In this document: positions 1 through 64,000 of the stretch, one piece after another
Position numbering within the stretch: position 1 is the stretch's first letter
How the letters are laid out: each line of letters opens with the position of its first letter
Assembly (NCBI GenBank): GCA_038319435.1
Contig: JBBQDG010000008.1
Location: 11,319 to 75,318 of the forward strand
DNA from: Sphingomonadales bacterium
GTDB lineage: Bacteria > Pseudomonadota > Alphaproteobacteria > Sphingomonadales > Sphingomonadaceae
Direction of reading: 5' to 3'
Length of the DNA: 64,000 nucleotides
Program-made: the position numbers and the translations under genes
The notes under the pieces: model-generated
Told to the model about the DNA's origin: nothing
The model's input: only the letters and a program-made list of their open reading frames with translations
Database searches by the model: none

Positions 1-66
1 CGAGGGAAGCGGCATCGCGCCTGCTGTGCCGCTCGCGCCGCGCCAACGCAAGCCGCGCTCGGTTGA

Positions 67-95
67 TTGACTTTGCGGGGCGTCGTCACTAGGTC
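67..95 (+). promoter_or_regulatory. sigma70-type promoter of rpoZ
   Basis: TTGACT (67-72), 17-nt spacer, TAGGTC (90-95), about 50 nt before the rpoZ ATG. Confidence 0.55.
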
Positions 96-142
96 GAGCG
101 CCTTCCCGGCCGCTGCCGAACCCCTATCCCAAGGCGAACCAC

Positions 143-484
143 ATGGCGCGCGTTACCGTCGAAGATTGCGTCGACAAGATCCCCAACCGCTTCGATCTGG
201 TGTTGATGGCAGCCCAGCGCGCCCGCCAGATCTCGGGCGGCGCCGACATCAGCATCGACCGTGACCGTGACAAGAATCCGGTCGTCGCGCTGCGCGAGAT
301 CGCCGAGGCTACAGTCCGCCCCAAGCACCTCGAGGAAGCGATCATCTCGAGCCTGCAGCGCGTGCGGATCGACGAGGAGGACGAGACGGACGAGTTGTCC
401 AGCCTGGCCGATTCGGCCGAAGCACTGCGCCTTACTGCTGCCGCCCCGCCGCGGCCCAGCCCATCGGGCGGCGATTACGAGTAA
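143..484 (+). CDS. rpoZ: RNA polymerase omega subunit
   Basis: [30 protein letters not shown], the alphaproteobacterial RpoZ N-terminus. Confidence 0.97.
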
Positions 485-503
485 GGGATGCTGACTTGTG
501 ATT

Positions 504-538
504 AAATGGGGCGGTCCATTGGGGCCGCCCCTTCGTTT
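504..538. terminator. hairpin between convergent rpoZ and HxlR-family gene (likely bidirectional terminator)
   Basis: GGGGCGGTCC-ATTG-GGGCCGCCCC stem-loop (508-531), A-rich before and T-rich after. Confidence 0.6.
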
Positions 539-548
539 GGCCCCGCGC

Positions 549-1031
549 CTAGGCGAACGAGGCCAGCGCGCCGTGAGCACCACCAGGTTGAACATCGGCT
601 CGCTCGGCCCAGGCGAGATCGCCTACGCCAAGTTCGCGGCCGTCGGCGCCGAGCACCGCGACTCGGCGAAGCGGACGACCGTCGCGTCGATCGACAAGCA
701 ATGCCGTCGAGTGACCATGGCCCCACTCGTCGCCCCATTGGCGAAGCGCAATCACCACCGGCAACAGGCTTTCACCCTTGGCCGTGAGCGAATAAACGAG
801 CTTGCGCCCATCGTTGGGGTCGGATTCGCGGGTCATGATCCCGCCGGTCACCAGCTTCGTCAACCGGTCGGACAAGATATTGCGGGCAATGCCGAGCCCG
901 CACTGGAATTCTTCGAAATGGACGAGCCCGTTCAGGGCACCGCGAAGGATCAGGAAGGCCCATTTTTCGCCGATGAGTTCGACGGCAGGCAGGATGGCGC
1001 AGTTCGAAGCCTGCAACTTGAACGCATCCAT
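549..1031 (-). CDS. HxlR-family winged-helix transcriptional regulator
   Basis: C..A.ELIGEKW..LILR.AL.G...FEEFQ..LGIARNILSDRL..LV..GI; start placed at ATG 1031. Confidence 0.9.
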   Translation of the reverse strand: MDAFKLQASNCAILPAVELIGEKWAFLILRGALNGLVHFEEFQCGLGIARNILSDRLTKLVTGGIMTRESDPNDGRKLVYSLTAKGESLLPVVIALRQWGDEWGHGHSTALLVDRRDGRPLRRVAVLGADGRELGVGDLAWAERADVQPGGAHGALASFA

Positions 1032-1180
1032 GTCGGGGACTGGCCTCAAACTTACTCTCTCCCTGGGGCGAGTTAAAACACAAGTTTGACCCGATGAACA
1101 GGCTTCCGGTAACCGCCCCTCGCCAAGGTTGGCGTCATTCGCGCTTGCAACATGGGGGGGCGAGCCTCCACACTTGAATT

Positions 1181-3268
1181 ATGCTTCGCCAATATGAACT
1201 CGTCGAGAAGGTGCGGGCCTATGATCCCGACGCCAACGAGGACATGCTGAACCGCGCCTATGTTTTCTCGATGAAGGCGCATGGCACCCAAGTGCGCGCG
1301 TCGGGCGACCCTTATTTCAGCCACCCGATCGAGGTCGCGGGCATCCTCACCGACTTGAAACTTGACGCCGAGACGATCGCCACCGCCATCCTCCATGACA
1401 CGATCGAGGACACGGTCGCGACGCATGAGCAAATTGAGAAATTGTTCGGGCCGTCGGTCGCGCGGCTGGTCGACGGAGTGACCAAGCTAAGCCGGATCGA
1501 AGCCCAATCCGAGAATGAGCGCGCGGCGGAAAATCTGCGCAAGTTCCTGCTCGCGCTGTCCGACGATATCCGCGTGCTGATGGTCAAGCTCGCCGACCGG
1601 CTGCACAATATGCGCACGCTCCATCATGTGAAGTCGGAAGACAAGCGCCGCCGAATCGCGAAGGAAACAATGGATATCTATGCCCCGCTCGCCGAGCGGA
1701 TTGGCATGTACGAGATTATGAACGAGATGCAGACGCTGGCGTTTCGGCAGCTTGAGCCCGACGCCTACGCCTCGATATCAAAGCGCCTGTCGCAGTTGCA
1801 CGCGGCAGGGGGCGACCTGGTCAACCGGATCGGGCTCGGGCTCCAGCTCCACCTCGCCGATCATGGCCTCGAAGCCGAGGTGATGGGGCGCGAGAAGCAT
1901 CCCTATTCGATCTGGAAGAAGATGGCCGAGCGGCACATCAGCTTCGAGCAATTGTCTGACGTCATGGCGTTCCGGGTGATCGTCGGCGAAGTCGATGATT
2001 GTTACCGAGCGCTGGGTCAGATCCAGCAACGCTGGCCGATGGTCCCGGGGCGGTTCAAGGACTTCATCTCGACCCCCAAGCGCAACGGCTATCGCAGCTT
2101 GCACACGTCGGTGATCCACGATTCCAAGATGCGGATCGAGATCCAGATCCGGACGCGCGAAATGCATTTGCAGGCCGAGCGGGGGCTGGCGGCGCACTGG
2201 GCCTACAAAGAGGGCAAACCGGTCGCCGAGGTCAAGGTGCCGTGGATTTCGGATTTGGTTGAAATCCTCGATCACGCCGAGAGCCCCGAGGAGTTGCTCG
2301 AGCATACGCGGATGGCGATGTACCAGGATCGCATCTTCGCCTTCACCCCCAAGGGCGAACTGATCCAGTTGCCCAAGGGCGCGACCCCGGTCGATTTCGC
2401 CTATGCGGTCCATACCGACCTTGGCGACCAGACCGTCGGGGCGAAGGTCAACAGCCGGGTGGTGCCCCTGCGCACGCTGTTGGAGAATGGCGACCAGGTC
2501 GAGATATTGGCGTCAGCGGCGCAGAGCCCGCAGCCGTCGTGGTTGCGCTTCGTCGCGACCGGCAAGGCGCGCGCCGGGGTGCGGCGATTCGTGCGCCACA
2601 AGGAGCGCGACGAGATGGTCCTGCTCGGGCGCAAAATCTATGAGGAACTGGTCGAGCGCCTCCCCGCGCCGATCGCGAAGGAAGCGGTTTCGCGCGCGAT
2701 CAAGAAATTGAAGGTCGAAAATCCCGACGAACTGATGGTGGCGATCGCCAAGCGGCGCTTTTCCGACGAGGAGCTGATGGAGGCGCTGGTGCCGGGATCG
2801 GTCGGCGACATCGCCCCGCGCCCGCATGCGCAACGCACCGCGATTTCGATCAAGGGGCTGACCGCAGGGGTGTCCTACACTTTGGCAACGTGCTGCCATC
2901 CGGTCCCCGGCGACCGTATCGTCGGCTTGAGGCGCGAAGACGAGAGCATCGAAGTCCACGCGATCGGCTGCGACACGCTCGCCAGCGGGACCGACGCCGA
3001 CTGGCTCGACCTGGCATGGGGTGACGGGTCGGACGGCGGAACGGCGCGGCTAAGCATTATCCTGCGCGACGTACCAGGTGCACTGGGGACGATGGCGAGC
3101 GTGCTCGGCGCCAAGGGGGCGAATATCGTCAACCTGTCCCTGGTTCACCGCGACGGCAGTTTCCACACCTTTCATCTTGACGTCGAGGTCCACGACCTGG
3201 CGCACTTGCACGCGATCCTCGCCGCCTTGCGCGACACCGAGGGAGTGTCGCGGGCCGAGCGACTATAA
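1181..3268 (+). CDS. spoT: bifunctional (p)ppGpp synthetase/hydrolase (RelA/SpoT)
   Basis: HD motif AILHDTIED, synthetase motifs GREKHPYSI and FKDFISTPKRNGYRSLHT, TGS domain, C-terminal ACT domain. Confidence 0.97.
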   Translation: MLRQYELVEKVRAYDPDANEDMLNRAYVFSMKAHGTQVRASGDPYFSHPIEVAGILTDLKLDAETIATAILHDTIEDTVATHEQIEKLFGPSVARLVDGVTKLSRIEAQSENERAAENLRKFLLALSDDIRVLMVKLADRLHNMRTLHHVKSEDKRRRIAKETMDIYAPLAERIGMYEIMNEMQTLAFRQLEPDAYASISKRLSQLHAAGGDLVNRIGLGLQLHLADHGLEAEVMGREKHPYSIWKKMAERHISFEQLSDVMAFRVIVGEVDDCYRALGQIQQRWPMVPGRFKDFISTPKRNGYRSLHTSVIHDSKMRIEIQIRTREMHLQAERGLAAHWAYKEGKPVAEVKVPWISDLVEILDHAESPEELLEHTRMAMYQDRIFAFTPKGELIQLPKGATPVDFAYAVHTDLGDQTVGAKVNSRVVPLRTLLENGDQVEILASAAQSPQPSWLRFVATGKARAGVRRFVRHKERDEMVLLGRKIYEELVERLPAPIAKEAVSRAIKKLKVENPDELMVAIAKRRFSDEELMEALVPGSVGDIAPRPHAQRTAISIKGLTAGVSYTLATCCHPVPGDRIVGLRREDESIEVHAIGCDTLASGTDADWLDLAWGDGSDGGTARLSIILRDVPGALGTMASVLGAKGANIVNLSLVHRDGSFHTFHLDVEVHDLAHLHAILAALRDTEGVSRAERL

Positions 3269-3275
3269 CGCGAGG

Positions 3276-5534
3276 TCAGCGGTGGGCCAGGCCCGAAGCG
3301 AGGACGGCCAAGGTAACGAGGTCTGACGAGCTCGCCGTCATCGGGGCGATCTGGACGGGGAGCGCCATGCCCATCAGATAGGGTCCGAGCATGTTGCCGC
3401 CGCCCAGAGCTCGCAATAGCTTCGACGAGATATTGGCCGATTGGAGCCCCGGCATGATCAGGATGTTGGCCGGGCCGGTGAGGCGCGTGAAGGGGTAATA
3501 TTTAAGCTGCGCCTCGTGGTTGAGGGCGAGGTCGGGGCCCATTTCGCCTTCATATTCGAAATCGGTGACAAGGCTGTCGAGCAGCTTCACCGCGTCGCGC
3601 AGTTCGGCGATATGGCGGCCCGGCGGGTTGCCGAACGTCGTGTAGCTGATGAACGCGACACGCGGTTCCTGGCCGAGGCGCCGGGCGAAGGCGGCGGCGC
3701 GGATCGCCATCGCGGCGAACTGCTTGTCGGTCGGACGCTCGTTGACCGCGGTGTCGGCGATCATCACGGTCCCGCTCTTGCCGGGAATGATGTTGATCCC
3801 GAACGGGGTCGTGCCCTGCTCCTCGTCGATCACGCTGCGGACCTGCGCCAGACTCTGGCTGAACGGGCGGGTGGTTCCGGTGATCATCGCATCGCCTTCG
3901 CCGAGCGCGAGCATGGCGGCGGTGAAGGTGTTGCGGTCCTGGTTGACCATCCGCTCGACTTCGCGGCGGAGCATGCCGTGGCGCTGGTGCTTGGCGTAGA
4001 TATAATCGACGGCGCGGCCGACCAGCGGCGAATTGCGGCTGTTGAGCACCTCGTAGTCGTCAGGGTCGACCCCGAGCTCGGCGAGCTGTTCGCGCACCGT
4101 CTCGCGCCCGACGAGGATCGGGGTGCCATAGCCGCCTTCCTTGAACGCGATCGCGGCGCGGAGCACGTTGGGCTCCTCGCCTTCCGCGAACAGCACCCGC
4201 TTGGGGTTGGAGCGCGCGGCCTCGAACGCGAGGCTCATCACCGAGGCGGTGGGATCGAGCCGGGCGCGAAGCTGGGCGCGGTAAGCGGCCATGTCGGCGA
4301 TCGGCTTGCGCGCGACGCCGCTGTCCATCGCGGCCTGCGCGACCGCGACGGGCACGATCTCGATCAGCCGCGGGTCGAACGGTGCGGGGATGATGTAGTC
4401 GGGGCCGAAATGCTGGTCGATCCCGCCATAGGCAAGTGCGACCTCCTCGGGCACCGGCTCGCGCGCCAGGTCGGCGAGCGCATGTGCAGCGGCGATCTTC
4501 ATCGCATCATTGATGCCCGTCGCGCGCACGTCGAGCGCGCCGCGGAAGATGAACGGGAAACCCAGCACATTGTTGACCTGGTTGGGGTAATCCGAGCGGC
4601 CGGTGGCGACGATGGCGTCGGGGCGCGCCGCCTTGGCCTCGGGCGGGGTGATCTCGGGATCGGGATTAGCCATCGCGAAGATGATCGGCGACGGGGCCAT
4701 CTGCAAGACCATCTCTGGCTTGAGCGCGCCCGCAGCGGAAAGGCCGAGGAAGACGTCGGCACCGACCAGCGCCTCGTGGAGGTTCTGGGCAGTGGTGACG
4801 ACCGCGTGCGCCGACTTGAACTGATCGAGGTCGGTGCGGTCTTTGCGGATCGTGCCCTTGCGATCGCACATGATGACATGGTCGCCGCGCACCCCCATCG
4901 CCTTGATCAGCTCGGTGCAGGCGATCGCGGCGGCGCCGGCGCCGTTGACGACGACGCGGATGTCTTTCAGTTCGCGCCCGGTCAGCAGGCAGGCGTTGAT
5001 CAGCCCGGCGGCGGTGATGATCGCGGTGCCATGCTGATCATCGTGAAACACCGGGATGTTCATCATTTCCTTGAGCCGCTGCTCGATGATGAAGCAGTCG
5101 GGGGCGGCGATGTCCTCGAGGTTGATTCCGCCGAAGCTCGGCTCCATCAGCGCGACGGCATTGACGAACGCGTCGACGTCCTCGGTGTCGAGCTCGAGGT
5201 CGATCGAATCGACGTCGGCGAAGCGTTTGAACAGCACCGCCTTGCCCTCCATCACCGGCTTCGCCGCGAGCGCGCCGAGGTTGCCCATCCCGAGAATCGC
5301 GGTGCCGTTGGTGATCACCGCGACCAGATTGCCCTTGGCGGTGAGGTCATAGGCCTTGCCAGGATCCTCGGCGATCGCGCGCACCGGGACCGCGACTCCG
5401 GGCGAGTAAGCGAGGCTGAGGTCACGTTGGGTCGCCATCGGTTTCGAGGCGATGATCTCGATCTTGCCGGGGCGGCCGCGCGAGTGGAATTCGAGCGCTT
5501 CGGCATCGGAGAAGGGAACGTTGGTTTCGGACAT
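3276..5534 (-). CDS. maeB: NADP-dependent malic enzyme with phosphotransacetylase-like domain
   Basis: [39 protein letters not shown]; 752 aa with PTA-like C-terminus. Confidence 0.96.
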
Positions 5535-5607
5535 GATCGGTCTTTGCGGCCTGCCGTAACGGAAGTCACCCCTCCCCTTGGGCTCGGCGGGCTGCTACCC
5601 CTTGGCG

Positions 5608-8223
5608 ATGGCCCGCGCCGACGACGTTCCCGCACTCACCCCGATGATGGTGCAATACCACCGGTTGAAGGCCGAGGCGGGGGACGCGTTGCTATTCTAT
5701 CGGATGGGCGATTTCTTCGAGCTCTTCTTCGATGACGCCAAGGCGGCGGCGGCGTGCCTCGACATTGCGCTGACCAAACGTGGCGAGAGCGCGGGCGAGC
5801 CGATCCCGATGTGCGGGGTGCCGGTGCATGCGGCCGATGCCTATCTCGCGCGGTTGATCCGGGGCGGGCACCGGGTGGCCATCGCCGAGCAGATCGAGAG
5901 CCCGGCCGAGGCGCGGAAGGCCCGCGGGGCGAAGGCGCTGGTCGATCGCGCGATCGTGCGGCTGGTCACGCCGGGGACGTTGACCGAGGAGGTGCTCCTC
6001 GACAGTGCGGCGGCGAACTGGCTGGCGGCGGTAGCGCGGGTCCCCGGATCGGGGTCCGGGGCGGGCGAGTGGGGGATTGCGGCAGCGGATATTTCGACCG
6101 GGCGGTTCGAGCTGGTGGCGTGCCAGCCGGGCGAGCTGGCGGCGGAGCTGGCGCGGATCGGACCGGCGGAGACCATATCCGACGGACAGGTTGCGGGAGT
6201 GACGACCGCGCCAGGCAAGGGCGGGTTCGACAGCCTGTCGGGCGAGCGGGCGCTGCTCGCGCGATTCGGGGTGACGACGCTCGATGGGTTCGGGGCGCCG
6301 GGGCGGGCCGAACTGGCGGCGGCCGGCGGATTGCTTGCCTATCTCGACGCGACCCAGAAGGACGCGGTTGCATTCCTTGCCGCGCCGCGGCGGGTGGCGC
6401 GGTCGGCGCATTTGGCGATCGACCCGGCGACGCGTGAAAGCCTCGAAATCTTGCGCAGTTCGAACGGCACGAGCCTGCTTGCGACGGTCGACCGCTGCGT
6501 CACAGCGTGCGGGAAGCGGATGCTTGCTGCTGACTTGTCCGCGCCGTTGACCGAGCGGCGCGCGATCGAAGCGCGGTTGGCGCTGGTTGGATGGTTTCAC
6601 GATGCGAGCCTGCGCCGCGATAGGGTGAGAGGGTCGCTGCGGGCGATGCCGGATCTCGGGCGGGCGCTCGGACGGCTGGTAGCTGGGCGGGGCAGTCCGC
6701 GCGATCTGGCGTCATTGCGCGATGGGCTGGCGGCGGCAATACGGCTTCGTGATGAGCTTGCGGGCGAGGCCGAGCGGCCGGCGTTGCTCGAGGCGACGCT
6801 GCCGGATCTGGGCGGGCATGGTACGCTGATCGACCGGCTGGTGAGCGCGCTGGTCGAATCGCCGCCGCTCGATGCGGCGAAGGGCGGGTATATTGCGGAA
6901 GGCTATGACGAGGCTCTCGACGCGCTTCGGCTAGCGGCATCGGACGGGCGGCGGGCGATTGCGCAACTCGAGGCGCGATATCGTGACATGACCGCGGTTT
7001 CGTCGCTCAAAATCCGCCATAATGCGGTGCTCGGCTATCATGTCGAGGTCGGCGCGCGGCATGCCGATGCGCTGATGGCGGCGGATAGCGGGTTCACGCA
7101 CCGTCAGACGCTGGCCGGGGTGGTGCGGTTCAATTCGCCCGATCTTCACGCCGAGGCGAGCCGGGTGGTCGAGGCGGGGGGTCATGCGCTGGCGGCAGAG
7201 GCGCGGCATTTCGAGGAATTGACCGCGCTCGCGGTGGCCGCCGCGCCTGGGATCGCCGCGACCGCCGATGCGATTGCGCGAATCGACGTTGCCGCGAGCC
7301 ATGCCGAGCGCGCCGCCGAAGGCAACTGGTGTGCGCCTAGCCTGGTCGATGAGCCGTGCCTGGAGATCGACGCGGGGCGGCATCCGGTGGTCGAGGCGGC
7401 GCTTGCGCAGGCCGGCGAGCGGTTCATTGCCAATGACGTCGCAATGGGCCCGCACGACCGATTGTGGCTGATAACCGGGCCCAACATGGGGGGCAAGTCG
7501 ACTTTCCTGCGCCAGGTCGCGCTCGCTGCATTGCTCGCGCAGGCGGGGTCGTTCGTTCCGGCGGCTCGCGCCAAGATCGGGATTGTAGACCGCTTGTTCA
7601 GCCGGGTCGGGGCGGCCGACAATCTAGCGCGCGGGCGGTCGACCTTCATGGTCGAGATGGTCGAGACGGCGGCAATCTTGGCGCAGGCGACGCCTTTTTC
7701 GCTGGTCATCCTCGACGAGATCGGACGGGGCACTTCGACCTATGACGGACTGGCGATCGCCTGGGCGGTGGTCGAGGCGATGCATGACACGGTCCGCGCG
7801 CGCACGCTGTTCGCGACGCATTATCACGAGTTGACGCGGCTGACCGACCGGCTCGACGCGCTGTCGCTCCACCATGTCCGCGCGCGGGAGTGGAAGGGCG
7901 ACCTGGTGTTGCTCCACGAGGTCGCGGGCGGGCCGGCGGACCGGAGTTATGGCATTGCCGTGGCGCGGCTGGCGGGGGTGCCGGCGGGGGTGCTGGCGCG
8001 GGCGAAGAGCGTGCTGGCAAAGCTCGAGGCGGGGCGCGACGCGACTGGGGGAATTGCCGCTGGACTCGATGATTTGCCTCTGTTCGCCGCCGCTGCTGCG
8101 AGCGAGCCGGTGCCCGATCCGCTCGCCACCGCGCTCGATGCGGTCGATCCCGACGCACTGACGCCGCGCGAGGCGCTCGAGGCGCTCTATGCGCTCAAGC
8201 GGATCGCCGGGGAGCAGGCATGA
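5608..8223 (+). CDS. mutS: DNA mismatch repair protein MutS
   Basis: [15 protein letters not shown], Walker [29 protein letters not shown]; start at ATG 5608. Confidence 0.97.
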
Positions 8224-10943
8224 ACGAGGTCGAACAGCGGCGCGCGATCATCGATCGGCGGGCACTAGGGGACGCGCTCGCCGCCTTGCCGAGAGGGTCG
8301 GGACTGCAGCCGGCGGCGACCGAGCTGTTATTGGAGGCACTGCGCAGCGGGCGCGAGGAGATCGCGCGTCGCGTCGTCACCGAGCCCAATCGCGGGCGGG
8401 CGCATGCCTTTGCCTATGCCTTTCTGACCGACCAGATTGTCCGCCTCGCCTATGATTTCGTCACCCAGCGCATCTACCCCAACGCCAACCCGACCACCGC
8501 CGAACGCATCGCTTTGGTCGGGCTTGGCGGTACGGGGCGTGGTGAGATGGCGCCGTTTTCGGACATCGACCTGATGATGGTCGTCCCCCCGGGCCGCGCA
8601 CCATGGTGCGAGCAGGTGGCCGAAGCGCTGCTCTATCTGCTGTGGGATTTGAAGCTGAAGGTCGGCCAGTCAGTGCGAACGCCCGGCGAGGCGACCTCGC
8701 TTGCCAAGGCCGACATGACCATCCGCACATCGCTGCTCGAGGCGCGCTATTTGTGGGGCGACGAGGCCCTGTCGGAGGAGACCAGGCTGCGCTTTCGGCG
8801 AGACGTTGTTACGGGGACAGCGCGCGCGTTCGTGACCGCCAAGCTTGCCGAACGCGACGAGCGCCATGCGCGGATGGGCGACAGCCGCTATGTCGTCGAA
8901 CCCAACGTCAAGGATGGCAAGGGGGGCTTGCGCGATCTCCACACGCTCTACTGGATCGGCAAATACATCCACGGCGTCGACCAGCCAGCCGACTTGGTCG
9001 GGGCGGGATTGCTGACGGCCGAGGAATATCGCCGCTTCGAGCGGGCCGAGCGCTTCTTCTGGTCGGTACGCTGCCACTTGCACCTCGCCGCGGGGCGGGC
9101 TGAGGAGCGGCTCGGGTTCGACCGGCAGCGCGAGATTGCGACGGCGATGCGCTACGCCGACCGGCCGGGGAAGAGCGCGGTCGAGCGTTTCATGCAATTC
9201 TATTTCCTCAACGCCAAGACGGTCGGCGATCTGACCGGGCTGTTCCTGGCGCAGCTCGACGAGCAGATGGCCCGGTCGGGACGTCGGTTCGCGCTGCCGA
9301 CGCTGCGCCGTCGCCCGGCGCGTCTCGGTGGGTTCGTGCTCGATCGAGGGCGCGTTTCGATCCCGAGCGATGATTTTCTTGCCGCCGACCCGGTGCGGCT
9401 GATCGAGCTGTTCGCGGTGGCCGCACGCGAGAAACTCGAGATCCACCCGGCGGCGATGCGCGCGGCGTCACGCGATGCACGGCTGGCCGACACCGTGCGC
9501 GATAACCCTCGCGCCAACGCGCTGTTCCTCGACGTACTGACCGACCGCAATGGGCCCGATACCGTATTGCGCTGGATGAACGAAGCGGGGGTGTTCGGGC
9601 GTTTCGTTCCCGACTTCGGCCGCGTTGTCGCGCAGATGCAGTTCGACATGTACCACCACTATACCGTCGACGAACATTCGATCCGCGCGATCGGGCTGCT
9701 CGCGGCGATTGAGCGCGGCGATCTCGACAAGGAACACCCGCTCTCTACCCGGCTGTTCGACCAGATCGCGTCGCGGCGGACGCTTTATGTGGCAGTACTG
9801 CTTCACGATATCGCCAAGGGGCGGGGGGGGGATCACAGTGAGCTCGGCGCGAAGATTGCCGAGGTTCTGGGGCCGCGCTTCGGGCTGGACGCGGGGGAGA
9901 CCGAGACCGTCGCGTGGCTGGTGCGACATCATCTGCTGATGTCGAACATGGCCTTTCGCCGCGACCTGGCCGACCCCAAGACAATCGAGGACTTTACCCA
10001 TACCGTGCAGAGCCCCGAGCGGCTGCGGCTGCTGCTGATCCTGACCGTGGTCGATATTCGCGCGGTCGGGCCGGGGACGTGGAACGACTGGAAGCGCAGC
10101 TTGCTTACCAACCTGTTCGATCTGGCTGAGGAAGTCCTTCGGCTGGGCCATATGGAGCATGGTCGGGCCGAGCGGGTTACGGCGCGGCAGGACGATCTTG
10201 CCGCCGCGCTCGGGTGGCAAGGTGGTGCGGCGCGAGCGCATATGAAGCGGCTGCCCGACAGCTACTGGATCGCCGAACCGCCCGAATGGCTGATCGCCAA
10301 TGCGCGTCAGATCGCCGAGGCCGAAGCGCGGATCGGCGAGCCGCCGCCAAGCGTGGTTGCCGAGCATGACGCGGGATCAGGCGCGACGCGAATCAGCGTG
10401 TTCGCGCCTGACCGGCCGGGCTTATTCTACCGGATTTCCGCCGCGCTGGCCGAGGGCGGGGCAAGTATCGTCGATGCGCGGATTCACACGACCCGGGACG
10501 GCATGGCACTCGACAATCTGCTGGTCCATGATCGGCAGGGGCGCGGCTATGCCGACAAGCGGCTGCGCGCGCGGCTGGCCAAGGCGGTGGCAGCGGCGAT
10601 TTCAGGCGAGCCCCCTGCCCTTCGCGCCGAGCCCATATCCGACAGCGAGACTTTCCGTATCGCCCCGCGCGTGCTGGTCGCCGACAAGGCGTCGAGCCGG
10701 ACGACGGTGGTCGAGGTCAATGCGCGCGACCGGCCGGCACTGCTGGCGCGGCTGACCGGCGCGATCTTCGCGCAGGGGCTGCAGCTGCATTCGGCGCACA
10801 TCGCGACCTATGGCGAGCGCGCGGTGGACGTCTTTTACGTAACCAACTCGGCCGGGCGGAAGCTTGGCGCCGAGGAGGTGACGGCATTGCGGGCAGCGTT
10901 GCTCGACATCCTCGCCGAACCGCCAGCCGCCAAGGCCGCCTGA
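8220..10943 (+). CDS. glnD: [protein-PII] uridylyltransferase
   Basis: [41 protein letters not shown] motif, two ACT domains; ATGA overlap with mutS. Confidence 0.97.
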
Positions 10944-10952
10944 CCCCAAGAG

Positions 10953-10981
10953 AAAGGCCCCGCGGTTTCCCGCGAGGCCCT
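10953..10981 (-). terminator. intrinsic terminator of the TonB-dependent receptor gene
   Basis: minus strand AGGGCCTCGCGG-GAAA-CCGCGGGGCCTTT. Confidence 0.7.
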
Positions 10982-11003
10982 CCCGTTAATGACAATCCGA
11001 AGC

Positions 11004-13889
11004 TTAGCCGCGCTCGCCCTTCGATGGCGGCGGCGGTGGCGGCGGTGGCGGAGGCGGCGGCACCGGGCAGGCCGCATCGAGCGCGATCACGCTGCCGTCG
11101 GCGCAGGTCTGCGTCGCAGGCGGCGGGGGCGGAGGTGGTGGCGGCGGCGGGGGTGGCGGCGGTGCAACCTTGGGCGCCGCGAAGTTCGCCCGGAGCGTCA
11201 GGCCGAAGGTGCGCGGCTCAGCCAGGAAGGCCGAGAAAATCTGGCGCCCGCCCGGGAAGGCCGGATCAACGAATGGTGCGCCGCTCCTGCCCGCCTGGAA
11301 CGGCGAGTTGAAGGCAACCTGCGCATAATTCTTGTTGAACAAATTCTGCGCCCACACTTCGATCGACCAGCGATTGTCGGGACCGCGCAGGCCGACGCGG
11401 CCATTGACCAGCGTGTAGCTTTCCTGACCCTTTTGCGGGAACAGATCGGACCCCGTAATGTAATGGCCGCTATAGCGCGCATCGACATAGAATAGCGCCG
11501 AGAGGCCACTGCCACCGATGCGCGGCGTGTAGCCGATCGATCCGGTGGCGACCGTGCGCGGGGCATTCGACAGTTCCTGGCCCGGCAGGACGCGCAATGC
11601 CGGGTTGAGCGGGGCACCGGTGTCCCGACCGACCAGATTGTTGCGATACTTGGTCGTGGCCAAGGTCAAGCCGGCGGTGAGGCTGAGGTCCCGCGTCGGA
11701 CGGAACGACGATTCGAGCTCGACCCCCTGACTGCGCACGCCATATTGCACGTCGCTGCTGTTGCAGGCTCCCGTGGCGCTTGACTGGTCGCGGTCGGCGC
11801 CGGCCAGATCGGTTTTGCAGCTGTTGACGTTCTGGACGATGAACACCGTTCCATCGAACGTATTGAGCTGGAAGTTCTTGAACTCCTGGCGGAACAGGGA
11901 AACGTTGAAGGTTATGCCGTGCGCGGTGAACTTTCCGCCGAGTTCATAGGCCCGGACGGTTTCCGGATCGAACTGCAGGTTGGCCGCCAGCGCTTGCGCT
12001 CCGCCGAGACTGGCAAATGTCCGGATCGGCGATTTCAGCGCGGACTTGTCGAGGTTGAAGCCGCCCGCCTTGTAGCCGCTCGAGACGCTGCCATAGAGTA
12101 GCAAATGGTCGGTTGGCTTGTACGACAGCACGCCGGTACCGGTGAACCGATGCTCCTTGCGCTTGCCATTGAGCGTTGCGCCATTCAATTCCGAAGTGCT
12201 GTTGCCCTGACAGCTGAGCGCGAGAATGCCACCCGCCGTCGCGGCGAGCGCCGGGACGGCCAGGAACGGCGTCAGCGCGGCCTGGTTCTGGGCGCAGGCC
12301 ACGTTGTCGTTGCCGAATGACGCATTGAGCCTCTTTCGCTCGTTGGTGTAGCGCACGCCGATCGTCGCATCGAGGCGATCGGTGATGTGGAGGATGTTGT
12401 GCGTGAAGACCGCGAAGTTGCGGCTGTTCTGCTTGAACAGATCGCCGGTGCTGCCGCGATCGCTGATGCCATCGAGCCGGTCGATCGCGGCGTAGAAGGC
12501 CGGTGACGCCCCACCAAATGCTGCCGGACGCGCGGCCAGGCAGCCCGCCGCAGCGGGGTTATAAAGCGGTGCCAGGGCACTGCCCGAGACTAGGCGGCAG
12601 GTCGCGAACCGCCCGTACTGGTTGCCGAAGCGCAGCTCATCTTCGACCGTGAGATTTTCGTTGGCGTAATAAGCGCCGACCAGCCAGTCGAGCTTCTTGT
12701 TGAACGCCGAGCCCTGCAGTCGCAGCTCCTGGGTGAAGGTCTTGAACTGGCGGAAGCTTTTGCCGTCATTGGGGCGATAGAGGATGTCGACCGTGCTGTA
12801 ATCACCGTCGCCCTGCTGGTTCGCCTTGTAGCTGCGGTAGGCGGTGATCGAGGTCAGCTTGGCGCCGCCAAAGTCATAACCGAGCTCGCCCGACACACCG
12901 CCGTCGGTGGTCTTGGCGCTGAAGCTGCGGCCGCGCGACACGGAAATGTCGCGGTTGTAGGGATTGTTGAACGCCGACAGATTCTGACCAAGATCGCGAA
13001 TCACGCCAATGATATTATTCTGCGCCGGATCGTTCAGCCCGCCGATGTTGCTGTTGATATTGTTGTTGAGATAAACCGCGCCGCAGCATTTTTCGATGCG
13101 ATGGGTGTAATCGCCGATCAGGCGGAAACTGAACCGGTCATCGGGTTGATAGAGCAGCTGGCCGCGGACAAAGTAGCGGTTGCGGTCATTGACGTCGGTG
13201 CCGTTGTTGCGGTCGTGGTAGAAGCCGTCGCGCTTGACGTAGACTCCGTCGAGCCGGAACGCGAGGCTGTCCGACAGCGGGCCGGTGAGCCCGGCCGCAA
13301 ACCGGCGTAGATTATAATTGCCGATCGTCGCTTCGCCCGAACCGCCGAAGGTGAACGACGGCTTCTTCGAAAAGATCGAGATCAGGCCGGCCGACGCATT
13401 GCGGCCGAACAGCGTGCCCTGCGGCCCGCGCAGGACCTCGATCCGGTCGAGTTCGCCCAGCTCGCTAAGGCCAATGCCCGAGCGTGAACGGTAGACGCCA
13501 TCGATGAACACCGCGACTGAGCTTTCAAGCCCGGGATTGTCGCCGACGGTGCCGATGCCGCGAATTCGCGCCGAGCCATTGGCTTCGGTGCCGGTCGAGG
13601 ACACCAGCAGCGACGGGGCGAGCTGGTTCAGCGAGCGAATGTCGGTGGCGCCGGAATTCTTGAGCGAATCGCCCGAGACGGCGGTGACGGAAATTGGCAC
13701 GTTCTGCAGCGCTTGGCGGCGACCCTGAGCGGTGACGATGATTTCGCCGGTGTCGACAGCCGGCGCAACCGCAGCGGCTGCGGTCGGGCTCTGGGGGGAG
13801 GTAGCCGTCTGGCCGGTGTCCTGCGCCAGGGCGGGCGTGGCGGTGAGGGCGGTGAGTCCGGCCGATGCCAGCAGAAGCGACTTGTTCAT
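11004..13889 (-). CDS. TonB-dependent receptor with Pro-rich C-terminal extension
   Basis: signal peptide MNKSLLLASAGLTALTATPALA, TonB box EIIVTAQ, plug motif RIEVLRGPQGTLFGRNA, last barrel strand PRTFGLTLRANF followed by a 58-aa tail; GGAGG SD before ATG 13889. Confidence 0.93.
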   Translation of the reverse strand: MNKSLLLASAGLTALTATPALAQDTGQTATSPQSPTAAAAVAPAVDTGEIIVTAQGRRQALQNVPISVTAVSGDSLKNSGATDIRSLNQLAPSLLVSSTGTEANGSARIRGIGTVGDNPGLESSVAVFIDGVYRSRSGIGLSELGELDRIEVLRGPQGTLFGRNASAGLISIFSKKPSFTFGGSGEATIGNYNLRRFAAGLTGPLSDSLAFRLDGVYVKRDGFYHDRNNGTDVNDRNRYFVRGQLLYQPDDRFSFRLIGDYTHRIEKCCGAVYLNNNINSNIGGLNDPAQNNIIGVIRDLGQNLSAFNNPYNRDISVSRGRSFSAKTTDGGVSGELGYDFGGAKLTSITAYRSYKANQQGDGDYSTVDILYRPNDGKSFRQFKTFTQELRLQGSAFNKKLDWLVGAYYANENLTVEDELRFGNQYGRFATCRLVSGSALAPLYNPAAAGCLAARPAAFGGASPAFYAAIDRLDGISDRGSTGDLFKQNSRNFAVFTHNILHITDRLDATIGVRYTNERKRLNASFGNDNVACAQNQAALTPFLAVPALAATAGGILALSCQGNSTSELNGATLNGKRKEHRFTGTGVLSYKPTDHLLLYGSVSSGYKAGGFNLDKSALKSPIRTFASLGGAQALAANLQFDPETVRAYELGGKFTAHGITFNVSLFRQEFKNFQLNTFDGTVFIVQNVNSCKTDLAGADRDQSSATGACNSSDVQYGVRSQGVELESSFRPTRDLSLTAGLTLATTKYRNNLVGRDTGAPLNPALRVLPGQELSNAPRTVATGSIGYTPRIGGSGLSALFYVDARYSGHYITGSDLFPQKGQESYTLVNGRVGLRGPDNRWSIEVWAQNLFNKNYAQVAFNSPFQAGRSGAPFVDPAFPGGRQIFSAFLAEPRTFGLTLRANFAAPKVAPPPPPPPPPPPPPPPATQTCADGSVIALDAACPVPPPPPPPPPPPPSKGERG

Positions 13890-14029
13890 ATAATCCTCCC
13901 CGGAAGACTTTTTCTTCTCGTCAACAGAAAAGCTAGTCGCCTCGTCGCGCGAAGGGAACAGGTCGCGGGGTTTTCCGCCGCTTTTCAATGAGGATTGCGG
14001 CACGGATGCAACAGCTTGTGACAAGTCCC

Positions 14030-14068
14030 AAAAAAAAGCCCGGCTGCCGTAACGGCAATCCGGGCTCT
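14030..14068 (-). terminator. intrinsic terminator after infC
   Basis: minus strand GCCCGGATTGCCG-TTAC-GGCAGCCGGGC followed by T8. Confidence 0.85.
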
Positions 14069-14094
14069 ATTTTCGGCTGAATTAACGGGCCTGC

Positions 14095-14640
14095 CTATTT
14101 AGGCGACAGCACCATCAGCATTTGCCGGCCTTCCATCCGCGGATGGGCTTCGACCTTGGCGATTTCGGCGGTCTCGACCTGGACTCGCTGGAGCACCGCC
14201 ATGCCGAGCTGGCCATTGGCCATCTCGCGCCCGCGGAAGCGCATCGTCACCTTGACCTTGTCGCCATCCTCGATGAACTCGACGACCTTCTTCATCTTCG
14301 TATCATAATCATGATCGTCGATGTTCGGACGCATTTTGATCTCCTTGATCTCCTGCGTCTTTTGCCGCTTCTTCTGCTCGTTAGCCTTTTTCTGGGCTTC
14401 ATATTTGAAGCGGCCGATATCGAGGAATTTGGCGACCGGGGGGTCGGCGTTGGGACTGATCTCGACCAGGTCGAGGCCGACGCCCTGCGCCTGCTCGAAC
14501 GCCTCGCGCGTATACATCACGCCCAGATTCTCGCCATTTTCGTCGATCACCCGGACTTTCTGCGCCTGGATGAATTCGTTGTAGCGCGGGCCGGTAAACT
14601 GCGGCGGCGCCTGCGATCGGCGCGGATAGGGCGGTGGTAT
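14095..14640 (-). CDS. infC: translation initiation factor IF-3 (non-canonical ATA start)
   Basis: KEIKMRPNIDDHDY and KVKVTMRFRGRE; the frame stays open 30 codons upstream of the ORF-track GTG (GPRYNEFIQAQKVRVID) to ATA 14640, with GGAG 8 nt upstream. Confidence 0.9.
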   Translation of the reverse strand: MPPPYPRRSQAPPQFTGPRYNEFIQAQKVRVIDENGENLGVMYTREAFEQAQGVGLDLVEISPNADPPVAKFLDIGRFKYEAQKKANEQKKRQKTQEIKEIKMRPNIDDHDYDTKMKKVVEFIEDGDKVKVTMRFRGREMANGQLGMAVLQRVQVETAEIAKVEAHPRMEGRQMLMVLSPK

Positions 14641-14741
14641 AGCGGAATCTCCAAAGTTACAGGTGAGCGCCAGCTAAGCCTTTGCGACCCACATGTGAAG
14701 GGGAAGCGACTCGTTTTTGCCGCACCTGTGGCGGCGGCGCG

Positions 14742-15959
14742 TCAGATCGGCAGGCCGCGCAGCAGCAAGGGGAGCTCGCCGCTGGTGCCGCGGGCTTCCG
14801 ACATCAGCCGGCTCTTGAGCGGTCCGATGCGGTCGACCAGGCCCATACCCAAACGGCGCACCGCGGCGGCGGTCTTGCCCGGGACCGAGTAGAGCCGGTT
14901 GAGCCCGTCGGTCGAGATCGCGACCATCAGCGTGTCGAGACTGCGCCAACGCTGGTAGCGGTCAAGCAGCTGGCGGTCGCCGAGGTCGAGCCCGAGGCGC
15001 GCGCCTTCGACCAGCACTTGCGCAAGGGCAGCGGCGTCGCGGAAGCCGAGGTTGAGCCCCTGACCGGCAATCGGGTGGACCGCGTGGGCGGCGTCGCCAA
15101 CGAGCGCGAGACGATTATCGGTGATTCGCGCGGCGTGGTGGAAGCCGAGCGGGTAGGACGAGCGCGGGGCGGCCATCGTCAGCGCGCCGAGGAAACCGCC
15201 CATCGCCGCCTGGGCCTCGCCGGCGAACTGCTCGTCGGTGAGCGCGAGCAGGCCGGGGGCATCTTTCTCGCGAATCGACCAGACGATCGCCGAGCGCGGG
15301 CCTGTTTCGTCGTCGATCATCGGCAGCAGCGCGAAGGGGCCCGAGGGGTAGAAGATCTCGTAGGCAATGCCGTCATGCGGGATTTCGTGGTGCAGGATCG
15401 AGACGATCGCGCGGTGGTTGTAGGACCATTTGGCGATGCGGATCCCGGCAGCGTCGCGGGTGGCGGAGTTGCGCCCCTCGGCCGAGACGAGCAGCGGTGC
15501 GTGGAGTGTATGGCCGTCGTCGAGGGTGACCGTCACGCCATGCTCGCCGCGATCGATCGAGCTTGCACTGGTCTTGTAACGAAGCGTGATCGCCTTGCCC
15601 GCTTCGGCCCGCGCCCGGAGCGCGGCGCGCAAATCGCGATTTTCGTGCATCCAGCCGAGCGGCTCGCCCTCTTCGCCCGCATCGAAGGTCAGGCTGCCCG
15701 GGGCGAGGCCGTCCGAGGTGCGGATCTGGCGGATCGGGCCGCCGGGGACGGGAAAGTGTTGGGTGATCCCGATCGCGTCGAACATCCGCGCCGACGACGA
15801 CGAAACCGCGCTGGTGCGGCCATCGAAGGCGGCGCCGAGGCGGAGGTCGGGGTCGGCCGGATCGACGACGGTCGAGGACAGGCCGCTGGCATCGAGCGCG
15901 GCGGCAAGCGCCAGCCCGACAAGGCCTCCACCAAGGATGATCACATCACTTCGCTGCAT
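14742..15959 (-). CDS. UbiH/UbiF/VisC (UbiL-like) FAD-dependent ubiquinone hydroxylase
   Basis: GGGLVG FAD motif, [27 protein letters not shown]. Confidence 0.9.
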
Positions 15960-16066
15960 GTCTGCCCTCTAGGCCGGTGCAGCAAATCAGGAAAGCCTTG
16001 CGTGCGGAGTCCCGGTCAAGGCATTGTAGGTGCCAGGATGTGACGCCACGGCGGCGGGGGATGGAC

Positions 16067-18400
<2,334 letters not shown>

Positions 18401-18489
18401 TTCGCTGAACGGCGCGGAACGGGCGGGTTCAGCGGGCATTCAATGGGGCGCGCCCATTTCGCGGACCAAGCAATTTTCCGGAGAATAAC

Positions 18490-19113
18490 ATGTCTTTTTC
18501 GAGCAACGCGATGCGCGCCCTCGCGCCATTTGCCCTCGTCGCGCTGGCCGTCCCCGCCGCCGCGGCGATTGATCCGGCGGTCGCGCAGGTCGAGCGGAGC
18601 CTCGCCGCGACGAGTTCGATGACCGCGACCTTCGTCCAGACCAATGGTAAGGGGCAGCAGCTCAGCGGCAAACTCACCCTCAAGCGCCCCGGCAAGGCGC
18701 GGTTCGACTATGGGACGAGCGCCAATATCGCGATGGTGGCCGACGGGTCGAACCTCTATTTCCTCGATTATGACGTCGGGCAGAAGAATCGCTGGCCAAT
18801 CGCCAATTCGCCGCTCGCCCCGCTGCTGTCGTCCAACCCAGACCTCGGGCGCATTGCCAGCGCACAGCCGGTCAAGGATCTGCGGGTCGTGCTGGTCCGA
18901 TTGCGCGATGCCCGCCGGCCGGAGTTCGGGACGATGATCATGGCGTTCGTCAAGTCGCCCGCAGCGCCGGGCGGGCTGCAGCTCGAAGGCTGGACCGCGA
19001 TCGACGCGCAGAACAAGAAGACGACGATCAAGCTCGACCAGCAGCGCTACAATGTCGCGGTTCCAGACACCGCCTTCCAGTTCGCCGAGCCGCAAAAAAA
19101 GCGTCGTGGGTGA
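18490..19113 (+). CDS. lolA: outer-membrane lipoprotein carrier LolA
   Basis: signal peptide, ATFVQT, G.L.LKRPGK.RFDY; usual position after ftsK. Confidence 0.9.
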   Translation: MSFSSNAMRALAPFALVALAVPAAAAIDPAVAQVERSLAATSSMTATFVQTNGKGQQLSGKLTLKRPGKARFDYGTSANIAMVADGSNLYFLDYDVGQKNRWPIANSPLAPLLSSNPDLGRIASAQPVKDLRVVLVRLRDARRPEFGTMIMAFVKSPAAPGGLQLEGWTAIDAQNKKTTIKLDQQRYNVAVPDTAFQFAEPQKKRRG

Positions 19114-19139
19114 CACGTTCGCGACGAAAAGCGTAGCTT

Positions 19140-19312
19140 ACAGCAACCTGTTCATCGCCCCGACAGGGATTGCCGCCTAAGGGCTGACAAGATCGCTGAG
19201 CGGCCAGGGGTTTCCCCCTGTTACTCCCGGTGCCAGCGGTCGCCTTGCGTGACGAATACGCTTGGTCGGCCCTCGCTCCATGCCCCCGGAGCGGGGGCCT
19301 TTACCTTTTTTT
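19140..19312 (+). ncRNA. candidate small RNA, or structured lolA 3' UTR
   Basis: ORF-poor intergenic region with hairpin CAGGGG-TTTC-CCCCTG and a strong terminator; 5' end is a guess. Confidence 0.3.
19268..19312 (+). terminator. intrinsic terminator
   Basis: 12-bp stem GGCCCTCGCTCC/GGAGCGGGGGCC, loop ATGCCCCC, then TTTACCTTTTTTT. Confidence 0.85.
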
Positions 19313-19320
19313 GGGGGGTG

Positions 19321-19402
19321 CTGTTCCAGCCCATACCCCCACCCGACCAACCCATAGGATACTCTCAGTGGGTTGGCCGGGTGCGGGTGCGGGCTGGCAC
19401 AG
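19321..19402. repeat. 82-bp long imperfect inverted repeat
   Basis: 34-nt arms (19321-19354 and 19369-19402) with 5 mismatches and a 14-nt loop. Confidence 0.85.
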
Positions 19403-19430
19403 TTCTTCGCCAATCGATAAGCGCTTCCCT

Positions 19431-20222
19431 GTGACCAATCTCAAGATCGCTTCGTGGAACATCAACTCCGTCCGAGCCCGGGCGGGCATCGTCGAGCGGC
19501 TGCTGGGCGAGGAAGCGCCCGACATCCTGTGCCTGCAGGAGACCAAGGCGATGGACTCGGTGTTCCCGGCCGAGATGTTTCACCGCCTCGGTTATCGCCA
19601 CCAGCTGCTCAACGGGCAAAAGATGCATCATGGCGTGGCGATCGTCAGCAAGCTGCCACTGCACGACGATCTGCGCCACGACTGGCAGGACAATGGCGAG
19701 GCGCGGCATGTTGGCGCGCGGCTCGATTGCGGGCTGCGGATCGAGAATGTCTATATCCCGGCCGGGGGCGACGTTCCCGACCGGACGCTCAATCCCAAGT
19801 TCGGACAGAAGCTCGACTTCCTCGAGCGGATGACGCGCTGGTCGGAAAAGTTGGCTGAGCCGACTTTGATCGTCGGCGACTTCAACATCGCACCGCTCGA
19901 ATGCGATGTGTGGAGCCACAAGGCGTTGATCGATGTCGTCAGCCATACGCCGATCGAGATCGAGGCACTGGCGCGGCTGCAGGCGGCGCATGGCTGGGTC
20001 GACCTGGGGCGCCAGTTCATTCCCGCGCCGGAGCGCAACTTCACCTGGTGGAGCTATCGCGCGGCCGACTGGGCGGCGAGCGATCGCGGGCGGCGGCTCG
20101 ACCATATGTGGGTCAGCCCGAGCCTCGCCTCGACCGCGACCGGGCATCGTGTGCTCGAACCGGTGCGCGGGTGGGAAAAGCCGTCGGATCATGTCCCGCT
20201 GGTCGTCGAGCTGTCGCTGTGA
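19431..20222 (+). CDS. xth: exodeoxyribonuclease III
   Basis: KIASWNINSVR, LCLQETK, GDFNIAP, FTWWSYR, RLDH, SDH; GTG start 19431. Confidence 0.95.
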   Translation: MTNLKIASWNINSVRARAGIVERLLGEEAPDILCLQETKAMDSVFPAEMFHRLGYRHQLLNGQKMHHGVAIVSKLPLHDDLRHDWQDNGEARHVGARLDCGLRIENVYIPAGGDVPDRTLNPKFGQKLDFLERMTRWSEKLAEPTLIVGDFNIAPLECDVWSHKALIDVVSHTPIEIEALARLQAAHGWVDLGRQFIPAPERNFTWWSYRAADWAASDRGRRLDHMWVSPSLASTATGHRVLEPVRGWEKPSDHVPLVVELSL

Positions 20223-21262
20223 AGCCGGGCGCGCTGGAGCCGGCGATTGCCGCGCTTCGGGGCGGGCGCGCGGTGGGCGTGGGGGCGAGTGCATTCCTGT
20301 CAGTGGAGACGGGTGGTGCGGAGATGCTGTCCCTGCTGGATCCTGAAGGCAAAGCGCGGCTGTTGATCAGTGGCGAACGGGCGGCGGCGCTTGGGCTGGG
20401 TAATGAGGGCAATGCCGCTGATCCGGCGCGGCCGGTGCTGATCGGGCGGGCGGACTGGCTCGATGCCGAGACAGCGCTGGCGATTGTCGATCCGGCGCTC
20501 GACATGGCGCGGGGGCCGATCGGGCCGTTGCAACCGGTCGCGCTTCCCGAGGGGGATGACGCCGCTGCGGGGCTGGTGCTGGCACGGCGTGCAGGGCTGC
20601 TGCCGGCGCTGTGGTGGCTCGACGGTCAGGCCAAGGTCAGGCCAACAACAGGCGTGCGCGACATATTGGATGCGCCGAGCGAGGCGGTGATCGTGGCGCG
20701 GGCGCGGTTGCCGGTGACCGACATCGGCGAGACGCAAGTCATCGCATTCCGTGATGTGGCGACGGGGGAGGAGCATGTCGCGCTGGTGATCGGGGCATTC
20801 GGGGGCAAGCCGCCGTTGGTGCGGCTGCATAGCGAGTGCCTGACCGGCGACGTGTTCGGGAGCCTCAAATGCGACTGCGGGCCGCAGCTGCAGGAAGCGT
20901 TGCGGCTGATCCAGCAGGATGGCGGTGGCGTGCTGCTCTACCTGCGCCAGGAAGGGCGGGGGATCGGGCTGGCCAACAAGATCCGCGCGTATCAGCTTCA
21001 GGACCGCGGGCTCGACACGGTCGATGCCAATCGCCGGCTGGGGTTCGCCGATGACAATCGCGATTATGGGCTGGCGGCGGCGATGCTGCGCGCGTTGGGG
21101 GTCAGCGAGGTGCGGCTGCTGACTAACAATCCGGCCAAGCTCGCGGGGCTCGAGGCGGCGGGGGTGCGGGTGGCCGAACGGGTCGCCCATCTCATGCCAA
21201 CCAACCCCCATAACGCCGATTATATCGCGACAAAACAAGGGCGTAGCGGGCATCTTCGTTAG
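20219..21262 (+). CDS. ribA: GTP cyclohydrolase II
   Basis: RLHSECLTGDVFGSLKCDCG, QEGRGIGL.NK, LLTNNP.K; GTGA overlap with xth. Confidence 0.95.
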   Translation: MKPGALEPAIAALRGGRAVGVGASAFLSVETGGAEMLSLLDPEGKARLLISGERAAALGLGNEGNAADPARPVLIGRADWLDAETALAIVDPALDMARGPIGPLQPVALPEGDDAAAGLVLARRAGLLPALWWLDGQAKVRPTTGVRDILDAPSEAVIVARARLPVTDIGETQVIAFRDVATGEEHVALVIGAFGGKPPLVRLHSECLTGDVFGSLKCDCGPQLQEALRLIQQDGGGVLLYLRQEGRGIGLANKIRAYQLQDRGLDTVDANRRLGFADDNRDYGLAAAMLRALGVSEVRLLTNNPAKLAGLEAAGVRVAERVAHLMPTNPHNADYIATKQGRSGHLR

Positions 21263-21287
21263 GCTGAAGATGTTCAGTCAAGACGCG

Positions 21288-21944
21288 TTAGTCGTCGAAC
21301 ATTGCGGTGCCAACCCGGACCGCCGTCGCACCCAACATGACCGCCGTCGAATAATCGCCTGACATCCCCATGCTGAGGCCGGTGACGCCATGACGGCGCG
21401 CGAGCTTGGCGAGGAGGGCGAAGAAGGGGCCGGGCTCGGGGCCGAGCGGGGGGATGGCCATCAACCCCGCAAGTGGCAGAGGCGAGGCGCGGACCTGGTT
21501 GAGGAAGGCGGGGAGATCGGTGAGGGAGATGCCACCCTTCTGCTCCTCGTCGCCAATGTTGACCTGGATGTAGACCTGTGGGGTCCGTCCTGCCTTTGCT
21601 GCGGCGGTGACGAGCGCGGCGAGCAGTGAGGCGCGGTCGAGCGAATGGATCGTGTCGAATAGCTCGACCGCCTCTGCCACCTTGTTCGATTGCAGCCGGC
21701 CGATGCAGTGAAGACGAATATCCGGGTGAGTGGCGCGCAGGGCAAGCCATTTGTCTTGAGCTTCCTGGACGCGGCTTTCGCCGAAGTCGCGCTGGCCGGC
21801 GTCGATCAATGCCTCGATCTCGGCGACGCTGCGAGTCTTGCTCACCGCGATCAGCGTGATGTCCGCCGGATCGCGCTTGGCTAGGCGCGCAGCGGACGCG
21901 ATCGACTCGAGGACGTGCAAGCGCCGGTCGGCGGCGGAAATCAT
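21288..21944 (-). CDS. yggS: YggS family PLP-binding protein
   Basis: LIAVSKT, DFGESRVQE, IGRLQSNK, LSMGMSGD, VRVGT. Confidence 0.95.
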   Translation of the reverse strand: MISAADRRLHVLESIASAARLAKRDPADITLIAVSKTRSVAEIEALIDAGQRDFGESRVQEAQDKWLALRATHPDIRLHCIGRLQSNKVAEAVELFDTIHSLDRASLLAALVTAAAKAGRTPQVYIQVNIGDEEQKGGISLTDLPAFLNQVRASPLPLAGLMAIPPLGPEPGPFFALLAKLARRHGVTGLSMGMSGDYSTAVMLGATAVRVGTAMFDD

Positions 21945-21974
21945 CGGGTCACGGCTTTCGAAACGGCGAGCGGG

Positions 21975-22697
21975 TCAGAACTTGAAGGCGGTTCCGACGT
22001 AGACAGCCTGGCTGTCGCGGCGCTGATCGGCAAGCGCAGCGACGCGGTCATGTTCGACCTTGTAGCGGACTCCGCCGGTGAGCGCGAGGTTGTGGGTCAG
22101 CGAATAGGCCGCGCCGAGGTCGACCGCGACATGATCCTTGCTGGTCAACGCGGGAACCTGCGAGCCGTCGCCGCGATCGGCGTCGAGAGCAACCCGGCCG
22201 GTGAAGCGCTTGAGGTTATAGGAGATTGCCATCGCGGCGCTCTCGCGTCCGCCGAGCGGCGAGCCGGCGCCAGTCACCTTGGCGACATCGCCAGAGACGG
22301 CGAAACGACGCCAGCCGAGCGCGACCCCGAGGTTGTAGGTCGCAGGGGTCAGCGCGATGAGCGAATCGGTCGCGGCGGCGATGCCCGGGTTGATCGAGGT
22401 CGCAGCGACCGCGCGGGCGCGGATCGCGACGCGCAGTTGCGCCGGGCGGCCCTTGGCGGCGGCGGGCGTGAAGCGGAAGTCGCTGGCCGCAGGAGCGCGG
22501 CTGGCAAAGGACGCAGCGAGGCGCGGATCGGCGCCGGCCGGAGTAAAGCTGCCGAGCGAGTCGAAGCTGAGTGAAACCGGCGGGGCATGGCGCGGCGAAT
22601 CACCGCGCGCGAACAAGGCGGCAGGAGCGAGCGCAAGCGCGACCACGGCTGCAAAAGCAGCGCGGCGCAGCGTTTTCGACTCGGCCCGGTTGCTCAC
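21975..22697 (-). CDS. hypothetical outer-membrane beta-barrel (porin-like) protein
   Basis: signal peptide, amphipathic strands, C-terminal strand YVGTAFKF ending in Phe. Confidence 0.7.
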   Translation of the reverse strand: MSNRAESKTLRRAAFAAVVALALAPAALFARGDSPRHAPPVSLSFDSLGSFTPAGADPRLAASFASRAPAASDFRFTPAAAKGRPAQLRVAIRARAVAATSINPGIAAATDSLIALTPATYNLGVALGWRRFAVSGDVAKVTGAGSPLGGRESAAMAISYNLKRFTGRVALDADRGDGSQVPALTSKDHVAVDLGAAYSLTHNLALTGGVRYKVEHDRVAALADQRRDSQAVYVGTAFKF

Positions 22698-22926
22698 ACG
22701 TCCCTCCTATCTTGTCATATAGCTTCGCGGTCAGCGTAGTTCCACCGCCGAATCCAATTAGGATCCCGTTGTGGCACGCAAGGCACAATCGACGCTCGAA
22801 CCGGCGCGCTCGTCAAGCGATCGCGGCGATGCGGCGTGCCGCCCAAGGCGCTTGCGGCGACGCGACGCGCTCCTTACACGAAGCTGACATCGTTCGCGCG
22901 CCCCCGCGCTTCCTCGAGGATTTCCC

Positions 22927-23358
22927 ATGCGCCGTTCCACGCCCCTTGCCGTCCTTCTCATCGCCGGCCTCGCGCTTGGCGGCTGCGCCCGTGACCGGCG
23001 GCTGCCGACGACGCTCGCGCCGTCACGAATGACGACGATCGGGGTCAACGCCTATCTGTGGCGCGCGTCGATCGACACGCTGTCGTTCGCGCCGCTGACC
23101 CAGGCCGATTCAAACGGCGGGGTGATCGTCACCGACTGGTATTCCACCCCGCGCGCGCCGAACGAGCGGGTCAAAATCACCGCCTCGATTCTCGACCAGG
23201 ATCTGCGCGCCGACGCGCTGCGCGTCGCCGCCGCGCGCCAGGTCAACCAGGGCGGGTCATGGGTCGACGTGCCGGTCGCGGCAGCGACGGTGCAGAAGCT
23301 GGAAGACATCATCCTGACCCGCGCCCGCGACCTTCGCCGCTCCGCCGTCCACGGCTAA
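22927..23358 (+). CDS. DUF3576-family lipoprotein
   Basis: lipobox LGGC, IGVNAYLWRAS.DTLSF.PL, GGVIVTDWY; usual position upstream of leuS. Confidence 0.85.
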   Translation: MRRSTPLAVLLIAGLALGGCARDRRLPTTLAPSRMTTIGVNAYLWRASIDTLSFAPLTQADSNGGVIVTDWYSTPRAPNERVKITASILDQDLRADALRVAAARQVNQGGSWVDVPVAAATVQKLEDIILTRARDLRRSAVHG

Positions 23359-23370
23359 GCGGATCGCCCC

Positions 23371-25974
23371 ATGAGTGACCGCTTCGACCCCGCGGCGGCC
23401 GATGCGCGCTGGCAGGCGCGCTGGGCCGAAGCGGGGAGCTTCGTCGCCGACGCGGCGAGCGCCAAGCCCAAGACCTTCGTGCTCGAGATGTTTCCCTATC
23501 CGTCGGGGCGCATCCACATGGGGCATGTCCGCAACTACACGATGGGCGATGTGCTGGCGCGGTTCCGGCGGATGCAGGGCTTCGAAGTGCTCCACCCGAT
23601 GGGCTGGGACGCGTTCGGCATGCCGGCCGAGAATGCAGCAATCGAGCGGGGGGTTCATCCCGGCGGCTGGACCCGCGCCAACATCGCAACGATGCGCGCG
23701 CAGCTGAAGCGATTGGGGTTCGCGCTCGACTGGAGCCGCGAGCTGGCGACATGCGAGCCCGACTATTACGGGCATGAACAGGCGCTGTTCCTCGACCTGC
23801 TCGACGCCGGCCTCGTCTATCGCAAGGAAAGCGAGGTCAATTGGGATCCGGTCGACGCGACCGTGCTGGCCAACGAGCAGGTCATCGACGGGCGTGGCTG
23901 GCGATCGGGGGCGCTAGTCGAGCGGCGCAAGCTGTCGCAATGGTTCTTGCGGATTACCGATTTCGCGGAAGAGTTGCTCGACGGGCTGGGGACGCTGGAC
24001 CTTTGGCCCGACAAGGTGCGGCTGATGCAGGAAAACTGGATCGGCAAAAGCCAGGGGATGAAGTTCGCGTTCGCGTTGGCCGCGCCGGAGGGCGGAATCG
24101 ACCAAGTCGACGTGTTCACAACGCGGCCCGACACGATCTTCGGGGCGAGCTTTGTTGCGGTTTCGGCGGGGCATCCGCTGGCGCTCGCGGTGGCCCGGCG
24201 GGACGGTGGAGCGCAGGCGTTCATCGACGAGTGCAAGACCGGCGGGACGACCGCAGCCGAGATAGAAACGGCGGAAAAGCGAGGTTTTGATACAGGGCTG
24301 GAAGTGGCCCATCCACTCGATCCGGGGCGTCGCTTGCCCGTGTGGATCGCCAATTTCGTGCTCATGGAATATGGTACCGGAGCATTGTTCGGGGTACCCG
24401 CGCATGACACGCGCGATTTCGAGTTTGCGCACAAATATGGCCTGGAAATTCGCCGGGTCGTCATTCCGCAGGGAGGCGATCCCGACGCCTCGGTCGACGA
24501 GCCCGAGACCGGCTACGGGGTCGCGGTCCATTCCGATTTTCTCGACGGGCTGTCGAGCGAGGAGGCCAGGGACGCGGTCATCCGGCGCGCCGAGGATGGC
24601 GGATGGGGCGAGGGAACGACTCAATATCGCCTGCGCGACTGGGGGGTGTCGCGGCAGCGTTACTGGGGGACACCAATCCCGGTGATCCATTGCGAGGCTT
24701 GCGGGCCGGTCGGCGTACCGCGCGACCAATTGCCGATCGTGCTGCCCGAAGACGTGACGTTCGACGTGCCGGGCAATCCCCTCGACCGGCATCCGACATG
24801 GCGTGACGTCGCTTGCCCGACGTGCGGTGGGGCGGGACGGCGGGAGACCGACACGCTCGACACGTTCGTCAATTCGTCATGGTATTTCATCCGCTTCGCC
24901 AGCCAGCCGGGCAACAAGCCATTCGACCGGGCGGAGGCCGAGCAATGGCTTCCGGTGGCGCAATATATCGGCGGGGTCGAGCATGCGATTTTGCATCTGC
25001 TCTATGCGCGCTTCTGGACGCGCGCGCTCGAACGGATCGGCAGGATCGGGATCACCGAGCCGTTCAAGGGGCTGTTCACGCAGGGGATGGTGACGCACGA
25101 AACGTACAAGTCGCTCGATGGGCGCTGGCTTGGGCCCGATGAGGTTGACGACGCGTCGGGTGGCGAGATGATCGAGCGCGCGACCGGAACCGCGGTGGCG
25201 CGCGGCCGCATCGAGAAAATGTCCAAGTCGAAGAAGAATGTCATCGACCCCGAGCCGATCGTCGACCGCTATGGCGCGGACGCGGTGCGCTGGTTCATGC
25301 TGTCGGACTCGCCCCCCGAGCGCGATCTCGAATGGTCCGAAGCGAGCATCGAGGGCGCCGCGAGATTCGTTCAGCGGGTGTGGCGGCTGGTACGCGAAGC
25401 ACGCGGAGCGAGCGGGAGCGACGTGACGCCACAAATGCAAGCGAGCGGCAGCGACGTGACGCCACGAACGCAAGCGAGCGGCAGCGACGTGACGCCAGCA
25501 AAAAACCCTTCGGTCGACAAGAAGCTGGCTCGCGCGACAGCCGCCATCGGCGCAGCGATCGACGGGCTGGCATTCAACAAGGCAATCGCGGCGGTGTACG
25601 AACTGGTCGGGTCGCTCGAGAAGGCCGCGCCCTCGGCAAGTCGCGACGAAGCGGTGCGGGTGCTGGTTCGGCTGATATCGCCGATGGCGCCACACCTCGC
25701 CGAAGAGTGCTGGGCGATGCTCGGGAACGACGGGATGGTCGCCGACGCGGCGTGGCCGAGCTTTGATCCAGCGCTTCTGGTCGACGACGAGGTGACGATC
25801 GCGATCCAGGTCAACGGCAAATTGCGCGACACGGTGACGGTCGCTCGCGGGATCGACAAGGACACGATCGAGGCAATCGCGCTCGGGCGCGACAAGATTG
25901 TTCGGCAACTCGATGGGGCAACTGCGCGCAAAGTGATTGTCGTTCCCGACCGGCTGGTGAATATCGTTGCATGA
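23371..25974 (+). CDS. leuS: leucine--tRNA ligase with an in-frame repeat insert
   Basis: HIGH-like [15 protein letters not shown], editing domain VFTTRPDT. Confidence 0.98.
25408..25506 (+). repeat. 33-bp x3 in-frame tandem repeat inside leuS
   Basis: GCGAGCGG(G/C)AGCGACGTGACGCCA-N9 x3, encoding [33 protein letters not shown]. Confidence 0.97.
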
Positions 25975-26069
25975 TGAAGAAGCGCGCGCCTCGCTGGTTT
26001 TTGCTGGCTGCAGTTTTTGGTGGCTGCCCTGTCGCTTCCGCTCGGCAGCGGTCGGGGAGCGCTTCGTGA
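25971..26069 (+). CDS. putative 32-aa uORF1 with signal-peptide/lipobox-like sequence
   Basis: [32 protein letters not shown]; its ATG overlaps the leuS TGA (ATGA). Confidence 0.4.
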
Positions 26070-26217
26070 TTCGCCGCCTGCCTCGCTGGTTTTTGTTGGC
26101 TGCAGTTTTTGTCGGCTGCCCTGTCGCTTCCGCTCGGCAGCGGTCGTGGAGCGCTTCATGATTCGCCGCCTGCCTCGCTGGTTTTTGTTGGCTGCCCTGT
26201 CGCTTCCGCTCGGCAGC
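25989..26217 (+). repeat. 92-bp tandem repeat (about 2.5 copies) of the lptE 5' region
   Basis: units start at 25989, 26081 and 26173 with CCTCGCTGGTTTTTG; the third copy lacks a 16-nt internal block. Confidence 0.95.
26066..26161 (+). CDS. putative 31-aa uORF2 with signal-peptide/lipobox-like sequence
   Basis: [33 protein letters not shown]; GTGA overlap with uORF1, and its stop overlaps the lptE ATG. Confidence 0.4.
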   Translation: MIRRLPRWFLLAAVFVGCPVASARQRSWSAS

Positions 26218-26676
26218 CTGACAGGCTGCGGGCTGCACCCGCTGTATGAAGGCGGCACTTCCGGAATCGCGGCAACGGGCCTGCGCTCGGTCGAGGTTGC
26301 ACCGATCCCACAACGCAGCGGCTGGCTGACCCGCAACGCGCTCGTCGACCGGCTTGGCGGGGAGCATCCGGCCGCTCGCTACCGGCTCGAAGTCGAGATT
26401 GACGACGCGCTGATCGGGTTCGGCATTCGTGGCGACGCCGCCGCGACGCGCGAGCGGCGAACCTTGCGCGCGCGATATCGGCTGGTCGAACGGGAAAGCG
26501 GCGCGGTGCTGCTCGATGCAACGGCGGGGTCGGACGCGGGGATCGACGTCGTCTCCTCCGAATATGCCACGGTCGCCGCCGAGCAGAACGCCGCCGAGCG
26601 CCTCAGTCAGCTCGTCGCTGATCAGATCGTCGCGCGGCTGGCGCGCTATATGTCGGCCGCGCCGCGGCGCCCGTGA
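26158..26676 (+). CDS. lptE: LPS assembly lipoprotein LptE
   Basis: [30 protein letters not shown] lipoprotein signal, YRLEV, SSEYAT..AE; between leuS and holA. Confidence 0.9.
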   Translation: MIRRLPRWFLLAALSLPLGSLTGCGLHPLYEGGTSGIAATGLRSVEVAPIPQRSGWLTRNALVDRLGGEHPAARYRLEVEIDDALIGFGIRGDAAATRERRTLRARYRLVERESGAVLLDATAGSDAGIDVVSSEYATVAAEQNAAERLSQLVADQIVARLARYMSAAPRRP

Positions 26677-26683
26677 GGGTGCG

Positions 26684-27697
26684 ATGAAGGCCAACAAGGC
26701 GACACTCGGGGCGAGCCTCGACCGGCCCGATCCGGCGGTGCGATTTTACCTGTTTTACGGGCCTGACGATGCGGGATCCCATGCGCTGGCGCATCGGCTG
26801 CTCAAGAGTCTGGGCGCCGAGCGGTTTGTGGTGACAGCAGGCGCTGTCAAGGGCGATCCGGCGCTGCTCGCCGACGAGGCCGGGGCGATGGGGCTGTTCG
26901 GGGACAAGCGCCTGCTGTGGATCGAGCCCGCGGGGGACGAGATTGCCGACGGGGTCGCAGGGTTGCTTGGCGCGCCGGCGGTCGAGAGTGTCGCAATCGC
27001 GATTGCCGGGGCGCTCAAGAAGAGTTCGGCGTTGCTCAAGCTGGCCGAGGGGGATCGCGCGGCGTGGGCGCATGCGTCCTATTTACCGGAGGGGCGCGAC
27101 GCAGACCGGATGGTGATTGATCTGGCCGGGTTGGAGGGATTGCGGGTGAGTGGCGGGCTGGCGTCGCGGATCGCGGCGGCGGCGGGGTCAAACCAGGCGA
27201 TCATTGCCGCGGAAATGGCGAAATATGCGCTTTATCTTGGATCGAGCACGGGGACGGAGCGTGAACTTGATCCTGAAACGGTCGACAAGCTTGGCGCGGA
27301 CAGCGGCGAGGGGGACTGGCAACGGATCGGGGACCTGGCGCTCGATGGACAGCTGGCCGAACTTGGCGACGCGTTGCAACGGTTGTCGCCGGGGGCATCG
27401 GAATGCGTGCCGATCGTGCGGTCGTTGCAGCGGCGCGTGCTCCAACTTGCACCGCTGCGCGCTCGGATCGAGCAGGGTGAGCGTGTCGACGGCGTCTTGA
27501 CGTCAATGGGCAAGGCCTTGTTCTGGAAGGACAAAGCAATTCTCCAGCGGCTGTTGTCGCAATGGAGTGGGGCGAGACTGGCGCAGCTTTCGGAGCGCGC
27601 CAGCGGGCTTGAGCGCCGGCTGATGTTCAGCTCGGTTCCGGACGAGGCGGCGCTGGGAGAAGAGCTTGTCGCGATCGCGCGGGCGGCCCGGCGGTAG
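26684..27697 (+). CDS. holA: DNA polymerase III delta subunit
   Basis: FYLFYGPD, LADEAGAMGLFGDKRL, ALFWKDK; leuS-lptE-holA synteny. Confidence 0.92.
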   Translation: MKANKATLGASLDRPDPAVRFYLFYGPDDAGSHALAHRLLKSLGAERFVVTAGAVKGDPALLADEAGAMGLFGDKRLLWIEPAGDEIADGVAGLLGAPAVESVAIAIAGALKKSSALLKLAEGDRAAWAHASYLPEGRDADRMVIDLAGLEGLRVSGGLASRIAAAAGSNQAIIAAEMAKYALYLGSSTGTERELDPETVDKLGADSGEGDWQRIGDLALDGQLAELGDALQRLSPGASECVPIVRSLQRRVLQLAPLRARIEQGERVDGVLTSMGKALFWKDKAILQRLLSQWSGARLAQLSERASGLERRLMFSSVPDEAALGEELVAIARAARR

Positions 27698-27700
27698 CGG

Positions 27701-28579
27701 CTAGATCGGTTCGCCCGAAAGACGCTGGCAGATCATGTCGAGTTGGTCGAGGCTTGAGTAGGCCAGGCTGACGGTGCCGCCGGCGCCGGAATGCGCGACC
27801 TTGACCTTGAGGCCAAGCAGATCCCCGAGCTGCCGTTCGAGCGCGGCGAGGTCGGCATCGACCGGCTTTGCTGCACGACTGGCGGACGGTGAGCGGGCCG
27901 ATGTCGGTTTGGCGGCGCGCGCGCGTTCTTCGACTTGGCGGACGGTAAGCCCTTGTGCAACAATGTCTTTGGCGATCGCCGAAGCATCGGGCGCGCCAAT
28001 GATAGCACGCGCATGACCCATGCTGATGTCGCCCGAAACGAGCAACTCTCGGACATCGACCGGAAGATCGAGCAGGCGCAGCAAATTGGCAACGTGGCTG
28101 CGCGACTTGGCGACGAGCTTGCCGAGCTGATCCTGAGTGTGGCCGTAGCGATCGATCAGTTTCTTATAACCCTCGGCTTCCTCGATCGCGTTGAGATCTT
28201 CGCGCTGAATATTCTCAATCAGCGCGATTTCTGCCGAGGAAGCGTCGTCGATGTCCTTGATCATGGCCGGGATGCTGTGGAGCTGTGCCTGCTGCGCCGC
28301 GCGCCAGCGGCGTTCGCCCGCGATCAACTGATAACCGCCATCGATCGGGCGAACGAGGATCGGCGAAATGACCCCTCGCTCGCGGATGGATTCTGTTAGT
28401 TCATCAATTCCTGTCACATCGAAATGTGTTCGTGGTTGGTTGGGATTAGGATAAATCAACCCGATGCTGATCTCGCGGACCGTACCCGACAGCGGCGGCA
28501 CCGCCTCCTCGAGATCGGGGCGCGCGACCTCACCAAGCAATGCCGACAGCCCACGACCAAGGCCTGAACGTCGGCTCAT
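27701..28579 (-). CDS. parB: chromosome partitioning protein ParB
   Basis: SGLGRGLSAL, NPNQPR, LIAGERRWRAA, ENIQREDLN, HTH KSRSHVANLLRL. Confidence 0.97.
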   Translation of the reverse strand: MSRRSGLGRGLSALLGEVARPDLEEAVPPLSGTVREISIGLIYPNPNQPRTHFDVTGIDELTESIRERGVISPILVRPIDGGYQLIAGERRWRAAQQAQLHSIPAMIKDIDDASSAEIALIENIQREDLNAIEEAEGYKKLIDRYGHTQDQLGKLVAKSRSHVANLLRLLDLPVDVRELLVSGDISMGHARAIIGAPDASAIAKDIVAQGLTVRQVEERARAAKPTSARSPSASRAAKPVDADLAALERQLGDLLGLKVKVAHSGAGGTVSLAYSSLDQLDMICQRLSGEPI

Positions 28580-29361
28580 GCGGCTTGCGCCGTTACATGA
28601 TTCAGTCGTCCGATCACTTCTCTGGCCAGTTTCACATAGGCCTCCGAACCGGGGCATTTCAGGTCGTAGATGAGAGCGGGCAGGCCGTGGCTTGGCGCTT
28701 CCGACAAGCGGACATTGCGCGGGATGACGGTATCGAACACCGTCACGCCGAGGCAGGCGCGAACGTCTTCGGCGACCGCCTGGGATAGATTGTTACGGCG
28801 ATCAAACATGGTGAGCGCCACGCCGAGAATGGCAAGCGTGGGATTGAACGCGACACGGATCCGCTCAACTGTCTGAAGCAGCTGGCTCAGCCCCTCTAGT
28901 GCGAAAAACTCACACTGCAATGGGATAAGGAGCTGCTGGGCGGACACCAGCGCGTTTACGGTTAGTAGCCCTAGCGAGGGCGGGCAATCCATCAAGCAAA
29001 TGTCCCAACGGCCCGGCGGAACCAGGTCGAACGCGCGCGCCAGGCGATGAGTACGATTGTCCATCGTCACCAGTTCGACCTCGGCGCCAGACAGGTCGAC
29101 CGTTGCCGGAAGCAGATCGAGGCGGGGGACCTTGGTAGCGATCACTGAGTCGATGATCGTCGCGTCACCCAGCAGCACGTCATAGCTTGAGCGTTCACGC
29201 GCCAATTGGGGAACACCGAGGCCGGTCGAGGCATTGCCCTGGGGATCAAGGTCGGCAAGTAGAACTTTCCACCCGATTGCAGCGAGCGCGGTGGCAAGAT
29301 TGATCGCCGTCGTGGTCTTGCCAACCCCACCTTTCTGATTGGCGATTGCAATTCGGATCAT
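28576..29361 (-). CDS. parA: chromosome partitioning ATPase ParA
   Basis: NQKGGVGKTTT, DLDPQGNAS, DCPPSLG, PRNVRLSEAPSHG. Confidence 0.97.
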   Translation of the reverse strand: MIRIAIANQKGGVGKTTTAINLATALAAIGWKVLLADLDPQGNASTGLGVPQLARERSSYDVLLGDATIIDSVIATKVPRLDLLPATVDLSGAEVELVTMDNRTHRLARAFDLVPPGRWDICLMDCPPSLGLLTVNALVSAQQLLIPLQCEFFALEGLSQLLQTVERIRVAFNPTLAILGVALTMFDRRNNLSQAVAEDVRACLGVTVFDTVIPRNVRLSEAPSHGLPALIYDLKCPGSEAYVKLAREVIGRLNHVTAQAA

Positions 29362-29969
29362 CGCACTCCCCTCCGCCTCACCCCGGTCGCGAGCAGGATC
29401 GACGCGGCCTCGTCGGTCAGGCTCGGCTCCAGCCGAAACACACCTTGCCACGCGTCGCGGACATCATCCAGTTCCTTTTGCGCCGTTCGACCCTTGGGAA
29501 GCACCCAGACGGTCTTCGGATGGGACAGATGGTCTGTCATTGCGAGGAGGGCACTCGCTGGGGCGACGGCACGGGCGGTAATATAGTCAAACTTCGTCGT
29601 GACAGCGCTCGCCTTGCCATGGGCGATTTGGACGTTGTCGAGGGCGAGGCGCGACTTGACCGTGGCAAGAAACTCGGCGCGGAGGCGGCGCGGCTCTATA
29701 AGCGTGACGGGTTCGCCGGTAAGGATAGCGATTACGATGCCCGGGAGGCCGGCGCCGGAGCCAATGTCGCTCCAGCGGCCACGGTTGACGTGACGGATCA
29801 ACTGGGCCGAGTCGAGCAGGTGCCGTTCCCACAGCTGGTCGACGGTGGAGGCTGCGATGATGTTCTGCCTGCTCGATGCTTCAACCAGCAGCGCGGCATA
29901 GGCTTCGATCCGGTCAAATGTTTCACGTGGAACATCACGGCCACAGACCACTTTCAACCGGTCGATCAT
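29358..29969 (-). CDS. rsmG: 16S rRNA m7G527 methyltransferase (GidB)
   Basis: RHLLDSAQL, DIGSGAGLPG, ITARA. Confidence 0.95.
   Translation of the reverse strand: MIDRLKVVCGRDVPRETFDRIEAYAALLVEASSRQNIIAASTVDQLWERHLLDSAQLIRHVNRGRWSDIGSGAGLPGIVIAILTGEPVTLIEPRRLRAEFLATVKSRLALDNVQIAHGKASAVTTKFDYITARAVAPASALLAMTDHLSHPKTVWVLPKGRTAQKELDDVRDAWQGVFRLEPSLTDEAASILLATGVRRRGVR
29919..29934. promoter_or_regulatory. parS centromere site (inside rsmG)
   Basis: TGTTTCACGTGGAACA, near-consensus parS. Confidence 0.92.
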
Positions 29970-31771
29970 GCGGCAGCGCGAACCAACGCAAAATGGAGAG
30001 CGGACATGGCGGCTGGCGTGATGCCACGCACGCGGCCGGCTTGGGCGAGGGTTTCCGGGCGGGCGGAGGTCAATCGCTCGACCATCTCGGTGGAGAGGCC
30101 GGGGACTGCCGAATACGTGAAGTGAGGGCGGATATTTACGTTCCGGTCATCACATAATGCTGCCCATTCGCGTCGTTGACGCTGGAGATAGGGGGCGTAT
30201 TCAGCGTCGGCGACAACTTCGTCCATTTCGGAACCGCTTGGCAAGTGGGCGATCGTTGCCTCGCGAACCTCGGGGCGGACAAGCCACTCGCGCAGCGGCC
30301 GTGTCGTCACGCCGCCTCCAACAACAAGGTCGCTTTCGCGCAGGCATTGGTCGAGCTGCAACGAAGCGTCGCGCAACGCGGTGCGGCGGTGCTCGATCAC
30401 GCCCCGTCGTTCAGCGCTAATGCAATTGGCATCGATCGCCTGCTGGCCGAGGCGGGTCGATGCATTGTCGGCGCGAAGATGCAGGCGAAATTCGGCGCGA
30501 GCGGTCATCATGCGATAGGGCTCGGTAACGCCGTGAAGGGTGAGATCGTCGATCATGACGCCGATGTAACTCGACGCGCGATCGAAGGTCACTAAAGTGA
30601 GGGCAAGTGCGTGGGCCGCGGCATTGAGGCCGGCAACGAGGCCTTGCGCCGCCGCTTCCTCATAACCCGTGGTGCCGTTGATCTGGCCGGCGAGGAACAG
30701 GCCGGAAATCTCTCCGTGGGATAGTCGCGAATCCAGGCGGCGCGGATCGAGGAAGGCATATTCCACCGCATAACCGGGTTGCGCGATCACGGCGCGCTCA
30801 AGACCCGGAATAGTGCGGACAAACTGCTCTTGCACGTCAACCGGGAGCGAGGTCGAAATGCCATTGGGATAGACGAGGTAGGTCCCAAGCCCCTCGGGTT
30901 CGAGGAATATCTGGTGGCCGTCGCGCTCGGCGAAGCGCTTGACCTTGTCCTCGATCGACGGACAATAGCGCGGTCCGCGACCCTCAATCGCGCCAGCAAA
31001 CAGCGGTGATCGTTCGAGGTTGCTTGCGATGACTTCATGCGTGCGCGCAGTGGTCCGAGTGATGGCGCAATCGATTTGGGACAGGTATGTGCTCTGCTGA
31101 AGCGCGGACATCGACCAGGTCGGCGGTTCCGACGGTTGTCGCTCAAGCCTGGCCCAGTCGATTGTTCGACCATCGAGACGCGGCGGCGTGCCGGTCTTGA
31201 GCCGACCTTCCGCCAAACCCAGCTCTTCGATCTGATCGGCCAGACCTAGCGAGGAACGTTCACCCAAGCGGCCGCCGGGTCGCTCATCCAGCCCACAGAA
31301 TAATTTTGCTCCCAGGAAGGTGCCGGAGGCGATCACCAATGCGCGACAATCGAGCAATTGCCCGCTGGCCAGTCGAACCCCGGCCAGCGCGCCGCCATCC
31401 AACCGGAGTCGGGCGACCTCTCCTTCGATCACGACGACTCCTGCATCAGCGACCAATGCCGCGATAGCTTCGCGATACGTGGTGCGGTCGGCCTGGATCC
31501 GGGGTCCGTGAACGGCGCTGCCCTTACTGCGATTGAGCATTCGCCGGTGGATCGTCGCGCCGTCAGCTGCGCGCGCCATCAACCCATCGAAGATGTCCAG
31601 CTCGCGGACGAGGTGACCCTTGCCAACCCCGCCAATCGATGGATTGCACGACAGTTGCCCAAGATTCGATCCGGCATAGCTGATCAAGCCGACGCGCGCG
31701 CCTCTCCGCGCAGCCGCGGCTGCAGCTTCGCAACCGGCGTGGCCCCCGCCGAGGATCAGGACGTCATACAT
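29966..31771 (-). CDS. mnmG: tRNA uridine-5-carboxymethylaminomethyl modification enzyme (GidA)
   Basis: GGGHAGCEAA, SCNPSIGG, LKTGTPPRL, GPRYCPSIEDK, GQINGTTGYEEAAAQG. Confidence 0.97.
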   Translation of the reverse strand: MYDVLILGGGHAGCEAAAAAARRGARVGLISYAGSNLGQLSCNPSIGGVGKGHLVRELDIFDGLMARAADGATIHRRMLNRSKGSAVHGPRIQADRTTYREAIAALVADAGVVVIEGEVARLRLDGGALAGVRLASGQLLDCRALVIASGTFLGAKLFCGLDERPGGRLGERSSLGLADQIEELGLAEGRLKTGTPPRLDGRTIDWARLERQPSEPPTWSMSALQQSTYLSQIDCAITRTTARTHEVIASNLERSPLFAGAIEGRGPRYCPSIEDKVKRFAERDGHQIFLEPEGLGTYLVYPNGISTSLPVDVQEQFVRTIPGLERAVIAQPGYAVEYAFLDPRRLDSRLSHGEISGLFLAGQINGTTGYEEAAAQGLVAGLNAAAHALALTLVTFDRASSYIGVMIDDLTLHGVTEPYRMMTARAEFRLHLRADNASTRLGQQAIDANCISAERRGVIEHRRTALRDASLQLDQCLRESDLVVGGGVTTRPLREWLVRPEVREATIAHLPSGSEMDEVVADAEYAPYLQRQRREWAALCDDRNVNIRPHFTYSAVPGLSTEMVERLTSARPETLAQAGRVRGITPAAMSALHFALVRAAA

Positions 31772-31852
31772 CGGTGACGCTTAGAAGCCGAGGTCGCTAG
31801 CCGCAATAACTTCGACGCGCACCGGCCCAAAATGCGATAGCTAACGACCTAT

Positions 31853-31868
31853 TGTTCCACGTGGAACA
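31853..31868. promoter_or_regulatory. parS centromere site (mnmE-mnmG intergenic)
   Basis: perfect palindrome TGTTCCACGTGGAACA abutting the mnmE stop. Confidence 0.92.
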
Positions 31869-33149
31869 TCATTTACCGAGGCAAAAGCGGGAAAAAAGGG
31901 CATCTATAGCGTCTTCAACTCCAGCACAGCCGGTGAGCCGGTCGAACGCAACCCGCGTCGAACGAAGCGAATCGGCGAGTAACAGCAAATCATCGGGGGG
32001 TGTCCGAAGCAGTTGGGCTGCTTCAGCCACGCCAGCCGCTTGACGCTGGTTGATTGCAATTTCACCGTCCGCCGGCAGAAGCGAAATCGCTGCCTCCTTA
32101 ATCCTGCCCAGCAATTGTGCAATTCCAGCCCCGGTGACTGCTGAAACGGATAGAGCGCCATGAGCAGCGCTCGGCACGCCAAGATCCGACTTTGAAGCGA
32201 TCAGGAGAAGATGGGGATGGTTGGGGGCCTCAGCAGTCTCGCCCAACCATAACAGGATTTCAGCCCGTTCGGCCTCGGCGCGCGCGCGAACAATGCCAAT
32301 AGTCTCGATCGGGTCGGCGGATTCGCGGAGGCCCGCCGTGTCGACGAGCAGAAGGGGGATGCCGTCAATCGCCAGCGGAACTTCGATCGCGTCGCGCGTG
32401 GTGCCTGGGACGGCGGTTACAATGGCCCGGTCGCTGCCTGCGAGCGCATTGACCAAGCTAGATTTTCCGGCATTCGGTGGACCCGCCACCACAACACGGA
32501 TACCGTCCCTGAGACGCTCGGCGCGGGGGCGGGCGAGCCATTCGTCGAGTTCGGTGGCAAGCGCCATTGCGTCAGCGCGAAGCGCACCGGTGTCGGTCGC
32601 GGTCTCGTCTTCATCGCCGACATAATCGATCGCCGCCTCGGCACGGGCGGACAGGGCGAGGATGCTTGACTGCCATACGTTCACCTGGCGCGAGAGCGCA
32701 CCGCCAGCGAGCGCGAGTGCCGCGCGACGTTGGGATTCGGTCTCGGCTTCGAGCAGGTCGGCGAGGCCCTCGGCCTCGGTCAGGTCGATGCGCCCGTTGC
32801 CGAGCGCGCGGCGGGTGAATTCACCGGGTTCGGCCTGACGCAGACCAAATGACGTCAAGGCGTCGAGGATTGCGGCGACCACGGCTCGGCCACCATGGCA
32901 CTGATATTCCACGATATCCTCACCGGTCGCGCTGTCGGGAGCGTCGAAGCGAAGGAGCAGAGCGGAGTCCAAATCGGCGCCGGTTCGGGGATCGCGCAGA
33001 GTGCGTAACGTTGCTTGGCGCTGGGCCGGGAGCTGGCCCGCGAGCGCTTCCGCTGTCGCTTTCGCCTGCGGGCCGCTGGTGCGGATAACGGCGATTGCGG
33101 CCGGCGGGCGACCGCTGCTCAGCGCGGCAATCGTGTCGCCGAAACCCAT
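31869..33149 (-). CDS. mnmE: tRNA modification GTPase MnmE (TrmE)
   Basis: DTIAALSSG, GEFTRRA, GPPNAGKSS, PGTTRD, DTAG, FSRFCLGK. Confidence 0.97.
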   Translation of the reverse strand: MGFGDTIAALSSGRPPAAIAVIRTSGPQAKATAEALAGQLPAQRQATLRTLRDPRTGADLDSALLLRFDAPDSATGEDIVEYQCHGGRAVVAAILDALTSFGLRQAEPGEFTRRALGNGRIDLTEAEGLADLLEAETESQRRAALALAGGALSRQVNVWQSSILALSARAEAAIDYVGDEDETATDTGALRADAMALATELDEWLARPRAERLRDGIRVVVAGPPNAGKSSLVNALAGSDRAIVTAVPGTTRDAIEVPLAIDGIPLLLVDTAGLRESADPIETIGIVRARAEAERAEILLWLGETAEAPNHPHLLLIASKSDLGVPSAAHGALSVSAVTGAGIAQLLGRIKEAAISLLPADGEIAINQRQAAGVAEAAQLLRTPPDDLLLLADSLRSTRVAFDRLTGCAGVEDAIDALFSRFCLGK

Positions 33150-33150
33150 G

Positions 33151-33783
33151 TCAGACGAGGTGCGGGGCGACTTCGTGCCAGCCTTCGTAGATCATTTTGC
33201 ACGCGACGTAGAGAATGACCGCAAGGCCGACCCAGGCAATCCAGCGGAAGCGCTCGATATATTTGGCGATGACGTTGGCAGCGACGCCCATCAGGATGAC
33301 CGACAGGACCAGCCCGAAGGCGAGGATCCACGGATGGTCGCGAGCGGCACCGGCAACGGCGAGGACATTGTCGAGGCTCATCGAGACGTCGGCGAGGGCG
33401 ACTCCCCACGCGGCGCTGGCAAAAGTACGCGCAGGCTTGACGCCGCTATGCTCGTCTCCGGCGATCTCGGCGCTGCCGGGATTGGCCTGGGCCTGGCGCA
33501 ACTCGCGGACCATCTTCCACGCCACCCACAAGAGGAGGAAGCCGCCAGCAAGGACGAGGCCGACGATCTGGAGCAGTTGCGAGACAATGAGGGCGAAGAA
33601 AATGCGCAGGACCAGCGCCGCGGCGACCCCCAGCATGATCACCTTCTTGCGCTGGTCGGCGGGGAGGCCCGCGGCGAGCGCGCCGACGACGATCGCATTG
33701 TCGCCAGCGAGGACGATGTCGATCAGCAGAATCTCGACCAGGGCGGTCAGTGCCGACGGGGTGATGAAGGTCGCGATGTCCAT
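33151..33783 (-). CDS. TerC/YjbE-family membrane protein (paralog 1)
   Basis: IDIVLAGDNAIV, ADVSMSLDNVLAVAG, multiple TM segments. Confidence 0.9.
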   Translation of the reverse strand: MDIATFITPSALTALVEILLIDIVLAGDNAIVVGALAAGLPADQRKKVIMLGVAAALVLRIFFALIVSQLLQIVGLVLAGGFLLLWVAWKMVRELRQAQANPGSAEIAGDEHSGVKPARTFASAAWGVALADVSMSLDNVLAVAGAARDHPWILAFGLVLSVILMGVAANVIAKYIERFRWIAWVGLAVILYVACKMIYEGWHEVAPHLV

Positions 33784-33834
33784 GGATCATGCCATGCCCA
33801 GCCAAGAGCGCGCCTGCAAGCAGGAGTAGAGCGT

Positions 33835-34497
33835 CTAGGCGAAGAAGCTGGTGATGCCCTTGATGTGTTCGTCGCCGATCCAGCCGTCGTAGATCATGTT
33901 GCCCGCGACCCACAGGATCACGACGAAGCCGATCCAGCTGATCCAGTGATAGCGCTGGACGAGGCGAGCGACGAGGTTGGCGGCGAGGCCCATGAGCAGT
34001 ACCGAGAAGGTCAGGCCGATGAACAGCAACGCCGGATTGTCGCGCGCGATCGAGGCGACCAGGAGAACATTGTCGAGGCTCATCGACAGGTCGGCAAGCG
34101 TGATCTGGATCGCCGCCTTGAGGAAGGATTTGGAAGCGGGGGGGCCTTCGATCGCGGCGGTGTCGGGGTCGTCGGCGATGATAATTTTCTTCGCCGGGCG
34201 AAGTTCGCGCCACATGTTGTAGGCAACCCACAGCAGCAGCAGCCCGCCCGCAAACAGCAGCCCGGTGATCTTGAGCAATTGAGTCGCGACGAGCGCAAAA
34301 CCGATCAGGAAGACCAGCGCGATCGAGACGCCGAGGAAAAGGACTTTCCGGCGTTGCTTGTCGGGCAGGCCCGAGGCGATCGTGCCCATGATGACGACAT
34401 TGTCACCGGCCATGGTGAGGTCGCCGAGAATGATCTGGCCGAGGCTGGCGAGCCCGGTTGGGGTCAGGGCCGAGGCAAAGTTGAGGGTGGGAATCAT
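33835..34497 (-). CDS. TerC/YjbE-family membrane protein (paralog 2)
   Basis: GDLTMAGDNVV, ADLSMSLDNVLLVA, multiple TM segments. Confidence 0.88.
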   Translation of the reverse strand: MIPTLNFASALTPTGLASLGQIILGDLTMAGDNVVIMGTIASGLPDKQRRKVLFLGVSIALVFLIGFALVATQLLKITGLLFAGGLLLLWVAYNMWRELRPAKKIIIADDPDTAAIEGPPASKSFLKAAIQITLADLSMSLDNVLLVASIARDNPALLFIGLTFSVLLMGLAANLVARLVQRYHWISWIGFVVILWVAGNMIYDGWIGDEHIKGITSFFA

Positions 34498-34562
34498 CAA
34501 TCGGCCTTAGCGCGAAACCGCCAAACCGACACGCATGAAGCGTGCCGGATTTGCCGGCTCAG

Positions 34563-35819
34563 CTATTGATTCATGCTCGCGAAGAAATCCTCGTTCGACT
34601 TGGCGTCCTTCATCTTGTCGAGGAGGAACTGCATCGCGTCGATCGTGCCCATCTGCATGAGGATGCGGCGCAATACCCACATTTTCGAGAGGGTCGACTG
34701 GTCGACCAGCAGCTCTTCCTTGCGCGTGCCCGACTTGCCGACGTCGAGCGACGGGAAGATGCGCTTGTCCGAAACCTTGCGATCGAGCACGATTTCGGAG
34801 TTGCCGGTGCCCTTGAACTCTTCGAAAATGACCTCGTCCATCTTCGATCCGGTATCGATCAGCGCGGTCGCGATGATCGACAGCGAACCGCCTTCCTCGA
34901 TCTTGCGCGCGGCGCCGAAGAAGCGCTTCGGGCGCTGGAGCGCGTTGGCGTCGACGCCGCCAGTCAGGACCTTGCCCGACGAGGGGACGACGGTGTTGTA
35001 GGCGCGGCCGAGGCGGGTGATCGAATCGAGCAGGATCACGACATCCTTCTTGTGCTCGACGAGGCGCTTGGCCTTTTCGATGACCATTTCGGCGACCTGG
35101 ACGTGGCGCGACGCAGGCTCGTCGAAGGTCGAGGAGATGACCTCGCCCTTCACGCTGCGCTGCATGTCGGTGACTTCCTCGGGACGCTCGTCGATCAGCA
35201 GGACGATCAGGAACACTTCGGGATGATTGTCGGTGATCGCCTTGGCGATGTTCTGCAGCAGCACGGTCTTGCCGGTGCGCGGCGGGGCGACGATCAGAGC
35301 GCGCTGGCCCTTGCCCTGCGGGCTGACGATATCGATCACCCGTGCCGACTTGTCCTTGACGGTCGGGTCGAGCGTATCGAGGCGCAGCTTGCTGTTGGGA
35401 TAGAGTGGCGTCAGATTGTCGAAATTGACGCGATGACGGACCGCGTCGGGCTCATCGAAATTAATCTGGGTGATGCGGGTCAGCGCGAAATAGCGCTCGC
35501 CGTCCTTGGGCCCGCGGATCTCGCCTTCGATCGTGTCGCCGGTGCGCAGCGCGAAGCGACGAACGAGCTGAGGCACCACATAAATATCGTCGGGGCCGGC
35601 GAGGTAATTGGCCTCGGGGCTGCGCAGGAAACCAAAGCCGTCATTGAGGACCTCGATCGTGCCCATGCCCATGATCTCGGCGCCCGATTCGGCGCGGACC
35701 TTGAGGATCGAGAACATCAAATCCTGCTTGCGCAGCGTCGAGGCGCCCTCGATGCCCATCTCTTCGGCCATCGCGACGAGTTCGGCGGGGGTATTTTTCT
35801 TTAAATCTTTAAGATGCAT
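34563..35819 (-). CDS. rho: transcription termination factor Rho
   Basis: [42 protein letters not shown]. Confidence 0.98.
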
Positions 35820-35933
35820 GTCGGGCTCGTGGATGAGAGCGGAAGGAAAATTCGTCGCGCGACAGGACGCCGCTCGGAATGGGGCGCGCACCGACGAAGG
35901 GGGAAACAGGCCGGCGCGGCCGTCTGGTGACGG

Positions 35934-35962
35934 GCGTTAGGTCTCGGCTTGCTTCAAGTCAA
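35934..35962 (-). promoter_or_regulatory. sigma70-type promoter of rho
   Basis: minus strand TTGACT-17 nt-TAACGC, giving a leader of about 110 nt. Confidence 0.55.
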
Positions 35963-35997
35963 TATGGGGTTGAGGATCGAGAATCCAAATTCCCAGT

Positions 35998-36048
35998 CCT
36001 AAAACGGCTTCACGCCCTTGTCGTCGTATCGCCTAAAACGGCTTCACG
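35998..36048. repeat. 17-bp direct repeat duplicating the hemJ 3' end
   Basis: CCTAAAACGGCTTCACG at 35998-36014 and 36032-36048. Confidence 0.9.
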
Positions 36049-36485
36049 ATGACCAGCACGACAATCAGCGCCGTCGCGATACCCGGAACTTCGTTCATGA
36101 TGCGCAACGTGCGATTGGCGAGCGGGCGCTTGCCTTTCGCCAGCTTGCGGCCATAGCTGCCGAGCCAGCCCTGATAGCCGGTGAGCAGGATCACGAGGCT
36201 CAGCTTGGCATCAAACCAGTGCTGGCCGAACGCCCCAATGTGAAAGGCGAGCAGCAGGCCGAGCAACCACACGATGACCATCGCCGGGGTCAGGATGATC
36301 GAGCGGACCCGCGCCTCGCGCTCGATCCACGCGCGGTCCTCGACCGACCCCGGGCTGGTGGCGTGGTGATAGACGTAGAAACGGGGGAGCAGGAACAGGC
36401 CGGCCATCCAGAAGATGACGAAGGTGACGTGGGCGGCCTTGACCCACGGGTAGGCGTTGCCGAGGAAACCGATCCAGTTGCTCAT
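36033..36485 (-). CDS. hemJ: protoporphyrinogen oxidase HemJ
   Basis: WVKAAHV.FVIFWMAG, LPRFYVYH, NEVP, VIVKPF. Confidence 0.92.
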   Translation of the reverse strand: MSNWIGFLGNAYPWVKAAHVTFVIFWMAGLFLLPRFYVYHHATSPGSVEDRAWIEREARVRSIILTPAMVIVWLLGLLLAFHIGAFGQHWFDAKLSLVILLTGYQGWLGSYGRKLAKGKRPLANRTLRIMNEVPGIATALIVVLVIVKPF

Positions 36486-37543
36486 GCAGGGGCCTTTAGC
36501 AGCGAAACCAGCAATTCGACATGCTCGATCGGCGTGTCCTGCTGGATACCGTGGCCAAGGTTGAAGATGTGCGGGCGGGTCGGGAATGCGGCACGGATCC
36601 GCTCGACGGCGACGCGCAGCGTGTCGCCCCCCGCGATCAGCGCGAGCGGGTCGAGATTGCCTTGCACGGGGAGACCTTCAGGCAATTCGGCATTGGCCCA
36701 CACCGGATCGACCGTCTCGTCGAGACCAATCGCATCGACCCCGGTCAGTCTCGCATAAGCTGCGAGCTTGCCCCCGGCCCCCTTCGGGAAGCCAATGATG
36801 GGGATATGCGGATGGCGTGCCTTGAGCGCCGCGACCAGCCGCGCGGTCGGGGCGATGACCCACCGCTCGAACTCCGTCGGAGCAAGACTGCCCGACCAGC
36901 TGTCGAACAATTGAAGTGCATCAACCCCGGCTTCGACCTGACCCGAGAGATAGGTCAGCGTGACCTCCTCGATTCGCTCGATGATCGCCTGGAACCGCGC
37001 GGGGTCGCAATAAGCGAGCCGGCGAGTGTCGGACTGCTCGCGACTGCCTTGCCCTGCGACCATGTAGGTGGCCACCGTCCATGGACTTCCGGCGAACCCC
37101 AGAAATGTCGTCTCAGGCGACAAAGCGGCCTTGACCCCTCTCACCGTGGCGTAAATCGGCTCGAGGCGCTCCAAGGCTGGCTGGAGGTCCTCCAGCGCGG
37201 CATTCATCAGCGGAGGCGACAGCCGCGGTCCCTCGCCGGCGACGAATTCCAGATGCTGGCCGATCGCGTGGGGGACGATGAGGATGTCGCTGAACAGGAT
37301 CGCGCCGTCGAAGGCGAAGCGGCGCAGCGGCTGAAGGGTGACTTCGGCGGCGGCTTGCGGGTCATAGGCCAGCCCGAGAAAGCCGTCTTTCGTCGCCCTG
37401 AGCGCACGATACTCGGGCAAATACCGTCCTGCCTGGCGCATCATCCACAAGGGTGGCGGATCGCGGCGCTCGCCTCGCAGCACGGCGAGCAGCGGCTTGT
37501 CGGCGGTTTTGGCGTGGGGATTCAGGTCGGGCGCGCTCGCCAC
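36482..37543 (-). CDS. hemE: uroporphyrinogen decarboxylase
   Basis: WMMRQAGRYLPEY, AILFSDIL, GFAGSPWT, QGNLDP, FNLGHG. Confidence 0.97.
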   Translation of the reverse strand: MASAPDLNPHAKTADKPLLAVLRGERRDPPPLWMMRQAGRYLPEYRALRATKDGFLGLAYDPQAAAEVTLQPLRRFAFDGAILFSDILIVPHAIGQHLEFVAGEGPRLSPPLMNAALEDLQPALERLEPIYATVRGVKAALSPETTFLGFAGSPWTVATYMVAGQGSREQSDTRRLAYCDPARFQAIIERIEEVTLTYLSGQVEAGVDALQLFDSWSGSLAPTEFERWVIAPTARLVAALKARHPHIPIIGFPKGAGGKLAAYARLTGVDAIGLDETVDPVWANAELPEGLPVQGNLDPLALIAGGDTLRVAVERIRAAFPTRPHIFNLGHGIQQDTPIEHVELLVSLLKAPA

Positions 37544-37888
37544 TTATCTTCCTAACTTATAGATTCTTTAAGAATAGAATGAAGCAGTAGATGGTCGCTG
37601 GGTCGCGGGGTTTAGGGCTGCGTCCCGGCTTTGCCAACAGGCGGGCGGGAGGAACGACTCATGGAGTCAGCGCGAGTCGTCAAGCAATGTCCCCGCTATC
37701 CACAGCGTGGTGGTCGGGCGACACAGGCTGGGGACGGGCGTGGGGACCGGGGTCGCGCGAAACGGGATGGGTGGCCGGTCTTTTTCCGCCCCCGCTGCTG
37801 GGCTACGGAACATCATGAGCTTATCCACAAGCATGTACCGGATCATCGCCCGGACACTGGCCCGGACACTGGCCCGGACTTTCGCCCG
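37544..37888. other. probable chromosomal replication origin (oriC)
   Basis: hemE-maf divergent gap; TTATCCACA at 37821-37829, CTATCCACA at 37696-37704, AT-rich stretch 37544-37590, clustered GANTC sites; parS and parAB nearby. Confidence 0.85.
37848..37883 (+). repeat. 12-bp tandem repeat immediately upstream of maf
   Basis: GCCCGGACACTG GCCCGGACACTG GCCCGGACTTTC. Confidence 0.9.
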
Positions 37889-38470
37889 ATGACCATCCTG
37901 GCTTCGGGAAGCGCGATCCGGCGGGCGCTGCTCGAGGGCGTCGGGCTCGATTTCACGATCGAGCGGCCGGGGATAGACGAGGATGCGCTCAAGCAGGATT
38001 TCGCCGGGACGACCGAAGCGCTGGCGACGATGCTGGCGGCGGCCAAGGCGGTCGCGGTCAGCGGGCGGTTCCCGAACGAATTCGTGATCGGCAGCGATTC
38101 GATCGCCGAATGCCGGGGCCGCCGGTTCGACAAGCCGCGCGATCGCGCCGAGGCGGCCGAGCATTTGCGCTTCTTCTCGGGCAAGGCGCTGTGCCTGGTC
38201 AGTGCGGCCGTCCTTGCGCGCGGGGGAACGGCCGAATGGGACCATGTCGAGCGCGCCCGGCTGTGGGTGCGGCGCTTGTCCGACGCGTTCATCGAGGATT
38301 ATCTTGCCGCCGAATGGCCCGAGGTCGCTGGCTGCGTCGGGGTGTTCCGGATGGAAGGCCGCGGGGCGACGCTGTTCGAACGGGTCGAGGGAAGCCATTT
38401 CACTGTGCTCGGCCTGCCGCTGCTGCCGTTGCTGGGCGCCTTGCGCGAGCGCGACGAGATGACGTCATGA
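37889..38470 (+). CDS. maf: Maf-family nucleoside triphosphate pyrophosphatase
   Basis: ILASGS..RRALL, IDE, KA, VIGSDS, KP, F.MEG.G; start ATG 37889. Confidence 0.92.
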   Translation: MTILASGSAIRRALLEGVGLDFTIERPGIDEDALKQDFAGTTEALATMLAAAKAVAVSGRFPNEFVIGSDSIAECRGRRFDKPRDRAEAAEHLRFFSGKALCLVSAAVLARGGTAEWDHVERARLWVRRLSDAFIEDYLAAEWPEVAGCVGVFRMEGRGATLFERVEGSHFTVLGLPLLPLLGALRERDEMTS

Positions 38471-39276
38471 CGCGCCCCTATGCCGAAGTGATCGGCGACC
38501 CGATCGCCCATTCCAAGTCGCCGCTGATCCACAATTTCTGGCTCGAGAAGCTTGGTATTGATGCCGAATATCGGGCGACGCGGGTTACTCAAGCCGAGTT
38601 ACCCGGTTATTTTGAGGCCCGTCGGCCCGATCCACTCTTTCGCGGTTGCAACATCACCATGCCGTTGAAGGCGGCGGCCTTGCCGCTGCTGAACACAGCG
38701 GGGCGAGGGGCTGCTGCGATCGGCGCGGTAAATACCGTTCGGCGCGGCGAGGACGGACGGCTTCACGGACGAAACTCGGACGTCCACGGCGTTTGGCGCG
38801 CGATGGGTGGCATCGACCTTGCGGGCCAGACCGTTTTGCTGATTGGCAATGGCGGTGCTGCGCGTGCAGCCGCCTACGCGTTAAAGCGGTGCGAAATTGA
38901 TGAACTGATCGTGATGTGCCGCATTTCAGCGGTCGCTCAAGACATTCTCGATGAATTCGGATTGGCCGGAACGAGCGTTCCGTTTGGCGCTTTCCCTCCC
39001 GCAGCGGTTCTCATCAACGCGACTCCGCTTGGAATGGCCGGCAAGCCGTGGGGTTCGCTCGATTTCTCGCTTGTCTCTCCTGAAGCGGTTGCGTTCGACA
39101 TGGTCTATCAGCCCGTCGAGACTGAATTCCTGATTCGTGCGGCTGACGCGGGTTTGCGCTGTGTTGGCGGATTAACGATGCTGATTCATCAAGCGGATGA
39201 AGCGTTCGCGACGCTGTTCGGAATGGGCGCCCCTCGCGAACATGACGCCGAACTTCGCGCGAGGCTCATCGCATGA
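38467..39276 (+). CDS. aroE: shikimate dehydrogenase
   Basis: VIGDPIAHSKSP, GCNITMPLK, GAVNTV, GNGGAARA, INATPLG, DMVY.P. Confidence 0.95.
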   Translation: MTRPYAEVIGDPIAHSKSPLIHNFWLEKLGIDAEYRATRVTQAELPGYFEARRPDPLFRGCNITMPLKAAALPLLNTAGRGAAAIGAVNTVRRGEDGRLHGRNSDVHGVWRAMGGIDLAGQTVLLIGNGGAARAAAYALKRCEIDELIVMCRISAVAQDILDEFGLAGTSVPFGAFPPAAVLINATPLGMAGKPWGSLDFSLVSPEAVAFDMVYQPVETEFLIRAADAGLRCVGGLTMLIHQADEAFATLFGMGAPREHDAELRARLIA

Positions 39277-39869
39277 CGCTCAAGCTGGCGTTGACCGGGT
39301 CGATCGGGATGGGCAAATCGACCGTCGCGGCAATGTTCGTCGACGCCGGCATACCGCTGTTCGACGCCGATGCCGCGGTTCGCAAACTGCAGGGGCCGCA
39401 GGGCGCGCTGGTTGCGGCGATCGAGGCGCGCTTTCCCGGGACAACCGAGGGCGGCGCGGTCGATCGCGAGCGGTTGGCGGCGCGAGTGCTCGGCAATCGC
39501 GACGAGCTCGCCGCGCTCGAGGTGCTGGTCCACCCGGCGGTACATGCTGCGCGCGAGACGTTCCTGGCGGAGCATCGCGGCGAACCGGCCCTGCTGTTCG
39601 ACATTCCGCTACTGTTCGAAACCGGCGGTGAGGGCGCGTTCGACAAGATCATCGTCGTTTCCGCGCCAACCCATGTGCAGCGCGAACGCGTGCTCGCACG
39701 CCCCGGCATGAGCCGCGACAAATTTGACGCGATCATCGCGCGCCAGATGCCCGATGCCGAGAAGCGCGCGCGCGCCGATTTCGTCATCGATACCGCCACC
39801 AGTTTGGGCGAAACTCGGGCGCAAGTGACGCGCATCCTTGCTTGTCTCGGCCTGCCAACGGGTGAATAA
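39273..39869 (+). CDS. coaE: dephospho-CoA kinase
   Basis: LTGSIGMGKST, DAD, VHP, DIPLLFE, RQMPD. Confidence 0.96.
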   Translation: MTLKLALTGSIGMGKSTVAAMFVDAGIPLFDADAAVRKLQGPQGALVAAIEARFPGTTEGGAVDRERLAARVLGNRDELAALEVLVHPAVHAARETFLAEHRGEPALLFDIPLLFETGGEGAFDKIIVVSAPTHVQRERVLARPGMSRDKFDAIIARQMPDAEKRARADFVIDTATSLGETRAQVTRILACLGLPTGE

Positions 39870-39876
39870 GGGCGTC

Positions 39877-40572
39877 ATGCGCGAAATAGTGTTCGACACG
39901 GAAACGACCGGCCTCAGCCCGGCGGGGGGCGACCGCATCGTTGAAATCGGCTGCGTCGAGATGATCAACCGGGTCGAGACCGGGCGCGAATATCACGCTT
40001 ACTTCCACCCCGAACGACCGATGCCGAGCGAGGCCGAGGCAGTCCATGGCCTGTCCGACCGGTTCCTCAGCGACAAGCCGCTGTTCCGCGACAAGGCGCA
40101 GGAACTGGTCGACTTTCTCGGCGACGCGCCGCTGGTCGCGCACAATGCCGGGTTCGATTTCGGCTTCCTCAACCGCGAGCTCGAACTGTGCGGGCGCGAC
40201 CCGGTGTGCCTGAGCCGGATGGTCTGCACGCTGGTCCTTGCGCGCAGCCGCCACCCCGGCGCCAAGCACAGCCTCGATGCGCTGTGCTCCCGCTTCGGGG
40301 TCGATCGCAGTCAGCGGGTCAAGCATGGCGCGCTGCTCGACGCGCAACTGCTCGTCCAGGTCTATATCGAGCTGACCGGCGGGCGGCAGATCGGGCTCGG
40401 GCTCATGTCCGACGCTGCATCGACCGCCAGCGCGGCACCCACCGCTCCGATCGACCGCCCTGTCCGCGAGGCTCGGCCTCATTTCGCGAGCGATGAAGAA
40501 ATCGCCCGCCATCGTGCGTTCATTGCCCGGCTCAAGCAGCCGTTGTGGGAGCGCTTCCTGCCGGCCGCTTGA
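39877..40572 (+). CDS. dnaQ: DNA polymerase III epsilon subunit
   Basis: VFDTETTG, VAHNAGFD, HGALLDA, LTGGRQ. Confidence 0.97.
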   Translation: MREIVFDTETTGLSPAGGDRIVEIGCVEMINRVETGREYHAYFHPERPMPSEAEAVHGLSDRFLSDKPLFRDKAQELVDFLGDAPLVAHNAGFDFGFLNRELELCGRDPVCLSRMVCTLVLARSRHPGAKHSLDALCSRFGVDRSQRVKHGALLDAQLLVQVYIELTGGRQIGLGLMSDAASTASAAPTAPIDRPVREARPHFASDEEIARHRAFIARLKQPLWERFLPAA

Positions 40573-40598
40573 AGTGCCGGTGACGTAGGAGAGACAAT

Positions 40599-41186
40599 TT
40601 GGATATCAGGGTTTCGGGACACCAGGTCGACACCGGTGAAGCATTGCGCACGCACGTCAGCGAACGCATCGGCGCGATCACCGACAAATATTTCTCGCGC
40701 GCGGTCGCCGCCAACGTCACCTTCGGACGCGGGCCTTATGACGATTTCACCTGCGATATCGTTTCGCCCGTGTCGCAGGGCGTCGTGCTCAAGGCATCGA
40801 ACCGCGCCAACGACGCGCACGTTGCGTTTGAAGGCGCGGCGGACAAGATCGAGAAGCAATTGCGCCGCTATGTGAAGCGGTTGCGCGAACGGCGCGGGCA
40901 GGCGGTCGAGAGCAATGGCGACGAGATCCCCGCAATCCAGGCCAATGCCGGCTACACCATCTTTGCCGTGCCCAAGGACGAAGACAGCGAAATCCCCGAC
41001 AGCCCGCCGATCATTGCCGAAACGCGGGTCGATATCCCCGAAGCGAGCGTCGGCGATGCGGCGATGATGCTCGATCTGCGCAACACCAACGCTCTGATGT
41101 TCAAAAACGCCAAGACCGGCGATTATAACATGATCTATCGCCGGGATGACGGGACGATCGGCTGGGTTGAGCCCGGCGGGGCCTGA
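40599..41186 (+). CDS. hpf: ribosome hibernation promoting factor (long HPF/RaiA)
   Basis: IRVSGHQVDTGEAL, KIEKQLRRY, C-terminal NMIYRRDDGTIGWVEP. Confidence 0.93.
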   Translation: MDIRVSGHQVDTGEALRTHVSERIGAITDKYFSRAVAANVTFGRGPYDDFTCDIVSPVSQGVVLKASNRANDAHVAFEGAADKIEKQLRRYVKRLRERRGQAVESNGDEIPAIQANAGYTIFAVPKDEDSEIPDSPPIIAETRVDIPEASVGDAAMMLDLRNTNALMFKNAKTGDYNMIYRRDDGTIGWVEPGGA

Positions 41187-41266
41187 CAAGCCGGTTGTTC
41201 GCGCCTATCCGCCTTCGTCACGGGGAAGGGCGATGGGCCAGTCACCAACGTTCGAAGTATCGGTCG

Positions 41267-41731
41267 ATGCAGCTTTCCCAACTCCTCGATTTCGATTCGA
41301 TCCGCATTGGCGTTGCGGCGCGCACGAAGCGCGGGCTGCTCAACCAGCTCGGGCTTGATGCTGCCCAGCGGCTCGGGGTCGATCCTGAGGCGATTCAGGC
41401 CTGCCTTGCTGAGCGTGAGCGGCTCGGGTCGACCGGGTTCGGCAACGGCGTTGCGATCCCGCACGGCAAGCTTGCCGGCCTTATGGGAATCTATGCGATG
41501 GTCGCGCGGCTAGCCGAGCCGATAGACTATAAGTCGGTCGACGAGGCGCCGGTCGACATCGTCTTTCTGATGTTGTCACCGCCCGATGCCGGGGCCGATC
41601 ATCTCAAGGCGCTGGCCGCGATCAGCCGCGTGGTGCGCAACGCTGCAACGCTCGAAAAATTGCGTGGGGCGCGAAGCCGCGACGCGTTCGCCGCGGTGCT
41701 CATCGGTGCCGATGAGCGCGATGCGGCTTGA
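41267..41731 (+). CDS. ptsN: PTS IIA(Ntr)
   Basis: ERERLGSTGFGNGVAIPHGK, VDIVF.MLSP, HLKALA. Confidence 0.93.
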   Translation: MQLSQLLDFDSIRIGVAARTKRGLLNQLGLDAAQRLGVDPEAIQACLAERERLGSTGFGNGVAIPHGKLAGLMGIYAMVARLAEPIDYKSVDEAPVDIVFLMLSPPDAGADHLKALAAISRVVRNAATLEKLRGARSRDAFAAVLIGADERDAA

Positions 41732-42078
41732 GCGGGCGCATGGATGAGGCGCGGCTGGTGGCGGGGGTCGAGGCCTCGGCGCTGATCCGCATCGCTCAGA
41801 CGCAGGGCGGGTTCGGAGCAGTTCTCCATAAGGGCGACACCGAGCGCGGTGCGTTGCTGATCGTGGTACTCGAGCGGGGAGTGTTGCACGCGATGCTGGC
41901 GCGGCAATTCGACGGTGTGCGCTATGCCTGGACACAGCTGCCGATCGATCTCGTCGATTCGGCTAACGCGCGATTGTTCCTCGAAAAACGCGCGCGCAAC
42001 GACCCCGATGAATGGCAAATCGAACTGGACACCCCGTCAGCGCAACGACTCGTCGCCGAAATGACCGCGGCGGGTTGA
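41728..42078 (+). CDS. DUF1491-family protein
   Basis: A.V..SALIR..Q..GGF..VL.KGD.ERG, DPD.W.IELD; downstream of ptsN. Confidence 0.8.
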   Translation: MSGRMDEARLVAGVEASALIRIAQTQGGFGAVLHKGDTERGALLIVVLERGVLHAMLARQFDGVRYAWTQLPIDLVDSANARLFLEKRARNDPDEWQIELDTPSAQRLVAEMTAAG

Positions 42079-42246
42079 ACGGCTCGTCTGAATGATGAAC
42101 GGACGATGACAGTTACAGAGCGGGGGGCATTCCCGTCGGCCAATCGGGTCCGGAATGCCACGCAGACGGGGTTCGAATTCGAGGGAAACTGAAGGCGGCC
42201 AGCGCCTCATTCCTCGCAACCGATCAACGCACAGTGAATGGTTTGA

Positions 42247-42921
42247 ATGTCCGTGTCGTTTCGCACCGCCTTGTTGGTGCTGGCCTCTTTGGCCTCTTCT
42301 TCGGTCGCTCCGGCGCAAGTCGTTCCGGCCTCGCTGATTGCAGCGTCGCTGACCCGGTACGAGCCGGTCATGGCGTCCAACGAGCTTCCCAAAATGATCG
42401 CCCCGGTGTCGATCGAAGCGCTGCCTGAAGCGCAGCCGCTGCTCAGCAACAGCCTCGATAAGGCCTCGTCTGAGAGCAATAACGCCAATGATATCAAGTC
42501 GGTTTCCGGTGAGACTCTGGCGGCGATGGTGTCGCGCCTGAAGAGCGTCACGCCCGGCAGCGCCGAGATCGAGTGCCTCGCCGGTGCGATCTATTTCGAA
42601 TCGAAGAGCGAACCGCTCGCCGGCCAGTTGGCTGTCGGCGAAGTCATCGCCAACCGCGCCAAGTCGGGCCGCTTCGCCTCGACCTATTGCGGGGTCGTGT
42701 TCCAGCGCGGCCAGTTCAGCTTCGTGCGCGGCCACGCCATGCCGGGGATCGCTCGTTCAGGCGCCCAGTGGAAGACCGCAGTGGCCGTCGCCCAGATCGT
42801 CGCCAGCAAGCTCAAATCGTCGAGTGCCCCGCGCGCGCTGTTCTTCCACGCCACGCGCGTTTCGCCAGCATGGCACGCGACGCGCGTCGCGACGATCGGG
42901 AATCATATCTTCTACCGCTGA
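42247..42921 (+). CDS. SleB-like cell wall hydrolase (Hydrolase_2)
   Basis: signal peptide, CLAGAIYFES, GQLAV..V..NR, CGVVFQ..QFSF, ALFFHA, IGNHIFYR. Confidence 0.92.
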   Translation: MSVSFRTALLVLASLASSSVAPAQVVPASLIAASLTRYEPVMASNELPKMIAPVSIEALPEAQPLLSNSLDKASSESNNANDIKSVSGETLAAMVSRLKSVTPGSAEIECLAGAIYFESKSEPLAGQLAVGEVIANRAKSGRFASTYCGVVFQRGQFSFVRGHAMPGIARSGAQWKTAVAVAQIVASKLKSSSAPRALFFHATRVSPAWHATRVATIGNHIFYR

Positions 42922-42982
42922 TAACAGCGGAGAAACCAGTCTCCGGGAGGGGACGAGCCGGGACCGGGAGCTACTGGCTTCC

Positions 42983-43008
42983 GGTCCTGCTTTGTTCTAG
43001 CATCGTGC
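42983..43008 (+). promoter_or_regulatory. alphaproteobacterial LexA (SOS) box upstream of mmcB
   Basis: GGTC-N7-GTTC-N7-GTGC against the consensus GTTC-N7-GTTC, ending 1 nt before the ATG. Confidence 0.55.
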
Positions 43009-43009
43009 G

Positions 43010-43495
43010 ATGGCGACCAGCCCGACTCCAGATTGCTTCATTGCTTCGCCACCGATCGCTGCAGAGGTGGCCCGGGGGGTCACCCGGCTGCTGTGCCGAC
43101 GCGACCTGTTCGCCATGTGTGAAGTTGCTCTTCCCAACGGTCGCCGCGCCGACCTGATGGCGATCGACGGGAAGGGCCTGCTGACGATTGTCGAGATCAA
43201 GGTCGCCAAGGCCGACCTGCTCGGTGACGGCAAGTGGCGCGATTATCTCGATTATTGCGACCATTTCTTCTGGGCGGTTCCGGCGGCTCTGGCCCCTCAC
43301 ACCGAAGCGGCCGATTTCCTGCCCGAAGAGGCCGGGCTGATCGTCGCCGATCGCTATGACGCCGCGGTGATCAGAGAGGCAGCGTTTCGTCCGCTCGCAC
43401 CGGCGCGGCGCAAGGCTGAGTTGCTGCGCTTTGCCAGGCGCGCAGCGCGTCGTCTGTCGGCGCAGATCGACCCGACGCTGGGCGACTGGAATTGA
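43010..43495 (+). CDS. mmcB: MmcB-family DNA repair protein
   Basis: E..LPNGRRADL, IVEIK...AD..GD.KW.DY..YCD.FFWAVP, ADRYDAAV.REA. Confidence 0.9.
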   Translation: MATSPTPDCFIASPPIAAEVARGVTRLLCRRDLFAMCEVALPNGRRADLMAIDGKGLLTIVEIKVAKADLLGDGKWRDYLDYCDHFFWAVPAALAPHTEAADFLPEEAGLIVADRYDAAVIREAAFRPLAPARRKAELLRFARRAARRLSAQIDPTLGDWN

Positions 43496-43504
43496 TTGAA
43501 AAGC

Positions 43505-44122
43505 CTATTTGAAGATCGGGCCCGAGATGATCTTTTTCGACGGTTTCACGCTTTCGATCAGCTTGGTCATCTCGCCCGACCGGTTATCGCGTTTGGCATA
43601 ATCGCGCGCGCTGTAGCCGGCGGCGGTATCATGCTTGTCGGGATTGGCACCGCGTTCCAGCAAGGCGCGGACCGTCGCCGGTTGCCGCACCTGGACCGCG
43701 ATGATCAGCGCCGTTTCCCCCAGCCGGTTGGCGCGGTCGACCATCGCGCCATGATCGAGCAGCAGAGCGACGCCGTCGCCCCACCCCAGCCTCGCCGCGA
43801 TCAACAAGGGGGTCTCGCCACGGTCGTCGCCGACATTGGGATCGGCGCCGCGACCAATCAAAAACCCCAGCCAGGTCGAATCGCGCCGCCGCGCGACCAC
43901 GTTGAGCGCAGTCTCTCCCTTGGCGCCGCGATAGGACAGCACGGTCGAGCCATTGGCTTCGAGCAGCGAAGTCGCCTTGCTGCCGTCGATTTCGCGCACC
44001 GCAGTGAGGAAGCTCTCGCCGTTGGTGCCGCCAATCCCCTGCGCCCAGAGGGGTGCCACGCCCGGTCCCCCGGCAAGCGCCAGGCCCAGCCCGATCATTG
44101 CTCCCAACACCCTGCCGCGCAT
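43505..44122 (-). CDS. secreted ankyrin-repeat protein
   Basis: signal peptide; repeats GETALNV, GETPLLIA, GETALIIA; start ATG 44122. Confidence 0.88.
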   Translation of the reverse strand: MRGRVLGAMIGLGLALAGGPGVAPLWAQGIGGTNGESFLTAVREIDGSKATSLLEANGSTVLSYRGAKGETALNVVARRRDSTWLGFLIGRGADPNVGDDRGETPLLIAARLGWGDGVALLLDHGAMVDRANRLGETALIIAVQVRQPATVRALLERGANPDKHDTAAGYSARDYAKRDNRSGEMTKLIESVKPSKKIISGPIFK

Positions 44123-44191
44123 ATAAAATCCCCGATCGCACGTTGCCGTGGCTTGAACCCGCGCCTGTGCCAGCCCATTGCTGGCCTGACG

Positions 44192-44629
44192 ATGAATAAT
44201 GCAATGCCTTTCTGGGAAAAGCCCTTGCGCGAGCTCGACAGCGCGCAGTGGGAGGCGCTGTGCGACGGATGCGGACGCTGCTGCCTTCACAAGCTCGAGG
44301 ACGAGGAGACGGGCGAACTCCACCCGACCAATGTCGCGTGCAAGCTGCTCGATCGGCGCACGTCGCGGTGCAGCGACTATAAGCATCGCCGCAAATATGT
44401 TTCGGATTGCGTCGTCCTCCACCGCGACCGGCTCGAGGAGCTGGAATGGCTGCCGACAACCTGCGCCTATCGCCTGCGCGGTGAGGGCAAGCCGCTGTAC
44501 CCGTGGCGTTATCTTGTATCGGGCGACCGCGAGAGCGTCCATGCGGCCGGGCAATCGACCCGCGGCTGGACGGTCAGCGAGGTCGATGCGGGGGAGCTCG
44601 AGCATCACATTGTCGATCGTTCGCTCTGA
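44192..44629 (+). CDS. YcgN-family cysteine cluster protein
   Basis: FWEK.L, WEALCDGCGRCCLHKLED, CSDY..R, WLP.TCAYR. Confidence 0.92.
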   Translation: MNNAMPFWEKPLRELDSAQWEALCDGCGRCCLHKLEDEETGELHPTNVACKLLDRRTSRCSDYKHRRKYVSDCVVLHRDRLEELEWLPTTCAYRLRGEGKPLYPWRYLVSGDRESVHAAGQSTRGWTVSEVDAGELEHHIVDRSL

Positions 44630-45314
44630 CGCGGGCGAGGTCGCGGGCGTCAAGCTGACCGTCCGCGTCCACCCCCGCGCGCGGCGATTGAAGCTCAGGT
44701 TCGACGACAAGCGCGGGGGCCTGTTGCTGACCGTCCCGCCGCGCACCTCGCGCCGTGCGGCGCTGGCGTGGGCGCAGACGCAGCGCGATTGGGTCACCGA
44801 TCAGCTCACCCGCCAACCCGCCGCGCAGCCGCTGATCCCGGGAGCGGTGATCCCGTTCGATGGCGAAGACGTCCGGCTGGCATGGGACGCCACGGGTGGG
44901 CGCAGTGTTCGCCGCATAGGCGATGCGCTCGTCTGTGGCGGACCTCGCGAAGGCTTTGAACGCCGCATCCAAGCCTGGCTCAAGGCCCGCGCCCGCGACG
45001 CCCTCTCCGCCGAGACCGCCCAGATCGCGACTGCTGCTGGCGTAACCATCCGCGCCGTCTCGATCGGTGACGCCGATTCGCGCTGGGGGAGCTGCTCGGC
45101 GGCGGGCGCGATTCGCTACAGCTGGCGGCTGATCCTCGCCCCGCCCCATGTCCGCCACTTCGTTGTCGCGCACGAAGTCGCGCACCGGCTGCACATGGAC
45201 CACAGCCCCGCGTTCAAGGCTGCCGAGGCGCGCCTGTACGGCGGTCCGGTCGCTCCGGCGCGCTTACTGCTGCGGCGGCTGTCGCCCGTCCTGCGCCGGA
45301 TTGGGCGGGAGTGA
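44610..45314 (+). CDS. M48/YgjP-like (DUF45) metallopeptidase
   Basis: SRWGSCS, YSWRLILAP, HEVAH.LHMDHSPAF; start (TTG 44610) uncertain. Confidence 0.85.
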   Translation: MSIVRSDAGEVAGVKLTVRVHPRARRLKLRFDDKRGGLLLTVPPRTSRRAALAWAQTQRDWVTDQLTRQPAAQPLIPGAVIPFDGEDVRLAWDATGGRSVRRIGDALVCGGPREGFERRIQAWLKARARDALSAETAQIATAAGVTIRAVSIGDADSRWGSCSAAGAIRYSWRLILAPPHVRHFVVAHEVAHRLHMDHSPAFKAAEARLYGGPVAPARLLLRRLSPVLRRIGRE

Positions 45315-47375
45315 GCCGGGCGGCGGCGGCGGCGGGGGCGGCCGTCGCTGCGCCCCGCGATTGAGCACCTCGTCGAGGAAATCCTGGTTGGGCGATCCGG
45401 TGCCGTCGGGGCGAGCCGCGGGCTGGCCGGAGGACGGCGTGCTGCCCGGATAGGGCGCGGGTCGATCACCCTGTGGGATCGGATTGCCGTCGGCGTCGAC
45501 CATTTGCGTTTCGGGCACCAGCAGGTTTCCGTCGACTGGCAGCCCCATCGCCTCTTCGTCGGGCTCGAGCTGCCAGTCAGGCAAGGGCACCTGCGTGTCG
45601 AACTGCTCGACCGGACGATTGGCGGTGGCGACGATCATATAGTCGTGGAAGGCGCGCGCCGGGGCGGTGCCGCCCTGCAGGCCCGGGATCGGGCGCGCGT
45701 CGTCCCGCCCCATCCACACGCCCGTCGTCAGGCCCGACGAGAAGCCGATGAACCAGCCATCCTTGTTCGAGCTGGTGGTCCCGGTCTTGCCCGCGACGGG
45801 ACGCCCGATCTGTGCCGCACGGCCGGTGCCCGACAGCACCGCCGACTGCAGCAAATCGGTCATCTCGGCCGCGACCCACGGCGCGACGAGCACGCGATTC
45901 TCGTTGGCATCGCGGGTGTAGAGCAGGCGCCCGTCGGCGGTGACGACCTTGCGAATGCCATAGGGGGTGACAGCGATACCATGGTTGCTGACCGACGCGA
46001 ACGCTTTGGTCATCTCTATGAGCCGCACATTGCTCGTGCCCAGCACCATCGCCGGATAGGTCGAAATCTCGCTGGTGATGCCGAACCGGCGCGCCATGTC
46101 GGCAATCGTCGCAAAGCCGAGCTTCGCCCCGATCTGCGCCGAAATCGTGTTGATCGACCGCGAAAAGGCCTCGCGCAGCGTCACTTGGCCAAGGTAGCCG
46201 CGGGTCGAGTTGCGCGGCTTCCACCCGGCAATGTCGACCGGCTGATCGACCATCGTGTCGGTCGGCTTCATCCCGCTCTCGAGTGCCGAGAGATAGACGA
46301 ACAGTTTGAACGACGATCCCGGCTGGCGCTCGGCCTGGGTCGCGCGATTGTAGATTGACGAGACATAGTCGCGCCCGCCCACCATCGCCCGCACCGCGCC
46401 GTCGCGATCGAGGCTGACCAGCGCGCCCTGCGCCCCGCCCGGCGCATTGGCGTTGATCGCTTGGTCGGCGACCCCCTGCAGTCGGGGGTCGAGTGTGGTC
46501 CACACGTCGATCGGCTCGTGCGTCTGGTCGATCAGCGTGTCGAGCTGGGGCATTGCCCAGTCGGTGAAGTAGCGCACGCTGTTCTGGCGCGGCGCAGCCT
46601 GCAGCTTGACGGTGGCGGGATCGACCCCGTCGGCGGCGGCGCGGCTGATGAAGCCATTGTCGACCATCGCTTTCAACACGATGGCGGCGCGACCGCGCGC
46701 GGCCTCGGCGTCGGCAGTCGGCGAATAGTTGGACGGCGCCTTGACCAGCCCGGCGATGATCGTCGCTTCGCCCAGGCTCAACTGGTCGGCGCCATGGCCA
46801 TAAAAAGTGCGCGAGGCGGCATCGATGCCATAGCTGCCGCCGCCGAAATAAACGCGGTTGAGGTAAAGCTCGAGGATCTGGTCCTTCGAGAATTTCGCCT
46901 CGAGCGCGAGCGCCAGCACTGCTTCCTGGATCTTGCGCGCGAAGGTGCGCTTGTTAGTCAGGAAAATATTGCGCGCGAGCTGCTGGGTGATCGTCGATCC
47001 GCCCTGCTTCCACTTGCCACTGCTGACCCGCACCTGAAGTGAGCGGACAATGCCGATCGGATCGACCCCGGGGTGAGAGCGAAACCTCTTGTCCTCGACT
47101 GCGATCATCGCCGCGCGCATCGTCGCCGGGATTTCGTCATAGCTCAGCCAGCGACCGAAGCTGGGGCCCAGCGAGATCAGCACCGATCCGTCGGCGGCGC
47201 GCAGTCGGATCATCTGGCCAAGGTCGCCGCGCTTCCTGAGCTGACCATAATCGGGGAGTTGTGATTCCGCGACCGCGACGGAAATCCCGAGGACGATCAG
47301 CAGGAAGGCGAGAATCCCGCCGGCCCAGATGAAGAAACGCTGCGTACGCGAGCGGGCGGAAATCGAAATGGCCAT
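45264..47375 (-). CDS. class A penicillin-binding protein (PBP1a)
   Basis: TG motifs EDKRF and GGSTITQQL; TP motifs SSFK, SIN, KTGT; Pro-rich tail. Confidence 0.95.
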   Translation of the reverse strand: MAISISARSRTQRFFIWAGGILAFLLIVLGISVAVAESQLPDYGQLRKRGDLGQMIRLRAADGSVLISLGPSFGRWLSYDEIPATMRAAMIAVEDKRFRSHPGVDPIGIVRSLQVRVSSGKWKQGGSTITQQLARNIFLTNKRTFARKIQEAVLALALEAKFSKDQILELYLNRVYFGGGSYGIDAASRTFYGHGADQLSLGEATIIAGLVKAPSNYSPTADAEAARGRAAIVLKAMVDNGFISRAAADGVDPATVKLQAAPRQNSVRYFTDWAMPQLDTLIDQTHEPIDVWTTLDPRLQGVADQAINANAPGGAQGALVSLDRDGAVRAMVGGRDYVSSIYNRATQAERQPGSSFKLFVYLSALESGMKPTDTMVDQPVDIAGWKPRNSTRGYLGQVTLREAFSRSINTISAQIGAKLGFATIADMARRFGITSEISTYPAMVLGTSNVRLIEMTKAFASVSNHGIAVTPYGIRKVVTADGRLLYTRDANENRVLVAPWVAAEMTDLLQSAVLSGTGRAAQIGRPVAGKTGTTSSNKDGWFIGFSSGLTTGVWMGRDDARPIPGLQGGTAPARAFHDYMIVATANRPVEQFDTQVPLPDWQLEPDEEAMGLPVDGNLLVPETQMVDADGNPIPQGDRPAPYPGSTPSSGQPAARPDGTGSPNQDFLDEVLNRGAQRRPPPPPPPPGSLPPNPAQDGRQPPQQ

Positions 47376-47389
47376 TGCGATGCATGGCT

Positions 47390-47423
47390 AGCGGGGCGCG
47401 CGCCGGAAGGGAAGCGCCCCGCT
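47390..47423. terminator. hairpin between msrB and the PBP1a gene
   Basis: AGCGGGGCGC...GCGCCCCGCT 10-bp inverted repeat; no U tract. Confidence 0.35.
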
Positions 47424-47427
47424 CGCG

Positions 47428-47853
47428 CTACTCGGCGCCGTCTTTAGGAGCGAACGCGAGCGACGCTGAATTGATGCAATAGCGAAGCCCGTCCGGTCCC
47501 GGACCGTCGGGGAAGACGTGGCCAAGATGGCCCTCGCATTTCGCACACCGCACCTCGGTGCGCGCCATGCCGTGGCTGCGGTCTGTGATTTCCTCGACCG
47601 CCTCGTCCGCAACCGGTGCAGTAAAGCTTGGCCAGCCCGATCCGCTGTCGAACTTGGTGTCGCTACCGAACAGCGGCTCACCGCAGGCACCGCAGACATA
47701 ATCGCCCGCCGCCTTGTTATTGAGCAGTTCGCCGCTGAACGGCGCTTCGGTGCCGGACTTGCGCAGGACGCGATAGCGCTCCTCGCCAAGCAGCGCGCGC
47801 CACTCCGCTTCGCTGCGCTCGATCTTGCTGTCCGATTGGTCGACACTCGCCAT
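47428..47853 (-). CDS. msrB: peptide-methionine (R)-S-oxide reductase
   Basis: [40 protein letters not shown]. Confidence 0.97.
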
Positions 47854-47915
47854 GCTGGCCTCCGCTTGCTTTGTTAGTGGTCGCTTAACCCTCTTTCAAC
47901 GCTTGGGCCCTAGCG

Positions 47916-48443
47916 ATGGCCCCCATGTTGGTGCGAACCCTGCTCGCTGCAATGGCGCTGGCGCTGGCCGTGGCGGGACGTTCCGGTCCGGCCGAGGCGC
48001 AGTGCCGGCTGTGCACCACTCCAACCACCGCCCCGGAGACCGACGTTGCCACCCCCGTAGCGCTCCAGGTCGAGGCCAATCTCGACTTCGACCGCATCGT
48101 CCTGTCGGGCAGCGGGGATGGCTCTGCGACGCTCGACCCCGACGGGTCGCGGCGCACGAGCGGCACGATCGTCTCGCTGGGCGGGCGAGCCATGGTCGGC
48201 AGCATCATGGTGCGCGGCGAGCCCGGCCGCACGGTGCTGGTCACCCTGCCCAAGCGAATCTCACTCCACGGTCTGACCGGGACCGATATCGTCATCGACG
48301 GCGTGACCAGCGACTTGCCCGGCGCACCGCGCATCGGCTCTGACGGGACGCTGGCTTTCCGCATCGGCGGCGCGCTTCACGTCTCGGGCGAAGTCGACGG
48401 CGAGTATCGCGGCGATTTCACCGTCGACGTCGACTATCTGTGA
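47916..48443 (+). CDS. DUF4402-like secreted pilin-like protein A (CxxC at mature N-terminus)
   Basis: signal peptide ending AEA, then QCRLC, NLDF, C-terminal GEYRGDFTVDVDYL. Confidence 0.8.
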   Translation: MAPMLVRTLLAAMALALAVAGRSGPAEAQCRLCTTPTTAPETDVATPVALQVEANLDFDRIVLSGSGDGSATLDPDGSRRTSGTIVSLGGRAMVGSIMVRGEPGRTVLVTLPKRISLHGLTGTDIVIDGVTSDLPGAPRIGSDGTLAFRIGGALHVSGEVDGEYRGDFTVDVDYL

Positions 48444-48603
48444 CAAGCCGGCAGAAGAAGCTCCATTCCGGATTAATCCTTAATTGCACGGTAACCCTGC
48501 TGGGGAGGAAAGCGGAAAGCCGACGCGGTTAATGACCTCTCCCACGGATGCCCGGACAATTTCCGGACAGGCGCCACCTTTCGACACCAAGTGGGGAATC
48601 AGG

Positions 48604-49119
48604 ATGCTCAATTCTCGGTATGTGATGCTCGTCGCCGGTGCGGCGATGCTTTCCGCTTCGCCGGCGCTCGCCGGTCCCGGTTCGCCGACCGCTCAGTCCG
48701 CGGTTGCGACAACCTATGCTCAAATCGTCGATCCGCTGACGATCACGAAGAATGTGGACATCAGCTTCGGCACGCTCGTCAAGTCGCCGGCGCTGACCGC
48801 CACCGCGGTGACCGTTACGCTCGACGGCAGCAACACGGTCGCCTGCCCGGCGGCGTTGCTGTGCAGCGGAGTGCCGACTTCGGCCAAGTTTACTGTTACG
48901 GGCACAACCGGCCAAACCGTCTATCTGACAACGGTCGCGTCGTTGATGAACGGCCCGTCAGGTGCAAAGCTGACATTCACTCCGATTGCGCCGACGACAC
49001 TTGTGGCCGCCAGCGGTCCGGGCACCTCGTTCACATTCGGCGGATCGATCCCCGTCGCGTCGGACACGCCCGCGGGTATCTACAACGGCGATGTGACGGT
49101 TACCGCCGACTATAACTGA
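48604..49119 (+). CDS. DUF4402-like secreted pilin-like protein B
   Basis: signal peptide ending ALA, AQIVDPL, DISFG, Cys pair, C-terminal GIYNGDVTVTADYN. Confidence 0.85.
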   Translation: MLNSRYVMLVAGAAMLSASPALAGPGSPTAQSAVATTYAQIVDPLTITKNVDISFGTLVKSPALTATAVTVTLDGSNTVACPAALLCSGVPTSAKFTVTGTTGQTVYLTTVASLMNGPSGAKLTFTPIAPTTLVAASGPGTSFTFGGSIPVASDTPAGIYNGDVTVTADYN

Positions 49120-49144
49120 TCGACCGGAAACCCTGGTTCGGGTT

Positions 49145-49174
49145 GGGGGCTGCCGGAAACGGCGGCCCCTTTTT
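49145..49174 (+). terminator. intrinsic terminator after pilin-like B
   Basis: GGGGCTGCCG-GAAA-CGGCGGCCCC-TTTTTT. Confidence 0.9.
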
Positions 49175-49308
49175 TCATGTCCGATCCGGAGCTTTCCTAA
49201 ACACCGTGGTAACCATCATCGACAGCGAAGCCGCAACGCCTGCTGGTTAATGAGGTGCTGACCACGCCGCATCGTGCCGGTGAGGACCAGACCAGTGGGA
49301 AGTAATTC

Positions 49309-49818
49309 ATGACCAAATTTGCTCGATTGCTGACGGCCGCTGCCGTCGCCACCCTCTTCGCCAGCCCGGCGCTAGCCGTGCCGGTCGGTGCCACCACCGC
49401 CGCCACCGCCAAGGCGCAGATCGTCAAGCCGCTGGTGCTGACCGCGAAGACCAATATGGATTTCGGCACCATCCTGCTCACCAGCCTCGTTGCCGGACCG
49501 ACCTACACCGTCACCCTGACCAGCGGCGGCGCGTTGACTTGCACGAGCGGGCTGACCTGCTCGGCCACCGGCATCCCCGCGACCTTCAACGTGCAGGGCT
49601 CGAATAACCAGCTCGTGAAAATCTACACAGCGGCGAGCAGCTTCACGAACGGTACGACGACGCTTTCGATTACGCCGAGTGCCGCCGGCTCGCTGACGCT
49701 CACGAACTCGGGATCGCCGGGGCTCGATTTCAACGTCGGCGCCTCATTCCCGATCACCAGCGCCACCACTGAAGGTGTCTACACCGGCAACCTCAACGTG
49801 ACGGTCGATTACAACTAA
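49309..49818 (+). CDS. DUF4402-like secreted pilin-like protein C
   Basis: signal peptide ending ALA, AQIVKPL, NMDFG, Cys pair, C-terminal GVYTGNLNVTVDYN. Confidence 0.85.
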   Translation: MTKFARLLTAAAVATLFASPALAVPVGATTAATAKAQIVKPLVLTAKTNMDFGTILLTSLVAGPTYTVTLTSGGALTCTSGLTCSATGIPATFNVQGSNNQLVKIYTAASSFTNGTTTLSITPSAAGSLTLTNSGSPGLDFNVGASFPITSATTEGVYTGNLNVTVDYN

Positions 49819-49845
49819 TCGCTCGCTCAATCGAGTGGACCAGGA

Positions 49846-49874
49846 GGGGTCGCCGGCAACGGCGGCCCTTTTTG
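49846..49874 (+). terminator. intrinsic terminator after pilin-like C
   Basis: GGGGTCGCCG-GCAA-CGGCGGCCCT-TTTTT. Confidence 0.88.
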
Positions 49875-49961
49875 CTGTCCCGGCAATGAGTGCCGCGATG
49901 GTTAGCAGTTAAATAACCATTTTGGTCGAAAAGCATCTCCAGATTGGATGGAGATTTGCTC

Positions 49962-50786
49962 GTGACCCTATTCCCGCGTTTCGCTCGCCTTGCGCTCGCC
50001 GCCCCGCTCGCCGTCGCCGCGCTGGCGACCCCTGCAACCGCCGGGATCGGTGACCTGCTTGTCGCCCCGACCCGCATTGTTCTCAACGGCAGTCGCGGCA
50101 CGCAGATCATTCTCAATAATATCGGCGACGACGTCGCGACCTATCGCGTCAGCCTTGAGCTGCGCCGGATGAACCCCGACGGATCATTGAGCGACGTTGC
50201 CGCGCCAAACGCCGCGGAGAAGGCGGCCGAGGACATGATCCTTTATGCCCCGCGCAAGGTCACGCTGCCGCCCAACCAGCCGCAGACGATCAACATTTCC
50301 GCGCGCGCCCCGGCCGGATTGGCCGACGGCGAATATCGCGTCCACCTGCTGTTTCGCGCCATTCCCAAGCCGCGCCCTGTTACGGCCGCCCAATCAGAGG
50401 CAAAGGGTATCAGCTTCTCGCTGACCCCGGTCTATGGCGTGACCATCCCGGTCATCGTCCGCCTAGGCTCGCTTTCAGCTAAAGCCGGGATCGCCAATGT
50501 CCACATGGCTTCCGAAGGCGGCAAGCCCGCAGTGGCGATGGACCTGACCCGCACCGGCAGCCGCTCGACCTATGGCGAAGTGCGCGTGATCAAGGCCGGG
50601 ATCAAGGACCCGATCGCGATCCAGCGCGGCATCGCGGTCTACACCGAAGTCGGCCAGCGCAGCGTCTCGATCCCGGTCAGCGACAAGCTCGCGTCCGCCG
50701 CCAACGGCCCGGTGACCGTGCAATATCTAGAAACGACAGAGGCCGGCACCCAGGTGATCGCCCAGACCAGCGCGGTGCTGCGCTAG
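49962..50786 (+). CDS. PapD-like periplasmic pilus chaperone
   Basis: signal peptide, LLVAPTRIVL, YAPRKVTLPPNQPQTI, GEYRVHLLF, IPVIVR; GTG start with GGAG SD. Confidence 0.8.
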   Translation: MTLFPRFARLALAAPLAVAALATPATAGIGDLLVAPTRIVLNGSRGTQIILNNIGDDVATYRVSLELRRMNPDGSLSDVAAPNAAEKAAEDMILYAPRKVTLPPNQPQTINISARAPAGLADGEYRVHLLFRAIPKPRPVTAAQSEAKGISFSLTPVYGVTIPVIVRLGSLSAKAGIANVHMASEGGKPAVAMDLTRTGSRSTYGEVRVIKAGIKDPIAIQRGIAVYTEVGQRSVSIPVSDKLASAANGPVTVQYLETTEAGTQVIAQTSAVLR

Positions 50787-50813
50787 GCAGTCAGGGGGTC
50801 GCGGGGGACGCGT

Positions 50814-53513
50814 TTGCGCCTGGCCAAAAGCCTGGGTCGCGGCCTCGTCGCCGCGCTGACACTGCCCGCGCTCGCCGCGGGCAGCGTTGCGACGGGTGCC
50901 GCCTCGGCTCCGGTCGCGCCGGCGTGGAGCGCCGACCCTGACGATCAGTTCGTGCTTGAGGTCAATATCCGCCAGTTGCGCCTCGGCGACGGGGTCCGCG
51001 CCTATGGCACGCCCGAGGGCACGTGCGTCAATTTCGGCGATTTCCTGACGACGCTCGATGTACCGATGCGAATCGACGTCGGTGCCAAGCGCGCGACCGG
51101 CTGGGCGTTCAAGGAAAGCAACAAGATTGCCATCGATCTTGGTACTGGACGGGCCTCTTGGGGCTCTGGCCAGAGCGAGATGATGACGAGCGGCACGGTC
51201 CGCCTGACCCCTGATGGCTGGTGCGTCGAGACCGGCGCGCTGGCGCGCTGGTTCGGAATTGGCGTCAAGCCGTCACTCGCCGGATCGATGCTCATGCTGA
51301 CGTCGGACGCCAAGCTGCCGGTTGAACTGGCAAAGGAGCGCCACGACCGTGCCGCGCGGCTGAGCCACGCCAGTCTGAGCCTTGGCCAATTGCCGCAGGT
51401 CCGCCTGCCCTACCGATTGTGGCGCGCCCCGGCGCTCGATTTTGTTGTTAGCGGCGGCGTGGCCTACAGCGCGAGAACCGGCGCGCGGGTCGATCGCCAC
51501 GCCGCGTTGCTTGCAGCGGGCGAACTCGCCAGCCTGTCCTACGAAGCGCAGGCGACGACCGATGCGCGCGGCCGCCCCGACAGCCTGCGGCTGCGCGCCT
51601 ACAAGTCCGATCCCGACGGCAATCTTCTCGGTCCGCTGCGCGCGACCCATTTCGGGGTCGGCGATGTCGCCGGATTCGACAGCCGGTTGATCGGCGTCGG
51701 ACGGGTCGGGCGCGGGGTCGAGGTGACCAATCGTCCGCTGTTCACGCCAACCGCGTTCGATCGCACCCATCTCGAAGGCGATTTGCCCGCCGGGTGGGAG
51801 GCCGAACTCTATCGCAACGGCGAGTTGCTCGGCTTCGCCCCCGCCACCGGCGACCAGCGCTACCGCTTCGACGATGTTCAACTGCGCTACGGCGCCAACG
51901 AGCTCGAGGTGCGGCTCTACGGCCCGCAGGGGCAACTGCGGTCTCGCCACGAAACGGTCGATGTCGCCAATGCCGCGGCTCCCCCGGGGACGACCTGGTA
52001 CTGGGCCGGGGTCAACCAGCCCGCGCGAGAATTAATCGCTTTGCGAGCGCGACCGCCCGACAATACCAACTTGCCCAAACTCCAGGCGAGCGTCGCGCTG
52101 GAGCATGGGCTCGACAAACGCACTTCCATTGGGCTCGCCGCGACCATGCAGGTGGTCGACGACGAGCGATTGACCTATGTCGAAGGCACCGTGCGCCGCT
52201 CGATCGGCAGCGCGCTGGTTGAAGTGGCGGGGGTCCGCGATAGCCACGGCGGAAAAGCCGCGCGTGCCTCATTGCTCGGCAAGATCGGCCCGCTCGACAT
52301 TTCGGCCGAAGCGCTCGCCGCGAGCAATTTCCGGCTGAACGGGATCCGCGAACGCGCGATTCGGCAAGCGCAACTCTCGCTTGGCGCGCCATTGAAGATC
52401 GGGCGGAGCATCTTTCCGGCCAGCGCGTCGCTGCGCATCATCGATCGGCCCGGCGGCGCGCGTTCGCTTGAGGCGGCGGGGCGATTGTCGGCCAATTTCG
52501 GCCGATTCAACCTCGGCACCGACATTCGATGGCGACGCAACAGCGACCGGAGCGGACTGGTCGCTGCTCGCACCGACGACCTCGAGGCGACGCTGATCGG
52601 ATCGGGCCATATCGGCCGGATACGTTTGCGAGGAAGCAGCACGTTCGACTTGAAACCCTCGGCGCGGCTCAAGCTCGCCGAGCTTTCGGCTTATTGGTCG
52701 GCATCCGAAAAGGCCGATTGGGACGCCGGGCTCGGCTATGACAATGAAGCACGACGGGCGCGCGCGCGGCTGTCCTACATTCGCCGGTTCAACAGCATGG
52801 CGCTGGCGCTGACCGGTGAGGGGGCGAGCGATGGCTCGCTTGCGTTCGGCTTCAACCTGAACTTCTCGCTTGATCCGGCGCGGGGTTTCAAACCTTCCCG
52901 GCTACCGATGGCCAGCGCCGGCCTGATCCGCGCCCACGTTTATCGTGATCTCAACGACAATGGCGCGCGCGATCCGGGCGAGCCCGATGAACCGGGCGCG
53001 CTGATCACCACTGGCACGCGTGTCGCGCTGCAGCCGACCGACAAGCGTGGCACATCGACCGTCGCCGGACTGACGATCTACCAGCCGGTTGCGGTCGGAA
53101 TCGATCAATCGACGCTGAGCGACCCCAACCTTACCCCGCGCAAGGCGCTGCAGGTCGTCACTCCGCGCGCCGGCATCGCCGCCGAGGTCGAGATCGGGCT
53201 GGTCGGATCGGGCAGCATCGAGGGCGTGCTGATCAAGGACGGCGGCGGCGGCTTCGAAGGCGTCGAACTTGAACTGGTGGGGGCCGACGGCAAGCTCGCG
53301 AGCACAGCGCAGAGTGATTTCGACGGCTATTTCCTGTTCGATAAAATCCCATATGGACATTATAATGTGCGCATTGCTCTTTCGTCGGCGAAGGCAATCC
53401 ATGCTGCGATTGATGCAAGTGCGACGGTCAGCGGCGACAAGCCGACCGTGCGGCTGGGAGCCATCCGCGCGGTTCAGTCGCTGGAAGTCGCGTCGAACGG
53501 TGGCTCGAATTAA
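50814..53513 (+). CDS. divergent fimbrial usher-like outer-membrane protein with C-terminal SdrD/carboxypeptidase-like Ig domains
   Basis: 899 aa, signal peptide, plug-like AELYRNG...YRFDDVQLRYGANELEVRLYGPQG, long amphipathic beta region, D.N.NG..D.GE and SDFDGYFLF repeats. Confidence 0.65.
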   Translation: MRLAKSLGRGLVAALTLPALAAGSVATGAASAPVAPAWSADPDDQFVLEVNIRQLRLGDGVRAYGTPEGTCVNFGDFLTTLDVPMRIDVGAKRATGWAFKESNKIAIDLGTGRASWGSGQSEMMTSGTVRLTPDGWCVETGALARWFGIGVKPSLAGSMLMLTSDAKLPVELAKERHDRAARLSHASLSLGQLPQVRLPYRLWRAPALDFVVSGGVAYSARTGARVDRHAALLAAGELASLSYEAQATTDARGRPDSLRLRAYKSDPDGNLLGPLRATHFGVGDVAGFDSRLIGVGRVGRGVEVTNRPLFTPTAFDRTHLEGDLPAGWEAELYRNGELLGFAPATGDQRYRFDDVQLRYGANELEVRLYGPQGQLRSRHETVDVANAAAPPGTTWYWAGVNQPARELIALRARPPDNTNLPKLQASVALEHGLDKRTSIGLAATMQVVDDERLTYVEGTVRRSIGSALVEVAGVRDSHGGKAARASLLGKIGPLDISAEALAASNFRLNGIRERAIRQAQLSLGAPLKIGRSIFPASASLRIIDRPGGARSLEAAGRLSANFGRFNLGTDIRWRRNSDRSGLVAARTDDLEATLIGSGHIGRIRLRGSSTFDLKPSARLKLAELSAYWSASEKADWDAGLGYDNEARRARARLSYIRRFNSMALALTGEGASDGSLAFGFNLNFSLDPARGFKPSRLPMASAGLIRAHVYRDLNDNGARDPGEPDEPGALITTGTRVALQPTDKRGTSTVAGLTIYQPVAVGIDQSTLSDPNLTPRKALQVVTPRAGIAAEVEIGLVGSGSIEGVLIKDGGGGFEGVELELVGADGKLASTAQSDFDGYFLFDKIPYGHYNVRIALSSAKAIHAAIDASATVSGDKPTVRLGAIRAVQSLEVASNGGSN

Positions 53514-53593
53514 CCATAGTCGTCTGAAGCGACTTTCCGGCGCATGCGGATTGCTGCGTGCGGCCGGCCGCCGCTGGGCGTCGGGGGCAAATC

Positions 53594-53679
53594 TGGTGCG
53601 GTCGAGAAGACTCGAACTTCCACGGCCTTTCGGCCACAGCCACCTCAAGGCTGCGCGTCTACCATTCCGCCACGACCGC
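53594..53679 (-). tRNA. tRNA-Leu (GAG)
   Basis: GCGGTCG acceptor stem, D-loop GG, anticodon loop TTGAGGT, long variable arm, TTCGAGT T-loop, encoded CCA. Confidence 0.97.
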
Positions 53680-53842
53680 ACGTGAACAGGCTCAACGATC
53701 GGGAGCCTCTGGCAAGGCGCGGCCCCTAGCAAAGGCTTTCACGGCGCGCAACAGGGGCGGCCGCCAGTGACCCCGCGTCCCGCGCCGGGACAGTGGTAAA
53801 CAGGTCATTTACCTTTATCCCAAATGCTGCGCTGATGGCAGC

Positions 53843-54079
53843 ATGTTCGCGCTTTTGTTCGCCGCCGTCACCGTTAGCGCCGGTCCCGCTGTCGTCCCGC
53901 ACGGCGCGGTTTTCCAGCCGAGTGCGGTGACCGCGAGCGCGCTAGTCACGGTCCGCATTCTCGAAGGTGTGACAATCGAATATCGCGGAGCCAAGCCGGT
54001 CGGCGCAATCGCCAGGCGCGAAACCTCGCTGCTGGTCGACGGCCAGAACGTCGCCGCCACCCTGATCGAATTTCCCTAA
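53843..54079 (+). CDS. small secreted hypothetical protein (78 aa)
   Basis: hydrophobic N-terminus, ASALVTVRIL strand, ends LIEFP; preceded by GGTAAA-N7-TTTACC. Confidence 0.55.
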   Translation: MFALLFAAVTVSAGPAVVPHGAVFQPSAVTASALVTVRILEGVTIEYRGAKPVGAIARRETSLLVDGQNVAATLIEFP

Positions 54080-54082
54080 TTC

Positions 54083-54197
54083 GCCCAGCGCCGCCCGTGC
54101 AGCGCTAACCGCCCGTGCAGCGTTGGCTTGCACAGCGACCGCCCGTGCAGCGTGAACTTGCCCGGCGACCGCCCTCGCAGCGCTAGCTTGCCCAGCG
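54083..54197. repeat. 30-bp degenerate tandem repeat (about 3.7 copies) overlapping the zinc-ribbon gene stop
   Basis: ACCGCCC(GT/TC)GCAGCG-N4-CTTGC-N2-(A/G)GCG units at 54108, 54138 and 54168, plus a partial unit. Confidence 0.9.
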
Positions 54198-55025
54198 CAG
54201 CGTCAGCGAGGTTGCGTTGGCGGGGACGTTGAGTTCGGCGGCGTTGAAGCTCGCACTCGTTCTGGGGGCCAGGCGGGCGGCCGGGGGAGGGATCATCCAG
54301 CTATAGACGAGTTTGCCGCCGCCGTCGCGCAGGTCGGCCTGCAGCGCGGGGACGGGTTCGGCCTCGTCGGTCGGATTGATGACGCGGCCGCTGAGCGAGA
54401 CAAGGTCGTTGCCACTGGCGAGTTTCTGCCGGTTCTGACTGGTGACCATCAGTTTCAGAGGGCTGTCGGCGCTGGCCTCGGCCAAGCCGGCGCGCGCCAT
54501 CCACTCGCGCGGGGCGAGGAAATAGGCGGCAGCGGCGAGCGCGGCGACGATCAGGACGAGCGCGAGGATGATGACCAGTCCCTTGCGCCGCGGCGCGACG
54601 TCATCATCGCCATACGGCGCGTCGTTCCAGCCGCTGTCGTCCGCCACAATCGCGACGGGCTCGGGCGGAAGATCGTCCCGCGGTTGCGCCTCGACCATGG
54701 CAATCGGTTCGGCAACGGCAACCGGTTCAGGGTCAGCGAGTACCTCGCCCGCCTCGGCCTCCGGCTCGACGATCGACGCATCGCCAACCGTCGCCAGGTC
54801 CTCCGCAGACAAGGCGACCGGTTTCGGATCGGACGGAACGGCAACGACGGTTTCGTCCGGCGCTGCCAACTCGGGCTCCACCGGCGCTGGAACAGCCACC
54901 GCCTCTTCACCCGCCTGATGCCAGCTATGCTTGCACGCCGCACAGCGTACCGTGCGGCCGTGCGGCGGGATCGCTCCGTCCTTGACGGTATAGCTCGTCT
55001 GGCAGGCAGGACAGGTCAAAATCAT
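54183..55025 (-). CDS. MJ0042-type zinc-ribbon / DUF3426 protein (ZitP-like polarity factor)
   Basis: MILTCPACQTSY...VRCAACKHSW, acidic Pro linker, one TM segment, C-terminal Ig-like domain; divergent from ftsE. Confidence 0.85.
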   Translation of the reverse strand: MILTCPACQTSYTVKDGAIPPHGRTVRCAACKHSWHQAGEEAVAVPAPVEPELAAPDETVVAVPSDPKPVALSAEDLATVGDASIVEPEAEAGEVLADPEPVAVAEPIAMVEAQPRDDLPPEPVAIVADDSGWNDAPYGDDDVAPRRKGLVIILALVLIVAALAAAAYFLAPREWMARAGLAEASADSPLKLMVTSQNRQKLASGNDLVSLSGRVINPTDEAEPVPALQADLRDGGGKLVYSWMIPPPAARLAPRTSASFNAAELNVPANATSLTLRWAS

Positions 55026-55113
55026 GCGCGCGCCAACTCTCCGGAAAGTTGATCCGGTAAACAGCAATCGCCGATGCTTGGCAAGGCGGCGCCCCCTGTG
55101 CGACACACGGGCC

Positions 55114-55830
55114 GTGAGTGGGGAAGCGACAATCGTCGAGTTCGAGCGGGTCGGGCTGCGCTATGGCACCGGCAGCGAAGTCCTGCGCGACCTCGATTTC
55201 CGTCTGGACAGCGGCGGCTTCACCTTTCTTACCGGGCCTTCGGGGGCGGGCAAGACCTCGCTACTGAAGCTGCTGTATCTCGCGCAGCGCCCGACGCGCG
55301 GATCGATCCGGCTGTTTGGCGAGACGATCAACGATGCGCCGCGCGACGCCATGCCACCGCTGCGCCGCCGGATCGGGGTGGTGTTCCAGGATTTCCGCCT
55401 CGTCCGGCACCTGAGCGTGTTCGACAATGTCGCGCTGCCGCTGCGCATCGGTGGCGCGGGCGAGGCGGCGGTCGAGGGGCCGGTGCGCGAAATGCTCGCC
55501 TGGGTCGGCCTAAGCGACCGTGCCAGCGCGCGTCCGGCGACGCTGTCGGGGGGCGAGCAGCAGCGCGTCGCAATCGCCCGCGCCGTGATCGCCGCACCCG
55601 ACCTGATCATCGCCGACGAGCCAACCGGCAACGTCGATGCGGCAATGGCGCAGCGCATCCTCAGCCTGCTGATCGCGCTCAATCGCCAGGGCACGACGGT
55701 GCTCGTCGCAACGCACGATCTCGGGCTCATCGCGGGCACCCCGGGTGCGCAACTCATCCGCCTCGAAAATGGCGCGCTGGTCGATCCAACCGGCGCGTTA
55801 CGCCATCCGCCGACACGGCGGCCGTCATGA
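55114..55830 (+). CDS. ftsE: cell division ATP-binding protein FtsE
   Basis: GPSGAGKTS, IGVVFQDFRL, LSGGEQQRVAIARA, ADEPTGNVD. Confidence 0.93.
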   Translation: MSGEATIVEFERVGLRYGTGSEVLRDLDFRLDSGGFTFLTGPSGAGKTSLLKLLYLAQRPTRGSIRLFGETINDAPRDAMPPLRRRIGVVFQDFRLVRHLSVFDNVALPLRIGGAGEAAVEGPVREMLAWVGLSDRASARPATLSGGEQQRVAIARAVIAAPDLIIADEPTGNVDAAMAQRILSLLIALNRQGTTVLVATHDLGLIAGTPGAQLIRLENGALVDPTGALRHPPTRRPS

Positions 55831-56696
55831 ACTGGCTGTTCCCGGCCCTGCCCGAACGGCGGCTGATACCCGGCGGGGGTGTGCGAGGTGCAACCCCGTG
55901 GGTCATTGCGATCATGACCTTTGTCATGCTGATCGTCGCCGTTACCGGGATCGCGCTCGCCAACAGCGCCGGGCTGGTCGCGGCGGGGGTCAGCGAGCGC
56001 TATTCGATCCAGCTCGCCGATGGCGTAGCGCGGCAGGACGCGGCCGTGGCGGCAGCAACGCGAACTCCGGGCGTTGCCGCAGTGCGACCAGTGGCCGCGG
56101 CCGAAATGCGTGCCATCCTCGAGCGCTGGCTCGGCCCGGCCGGGGCGGGCGCCGATTTGCCCCTGCCCGCGCTGATCGACGTCGACCTCCGCCCCGGTGC
56201 CGACGCCGCCAATATCGCAGCGGCGATCGAGCGAGCCGTCCCCGGCGCGCGCTTTGTCGCCCATGCCGACAGCCTGCGTCCGCTGCTCAAGGGTCTTCGC
56301 TCGCTCAGCTGGCTCGCCGCGGCGCTGGTGCTGCTGGTCGGCCTGGCGAGTGCGGCGGCGGTGGTGCTGGCGACGCGCGGCGCGCTCGATACCAATCGCG
56401 CGACGATCGAGGTCCTGCACGGCATCGGCGCCAACGACCGCCAGATCGCCAACCTGTTCCAGCGCCGCATCGCGATCGACGCGCTGATCGGCGGGGTTGC
56501 CGGCGGGCTCGCCGCGGGTCTCGCGCTGCTGCTCATCGCGGGCAGCGGTGCCAGCTGGATCGGCGAGCTTGCCGGCGGCAACGTGCTTCACGGCCATGAC
56601 CTCGCCCTGCTCGCGCTGCTCCCGCTGGCGATGGCGGCGATGGCGACCGTCGTTGCGCGTTCGGCGGTGCTCGCGACGCTGAGGAGCAGCCTGTGA
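55827..56696 (+). CDS. ftsX: cell division permease FtsX
   Basis: TM1, periplasmic loop with LPLPALIDV, IEVLHGIGA.D.QI, further TM segments; ATGA overlap with ftsE. Confidence 0.88.
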   Translation: MNWLFPALPERRLIPGGGVRGATPWVIAIMTFVMLIVAVTGIALANSAGLVAAGVSERYSIQLADGVARQDAAVAAATRTPGVAAVRPVAAAEMRAILERWLGPAGAGADLPLPALIDVDLRPGADAANIAAAIERAVPGARFVAHADSLRPLLKGLRSLSWLAAALVLLVGLASAAAVVLATRGALDTNRATIEVLHGIGANDRQIANLFQRRIAIDALIGGVAGGLAAGLALLLIAGSGASWIGELAGGNVLHGHDLALLALLPLAMAAMATVVARSAVLATLRSSL

Positions 56697-57226
56697 CGGC
56701 CCGCGCGGCGAGCCTCATTTTGCTGCTCTACATTATCCTGTTCGCGCTATTCGCGGTGTCGCTCGGCACCCCCGCACCCGCCGGCGCCACGACCGAGGCG
56801 ATCGTTGTCCTCACCGGGGGCAACGGCCGCATCGAGCAGGGCATCGCGCGCCTCGCCGCGCACCGCGCGACGCGCATGCTGATCGCGGGTACCGACCCGG
56901 TGGTGACAAAGGCCGATCTCGCCGCCCGCCTCCACGGCGAGCGAAACCTGCTCGATTGCTGTGTCGATCTAGGGTCGGAGAGCGTCGACACCCGCTCGAA
57001 CGCCGAGGAAGCCAAGCGCTGGCTCGACGCGCGCGGGTATCGTTCGCTGACCCTTGTTACCAGCGACTGGCACATGCGCCGGGCTCGTTATGAATTCGCG
57101 AGCCAGCTCGGCCGGCGCTACGAGATTACGACCGACGCCGTCCGGACGGAGCCTAATCTGATGACCCTCTTCGCCGAATATAATAAATATCTGCTTCGGC
57201 GAATGGCGGTATGGCTCGACGTATGA
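56693..57226 (+). CDS. YdcF/DUF218-family protein
   Basis: AIVVLTGG.GRI, S.DTRSNA.E, LVTSDWHMRRA, EYNK. Confidence 0.9.
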   Translation: MTARAASLILLLYIILFALFAVSLGTPAPAGATTEAIVVLTGGNGRIEQGIARLAAHRATRMLIAGTDPVVTKADLAARLHGERNLLDCCVDLGSESVDTRSNAEEAKRWLDARGYRSLTLVTSDWHMRRARYEFASQLGRRYEITTDAVRTEPNLMTLFAEYNKYLLRRMAVWLDV

Positions 57227-57906
57227 ATCTCGTCCGCTCGTTGCTGTTCAACCTGATTTTCTACCCCGGCACTCTGCTCTACGTGCTCACCGGGCTTGCC
57301 GTGTCGGTTCTCGGCGAGAAGCCGATGCGCGTCGTGGTCCGCGGCTGGTCCAGCTTCCACTTCTTTCTCACTCGCCACCTGATCGGGATTGATGAGCGGT
57401 TCGAGGGCGAGCTTCCGCAAGGCTCGTACCTGTTCGCGATCAAACACCAGTCGATGTACGAGGCGGTGGCGACGCTGCGCATATTCGACGCCCCGATCGT
57501 GGTGATGAAGCGCCAATTGAGCCACATGCCGTTCTTCGGCTGGCTGACGCAGGTCCATGGCGTCATCGGCGTCGATCGCGAAGCGGGACCGGCCGCGCTG
57601 CGCCACCTCGTCGTGGCGGGCCGGGCAGCGGCGGCGAGCGGACGGCCAGTGGTCATCTTCCCCGAAGGCACCCGCGTGCCCGTCGGCGAGCAGCCCGAAC
57701 TCAAACCCGGTTTCGCCGCCCTCTATCGGGCGACAGGACTGCCCGTCGTCCCAGTCGCGGTCGATGCCGGGCTGGTGTGGCCCAAAGGGCTGGTCAAGCG
57801 CCCCGGCCTCGTCACGTGGCGCATCGGCGAGATCATCCCGCCCGGCCTGAAACGACCCGAGATCGAAGCGCGGGTCCATGAAGCGATTAACGCATTGGAG
57901 CGCTAG
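57223..57906 (+). CDS. plsC: 1-acyl-sn-glycerol-3-phosphate acyltransferase
   Basis: KHQSMYE (HX4D variant), IFPEGTR, PVVPVA. Confidence 0.85.
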   Translation: MNLVRSLLFNLIFYPGTLLYVLTGLAVSVLGEKPMRVVVRGWSSFHFFLTRHLIGIDERFEGELPQGSYLFAIKHQSMYEAVATLRIFDAPIVVMKRQLSHMPFFGWLTQVHGVIGVDREAGPAALRHLVVAGRAAAASGRPVVIFPEGTRVPVGEQPELKPGFAALYRATGLPVVPVAVDAGLVWPKGLVKRPGLVTWRIGEIIPPGLKRPEIEARVHEAINALER

Positions 57907-57917
57907 CGCTCCGCGCC

Positions 57918-58979
57918 TCAAAGACTCGTTGGGGCATCATCCAGCCAGTTGATATACGCGCCATGCGGATGGGACGTCGCGAGCAGGCGATCAGCGCCGT
58001 CGGGCCAGCTGCGAAGCCGCACCGTCGGGTCCTGTTCGTCGGGGGTCCGCTCGAATCGCAGCCACCCGAGTGGCGCATTTTCGGTGGCCCGCTGACCCGC
58101 CCGCTCGATCGCCGCAGCAACGCGTTGCTGGCTCTCCGGCGGGAAATATTGGAAGGCAATCGAGTGATAGACGAGGCGGCTCGTGCGATCGGGCTGCGCT
58201 TCGGCCAGCTTTGCTTCGATCCACTCCGCCGCGTCTCCAGTGTCGATTGTCACAGGGTGCGCCTCCGCGACCTTGAGCGCCGCCTCGAGCTGAGCGATCC
58301 GCTGCGCCTGGTCGGCCCACACAAAGCCGAGCAGCCGGTCGCCGTCGCTCAGCGGATCGAGCGGGGTCAGGTCGACGCCATGACGCCCGATCACCTCGAT
58401 CTTCGCCTCGGGTGGTGGCGGCCCGGTCCACTCGGGCTTGAGCTGAAGCGGCGAGGAAGGATCGCCAGCCCGAAGACCGCCGAGATCATAGCCGAAGCGA
58501 TCCATCCTTAGGTTCAGCCCAGCGCTCGCACCAAGCTCGAACAGTCCGACAGGCAGCGGGAAGCGATCGGCGAAGGCCAGCACTCCCGCGAACAAGGCGT
58601 TGGCCCGCCCGACCTCGTTGGTCTGCGGCGGTCGGTCGAGCCACTCGGCCAGCCCCGGCGTGACCATCGCCTCGTCGATCGCTGCGCCCAGTCGCTCGAT
58701 CTCGGGAAACGCGTTGGGCGGGTAGCAGGCAGCAAGTGCCGGCAGCGTCCCCGCCCGAACCCCGGCATGCAACCCGCCACACAGCCTGAGCGGCACGGCA
58801 TCGCCCGACGGACGCGGATCGCCCGGCCACTCGCGCAGCCGCCGCGCGACCTCGCCCTCGGGCCACTCGCGTTCCGCCAGCAGGTCGCACACCACCGCGG
58901 TCAGCGGCGAGCCGAGCGCCCGGCACCACCCCGCCTGCTCGGCGAAGGCGGCCCGCACATCAGCCGCGGAGTCGGGCAC
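57918..58979 (-). CDS. DUF2332-family protein
   Basis: Q...C..LGSP, LRL.GGLH, PPQTNEVGR, ELGASAGLNL..D, FVWADQ; GTG start overlaps the pheT end by 20 nt. Confidence 0.85.
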   Translation of the reverse strand: MPDSAADVRAAFAEQAGWCRALGSPLTAVVCDLLAEREWPEGEVARRLREWPGDPRPSGDAVPLRLCGGLHAGVRAGTLPALAACYPPNAFPEIERLGAAIDEAMVTPGLAEWLDRPPQTNEVGRANALFAGVLAFADRFPLPVGLFELGASAGLNLRMDRFGYDLGGLRAGDPSSPLQLKPEWTGPPPPEAKIEVIGRHGVDLTPLDPLSDGDRLLGFVWADQAQRIAQLEAALKVAEAHPVTIDTGDAAEWIEAKLAEAQPDRTSRLVYHSIAFQYFPPESQQRVAAAIERAGQRATENAPLGWLRFERTPDEQDPTVRLRSWPDGADRLLATSHPHGAYINWLDDAPTSL

Positions 58980-61332
58980 CAAGCTTCTCGGCTGCAGCGA
59001 CGATCCTCGCCGACACATCGGCGATCTCGGCATCGGTAAAACTCTTCTCGCCCGGCTGGAGGGTGACTTCCACGGCCAGGCTCAACCCCGCCTCGCTCTC
59101 GAACCGGTCGAACAGCCGCGCGTCGACGATCAATTTTTTGTCCGCCCCCCGCACTGCCCGGACCAGCGAGTCGGCGGTGACGCTCTCCGGAACGATGAAG
59201 GCGAAATCGCGAGTCACCGCCTGCAGCGCCGGGGGCGTGAAGGCGGGACGTGCCCGACCGACCGAGCGCGGCGCGGGGATGGCGTCGAGGTAGATTTCGG
59301 CGGCGACCGTCCCGGCGGGGGCGTCGATCTCCTTCGCCAGCCGCGGATGAAGCTCTCCGAACGCGGCGAGGATCGTTTTCGGCCCCAAGCCCAGCGTCGC
59401 CGATCGCCCCGGGTGCCAGGTCGACCCCGCATCGGGGGTGAGGGTCAGGTTAGCGGTCGGCGCCCCCGCCGCGTCGAGCAGCGCGATCACTTCCGCTTTG
59501 GCGTCATAGGCATCGAACCCGTTCACCTTGCCCGACTGCCAGCTCCGTTCCGACCGCTCGCCGGCGAGCAGGATCGCGGCGGTCGCCCATTCGCCGTCGG
59601 CAAGATAGCGCCGCCCGATCTCGAAGAGCCGGATTGAAGTAGCCCCCCGGTCAACATTGCGCCGCGCCGCCGCGACTAGCCCCGGCAGTAGCGACGGGCG
59701 CATCGCCTTCATCTCCTCGCTGATCGGATTGGCGAGGGTCCACGCCGCGCCCCCGAACCGCTCGGCATCGGCGGTGGAGATGAAGCTCCAGTTGATCGCT
59801 TCGTCGAGGCCTCGCGCCGCGGCCGCGCGCCGCACCCTCCGTTCGACCATCTGCGCGCGCGTCGCGGTCGGCCTGGCAACCCCCTCGGCGCGGGGTAGCG
59901 GGGTCGAGGGGATGTGGTCGAAGCCGACGATCCGCGTGACTTCCTCGACGAGATCGGCGGGTCCGTCGATGTCGCGCCGCCAGCTCGGGACGACCGCGTC
60001 GGTCCCGTTGAAGCCGAAGCCGAGCCGTCCGAGGATCGACCGCTGCTCGTCTTCGGCAACCTCGATCCCGCCCAGCGCCAGCGTCAGCGCCGGATCGAAC
60101 GCCACGCGCCGCGGCTCGAGCAGCGGCTGGCCCGCGTGCGTGACCGGGCTGGCGGTGCCGCCGCAGTGGTCGACCACCAGCTGCGTGGCGATCGCCAGCC
60201 CCTCGTCGAGAAATGCCGGATCGACCCCCCGTTCGAACCGCTGGCGGGCATCGCTCGTGAGCATAAGCTTCTGGCCCGTCCGCGCGATCCGCGCCGGGTC
60301 GAAATAGGCGCATTCGATGATGATGTCGGTGGTCGCGTCCGACACGCCGCTATGTTCGCCGCCCATGATCCCGGCGATATCGTGAACTTGCGTATCGTCG
60401 GCGATGACCGTCATCGTCGGGTCGAGCGCATAGCTCTTGCCGTTAAGCGCGAGCGCCGTCTCGCCTTCGCGCGCCTTGCGGGCGACCAGCGGTCCCTGAA
60501 GCTTCGCGCGATCATAGACATGGAGCGGCCGGCCGAGATCGATCGAAACGAAATTGGTGATGTCGACCAGTACCGAGATGGGCTTCTGCCCCGCGGCCTT
60601 GAGCTTCTTCTGCATCCACGGCGGCGACGCGGTGTTGGTCAGGCCCGACACGGCCTGCGCGAAGAAGGCCGGGCAGCCTTCGGGATCGTCGGTTCGCACC
60701 GTCGGCGCCTCGCCGCTCGTGGCCAGCGGCTCGCGCCCCTCCATCTTGTACACGGCCGCGAGCGGCCTCAGCGTCCCCAGCCCCGCCGCGGCGAGGTCGC
60801 GCGCAATCCCCCGCACCCCCATGCAATCCTGCCGGTTGGGCGTGACCGCGACATCGAACACCGGGTCGTCGAGCCCGGCATAGTCGGCAAAGCTCGCCCC
60901 GACCGGCGCATCCTCGGCAAGCTCAATGATCCCGTCATGTTCCTCGCCGAGCTCGAGTTCGCGGACCGAGCACATCATGCCGTTCGACTCGACCCCGCGG
61001 ATCGCCGTCTTCTTGAGCACCATGTCGCTCCCCGGCACGTAAGCGCCCGGTCCTCCGAACACTCCGAGCATCCCCGCGCGGGCGTTGGGCGCGCCGCACA
61101 CCACCTGGAGCGGTGTGCCGTCGCCGGTGTCGACGGTGAGTAGCTGCAGCTTGTCAGCCTGCGGATGGGGCGCGGCAGTGAGCACCCTCGCCACCTTGAA
61201 CGGCGCCAGCGCCTCGGCGGGATTGTCGATCCCCTCGACCTCGAGCCCGATGCGGTTGAGCGTGTCGGCGACCGCGCCCGCGTCGGCGGCGGTGTCGAGA
61301 TGCTCCTTCAGCCACGACAGGGAGAATTTCAC
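58960..61332 (-). CDS. pheT: phenylalanine--tRNA ligase beta subunit
   Basis: [45 protein letters not shown]. Confidence 0.97.
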
Positions 61333-62384
61333 GCGCCCACGCCCCCGCTCAGCGTCGGCACGTCGAGCGCGGAGAAGCCGTAATGCTTCATCCAGCGCAA
61401 ATCGCCGTCGAAGAAAGCGCGCAAATCGCTCATGCCATATTTGAGCATCGCCAGCCGATCGACCCCCGTCCCGAAGGCGAATCCCTGCCACTCATCGGGA
61501 TCTAGCCCGCACGCCGCGATGACCCTGCGGTGGACCATTCCGGAGCCCAAAACTTCCATCCATCCCTCGGACCCGCCGACGACGCGGCGGCCCTTCTCCA
61601 TCGACCAACCGATGTCGATCTCCGCGCCGGGCTCGGTGAACGGGAAGTAGGACGGACGAAGACGGATGACGATGTCGTCGCGTTCGAAAAAGGCTTTCAG
61701 GAACGTCTCCAGGGTCCATTTGAGGTGGCCCATGGTGATGCCCTTGTCGATCACGAGCCCCTCGATCTGGTGGAACATCGGGGTATGGGTCGCGTCGCTG
61801 TCGCTGCGATAGACGCGCCCCGGGGCGATGATCCGGATCGGCGGTTTTTCGCTCATCATCGTGCGAATCTGGACCGGCGAGGTGTGCGTGCGCAGGACCA
61901 TCGGCCGCTCATGCTCACCGGCAAGATAGAAAGTGTCGTGCCTCGCGCGCGCCGGGTGAGTGTCGGGCATGTTGAGCGCGGTGAAATTGTGCCAGTCGTC
62001 CTCGATCTCGGGCCCTTCGGCGACCGCGAACCCCATGTCGGCGAAAATCTCGGTCAGCTCGTCCATCACCTGGCTGACCGGATGCACCGAACCCCGAGGG
62101 GTTACGCGCGAAGGAAGCGACAGGTCGAGCCGCTCAGTTGCCAGCCGCGCGTCAAGCTCGGCCGCCTCGAGCGAGCCCTTCCGCGCCGCGATCGCCGCCG
62201 TCACTCCCTCGCGCAGCGCGTGGATCTTCGGCCCCTCGACCGCGCGCTCCTCGGGGGTCATGCCCCCGAGCGATTTGAGCAGCGCGGTGATCTCCCCCGA
62301 CTTGCCGAGCGCGGCCACGCGCAGCGTCTCGAGCTCGGGCAAGGTCTGGGCTGTGGCGATGCGGTCGGCAAGCGGTTCGGTCAT
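61329..62384 (-). CDS. pheS: phenylalanine--tRNA ligase alpha subunit
   Basis: [46 protein letters not shown]. Confidence 0.98.
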
Positions 62385-62427
62385 GGCCTCGGCCTCTAGC
62401 CGCTGCGCACCGCAAATTGCAAAGCGG

Positions 62428-62494
62428 CTAGAGCCTGATCGTTTGAGGTGGAAGGGCTTCGCGCTTCCGCCAAAAGCGTGAATCAGGCTCTTAA
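62428..62494. repeat. palindromic intergenic element (CIR/MITE-like)
   Basis: CT-AGAGCCTGAT...ATCAGGCTCT-TAA, perfect 10-bp terminal inverted repeats, one GANTC site. Confidence 0.65.
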
Positions 62495-62497
62495 CAT

Positions 62498-63910
62498 CTA
62501 CGCCGGAACGAACGGATAGGGCGAGATCGTCTTGCGATTCTCGTCGACCGCCAGCGGCCGCCCCGCCGGCGCGGTTGCGCGCTGCGGGCAGTTCATCCGC
62601 GGGCAGATCGCACACGCCGGCCCGACCGCGGTGATCGGCGGGTTGGCAAGGTCGATCCCTGCGGCGCAGTGCAGCTTCCCGGCATAGCGAAGTTCGCACC
62701 CGAGCCCGACCGCGAGCAGCCCATCGGACTGGACGTCGGGCCGGATCGGCCGCTCGATCGTCCGCGAAATGGTGAAAAAGCGCTGCCCGTCGGGGGTCTC
62801 GATGACCTGGCTGATCGCTTTGCCCGCATTCTGGAACGCGGCATGCAGATTCCACCGCGGGCAGGTCCCGCCGAAGCGCGAGAAGGGGAAACTGCTCCCG
62901 GCATAGCGCTTCGAAATATTGCCCGCTGCGTCGACCCGGATCATAAAGAACGGCACGCCGCGCGCGCTGTCGCGGCTGAGCGTGGTCAGCCGGTGCGACA
63001 CCTGCTCGACGTTCGCGCCATATTCGCCGCACAGCCGGTCGATCGAATAATCATACTCGTCGGCTGAGGCGAGGAAGCGGCCGTAGGGCATGATGATCGC
63101 GCCGGCGGCATAGTTGGCCAGGCTGACATGGAGCAAATGGCGCGAGCCTTGGTCGGGCGGCGCGGCGGCGGCGACGATGCGTTGGATGACGTCACGAAAT
63201 TCGACCATCGCCAGCTGGTAGGCGAGACCGAAGGTGCGGTTCTCGCTCCTTAGCAGCGACGACAGCAGGAACACGCGCCGCTCGGGATCATAATATTGCG
63301 TCGTCTCGCCAAGCTGCGACGGGTTCACGACGCGCGCCGAAATGCCCCATGCATCCTTCAGCCGCCTCCGCAGTGGCTCCGCGATCGACAGCGCGTCGGC
63401 CATCGCCACCCCCAGCGTCTCGGCACATTCTTCGAGTTCGGGGAAGTGGTTGCTCGATTCCTGGATATAGTCGCGCACCCAGGTCTCGGGGGTGATCAGC
63501 GCGCGTGGGTCCTCGCTATCCCCGCCGTGCGAATGGCGCTGGAGGTCGCGCAATGCGGTGTAAAGCCGCGCCACCCCGTCGGCGACGGTCGGGGCGTTGT
63601 TGGCGAGCTCGACCAGCTCGAATCGCGATACGCCGAGGTCGGCGAACATCGGATCGGTGAATATCTCGGCGAGCTGCTCGACCCCCGCGCCGTCATTGCC
63701 CTCGGCGGCGAAGGTCTTGACGTTGACGTCGAATACTTCGGCCAGCCGCAGCAGGATTCCCGCGGTTACCGGCCGCTGGTTGCGCTCGAGGTGATTGAGG
63801 TACGATGCCGAGATGCCAAGCTGCGTGGCCATCGCGCTTTGCTGGAGCTCGCGCTCGCGGCGGAGGCGCTTCAACCGAGCGCCGAGAAAGAGTTTGCGTT
63901 GGGCAACCAT
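62498..63910 (-). CDS. XRE-family short-chain fatty acyl-CoA regulator (RamB/PrpR/ScfR type)
   Basis: N-terminal [11 protein letters not shown]...[19 protein letters not shown], IrrE-like middle domain, RFGG.CP.W, GPAC.IC.R..C.QR. Confidence 0.92.
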
Positions 63911-64000
63911 GCTGTATCTTGTGAAGGATTTACAGGAATCACAAGTCACTTCGCGGCGGCTTCGCTCTTTTCCGTGCGACCGTGACAAGAAAATGACGTT

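Follow-up and report, generated by a model that had tools for sequence, protein, structure and literature searches.

Background

Control by leader peptides and upstream ORFs is known in bacteria from the amino-acid attenuators and from the secretion monitors SecM, VemP and MifM, and contingency loci bring about phase variation through the copy number of repeats, the units of which measure 1-9 nt. Closest to the locus described here are gene pairs translated by termination-reinitiation, in which the stop codon of the upstream gene and the start codon of the downstream gene share 4 nt (ATGA) or 1 nt (TGATG) (Huber et al. 2019, PMC6728339; 2023, PMC10666635; reviewed in PMC12548453). Such translational coupling is strongest at spacings of -4 and -1 nt and is almost gone past some 20-30 nt (PMC10666635; PMC12548453). 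So far it is known chiefly from engineered reporters and from gene-overlap statistics, and the junction between leuS and lptE in the window (i.e. the whole stretch of 64,000 nt of Sphingomonadales DNA that was analysed) offers a natural experiment: a coupled junction that looks essential was duplicated, and four diverged lineages retain every stop on the next start.

Results and discussion

A relay of overlapping reading frames between leuS and lptE

On the forward strand of the window, leuS (leucine-tRNA ligase, 867 aa, 23371..25974; TIGR00396, 999 bits) ends in a TGA at 25972-25974 that is overlapped by the ATG, at 25971, of a small ORF of 32 aa (small ORF 1, 25971..26069). The stop of this ORF (26067-26069) overlaps the GTG, at 26066, of a second small ORF of 31 aa (small ORF 2, 26066..26161), the stop of which (26159-26161) overlaps the ATG of lptE at 26158. 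The ORFs are co-directional and the junctions are all 4-nt overlaps (ATGA at 25971-4, GTGA at 26066-9 and ATGA at 26158-61), which is exactly the relay from leuS via a 32-aa and a 31-aa ORF to lptE that the preliminary description had proposed. The lptE gene (172 aa, 26158..26676, forward strand) is assigned on the basis of PF04390 (44.5 bits, cut-off 23) and of a signal peptide with the lipobox LTGC, the Cys codon of which lies at 26227-26229. LptE is the partner of LptD, and LptD is encoded in the genome that carries the window. The third gene on the same strand is holA (DNA polymerase III delta, 337 aa, 26684..27697), whose TIGR01128 score of 73.9 bits is slightly below the cut-off of 80; the gene order leuS-lptE-holA is conserved in all sister contigs. 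Exact-protein records were found neither for the 172-aa nor for the extended 219-aa form of the window LptE, and sister proteins were used instead. As to annotation, LptE starts are miscalled upstream by gene callers, which extend the protein through the repeat units (e.g. the 197-aa call P0127 and a 219-aa ORF with a TTG start in the window).

The small ORFs lie in a tandem array, which Tandem Repeats Finder places at 25988..26195 of the forward strand (period 92, 2.3 copies, 95% matches, score 381). It is the top-scoring tandem repeat across the whole 2.42-Mb genome and therefore not a product of chance. We also considered a general proneness of the genome to tandem repeats (67 arrays with a period of at least 12, 57 of them in frame) and a dispersed repeat or mobile element (the unit is present only at the leuS–lptE locus, and of the 271 species genomes of the genus only 2 have the core in three copies), and rejected both. 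A search of the rest of the genome for a source of the tail/head segment of about 31 nt yielded chance-level matches only; a cluster of weak matches on contig C20 belongs to a 36-bp repeat that is unrelated and lies in a putative linker of an E2-type acyltransferase.

Units 1 and 2 differ at five positions and in the head. Because the head is 3 nt longer in unit 1, successive starts are 95 nt apart at first and 92 nt apart thereafter; of the earlier view that a 92-nt period keeps the coupling, the overlaps hold at all junctions and the period fails for the first spacing. Both units contain the 16-nt internal duplication that had been noticed before, which occupies 25997..26028 of the forward strand in unit 1 (GTTTTTGCTGGCTGCA / GTTTTTGGTGGCTGCC) and 26089..26120 in unit 2, and Tandem Repeats Finder recovers it at 25997-26027 and 26089-26119; unit 3 is without it. 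In unit 1 the duplication shifts the frame of the peptide, yielding an FGGC motif. The second junction adds no independent evidence for the relay, since any unit that contains ATGA and has a length of 2 mod 3 copies the overlap automatically.

The ancestral junction and its duplication in sister lineages

In genomes of the same genus the lptE start overlaps the leuS stop, the ancestral junction being an ATGA overlap. Among the 162 distinct Sphingomonadales junctions, leuS and lptE overlap by 4 nt in 143 and by 1 nt in 9, in frame with the lipobox Cys, so that an overlap of some kind is found in 152. Because 143 of the 162 junctions show the 4-nt overlap, the extra units are duplicates of a coupled junction, and a comparison with the LptE start of the nearest relative without extra units indicates that small ORF 1 occupies the ancestral lptE start and has kept the ancestral head.

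The comparison with sister strains, suggested at the outset, recovered homologous arrays of one or two extra units, other close relatives having none. The duplicated junction is confined to a small group of soil sphingomonads and reaches at most two extra copies: one extra unit is present in L042, L043, L208, L209 and L213 (ENA) and in L206 and L207 (JGI), two are present in L039 and L212 (JGI) and in L040 and L041 (two NCBI MAGs, G097), and none in L044/L045, L210, L211 and G018. The carriers of the array are so far without exception MAGs or metagenome contigs. L044/L045 is sister to the window, with 87% nucleotide identity, and L206 (one unit) and L211 (none) have identical lptE/holA sequence. 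In the four distinct sister array haplotypes every junction shows a 4-nt stop/start overlap and every period is 2 mod 3. The overlap is present at each of the six distinct array junctions, (A/G)TGA being found at every junction of every array, and the array periods (95, 92, 83, 77, 80 and 80 nt) are all 2 mod 3. The array-bearing lineages form a polytomy on which at least four state changes are needed. They are 11-18% apart in mature lptE, and the first duplication is older than their split, so that the earlier alternative of a duplication both neutral and recent holds only in part. The array is a real, heritable tandem duplication, the copy number of which differs between lineages.

Frame compensation and other insertions at the junction

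Without the 16-nt duplication the small ORF in the window would overrun the lptE ATG by 92 nt, out of frame, and with the duplication but a tail of sister length (i.e. longer by 1 nt) it would fuse in frame to LptE. The duplication and the shortening of the tail by 1 nt compensate each other, and only both together place the stop of the small ORF at the lptE start. It is preferable to see in the 16-nt duplication one member of a frame-compensating pair, by which the window retained its stop on the next start. The same frame constraint is visible in unrelated insertions at the leuS–lptE junction of other sphingomonads, each of which either preserves the frame or ends in a relay ORF. In six other genomes a palindromic insert leaves an open frame from the leuS ATGA through to the lipobox, over distances of 128, 128, 128, 134, 140 and 146 nt, every one of them 2 mod 3; in L180 a 50-codon ORF runs from the leuS ATGA and ends as TGAtATG at a new lptE start.

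Initiation signals, RNA elements and origin of the tail

A Shine-Dalgarno-like GGGGAG (26054..26059, forward strand) lies 6 nt 5' of the GTG at 26066, with an anti-SD duplex of -7.1 kcal/mol, and a GGAG (26148..26151, forward strand; -5.6 kcal/mol) lies 6 nt 5' of the lptE ATG. GGAG, GGGGA or GAGGA is found in most tails, those of the sisters included. The motif is weak or absent at junction 2 of L039 (-2.7 kcal/mol) and in L206 (-4.0 kcal/mol), where the overlap is still kept; with a range of -2.7 to -7.1 kcal/mol and its loss at some junctions, Shine-Dalgarno strength was rejected as the conserved feature. Within the array neither a sigma-70 promoter nor an intrinsic terminator was found, the minimum free energy of the RNA fold is no better than that of shuffles (z = 0.38), and an Rfam search of the array returned nothing relevant. 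The similarity of the tail to the leuS 3' end is significant only for the best-kept copy, that of L042 (p = 0.0065), and is not significant for the window tails, and the lengths expected under a simple CGGC-microhomology model are 76 or 79 nt against the 80 nt found; on this basis an origin of the tail in the 3' end of leuS can be suggested tentatively at most.

Termination-reinitiation as the probable reason for the relay

The reading that we prefer, with a probability of roughly 60%, is that the relay is kept since the translation of lptE depends on termination-reinitiation, the small peptides being by-products. The leuS stop is overlapped or abutted by the lptE start in about 94% of the Sphingomonadales junctions and in the ancestor, which places lptE in line with genes translated in this way, and in the ancestor its ribosomes would have arrived via termination-reinitiation at the leuS stop. 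The duplicated segment would be this coupled junction, i.e. a tail of about 20 nt, (A/G)TGA, the lptE head and the signal-peptide core, and its duplication would have displaced the lptE start in use by 80-187 nt in the downstream direction, a distance over which direct coupling would be lost. Each extra unit would then act as an ORF of 27-32 codons that begins at the stop before it and ends at the start after it, and terminating ribosomes would be handed on from leuS to ORF1 (and ORF2) and from there to lptE. Purifying selection for LptE synthesis would maintain the overlaps and the unit length of 2 mod 3, the truncated signal-peptide products would most likely be degraded as by-products, and the copy number may shift through unequal crossing-over at the signal-peptide cores, which hardly vary. 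Some points count against this reading: the founding period had a 1-in-3 chance of being 2 mod 3 and later copies inherit it, open frames are cheap because the genome is GC-rich, and lptE might initiate independently of the relay, given the Shine-Dalgarno-like motif in most tails. Statistically, what counts is a single compensated pair of indels together with the absence of frame-breaking changes. Taken together, the comparative evidence suggests that lptE in Sphingomonadales depends on ribosomes delivered by leuS, and alleles with 0, 1 and 2 steps are available ready-made for determining the reinitiation efficiency per step.

The same polymorphism of 0, 1 and 2 units among close lineages, with its four or more changes on the tree, might point to an adaptive rheostat, a possible though rather unlikely reading in which the number of relay steps sets the amount of LptE per LeuS, each reinitiation passing only some of the ribosomes. 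Steps would be inserted or removed between leuS, an abundant gene with a housekeeping role, and lptE, a low-copy gene of the envelope; the copy number of 0, 1 or 2 would be selected, unequal crossing-over would match LptE to LptD, and selection would police the 2 mod 3 period. The occurrence of a one-unit allele (L206) and a zero-unit allele (L211) on identical lptE/holA sequence fits this, as do the compensating 16-nt and 1-nt indels when taken as a sign of selection on the period, and reinitiation efficiencies do depend on context (PMC12548453). A neutral, unstable repeat nevertheless predicts the polymorphism equally well, and the Shine-Dalgarno-like tails could add initiation and thereby blunt a stepwise effect. 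If true, the locus would be a natural stepwise attenuator made of duplicated gene starts.

These tails lead to another, quite improbable reading, namely that the small ORFs are irrelevant, the last tail supplying lptE with a ribosome-binding site of its own, and that the overlaps and the period are a coincidence inherited from one duplication. The GGAG in front of the window lptE and the GGGGA or GAGGA of most sister tails agree with this, and the period passes to copies automatically. Against it stand the compensating indel pair in the window, the retention of the overlap where the motif is lost (L039, junction 2) or weak (L206), and the unrelated inserts in seven other genomes, which keep translation unbroken from the leuS stop.

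Very improbable is a function of the small ORFs in encoding working peptides, be it mini-lipoproteins, decoys for Lgt/LspA or small membrane peptides. Both window peptides do combine a basic N-terminus with a hydrophobic core and with a Cys in a relaxed lipobox, and the core is strongly conserved, but this conservation is at the nucleotide level and common to single-copy lptE, and the peptide tails are not conserved. Neither FGGC nor FVGC conforms to the strict lipobox [LVI][ASTVI][GAS]C, a relaxed PS00013-type pattern being the only one that they fit, and the context of the Cys is made by the 16-nt duplication, which is private to the window. The sister small ORFs, which are without it, have ends such as LAGGEDCAP*, LGGGGDMAS* and LGSGWDIAS*, and only one of the six matches the relaxed pattern, the other five having no lipobox-like Cys. 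The earlier claim that each small ORF encodes a mini-lipoprotein is not supported, the idea being, as far as these patterns can tell, specific to the window.

Hardly credible, finally, is an assembly artefact (chained strain variants or a mis-resolved repeat), a class of explanation raised at the outset and suggested by the genome being a MAG of 54 contigs, since units 1 and 2 differ enough to be resolvable, the array is located centrally in a 77-kb contig of intact synteny, and homologous tail-to-head joints are found in at least nine independent assemblies (JGI, ENA and NCBI), sister lineages included.

Comparison with known systems

Like the leader-peptide systems, the locus has short ORFs directly 5' of a gene, here with signal-peptide-like sequence. 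Unlike attenuators and secretion monitors, the array is without alternative hairpins, terminator or known RNA family and its peptide tails are unconserved, and the ORFs, at 27-32 codons, end before a signal sequence could have emerged from the ribosome; the array is not counted among these systems. The small ORFs of the window resemble lipoprotein precursors (i.e. substrates of Lgt/LspA) in that they copy the n- and h-regions of the LptE signal peptide and place a Cys behind a small residue; they differ in their departure from the strict lipobox and in that the motif is missing from the homologous small ORFs of the sisters, which keeps them outside that class. With contingency loci the array shares a tandem copy number that varies among close strains at the 5' end of a gene, whereas its units are of 77-95 nt and lptE is whole, with an overlap in front of it, at each of the copy numbers observed. 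Units with a period of 2 mod 3 that bring their own start and stop can be gained or lost without ever switching lptE off, and the locus falls outside this class as well.

The nearest likeness is to termination-reinitiation pairs, with which the locus shares co-directional overlaps of -4 and, in most copies, a Shine-Dalgarno-like motif inside the upstream ORF; judged by its overlap, the ancestral leuS-lptE pair would be a textbook example. It departs from them in that the overlap is serially repeated via one or two mini-ORFs that arose by tandem duplication of the junction, and in that the upstream partners of lptE are not genes for members of a complex but remnants, 27-32 codons long, of its own 5' end.

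Organization of the leuS-lptE junction

Two small ORFs lie between leuS (23371-25974, + strand; TIGR00396, 999 bits) and lptE (26158-26676, +; PF04390, 44.5 bits, cut-off 23). Small ORF 1 (32 aa) runs from an ATG at 25971 to a stop at 26069 and small ORF 2 (31 aa) from a GTG at 26066 to a stop at 26161, both on the + strand, and the successive junctions from leuS through the two ORFs to lptE are ATGA, GTGA and ATGA. The gene holA follows 3' of lptE (26684-27697, +; TIGR01128, 73.9 bits, slightly below the cut-off of 80). Tandem Repeats Finder reports a repeat of period 92 (2.3 copies, 95% identity) at 25988-26195, and a 16-nt duplication within the two extra units (units 1 and 2) that is not found in unit 3, i.e. 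the real lptE start. The preliminary description of ORFs, overlaps, 92-nt repeat and 16-nt duplications was accurate in these respects, as both the ORF map and Tandem Repeats Finder agree with it. The array is the highest-scoring tandem repeat of the whole genome (2.42 Mb in 54 contigs, 93% complete, the window being part of contig C8; relatives are named Sphingomicrobium or Sphingomonas), and its unit has no copy elsewhere in that genome. No unusual RNA fold, Rfam family, or promoter or terminator signal was found in the array region. The open lptE frame extends upstream across unit 2 and the greater part of unit 1 (26017-26676, TTG start, 219 aa), so that gene callers can over-extend LptE, as JGI did for P0127 (197 aa).

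In genomes of the same genus the lptE start directly overlaps the leuS stop (gcATGA or gcGTGA). Among 162 distinct Sphingomonadales leuS-lptE junctions the overlap is -4 in 143 and -1 in 9, and each of these overlapping starts is in frame with the lipobox Cys. Small ORF 1 occupies precisely this ancestral lptE start and has kept the ancestral head (compared with the LptE N-terminus of the nearest single-copy relative, P0002, loci L044/L045), and the array therefore constitutes a 187-nt insertion (95 + 92) in the 5' end of an ancestrally coupled lptE.

A proposed translational relay

Published reporter work found coupling to be strongest at -4/-1 spacing and nearly lost past ~20-30 nt, with long overlaps coupling even worse (PMC10666635; PMC12548453). 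With the lptE start shifted 80-187 nt from the leuS stop, the ancestral coupling would be broken unless the intervening sequence were translated and its translation ended at the next start codon. Since the small ORFs do terminate on the next start, as coupling over 80-187 nt would require, we read the array as a translational relay in which ribosomes would pass from leuS to ORF1, to ORF2 (where present) and on to lptE, and in which selection on LptE supply would keep the relay in frame. LptD, the partner of LptE, is encoded in the same genome (C1:162338-163438, 224 bits) and LpxC was not found in this 93%-complete MAG, which fits the picture of LPS-less, sphingolipid-bearing sphingomonads that keep the Lpt outer-membrane proteins LptD and LptE (bioRxiv 10.64898/2026.04.12.717747). 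It is also possible, if unlikely, that the array is a selected dosage rheostat set by unit number, a reading that is compatible with all observations.

Conservation of frame

A 4-nt (A/G)TGA overlap is present at every junction of every array haplotype, traced from the leuS stop, and the start-to-start periods (95, 92, 83, 77, 80 and 80 nt) are all 2 mod 3, the arithmetic requirement for an ORF that starts on one ATGA and ends on the next. Taken alone such a period is weak evidence, because it had a 1-in-3 chance of arising at the founding event and would then be inherited by copies made through unequal crossing-over. The window's paired changes offer a genuine test of frame conservation. Compared with sister units, the window's units carry the 16-nt duplication and have a tail that is 1 nt shorter. 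When the duplication is removed, the small ORF overshoots the lptE ATG by 92 nt, in another frame; when it is kept together with a sister-length tail, the result is an in-frame fusion to LptE with a 32-aa N-terminal extension. The stop falls back on the start only with both changes.

Unrelated insertions at the leuS-lptE junction are evidence in the same direction. In six other Sphingomonadales (loci L169, L174, L177, L182, L200 and L205) a palindromic element of ~85 nt, containing …GAGCCTGTCGAAGG…CCTTCGACAGGCTC…, lies within the first lptE codons, just after the leuS-overlapping ATG, and always leaves a frame without stops from that ATG to the lipobox (distances of 128, 128, 128, 134, 140 and 146 nt, all 2 mod 3). 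In L180 (MAG Sphingomonadaceae D1_Bin_41) a 201-nt insert has created an ORF of 50 codons whose start lies in the leuS ATGA and whose stop is separated by 1 nt from a new lptE ATG (TGAtATG); judged by its sequence, this junction is an independent relay.

Alternatively, the SD-like tail might let lptE initiate independently, in which case the small ORFs would be irrelevant. Most tails do contain GGAG or GGGGA. This explanation, which we consider improbable, is weakened by the compensating indels of the window, by junctions in which the overlap remains although the SD has gone (it is lost or weak at the second junction of L039 and in L206), and by the fact that unrelated inserts stay in frame.

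The encoded peptides

The preliminary description had also proposed that the small ORFs encode mini-lipoprotein-like peptides, a proposal that is not supported. The window's peptides owe their lipobox-like Cys to the 16-nt duplication, which is private to the window; this Cys falls short of the strict lipobox and fits a relaxed pattern only, and five of the six sister small ORFs contain nothing like this Cys. The peptide tails vary (GSGGDFAR, AGGEDCAP, GSGAACAP, GGGGDMAS, GSGWDIAS), and that of the window, PVASARQRS(G/W)SAS, is read in a different frame from the sister tails. A role as functional lipopeptides or decoy substrates receives no support from the comparison and is very improbable; most simply, the peptides would be by-products of the translational relay.

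Copy number and origin of the units

The preliminary description had proposed comparison with sister strains, and independent assemblies (ENA, JGI, NCBI, Logan, GTDB) indeed contain 0, 1 or 2 extra units. For this comparison, LptE proteins from the window's 90% cluster and from neighbouring clusters were traced to contigs. Extra units are absent from L044 and L045 (ENA; the window's sister, with 87% nt identity), L210 (Logan), L211 (JGI) and the GTDB genome G018. One unit of 80 nt is present in five ENA assemblies (L042, L043, L208, L209, L213) and two JGI metagenomes (L206, L207). Two units are present in L039 and L212 (JGI; 83 + 77 nt) and in two NCBI MAGs (L040, L041), whose junction is identical to that of the GTDB genome G097. 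Of 271 species genomes in the genus, just two have three core copies: the window's genome and G097. The array is thus real and lineage-variable; an artefact in the window's MAG, the least probable explanation of all, is hard to reconcile with units that have diverged from one another and with joints whose homologues occur in nine or more other assemblies.

In a tree built on mature lptE and holA, with the repeat left out, the window adjoins the zero-unit L044/L045 and six lineages form a polytomy, so that at least four copy-number changes are needed. L211 and L206 are identical in lptE/holA (740/740 nt), whereas they differ in unit number (0 versus 1) and the last 700 nt of their leuS are only 82% identical; this implies either that the leuS-lptE junction has also served as a recombination breakpoint or that the metagenome contig of L211 is chimeric.

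Limited evidence suggests that a unit was probably born by a founding tandem duplication, which would have taken in the final ~20 nt of leuS, the ATGA, and the lptE head together with the signal-peptide core. The downstream heads (MI[G/R]R[M/L]PRWF) show homology to those of first units, e.g. MMVRAPRWF (19/24 nt match in a by-eye alignment of 24 nt from the second ATG), and this type of head is also found at the ancestral lptE start in the single-copy L210 and L211. The best-preserved tail is similar to the leuS end (p = 0.0065), the other tails are not, and the unit length predicted by this model is 4 nt off. Unequal crossing-over between CCTCGCTGGTTTTTG in unit 1 and the identical lptE sequence accounts for the window's unit 2, with its lptE-type head and unit-1-type body. 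The 29-nt signal-peptide core, TTTTGTTGGCTGCCCTGTCGCT(G/T)CCGCTC (26184-26212), is repeated in units 1 and 2. Lineages that are 11-18% different in mature lptE differ in this core at only 0-3 of its 29 positions. The core is conserved at synonymous sites too, including in single-copy genomes, which suggests nucleotide-level constraint or frequent recombination at the 5' end of lptE.

Other in-frame repeats

Within leuS itself (25407-25502) there is an in-frame 33-bp repeat whose copy number is also polymorphic in the clade: three copies in the window, two in L040 and L206, one in L042 and L044 and none in G018, tracking the extra lptE units (2, 2, 1, 1, 0 and 0 in the same order). LeuS is 867 aa long in the window versus 845 aa in the one-copy lineage L042/L208/L213. 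Elsewhere in the genome, a 36-bp in-frame repeat (C20:36631-36734; 2.9 copies, 94% identity) appears to fall in the Ala/Pro-rich linker of a putative E2-type acyltransferase.

Relation to known coupled junctions

Literature searches turned up no account of a serial relay via mini-ORFs, derived from tandem duplication of the coupled junction, that combines natural 0/1/2 alleles with a pair of compensating frameshifts. Coupling at ATGA overlaps is itself already well known, and the array, known from the sequences of uncultured genomes alone, is a clean natural experiment.

Follow-up and report, generated by a model that had tools for sequence, protein, structure and literature searches.

The TTAACC-type boxes of a chaperone-usher-like fibre locus in this sphingomonad are probably conserved CtrA-type promoter elements, which CtrA, when phosphorylated, would bind to activate the locus. 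This reading, first proposed from the DNA letters alone, found computational support in the presence of a CtrA orthologue, in conservation of the boxes, and in their match to a matrix built from ctrA promoters, which also finds the promoter of the Flp pilin gene and that of ctrA. The motif predicts, rather than proves, CtrA control of the fibre, and it is we who infer that CtrA is the binding protein and the activator. Coordinates are those of the window, i.e. the whole 64-kb stretch of DNA that was analysed.

The fibre locus

The host is a small, apparently flagellum-less soil sphingomonad with a chaperone-usher-like fibre locus that was previously unstudied (Table 1). The locus is present in 73 of 201 family genomes. 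The structure model of the chaperone (pLDDT 84.9) matched CsuC, Caf1M, FimC and PapD in Foldseek (E about 1e-8, probability 1.0, TM about 0.5), and as modelled the protein is a two-domain Ig-like periplasmic chaperone of the PapD-type fold. Sequence searches of Pfam and PDB with the chaperone gave no significant match (PDB profile search, E below 0.05), and neither did a sequence search of PDB with pilin C (E below 0.05). The usher-like protein has 899 amino acids and its Pfam matches, Ig-like or prealbumin-like, are C-terminal only. Its gene follows that of the chaperone in all 41 family loci, and the two are probably co-transcribed in view of the short gap without a box. No regulator gene was found adjoining the locus. 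An Rfam scan of positions 47400-54300 returned the tRNA and one sub-threshold sRNA match only, and the leaders were empty.

Table 1 Features of the fibre locus and its surroundings (window coordinates; bits refer to the ctrA-derived matrix)
Feature	Position	Strand	Remarks
Box 1, TTAG-N7-TTAACC	47874..47890	+	62-nt msrB/pilin-A intergenic region; 9.9 bits
-10-like CCTAGC	47909..47914	+	TAG 20 nt past Box 1, 11 nt before ATG 47925
DUF4402 pilin-like gene A	47925..48443	+	PF14352, 1.5e-23; probable true start ATG 47925; longest ORF from 47916
Box 2, TTAA-N7-GTAACC	48480..48496	+	107 nt 5' of gene B ATG; 12.9 bits
GGTTAAT half-site-like element	48527..48533	+	Conserved; exactly 30 nt past Box 2, near predicted transcription start
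DUF4402 pilin-like gene B	48604..49119	+	PF14352, 9.4e-17; ATG 48604 preceded by GGGGAA Shine-Dalgarno
Intrinsic terminator 3' of gene B	49145..49176	+	11-bp stem plus T run; -25.2 kcal/mol, z = -3.75
Box 3, TAAA-N7-GTAACC	49198..49214	+	94 nt 5' of gene C ATG; 8.2 bits
GGTTAAT element (core of site 4)	49245..49251	+	Conserved; exactly 30 nt past Box 3
DUF4402 pilin-like gene C	49309..49818	+	PF14352, 4.9e-16
Intrinsic terminator 3' of gene C	49838..49875	+	-28.8 kcal/mol, z = -3.35, then UUUUU
Box 5, ATGGTTAG-CAGTTAA-ATAACCAT	49898..49920	+	Extended palindrome; 41 nt 5' of chaperone GTG; 15.7 bits
PapD/CsuC-like periplasmic chaperone gene	49962..50786	+	Start GTG; predicted fold
Large usher-like gene	50814..53513	+	27-nt gap to chaperone gene, no box between
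tRNA-Leu(gag)	53594-53679	-	Between fibre locus and 78-aa gene
Box 6, GGTAAA-N7-TTTACC	53795..53813	+	29 nt 5' of 78-aa gene ATG; 12.5 bits
78-aa gene	53843..54079	+	N-terminus signal-peptide-like; matches no family

Box sites and their frequency

All six sequences claimed in the sequence-only reading were found where it had placed them. Their scores in bits come from an independent 18-nt matrix built on ctrA promoters, by which sites 1 and 3 are weak (9.9 and 8.2 bits); the first half-site of these two is degenerate (TTAG and TAAA). The 7-nt-spaced TTAA-N7-TTAA(C) dyad that characterizes a CtrA box was recognized at sites 1, 2, 3 and 5, while site 6 reads TAAA-N7-TTTACC. Site 4 had been proposed as a complete dyad, GGTTAA-N7-CTGACC, but is a mis-parsed half-site: its 12.3 bits with the ctrA-derived matrix come from the minus-strand reading alone, and GGTTAAT alone is conserved, the CTGACC half not. 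It had been stated that the sites precede genes; each box indeed lies 5' of a gene or unit, but the gene behind Box 6 is set apart from the locus by the tRNA-Leu gene. Box 5 is the best match in the genome to a matrix derived from chaperone promoters (29.1 bits).

The pattern TWAR-N7-DTAACC has four matches in the window (47874, 48480, 49198 and 49902), all on the plus strand, all 5' of a gene and all in the locus. Dinucleotide shuffles of the window gave a mean of 0.04 matches and reached four in 0 of 100 cases, in agreement with the earlier statement that these sites are unlikely by chance. The degenerate pattern of that reading occurs 13 times across the 2.42 Mb genome; eight matches are intergenic, and four of these eight are in the fibre locus. 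Enrichment over other intergenic DNA was likewise found: four of the 48 intergenic matches of at least 12 bits in the genome fall within ~0.9 kb of intergenic DNA here, against ~0.13 expected, and the fibre locus, like the Flp/Tad locus, is one of the three most box-dense 6-kb intervals in the genome, these intergenic statistics (matrix scan, density scan) being approximate because a crude gene caller missed genes and over-extended B, so that site 2 was classed with the coding DNA. Another box-dense interval, C27:17.5-21.3 kb, was set aside as a lower-GC region in which the matches are all weak and non-canonical.

Conservation in relatives

At the family level, 36 of 41 loci have the box 5' of the chaperone gene (at least 10 bits; control frequency 7.5e-5 per position). 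Among 80 genus-level loci of Sphingomicrobium/Sphingomonas (at least 8 bits) it precedes 58 of 68 first-pilin (A-type) genes and 81 of 97 B/C-type pilin genes, the latter at a median distance of 93 nt, while the background of the genus scan was 13 matches in 343,540 control positions. Box 6 is kept in all three same-genus genomes examined, with 29-31 nt between box and ATG. Outside the box, the promoters of the A-type, B/C-type, chaperone and 78-aa genes are unalignable; the box itself is kept across up to about 120 loci. Conservation in orthologous clusters, suggested beforehand as a check, was thus borne out, the boxes having been kept where the flanking DNA diverged. The boxes here follow GGTT[A/T][G/A]C-N6-[T/G/A][T/A]AACC[A/C]T, and the genus and family consensus is GGTT[A/T][G/A]C-N6-TTAACC. 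Among the family's more distant genera, many loci with a single pilin lack a good box at the pilin gene and carry one only 5' of the chaperone gene. A positioned box was not found at the homologous clusters of six genomes from other classes. The wiring appears lineage-specific, since the cluster in a genome of another alphaproteobacterial family (G460) has no box.

CtrA and the box of its own promoter

A CtrA orthologue is encoded at C28:23556-24224 (419.5 bits against NF045991, cut-off 350), and 39 of 40 locus-bearing relatives have one as well. The box in the promoter of ctrA itself is conserved in 39 genomes and gives the matrix gGTTtACg..aaaTTAACCTT. It correlates with the chaperone-box matrix at r = 0.79 in register and at -0.21 to 0.33 out of register, and the spacer preferences C9, G10 and A13 are common to both types of box. 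In this genome the ctrA-derived matrix scores highest at the promoters of the Flp pilin, M23 peptidase and ctrA genes, all of them full dyads. Half-sites of the form TTAACCAT lie 5' of ccrM (CcrM-type methylase), TadG-like and MCP genes, the names of these neighbours being taken from Pfam. In this organism the motif thus also stands before genes of the established CtrA regulon (ctrA, ccrM, Flp/Tad). The consensus TTAA-N7-TTAAC for CtrA is conserved across Alphaproteobacteria (PMC9437464). The flanks ATGG...CCAT are strong in the chaperone box and less marked in the ctrA-promoter boxes, so the chaperone flanks might be read by a partner or by some other protein.

Promoter geometry and transcription units

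At A-type genes, 60 of 68 loci have an in-frame ATG 33-34 nt past TTAACC. The consensus TTAACCcTGTTTtA...TAG...cATG is kept in about 61 genus loci, and a Shine-Dalgarno-like 4-mer is present in 8 of 61 only. The fixed distance, the TAG-type -10 and the lack of a Shine-Dalgarno sequence would together place the A-type box at -51..-35 of a leaderless promoter. The promoter-proximal half of Box 1 is at about -40..-35 relative to ATG 47925, and the pilin-A mRNA is probably leaderless with its start at this ATG; both the transcription start sites and leaderless translation are what we infer from such geometry. A scan for the sigma-70 consensus found a promoter-like site in none of five intergenic regions.

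B/C-type promoters have the arrangement TTAACC-N30-GGTTAA in 69 of 78 cases, and the ctrA promoter also has a GGTTAAT element, at N21. The ATG inside GGTTAATG was considered as a leaderless start but dropped, since only for B is it in frame; for C it opens a 3-codon ORF. Relatives often carry GGTTAATAG or GGTTAATTG in place of GGTTAATG. Reading GGTTAAT as the -10 hexamer to a TTGAGC -35 is not favoured, as the spacing is 18-19 nt and the match poor.

In the proposed mechanism phosphorylated CtrA would bind the boxes and switch the locus on as four units: pilin A, from which transcription may run on into B; pilins B and C, each by itself; and the chaperone-usher pair. The 78-aa gene would be a fifth, unlinked unit. 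For pilin A and the 78-aa gene, the TTAACC half of the promoter would lie at about -40..-35 with a TAG-type -10 19-20 nt further, and the ATG itself would be the probable start of a leaderless transcript. At B/C-type promoters the -10-like element, GTAAGC in the consensus of the genus, would be equally far from the box, with the conserved GGTTAAT added near the predicted start and a ~70-nt leader with a Shine-Dalgarno sequence. Gene C and the chaperone-usher pair need promoters of their own because strong terminators follow B and C. The earlier proposal that the fibre subunits are separately promoted agrees with the box before each gene or unit and with these terminators. Its companion, swarmer-specific expression, is unsupported, since a search of the genome found no FlhA gene and the flagellar export apparatus is apparently absent.

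Alternative explanations

The boxes might be real operators with another reader, either a SciP-like DUF1153 protein (alone or with CtrA) or a symmetric dimeric regulator of ATGGTTA-N9-TAACCAT. DUF1153, which we take to be the SciP family, is represented by a gene at C3:65600-65857, and SciP reportedly binds TTAACCAT-like DNA. The palindrome of the chaperone boxes extends into conserved ATGG/CCAT flanks, and a subset of boxes shows symmetric TTGA...TCAA variants. Such a reader is nevertheless improbable: core, 7-nt spacer and even spacer preferences agree with the box of the ctrA promoter and with TTAA-N7-TTAA as the general consensus (PMC9437464), and the locus has no dedicated regulator gene linked to it. 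Strict TTGA/TCAA covariation was considered as a sign of a different palindrome reader and dropped, the data being inconsistent; a left TTGA also pairs with a right TAAA.

It is very unlikely that TTAACC is the -35 of an alternative (e.g. ECF-type) sigma factor whose -10 would be TAG/TAAG, with no activator involved. The fixed 19-20 nt from TTAACC to the TAG-type element, the equally fixed ATG distance and the spacers without a sigma-70-type promoter would suit it, but exactly 7 nt further upstream there is another conserved half-site, GGTTAG, which falls outside any -35 and makes up a CtrA-typical dyad, and the identical dyad precedes the ctrA and Flp pilin genes. Chance resemblance, or carriage along in pilin gene duplication (B and C are paralogous, with similar upstream regions including box and GGTTAAT), is effectively refuted by the comparative data, as four promoter types that cannot be aligned outside the box each keep it and shuffles predict 0.04 matches.

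Comparison with known systems and significance

CtrA boxes of Caulobacter crescentus (pilA, fliQ/class II flagellar genes, ccrM, ctrA P2) overlap the -35 region and control appendages and ctrA. The boxes described here resemble them in the TTAA-N7-TTAAC dyad, the TTAACCAT half-site variant and the predicted surface-appendage and ctrA targets. They differ in that the predicted target is a DUF4402/chaperone-usher-like fibre and not Tad pili or flagella, that the boxes are predicted from sequence, and that they mostly have TTAG or TTTA as the first half-site, often inside a longer ATGG...CCAT palindrome. In archaic (Csu-type) chaperone-usher pili of Acinetobacter, transcription is controlled by the OmpR-family response regulator BfmR. 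The present chaperone fold is closest to CsuC, and control by a winged-helix response regulator is predicted here as well; unlike Csu pili, this locus has DUF4402 subunits, an atypical usher-like protein and separately promoted subunit genes instead of a single operon. A 2015 study in the same order or class, listed among the references of PMC9437464, is said to have found that CtrA governs motility, biofilm and appendages more than the strict cell cycle. The CtrA-dependent fla2 promoters of Rhodobacter sphaeroides, also in the same order or class, are a case of CtrA acting on motility, biofilm and appendages and not strictly on the cell cycle (PMC6180460); unlike that case, the host genome here apparently lacks a flagellar export apparatus. 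Literature searches returned nothing relevant on DUF4402 clusters and no report that ties DUF4402, or any chaperone-usher system, to CtrA.

The fibre locus is a predicted new addition to an already known type of CtrA regulon. More speculatively, and with considerable doubt, the archaic-type DUF4402 fibre could have become a principal CtrA-controlled appendage beside Tad pili in flagellum-less Sphingomicrobium-type sphingomonads, with four separate CtrA promoters, one of them leaderless (rigid 33-34-nt box-to-ATG distance), setting subunit stoichiometry, and with GGTTAAT of B and C as a possible second CtrA or SciP operator timing or limiting expression. The fixed leaderless geometry in about 60 natural variants would offer a clean test of the contact between CtrA and RNA polymerase. 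If CtrA drives the locus, mutants of the CtrA phosphorelay or its over-activation should turn the fibre on or off, which would provide an expression handle, and an uncharacterised, widespread sphingomonad surface fibre would gain a regulatory context. The known CtrA appendage regulon would then reach past flagella and Tad pili.

CtrA-like sites at the fibre locus

Predicted CtrA-type boxes precede every transcription unit of the DUF4402 chaperone-usher-like fibre locus, and the geometry of its promoters is unusually rigid. Sequence searches alone returned nothing on a chaperone-usher identity. The chaperone-like protein was modelled with AlphaFold (pLDDT 84.9), and Foldseek matched the model to CsuC, Caf1M, FimC and PapD (E ~1e-8, TM ~0.5), which makes the label chaperone-usher-like fibre system a reasonable one. 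No regulator gene linked to the fibre locus was found. Among named relatives, the organism is closest to Sphingomicrobium MAGs and to four Sphingomonas species whose culturable strains share the locus and its boxes: S. edaphi DAC4, S. daechungensis JCM 17887, S. humi JCM 16603 and S. alba SE158.

Features of the fibre locus and its setting (window coordinates unless a contig is named)
Feature	Position	Strand	Remark
Window	G000:C8:11319-75318		G000, the window's own genome: 2.42-Mb assembly, 65% G+C, 54 contigs
msrB	47428-47853	-	
DUF4402 gene A	47916/47925-48443	+	
DUF4402 gene B	48604-49119	+	
DUF4402 gene C	49309-49818	+	
Chaperone-like gene	49962-50786	+	274 aa
Usher-like gene	50814-53513	+	899 aa
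tRNA-Leu(gag)	53594-53679	-	
78-aa gene	53843-54079	+	N-terminus signal-peptide-like

The sequence-only reading had described six CtrA-like sites, before genes A (site 1), B (site 2) and C (sites 3 and 4), the chaperone gene (site 5) and the 78-aa gene (site 6), and had held them unlikely to be due to chance. All six sequences were found where they had been placed, and the chance argument was borne out: TWAR-N7-DTAACC occurs four times in the 64 kb against a shuffle mean of 0.04, and 0 of 100 shuffles reached four. These four matches all lie in the fibre locus on the + strand, each before a gene. Genome-wide the degenerate pattern of that reading matches 13 times; 8 matches are intergenic, and the fibre locus holds 4 of these 8. 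Scored with a matrix derived from ctrA promoters, sites 1 to 6 reach 9.9, 12.9, 8.2, 12.3 (minus strand), 15.7 and 12.5 bits. The genome has 48 intergenic matches of at least 12 bits by this matrix, 4 of which fall within ~0.9 kb of local spacer DNA, where ~0.13 would be expected. Ranked by box density, the genome's top three 6-kb intervals include both the fibre locus and the Flp/Tad locus.

At the end of the usher gene (window 53510-53535) the stop codon is overlapped by TTAACCAT, and a small hairpin, AGTCG...CGACT, comes next; both are found in the locus of S. edaphi (L004) as well. A fourth, unlinked DUF4402 gene is present at G000:C44:2464-3003 (minus strand; PF14352, 3.1e-22). A weak box-like sequence ~60 nt upstream of it scores 19 bits by a matrix derived from the boxes before chaperone genes, and is absent from the best 60 matches listed for the ctrA-derived core.

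Conservation among relatives

Of 201 family genomes, 73 carry homologues of the chaperone gene, and 40 family-level and 80 genus-level loci were fetched from relatives for comparison. Nearly every locus carries the consensus aTGGTT[A/T][G/A]Cg..a[T/A].TTAACC[A/C]T 20-110 nt upstream of the chaperone gene, usually just 3' of the terminator that closes the upstream pilin gene. With the ctrA-derived matrix, which is independent of the fibre locus, 36 of 41 chaperone promoters scored at least 10 bits (background 7.5e-5 per position). In the genus loci a box of at least 8 bits was found at 58/68 A-type and 81/97 C-type pilin genes, while control DNA gave 13 matches in 343,540 positions. Box 6 is retained in all three same-genus genomes examined, with diverging flanks. 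The conservation in orthologous clusters that had been proposed as a check on the motif was thus found, boxes being kept across ~120 loci, and judged by this comparison the boxes are phylogenetic footprints. Promoters of the four kinds (A-type, B/C-type, chaperone, 78-aa) are not alignable with each other beyond the box, so that carry-over by gene duplication accounts for the B/C pair at most.

Match to the CtrA box

A TTAA-N7-TTAA consensus is conserved across Alphaproteobacteria, and GTTAACCAT repeats have been noted in a Sphingomonas phage (PMC9437464). The genome encodes a CtrA orthologue (419.5 bits, cut-off 350), as do 39 of 40 relatives. In 39 family genomes the ctrA promoter itself contains a strongly conserved box, gGTTtACg..aaaTTAACCTT, ~90-105 nt before the ATG. 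The ctrA-derived matrix was seeded with a generic TTAA-N7-TTAAC only and refined on these 39 promoters; it correlates with the chaperone-box matrix at r = 0.79 in register, against -0.21 to 0.33 out of register, and the two have the spacer preferences C9, G10 and A13 in common. The best matches of the ctrA-derived core in the genome are the promoters of a Flp pilin, an M23 peptidase and ctrA. Predicted CtrA boxes are the best explanation of the fibre-locus boxes, and a rather probable one.

TTAACCAT half-sites lie 20-70 nt before genes named by Pfam as CcrM-type methylase, TadG-like, MCP and receiver-domain genes. Two tandem Flp pilin genes stand upstream of cpaB (G000:C39:9950-10820), preceded by the perfect dyad GGTTAA-ATTCTTG-TTAAC, the best match to the CtrA matrix in the genome. 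In the ctrA promoter (G000:C28:23430-23500; L044-L082 in relatives) TTTAC-N7-TTAACC is followed after 21 nt by GGTTAAT, ~60 nt before the ATG, an arrangement retained in 39 genomes of the family; this inverted TTAACC...GGTTAA pairing is common to the ctrA promoter (21 nt) and the pilin B/C promoters (N30).

Transcription units and promoter anatomy

Strong intrinsic terminators follow genes B (-25.2 kcal/mol) and C (-28.8 kcal/mol) and none was found after gene A, which points to four units: gene A, whose transcription may continue into B; gene B; gene C; and the chaperone and usher genes together. The terminators after B and C also support the earlier proposal that each subunit has a promoter of its own.

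An in-frame ATG stands exactly 33 or 34 nt downstream of TTAACC at the A-type genes of 60 of 68 genus loci, which favours ATG 47925 as the probable start of gene A rather than the upstream ATG 47916. The box is followed at 19-20 nt by a conserved (c)cTAG/aaTAG, and an SD-like 4-mer is present in only 8 of 61 A-type loci. We infer that the A-type mRNA is probably leaderless, with the promoter-proximal half-site occupying the -35 region. The 78-aa gene has a box-to-ATG distance of 29-31 nt, short as in A-type genes. The divergent spacer between msrB and gene A (window 47854-47915) measures only 62 nt and box 1 is 20 nt away from the start codon of msrB, whose promoter must overlap box 1 or sit inside gene A.

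B/C-type promoters have the order box - N - TTGAGCaAAGCcGtAAGCgg - GGTTAAT - N8 - CACGG, followed by a leader of ~70 nt and a GGGGA Shine-Dalgarno sequence. In 69 of 78 such promoters exactly 30 nt separate the box from GGTTAAT. GTAAGC matches the A-type TAG in its distance from the box, which would place GGTTAAT at the transcript start. Site 4 had been read as a full GGTTAA-N7-CTGACC dyad, which did not hold up, as only GGTTAAT is conserved and the second half, CTGACC, is not. The highly conserved ~60-nt block between box and leader (window 48497-48560 and 49215-49275) has no Rfam match; it may serve as core promoter, second operator or 5' leader element.

A DUF1153 gene is present at G000:C3:65600-65857. 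DUF1153 is the SciP family, and a co-regulator could therefore be involved at the GGTTAAT elements and at the ATGG...CCAT flanks that extend the boxes. A 16.7-bit box lies ~380 nt upstream of the DUF1153 gene.

Cell type, timing and regulon

Swarmer-cell specificity of the fibre, also suggested earlier, has no basis, because no FHIPEP/FlhA gene was found in the 93%-complete genome; the organism is probably non-flagellate. It nevertheless has a Tad/Flp locus and an MCP gene preceded by TTAACCAT. Cell-cycle timing of the fibre is a prediction only.

In other proteobacterial classes, too, chaperone homologues are found, preceded by up to four DUF4402-like genes (L165-L170, 37-50% G+C). No positioned box was found in the homologous clusters of six genomes from these classes, nor any box in the cluster of one other alphaproteobacterial family. 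A divergent paralogous cluster within the family has a 20-bit box directly before its chaperone gene. This distribution suggests that the wiring is a trait of the family, Sphingomonadaceae going by the names of the relatives, a pattern expected of a global, lineage-specific regulon. The fibre itself is unstudied, and its locus is a predicted addition to a known type of regulon, that of CtrA.

What the first reader, a model, noticed from the sequence alone, without database searches (positions are those of the whole stretch)
47916..53513. Uncharacterised chaperone-usher-like fimbrial system: three DUF4402-type pilins, PapD-like chaperone, divergent usher
Five co-oriented secreted proteins. Three 150-170 aa beta-rich subunits share an N-terminal alternating strand (VATTYAQIV, ATAKAQIV), an (N/D)x(D/S)F(G/D) motif and the C-terminal G-x-Y-x-G...V-x-V/A-D-Y-x strand with penultimate Tyr. 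These are the hallmarks of donor-strand-complemented pilins. They are followed by a chaperone with a PapD-N-like P..V.L.P.Q.Q.I motif and an 899-aa OM protein with a usher-plug-like segment. No classical two-domain adhesin gene is present. Subunits B and C have their own strong terminators, as expected for highly expressed major pilins. To my knowledge this cluster type is annotated only as DUFs and has no demonstrated fibre or function. It would be a non-canonical CU clade in a lineage known mainly for Tad pili.
Basis: partly seen in the sequence, partly recalled or inferred. Interest (0 to 1): 0.82.

Follow-up and report, generated by a model that had tools for sequence, protein, structure and literature searches.

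The report
Divergent chaperone-usher fibre locus, DUF4402 subunits
This five-gene cluster in a Sphingomicrobium-like soil bacterium is a real but very diverged version of the well-known chaperone-usher machinery that builds hair-like surface fibres; standard annotation misses its outer-membrane pore, and the open-access papers I could search do not describe it.

Summary
Window 47916-53513 carries five co-oriented genes for secreted proteins. Three are DUF4402 subunits (A, B, C; Pfam E 1e-23 to 5e-16). One is a 280-aa periplasmic protein (D) and one an 899-aa outer-membrane protein (E). Pfam, NCBIfam and PDB sequence searches do not recognise D or E. E folds with high confidence (pLDDT 90.6), and its 18 best PDB matches are all FimD/PapC ushers (E 1e-29 to 1e-14). 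Its profile matches sigma and classical ushers (hhalign 98.4% and 97.8%). The N-domain of D matches PapD_N chaperones (94%). The model of subunit C hits almost only chaperone-usher pilins, though weakly. DUF4402 is a remote relative of SCPU pilins. Gene order is kept in 80 Sphingomonadales loci and in two other classes. Usher and DUF4402 occur in exactly the same 7 of 81 genomes. dN/dS is 0.08-0.29. The most likely product is a donor-strand-linked surface fibre. A would be a strand-less tip subunit, and B and C separately transcribed major pilins. This is a class-depth lineage nearest the archaic (sigma) class, so a new variant of a known kind. Earlier agents in this scan have reported the same kind of locus many times. 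The fold of D's C-terminal domain and the donor-strand pairing were not tested.

The parts
47916..48443 (+). Subunit A (175 aa), DUF4402. Signal peptide is residues 1-28. The mature N-terminus reads QCRLC (48000-48014). It lacks the donor-strand-like motif, so it is the candidate tip (initiator) subunit.
   Evidence: Pfam DUF4402 E 1.5e-23. An alignment of about 50 orthologues shows a conserved QCRLC followed by a variable Pro/Thr linker, with no A-x-A-x-A-x-I motif and no Cys pair. dN/dS is 0.29 against L006.
48490..48535 (+). Conserved 46-bp DNA element GGTAACC-N30-GGTTAATGA, about 68 nt before the start of B. Probably a promoter or regulator site.
   Evidence: It is one of only two copies in the 2.42-Mb genome. 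It is conserved before B/C-type genes in 27 of 80 related loci. No RNA structure or Rfam family was found.
48604..49119 (+). Subunit B (171 aa), DUF4402. Signal peptide is residues 1-23. It has the N-terminal alternating motif AVATTYAQIVDP, a Cys pair and a C-terminal GIYNGDVTVTADYN. Candidate major pilin.
   Evidence: Pfam DUF4402 E 1.7e-16; alignment A4.
49145..49176 (+). Intrinsic terminator after B.
   Evidence: Eleven-pair GC-rich stem plus a T run; -28.4 kcal/mol, z -3.69.
49208..49253 (+). Second copy of the 46-bp element GGTAACC-N30-GGTTAATGA, about 55 nt before the start of C.
49309..49818 (+). Subunit C (169 aa), DUF4402. Signal peptide is residues 1-23. The putative donor strand TAATAKAQIVKP is residues 28-41. 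The Ig-like domain is residues 43-168. Candidate major pilin.
   Evidence: Pfam DUF4402 E 4.9e-16, residues 44-168. The AF2 model has pLDDT 89.7, is all-beta, and its first strand starts at residue 43. The Foldseek top hits are CfaB, CsuA/B, Caf1, FimF and FimG (best E 0.019, probability 0.98). hhalign to SCPU gives 96.5%, or 83.1% without signal peptides.
49846..49875 (+). Intrinsic terminator after C, upstream of the chaperone and usher genes.
   Evidence: Sequence; -32.1 kcal/mol, z -3.76.
49944..50786 (+). Periplasmic chaperone D (280 aa from the TTG; likely start GTG 49962). The N-terminal domain is PapD_N-like. The C-terminal half (about residues 150-280) is unassigned.
   Evidence: No Pfam, NCBIfam or PDB sequence hit. 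hhalign against PapD_N-positive Sphingomonadales chaperones gives 94.3%, E 1e-7, or 89.7% without the signal peptide. Against E. coli K-12 chaperones it gives 48%. Homologues are named molecular chaperone or PapD. dN/dS is 0.08.
50814..53513 (+). Outer-membrane usher E (899 aa), with these domains by model residue number. Signal peptide is about 1-32. The N-terminal domain is 45-163 (50946-51302). Barrel strands 1-6 are 203-305. The plug is 317-383 (51762-51962). Barrel strands 7-24 are 394-687. C-terminal domain 1 is 703-785. C-terminal domain 2 is 788-885 (53175-53468; SdrD_B/CarboxypepD_reg-like).
   Evidence: AF2 gives pLDDT 90.6 and pTM 0.79. Foldseek ranks 1-18 are all FimD or PapC, E 9e-30 to 9e-14. 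hhalign gives 98.4% to sigma ushers and 97.8% to classical ushers. Pfam matches only the C-terminal domain and not PF00577. dN/dS is 0.10.

Best explanation
The cluster encodes a complete, deeply diverged chaperone-usher assembly line.

**Shown here**
- E has the usher architecture: an N-terminal domain, a barrel that I count as 24 strands with a plug inserted after strand 6, and two C-terminal beta-sandwich domains.
- The N-terminal domain of D is homologous to PapD_N.
- A, B and C are DUF4402 proteins with a chaperone-usher-pilin-like beta fold. They are remotely related to the SCPU pilins of the archaic class.
- The genes are co-inherited and under purifying selection.

**Inferred mechanism**
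- All five proteins are exported by Sec.
- D caps each subunit in the periplasm by lending a strand to its incomplete Ig fold. It would hold the conserved C-terminus (G-x-Y-x-G...V-x-V-D-Y-x).
- At the usher, the N-terminal alternating segment of the next B or C subunit (A-x-A-x-A-x-I-x-x-P, which lies outside the folded domain) replaces the chaperone strand by donor-strand exchange. The growing polymer is threaded through the E barrel.
- A has the acceptor domain but no donor-like segment. It is therefore most likely incorporated first and sits at the distal tip.
- B and C are tandem duplicates, each with its own conserved upstream element and terminator. They would be made in excess over D and E and form the shaft, either mixed or as alternatives.
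- The two orphan DUF4402 genes elsewhere in the genome are probably further substrates of the single usher.
- The product is most likely a thin adhesive or biofilm fibre.
For: **Usher.** The AF2 model has pLDDT 90.6. Its 18 best PDB matches are all FimD or PapC, with E 9e-30 to 9e-14, and the next class of hit is at 1e-10 or worse. hhalign gives 98.4% (E 7e-15, 536 columns) to PF00577-positive ushers of Sphingomonadales, and 97.8% to nine E. coli K-12 ushers.

**Chaperone.** hhalign gives 94.3% to PapD_N-positive chaperones. A PapD_N-positive chaperone (L094) also hits D directly, E 1e-6.

**Subunits.** All three match DUF4402. The model of C has pLDDT 89.7. Nearly all of its top 30 Foldseek hits are chaperone-usher pilins from the alpha, sigma, gamma and pi classes. 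hhalign to SCPU gives 96.5%, or 83.1% without signal peptides, in end-to-end register.

**Genomic context.** The order A-(B/C)n-D-E is kept in 80 Sphingomonadales loci down to 39% usher identity. It is also kept in two genomes of other classes of the phylum, with GC 49% and 44%. The usher family and DUF4402 occur in exactly the same 7 of 81 order-level genomes. The genome has one D and one E but five DUF4402 genes. dN/dS is 0.08 for D, 0.10 for E and 0.29 for A.

**Expression signals.** Terminators follow B and C.
Against: - No multimer model could be run, so neither the donor-strand groove nor the pairing of the N-terminal segment was seen.
- In the monomer model of C, residues 24-42 are confidently placed but are not a beta strand.
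- Foldseek E-values for the subunit are weak (0.019 at best).
- D carries Asn at position 117. At least 90% of its family has an Arg there, which aligns with the invariant Arg of sigma chaperones.
- The roles assigned to A, B and C rest on motifs alone.
Confidence: 0.72

Rival explanations
1. The same chaperone-usher machine makes a non-pilus polymer. This would be a capsule-like or coat-like layer of DUF4402 chains, comparable to the F1 (Caf1) capsule or the Myxococcus protein U spore coat, rather than discrete adhesive fibres.
For: All subunits are single-domain and there is no two-domain adhesin. Caf1 chains are among the top structural matches of C. The nearest sequence relatives are SCPU proteins, whose name comes from a spore coat protein. 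A preprint lists capsule and spore coat as atypical chaperone-usher products (PMC13734109).
Against: A conserved, distinct A-type subunit without a donor motif suggests an ordered tip-to-base fibre. Nothing here distinguishes thin fibres from an amorphous layer.
Confidence: 0.15
2. D and E export DUF4402 proteins as monomers or small oligomers that stay on the surface or are released. There would be no donor-strand polymerisation.
For: Donor-strand exchange was not demonstrated. The N-terminal segment is not modelled as a strand.
Against: The conserved alternating N-terminal segment lies outside the folded domain in B/C-type subunits across 40 sequences. The pilin-like fold and the usher and chaperone homology all point to polymerisation. 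I know of no usher that exports only monomers; this last point rests on my own knowledge.
Confidence: 0.06
3. The resemblance is superficial. E would be an unrelated large porin with a Cna-B/transthyretin-like tail, D an unrelated periplasmic Ig-like protein, and the cluster would not be a chaperone-usher system.
For: Pfam, NCBIfam and PDB sequence searches give no usher or chaperone hit. Public names for E are 'carboxypeptidase regulatory-like'.
Against: The Foldseek usher hits cover 750-920 columns at E 1e-29, against 1e-6 for other barrels. hhalign gives 98.4% and 94.3%. Co-occurrence with DUF4402 is perfect, 7 of 7 in 81 genomes.
Confidence: 0.03

Closest known systems
Archaic (sigma) chaperone-usher pili: Acinetobacter Csu, Pseudomonas CupE, Myxococcus protein U system (SCPU subunits)
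   Same: This is the nearest class by profile for all three parts: usher 98.4%, chaperone N-domain 94.3%, subunits 83-96%. The two share a small set of about 160-aa subunits with an (L/V)xFG motif near the N-terminus and G-x-Y-x-(D/G)-T/x...V-T-V-x-Y at the C-terminus. Most members of the D family keep an Arg aligned with the sigma chaperones' invariant strand-F Arg. That Arg is Arg89 of CsuC, the carboxylate anchor described in PMC4654587.
   Different: - Pfam Usher, PapD_N and SCPU do not match E, D or A-C.
- The usher profile score is 133 to sigma, whereas sigma to classical scores 328.
- The subunits end one residue after the aromatic (..DYN), not on it (..TVTY).
- The Cys pair sits elsewhere.
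- There is no CsuE-like two-domain tip adhesin.
- D in this window has Asn at the Arg position.
- The usher's C-terminal domains match SdrD_B/CarboxypepD_reg rather than PapC_C.
Classical type 1 and P pili (FimC/FimD, PapD/PapC)
   Same: These are the best structural matches of the E model, over the whole length including the N-terminal domain, plug and C-terminal domains. The usher profile match is 97.8%. As in classical pilins, the Tyr is penultimate and one residue follows it. The invariant R44 in APTRIVL aligns with the GATRVIY of FimC. That is the Arg8 position as I recall it, and the alignment has only 48% probability.
   Different: Sequence identity is 12-14%. The chaperone match is weak (48%). 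The subunits do not match Pfam Fimbrial. There is no lectin-type adhesin.
Alternative class (E. coli common pilus EcpA-E; CS1/CFA-I type)
   Same: It is another class whose usher escapes PF00577: EcpC is not among the 11 PF00577 matches in E. coli K-12. CfaB is the top Foldseek hit of subunit C. There is a faint Pfam TcfC hit on the plug of E.
   Different: There is no detectable profile relation between E and EcpC (5.8%) or between DUF4402 and EcpA (8.9%). D against EcpB/EcpE gives 37%.
Caf1 (F1 antigen) type polyadhesins, gamma-3 class
   Same: The polymers are made of single-domain subunits with no separate adhesin. Caf1 chains are among the top structural matches of C.
   Different: The Caf1 system has a classical-type chaperone and usher that Pfam recognises. 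That point is from my own knowledge and was not fetched or tested here.

Membership tests
Chaperone-usher pathway (general) | Outer-membrane usher with a 24-strand barrel, a plug inserted between strands 6 and 7, a periplasmic N-terminal domain and two C-terminal domains | tested here: met
   The AF2 model has pLDDT 90.6. I counted the DSSP strands as 6 + plug (317-383) + 18, with an N-terminal domain at 45-163 and C-terminal domains at 703-885. Foldseek ranks 1-18 are all FimD or PapC, E down to 9e-30. hhalign gives 98.4% and 97.8%. The strand count was made from the secondary-structure string, not from coordinates.
Chaperone-usher pathway (general) | Periplasmic two-domain PapD-like chaperone | tested here: inconclusive
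   The N-domain matches PapD_N-positive chaperones at 94.3% (89.7% without the signal peptide). The C-terminal half gives 0.4-0.9%.
Chaperone-usher pathway (general) | Subunits with an Ig-like fold lacking the last strand, plus an N-terminal donor strand | tested here: inconclusive
   The model of C is an all-beta domain starting at residue 43. The conserved alternating segment at residues 28-41 lies outside it. The Foldseek top hits are chaperone-usher pilins, but with E 0.019 or worse. The groove and the strand exchange were not modelled.
Chaperone-usher pathway (general) | Subunit, chaperone and usher genes clustered and co-inherited | tested here: met
   Gene order is conserved in 80 loci and in two other classes. 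Co-occurrence is 7 of 7 among 81 genomes.
Chaperone-usher pathway (general) | A surface fibre or polymer that depends on the usher | not testable with these tools
   This needs EM, shearing and proteomics in a cultured carrier.
Archaic (sigma) clade | Usher recognised as PF00577 and grouping with CsuD/CupE5 | tested here: not met
   E has no PF00577 hit at E up to 1. The profile score to sigma ushers is 133, against 328 between sigma and classical. No tree was built.
Archaic (sigma) clade | Subunits of the SCPU family (PF05229) | tested here: not met
   A, B and C match DUF4402 only. Homology to SCPU is remote only. One SCPU protein has a faint DUF4402 hit, E 0.038.
Archaic/alternative (non-classical) chaperones | Invariant Arg in strand F of domain 1 that anchors the subunit carboxylate (CsuC Arg89; PMC4654587) | tested here: not met
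   By the hhalign register, the D family consensus has Arg at this column (Q-x-I-R-I). The window's D, L006, L009 and about 20 close clusters have Asn or Thr instead (TINI).
Classical clades (beta, gamma, kappa, pi) | PapD_N/PapD_C chaperone, PF00577 usher and PF00419 Fimbrial subunits | tested here: not met
   None of these Pfam families is matched. The own genome has no PapD_N match.
Pfam DUF4402 (PF14352) | Score above the curated cut-off of 25.2 bits | tested here: met
   A scores 84.3 bits, B 61.5 and C 60.0. There are two further genes in the genome.

The most novel reading that the evidence does not exclude
The DUF4402 systems would be a distinct, class-rank lineage of the chaperone-usher pathway, a 'seventh clade' beside alpha, beta, gamma, kappa, pi and sigma, with a hybrid subunit-holding mode. 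The subunits would be archaic-type, but with a classical-type C-terminus (penultimate Tyr) and a classical-type Arg in chaperone strand A1 (the invariant R44). This would explain why the non-classical strand-F Arg can be lost in this window's sub-lineage. The fibre would start from a single-domain tip subunit carrying an N-terminal CxxC. Two alternative shaft pilins would be switched through a dedicated 46-bp control element found nowhere else in the genome.
Probability: 0.25. Interest if true: 0.6.

Novelty: new variant of a known kind. Interest (0 to 1): 0.48.

Why it matters
Chaperone-usher pili are the best understood bacterial adhesins, but the pathway's classification rests on ushers that standard models can detect.

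This locus belongs to a large family. It has 1470 clusters at 50% identity with E at or below 1e-30. It is found in Sphingomonadales and in other classes, and earlier notes of this scan report it in other phyla. Pfam Usher and PapD_N miss the family, and its subunits are still labelled 'domain of unknown function'.

Recognising the family gives DUF4402 a testable function. It extends the known depth of the pathway. It also offers cultured, non-pathogenic carriers in which to ask how a chaperone holds subunits when the usual anchor residues differ. These include Sphingomonas edaphi, S. daechungensis, Sphingomicrobium lutaoense and Parasphingorhabdus flavimaris.

The predicted function, a surface fibre for adhesion or biofilm, is ordinary. 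This scan has already reported the same kind of locus many times, so this instance adds detail rather than a new kind of system.

Tried and rejected
- **Direct sequence searches.** Pfam and NCBIfam on D and E gave no usher or chaperone family. PDB sequence searches with single proteins and with profiles of E, D and the subunits gave nothing relevant.
- **C-terminal half of D.** hhalign against sigma and classical chaperones gave no signal.
- **Alternative class.** E against EcpC and DUF4402 against EcpA gave no signal, so a link to the alternative class is not supported.
- **RNA reading of the 46-bp element.** RNAalifold found no structure or covariation and Rfam found no family. It is therefore treated as a DNA site.
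- **Regulon of the element.** A genome-wide search found only the two copies, and none before A, D or the orphan subunit genes.
- **A as a lipoprotein.** Rejected, because the residue before the Cys is Gln, which does not fit a lipobox (lipobox rule from my own knowledge).
- **Recently acquired island.** Rejected. The same flanks (PBP1A and MsrB upstream, zinc-ribbon protein and FtsE downstream) occur in most related loci, and the GC content is like the surroundings.

Full report
**What is there.** The window lies in a 2.42-Mb, 54-contig genome. Its closest public relatives are Sphingomicrobium and Sphingomonas MAGs. Positions 47916-53513 hold five co-oriented ORFs:
- A, 175 aa
- B, 171 aa from ATG 48604
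- C, 169 aa
- D, 280 aa, with GTG 49962 behind a GGAG as the likely start
- E, 899 aa

All five begin with Sec-type signal peptides, read directly from the sequence. A, B and C each match Pfam DUF4402 well above the cut-off. GC-rich hairpins with U tracts follow B (49145-49176) and C (49846-49875), with z about -3.7 against shuffles.

**The large protein is an usher.** Sequence methods do not show this. Pfam finds only an SdrD_B/CarboxypepD_reg-like stretch at residues 801-858. NCBIfam finds nothing. Neither the protein nor an 85-sequence profile hits any usher in the PDB. This explains the public names 'carboxypeptidase regulatory-like domain-containing protein' and 'MSCRAMM family protein'.

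I built an alignment of 85 diverse full-length relatives (23-58% identity) from an exhaustive search. That search found 3861 clusters at E up to 1e-3 and 1470 at E up to 1e-30. With this alignment AlphaFold2 gave pLDDT 90.6 and pTM 0.79. From the secondary-structure string I read:
- an N-terminal domain at 45-163
- six long strands at 203-305
- a six-strand sandwich at 317-383
- eighteen more long strands at 394-687
- two beta-sandwich domains at 703-885

That is the 24-strand barrel with a plug after strand 6 known from PapC and FimD. The known topology is from my own knowledge, and the count was made on the string, not on coordinates.

Foldseek against the PDB ranks only FimD and PapC chains in places 1-18 (E 9e-30 to 9e-14, 520-947 aligned columns). 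The next hits match the C-terminal domain alone (1e-10), and other barrels appear at about 1e-6. Profile comparison agrees. Against five PF00577-positive ushers taken from sigma-type loci of Sphingomonadales, hhalign gives 98.4% (E 7e-15, 536 columns). Against nine E. coli K-12 ushers it gives 97.8%.

**The 280-aa protein is a chaperone, at least in its N-terminal half.** Pfam PapD_N does not match it, and the whole genome has no PapD_N match. A 30-sequence profile of D orthologues aligns to seven PapD_N-positive chaperones at 94.3% (E 1e-7), or 89.7% when the signal peptide is removed. One PapD_N-positive chaperone (L094) also hits D directly at E 1e-6. The aligned blocks are these:
- strand A1: LLVAPTRIVL
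- the PPNQPQxI(R)I strand
- the E-Y-R-V-x-L-L-F-R-A-I-P strand

Against E. coli K-12 chaperones the match is only 48%. The C-terminal half of D, about residues 150-280, matches nothing.

**The subunits are pilin-like.** A 40-sequence alignment of B/C-type subunits shows, in order:
- a signal peptide
- a conserved alternating segment A-x-A-x-A-x-I-x-x-P, which lies outside the Pfam domain
- a D-L-D-F-G turn
- two nearly invariant Cys
- an invariant G-x-Y ... V-x-V-D-Y plus one residue at the very C-terminus

The AF2 model of C (pLDDT 89.7) is an all-beta domain that starts at residue 43. Residues 24-42 are placed with pLDDT 81-92 but are not a strand. Foldseek E-values are weak (best 0.019, probability 0.98). 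Even so, nearly all of the first 30 hits out of 350,000 chains are chaperone-usher pilins: CfaB, CsuA/B, Caf1, FimF, FimG, FimA and PapA.

Against seven SCPU subunits from the sigma loci, hhalign gives 96.5%. It drops to 83.1% (E 9e-6) once signal peptides are removed. The alignment is end to end and puts the xFG motif and the C-terminal G-x-Y...V-T-V-x-Y in register. Donor-strand complementation is therefore a well-grounded inference and not an observation.

**The parts belong together.** The order A-(B/C)1-2-D-E recurs in all 80 related Sphingomonadales loci fetched, wherever the flank is long enough, down to 39% usher identity. Most of these loci share the same chromosomal neighbours, so the cluster is old in this lineage and not a recent island. 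Two genomes from other classes of the phylum (GC 49% and 44%) have the same layout, with five and two small subunits ending in ..Y-x.

In an even sample of 81 genomes of the order, the usher family and DUF4402 are each present in seven genomes, and they are the same seven. By my arithmetic the chance of that is about 1 in 3.5e9. Those genomes often carry extra DUF4402 genes away from the usher. This genome has two such genes, at C11:18575-19234 and C44:2464-3003, but only one D and one E. Against the closest relative, dN/dS is 0.08 for D, 0.10 for E and 0.29 for A.

**Where it sits among known classes.** hhalign scores:

| Comparison | Score or probability |
|---|---|
| Usher: this family vs sigma | 133 |
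| Usher: this family vs classical | 119 |
| Usher: sigma vs classical | 328 |
| Chaperone: D vs sigma | 94% |
| Chaperone: D vs classical | 48% |
| Chaperone: sigma vs classical | 98% |
| Usher: EcpC vs this family | 5.8% |
| Usher: EcpC vs sigma | 13.7% |
| Usher: EcpC vs classical | 63.7% |

The EcpC comparisons used a single sequence, so they have less power. PF00577 also misses EcpC in E. coli K-12. The fair statement is that the DUF4402 systems are one more lineage at class depth, nearest the archaic class. They are not something outside the pathway. These scores are not a phylogeny.

**Details that differ from the archaic model (PMC4654587).**
- CsuA/B ends on its aromatic residue, whereas DUF4402 subunits end one residue later, as classical pilins do.
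- The Arg that marks non-classical chaperones (CsuC Arg89) aligns with an Arg kept in at least 90% of the D family. In this window, in L006, in L009 and in about 20 close clusters it is Asn or Thr.
- R44 is invariant. In the low-confidence alignment it falls on the T-R of FimC strand A1, which I recall as the classical Arg8 anchor. This suggests a mixed anchoring mode, but it is only a lead.

**Roles of the three subunits (inferred).** A-type proteins are the most conserved. After the signal peptide they begin with Q-C-R-L-C and then a variable Pro/Thr linker. They lack both the alternating segment and the Cys pair. A subunit that can accept a strand but has none to donate fits the distal tip.

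B and C are 35-40% identical tandem duplicates. Each is preceded by GGTAACC-N30-GGTTAATGA and followed by a similar terminator. This 46-bp element occurs only twice in the genome, even when relaxed to TAACC-N29-33-GGTTAA. It recurs before B/C-type genes in 27 of 80 related loci, with TAACC and GGTTAA invariant. It shows no RNA structure and no Rfam match, so it is probably a promoter or regulator site. Terminators between the pilin genes and D-E would give an excess of subunits over machinery, as in other pilus operons (the comparison is from my own knowledge).

**Novelty.** No paper in the searchable library mentions DUF4402 or PF14352. Searches for chaperone-usher systems in Sphingomonas, or for new clades, found nothing on this family. 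A 2026 preprint notes that many non-canonical archaic operons are known only from bioinformatics (PMC13734109).

Within this scan the same kind of locus has been reported in at least 181 genomes, including another Sphingomicrobium, with the same reading. The motor-linked variants described in some notes are not seen here: the flanks encode PBP1A, MsrB, a zinc-ribbon protein and FtsE.

**Limits.** There is no multimer modelling and no fold for D. There is no usher tree with all six clades. The phylum-level count (3 full-length matches in 251 genomes) scored only three candidates per genome.

**Verdict.** This is a real and complete chaperone-usher system of a deeply diverged, undescribed lineage. 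It is a new variant of a known kind with an ordinary predicted function.

Noticed in passing
window 48490-48535 and 49208-49253: A 46-bp element, GGTAACC-N30-GGTTAATGA, lies 55-70 nt before the start codons of B and C. These are the only two copies in the 2.42-Mb genome. It is conserved before B/C-type subunit genes in 27 of 80 related loci, with TAACC and GGTTAA invariant and a conserved middle GAGCAAAGCCGTAAGC. It has no RNA structure or covariation and no Rfam match. It is probably a promoter or regulator site, but no regulator gene is adjacent.
   Followed up: partly
window 48000-48014 (subunit A residues 29-33): The mature N-terminus of A-type subunits starts with a conserved Q-C-R-L-C (CxxC) in nearly all of about 50 orthologues, followed by a variable Pro/Thr linker. 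It does not fit a lipobox. Its purpose is unknown; it could form a disulfide, bind a metal or cross-link.
   Followed up: partly
window 50292-50294 (chaperone D residue 117): D has Asn where at least 90% of its family has Arg. By profile alignment that column matches the invariant strand-F Arg of sigma chaperones, the carboxylate anchor Arg89 of CsuC. The Asn/Thr variant is shared by L006, L009 and about 20 close clusters, and D is still under strong purifying selection (dN/dS 0.08).
   Followed up: partly
G000:C11:18575-19234 and G000:C44:2464-3003 (outside the window): Two orphan DUF4402 genes lie elsewhere in the genome with no chaperone or usher nearby. They lack the Cys pair of B and C and lack the 46-bp upstream element. 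Similar orphans occur in other usher-carrying genomes, for example G057:C4 and G051:C9.
   Followed up: partly
L101 (G023:C1:1070000-1085000), genes at 6480-11943: A Sphingomonadaceae locus has borderline Pfam matches to PapD_N (E 1.6e-7), Usher (E 1.4e-5, below the cut-off) and SCPU/Fimbrial (E 3e-4 to 4e-3). Its chaperone hits D directly (E 1e-6). It looks like another divergent chaperone-usher lineage, intermediate between sigma and the DUF4402 type.
   Followed up: no
L006:5340-6144: The closest relative (90% usher identity) has room for only one B/C-type gene between A and D. The ORF found there is 101 aa and reads on past the ..VDYN end. Either the gene is disrupted or the MAG has an assembly error. 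The number of B/C copies varies from 1 to 2 among close relatives.
   Followed up: no
L122:3808-6333 (E. coli K-12 ecpC): Pfam Usher (PF00577) finds 11 places in E. coli K-12 MG1655 but not the annotated usher gene ecpC. Absence of a PF00577 match is therefore not by itself evidence against an usher.
   Followed up: yes
P0094: A 59%-identical homologue of E is deposited as 'MSCRAMM family protein [Bacillota bacterium]'. For an outer-membrane usher of Sphingomonadales type, this is probably a binning error and a naming error.
   Followed up: no
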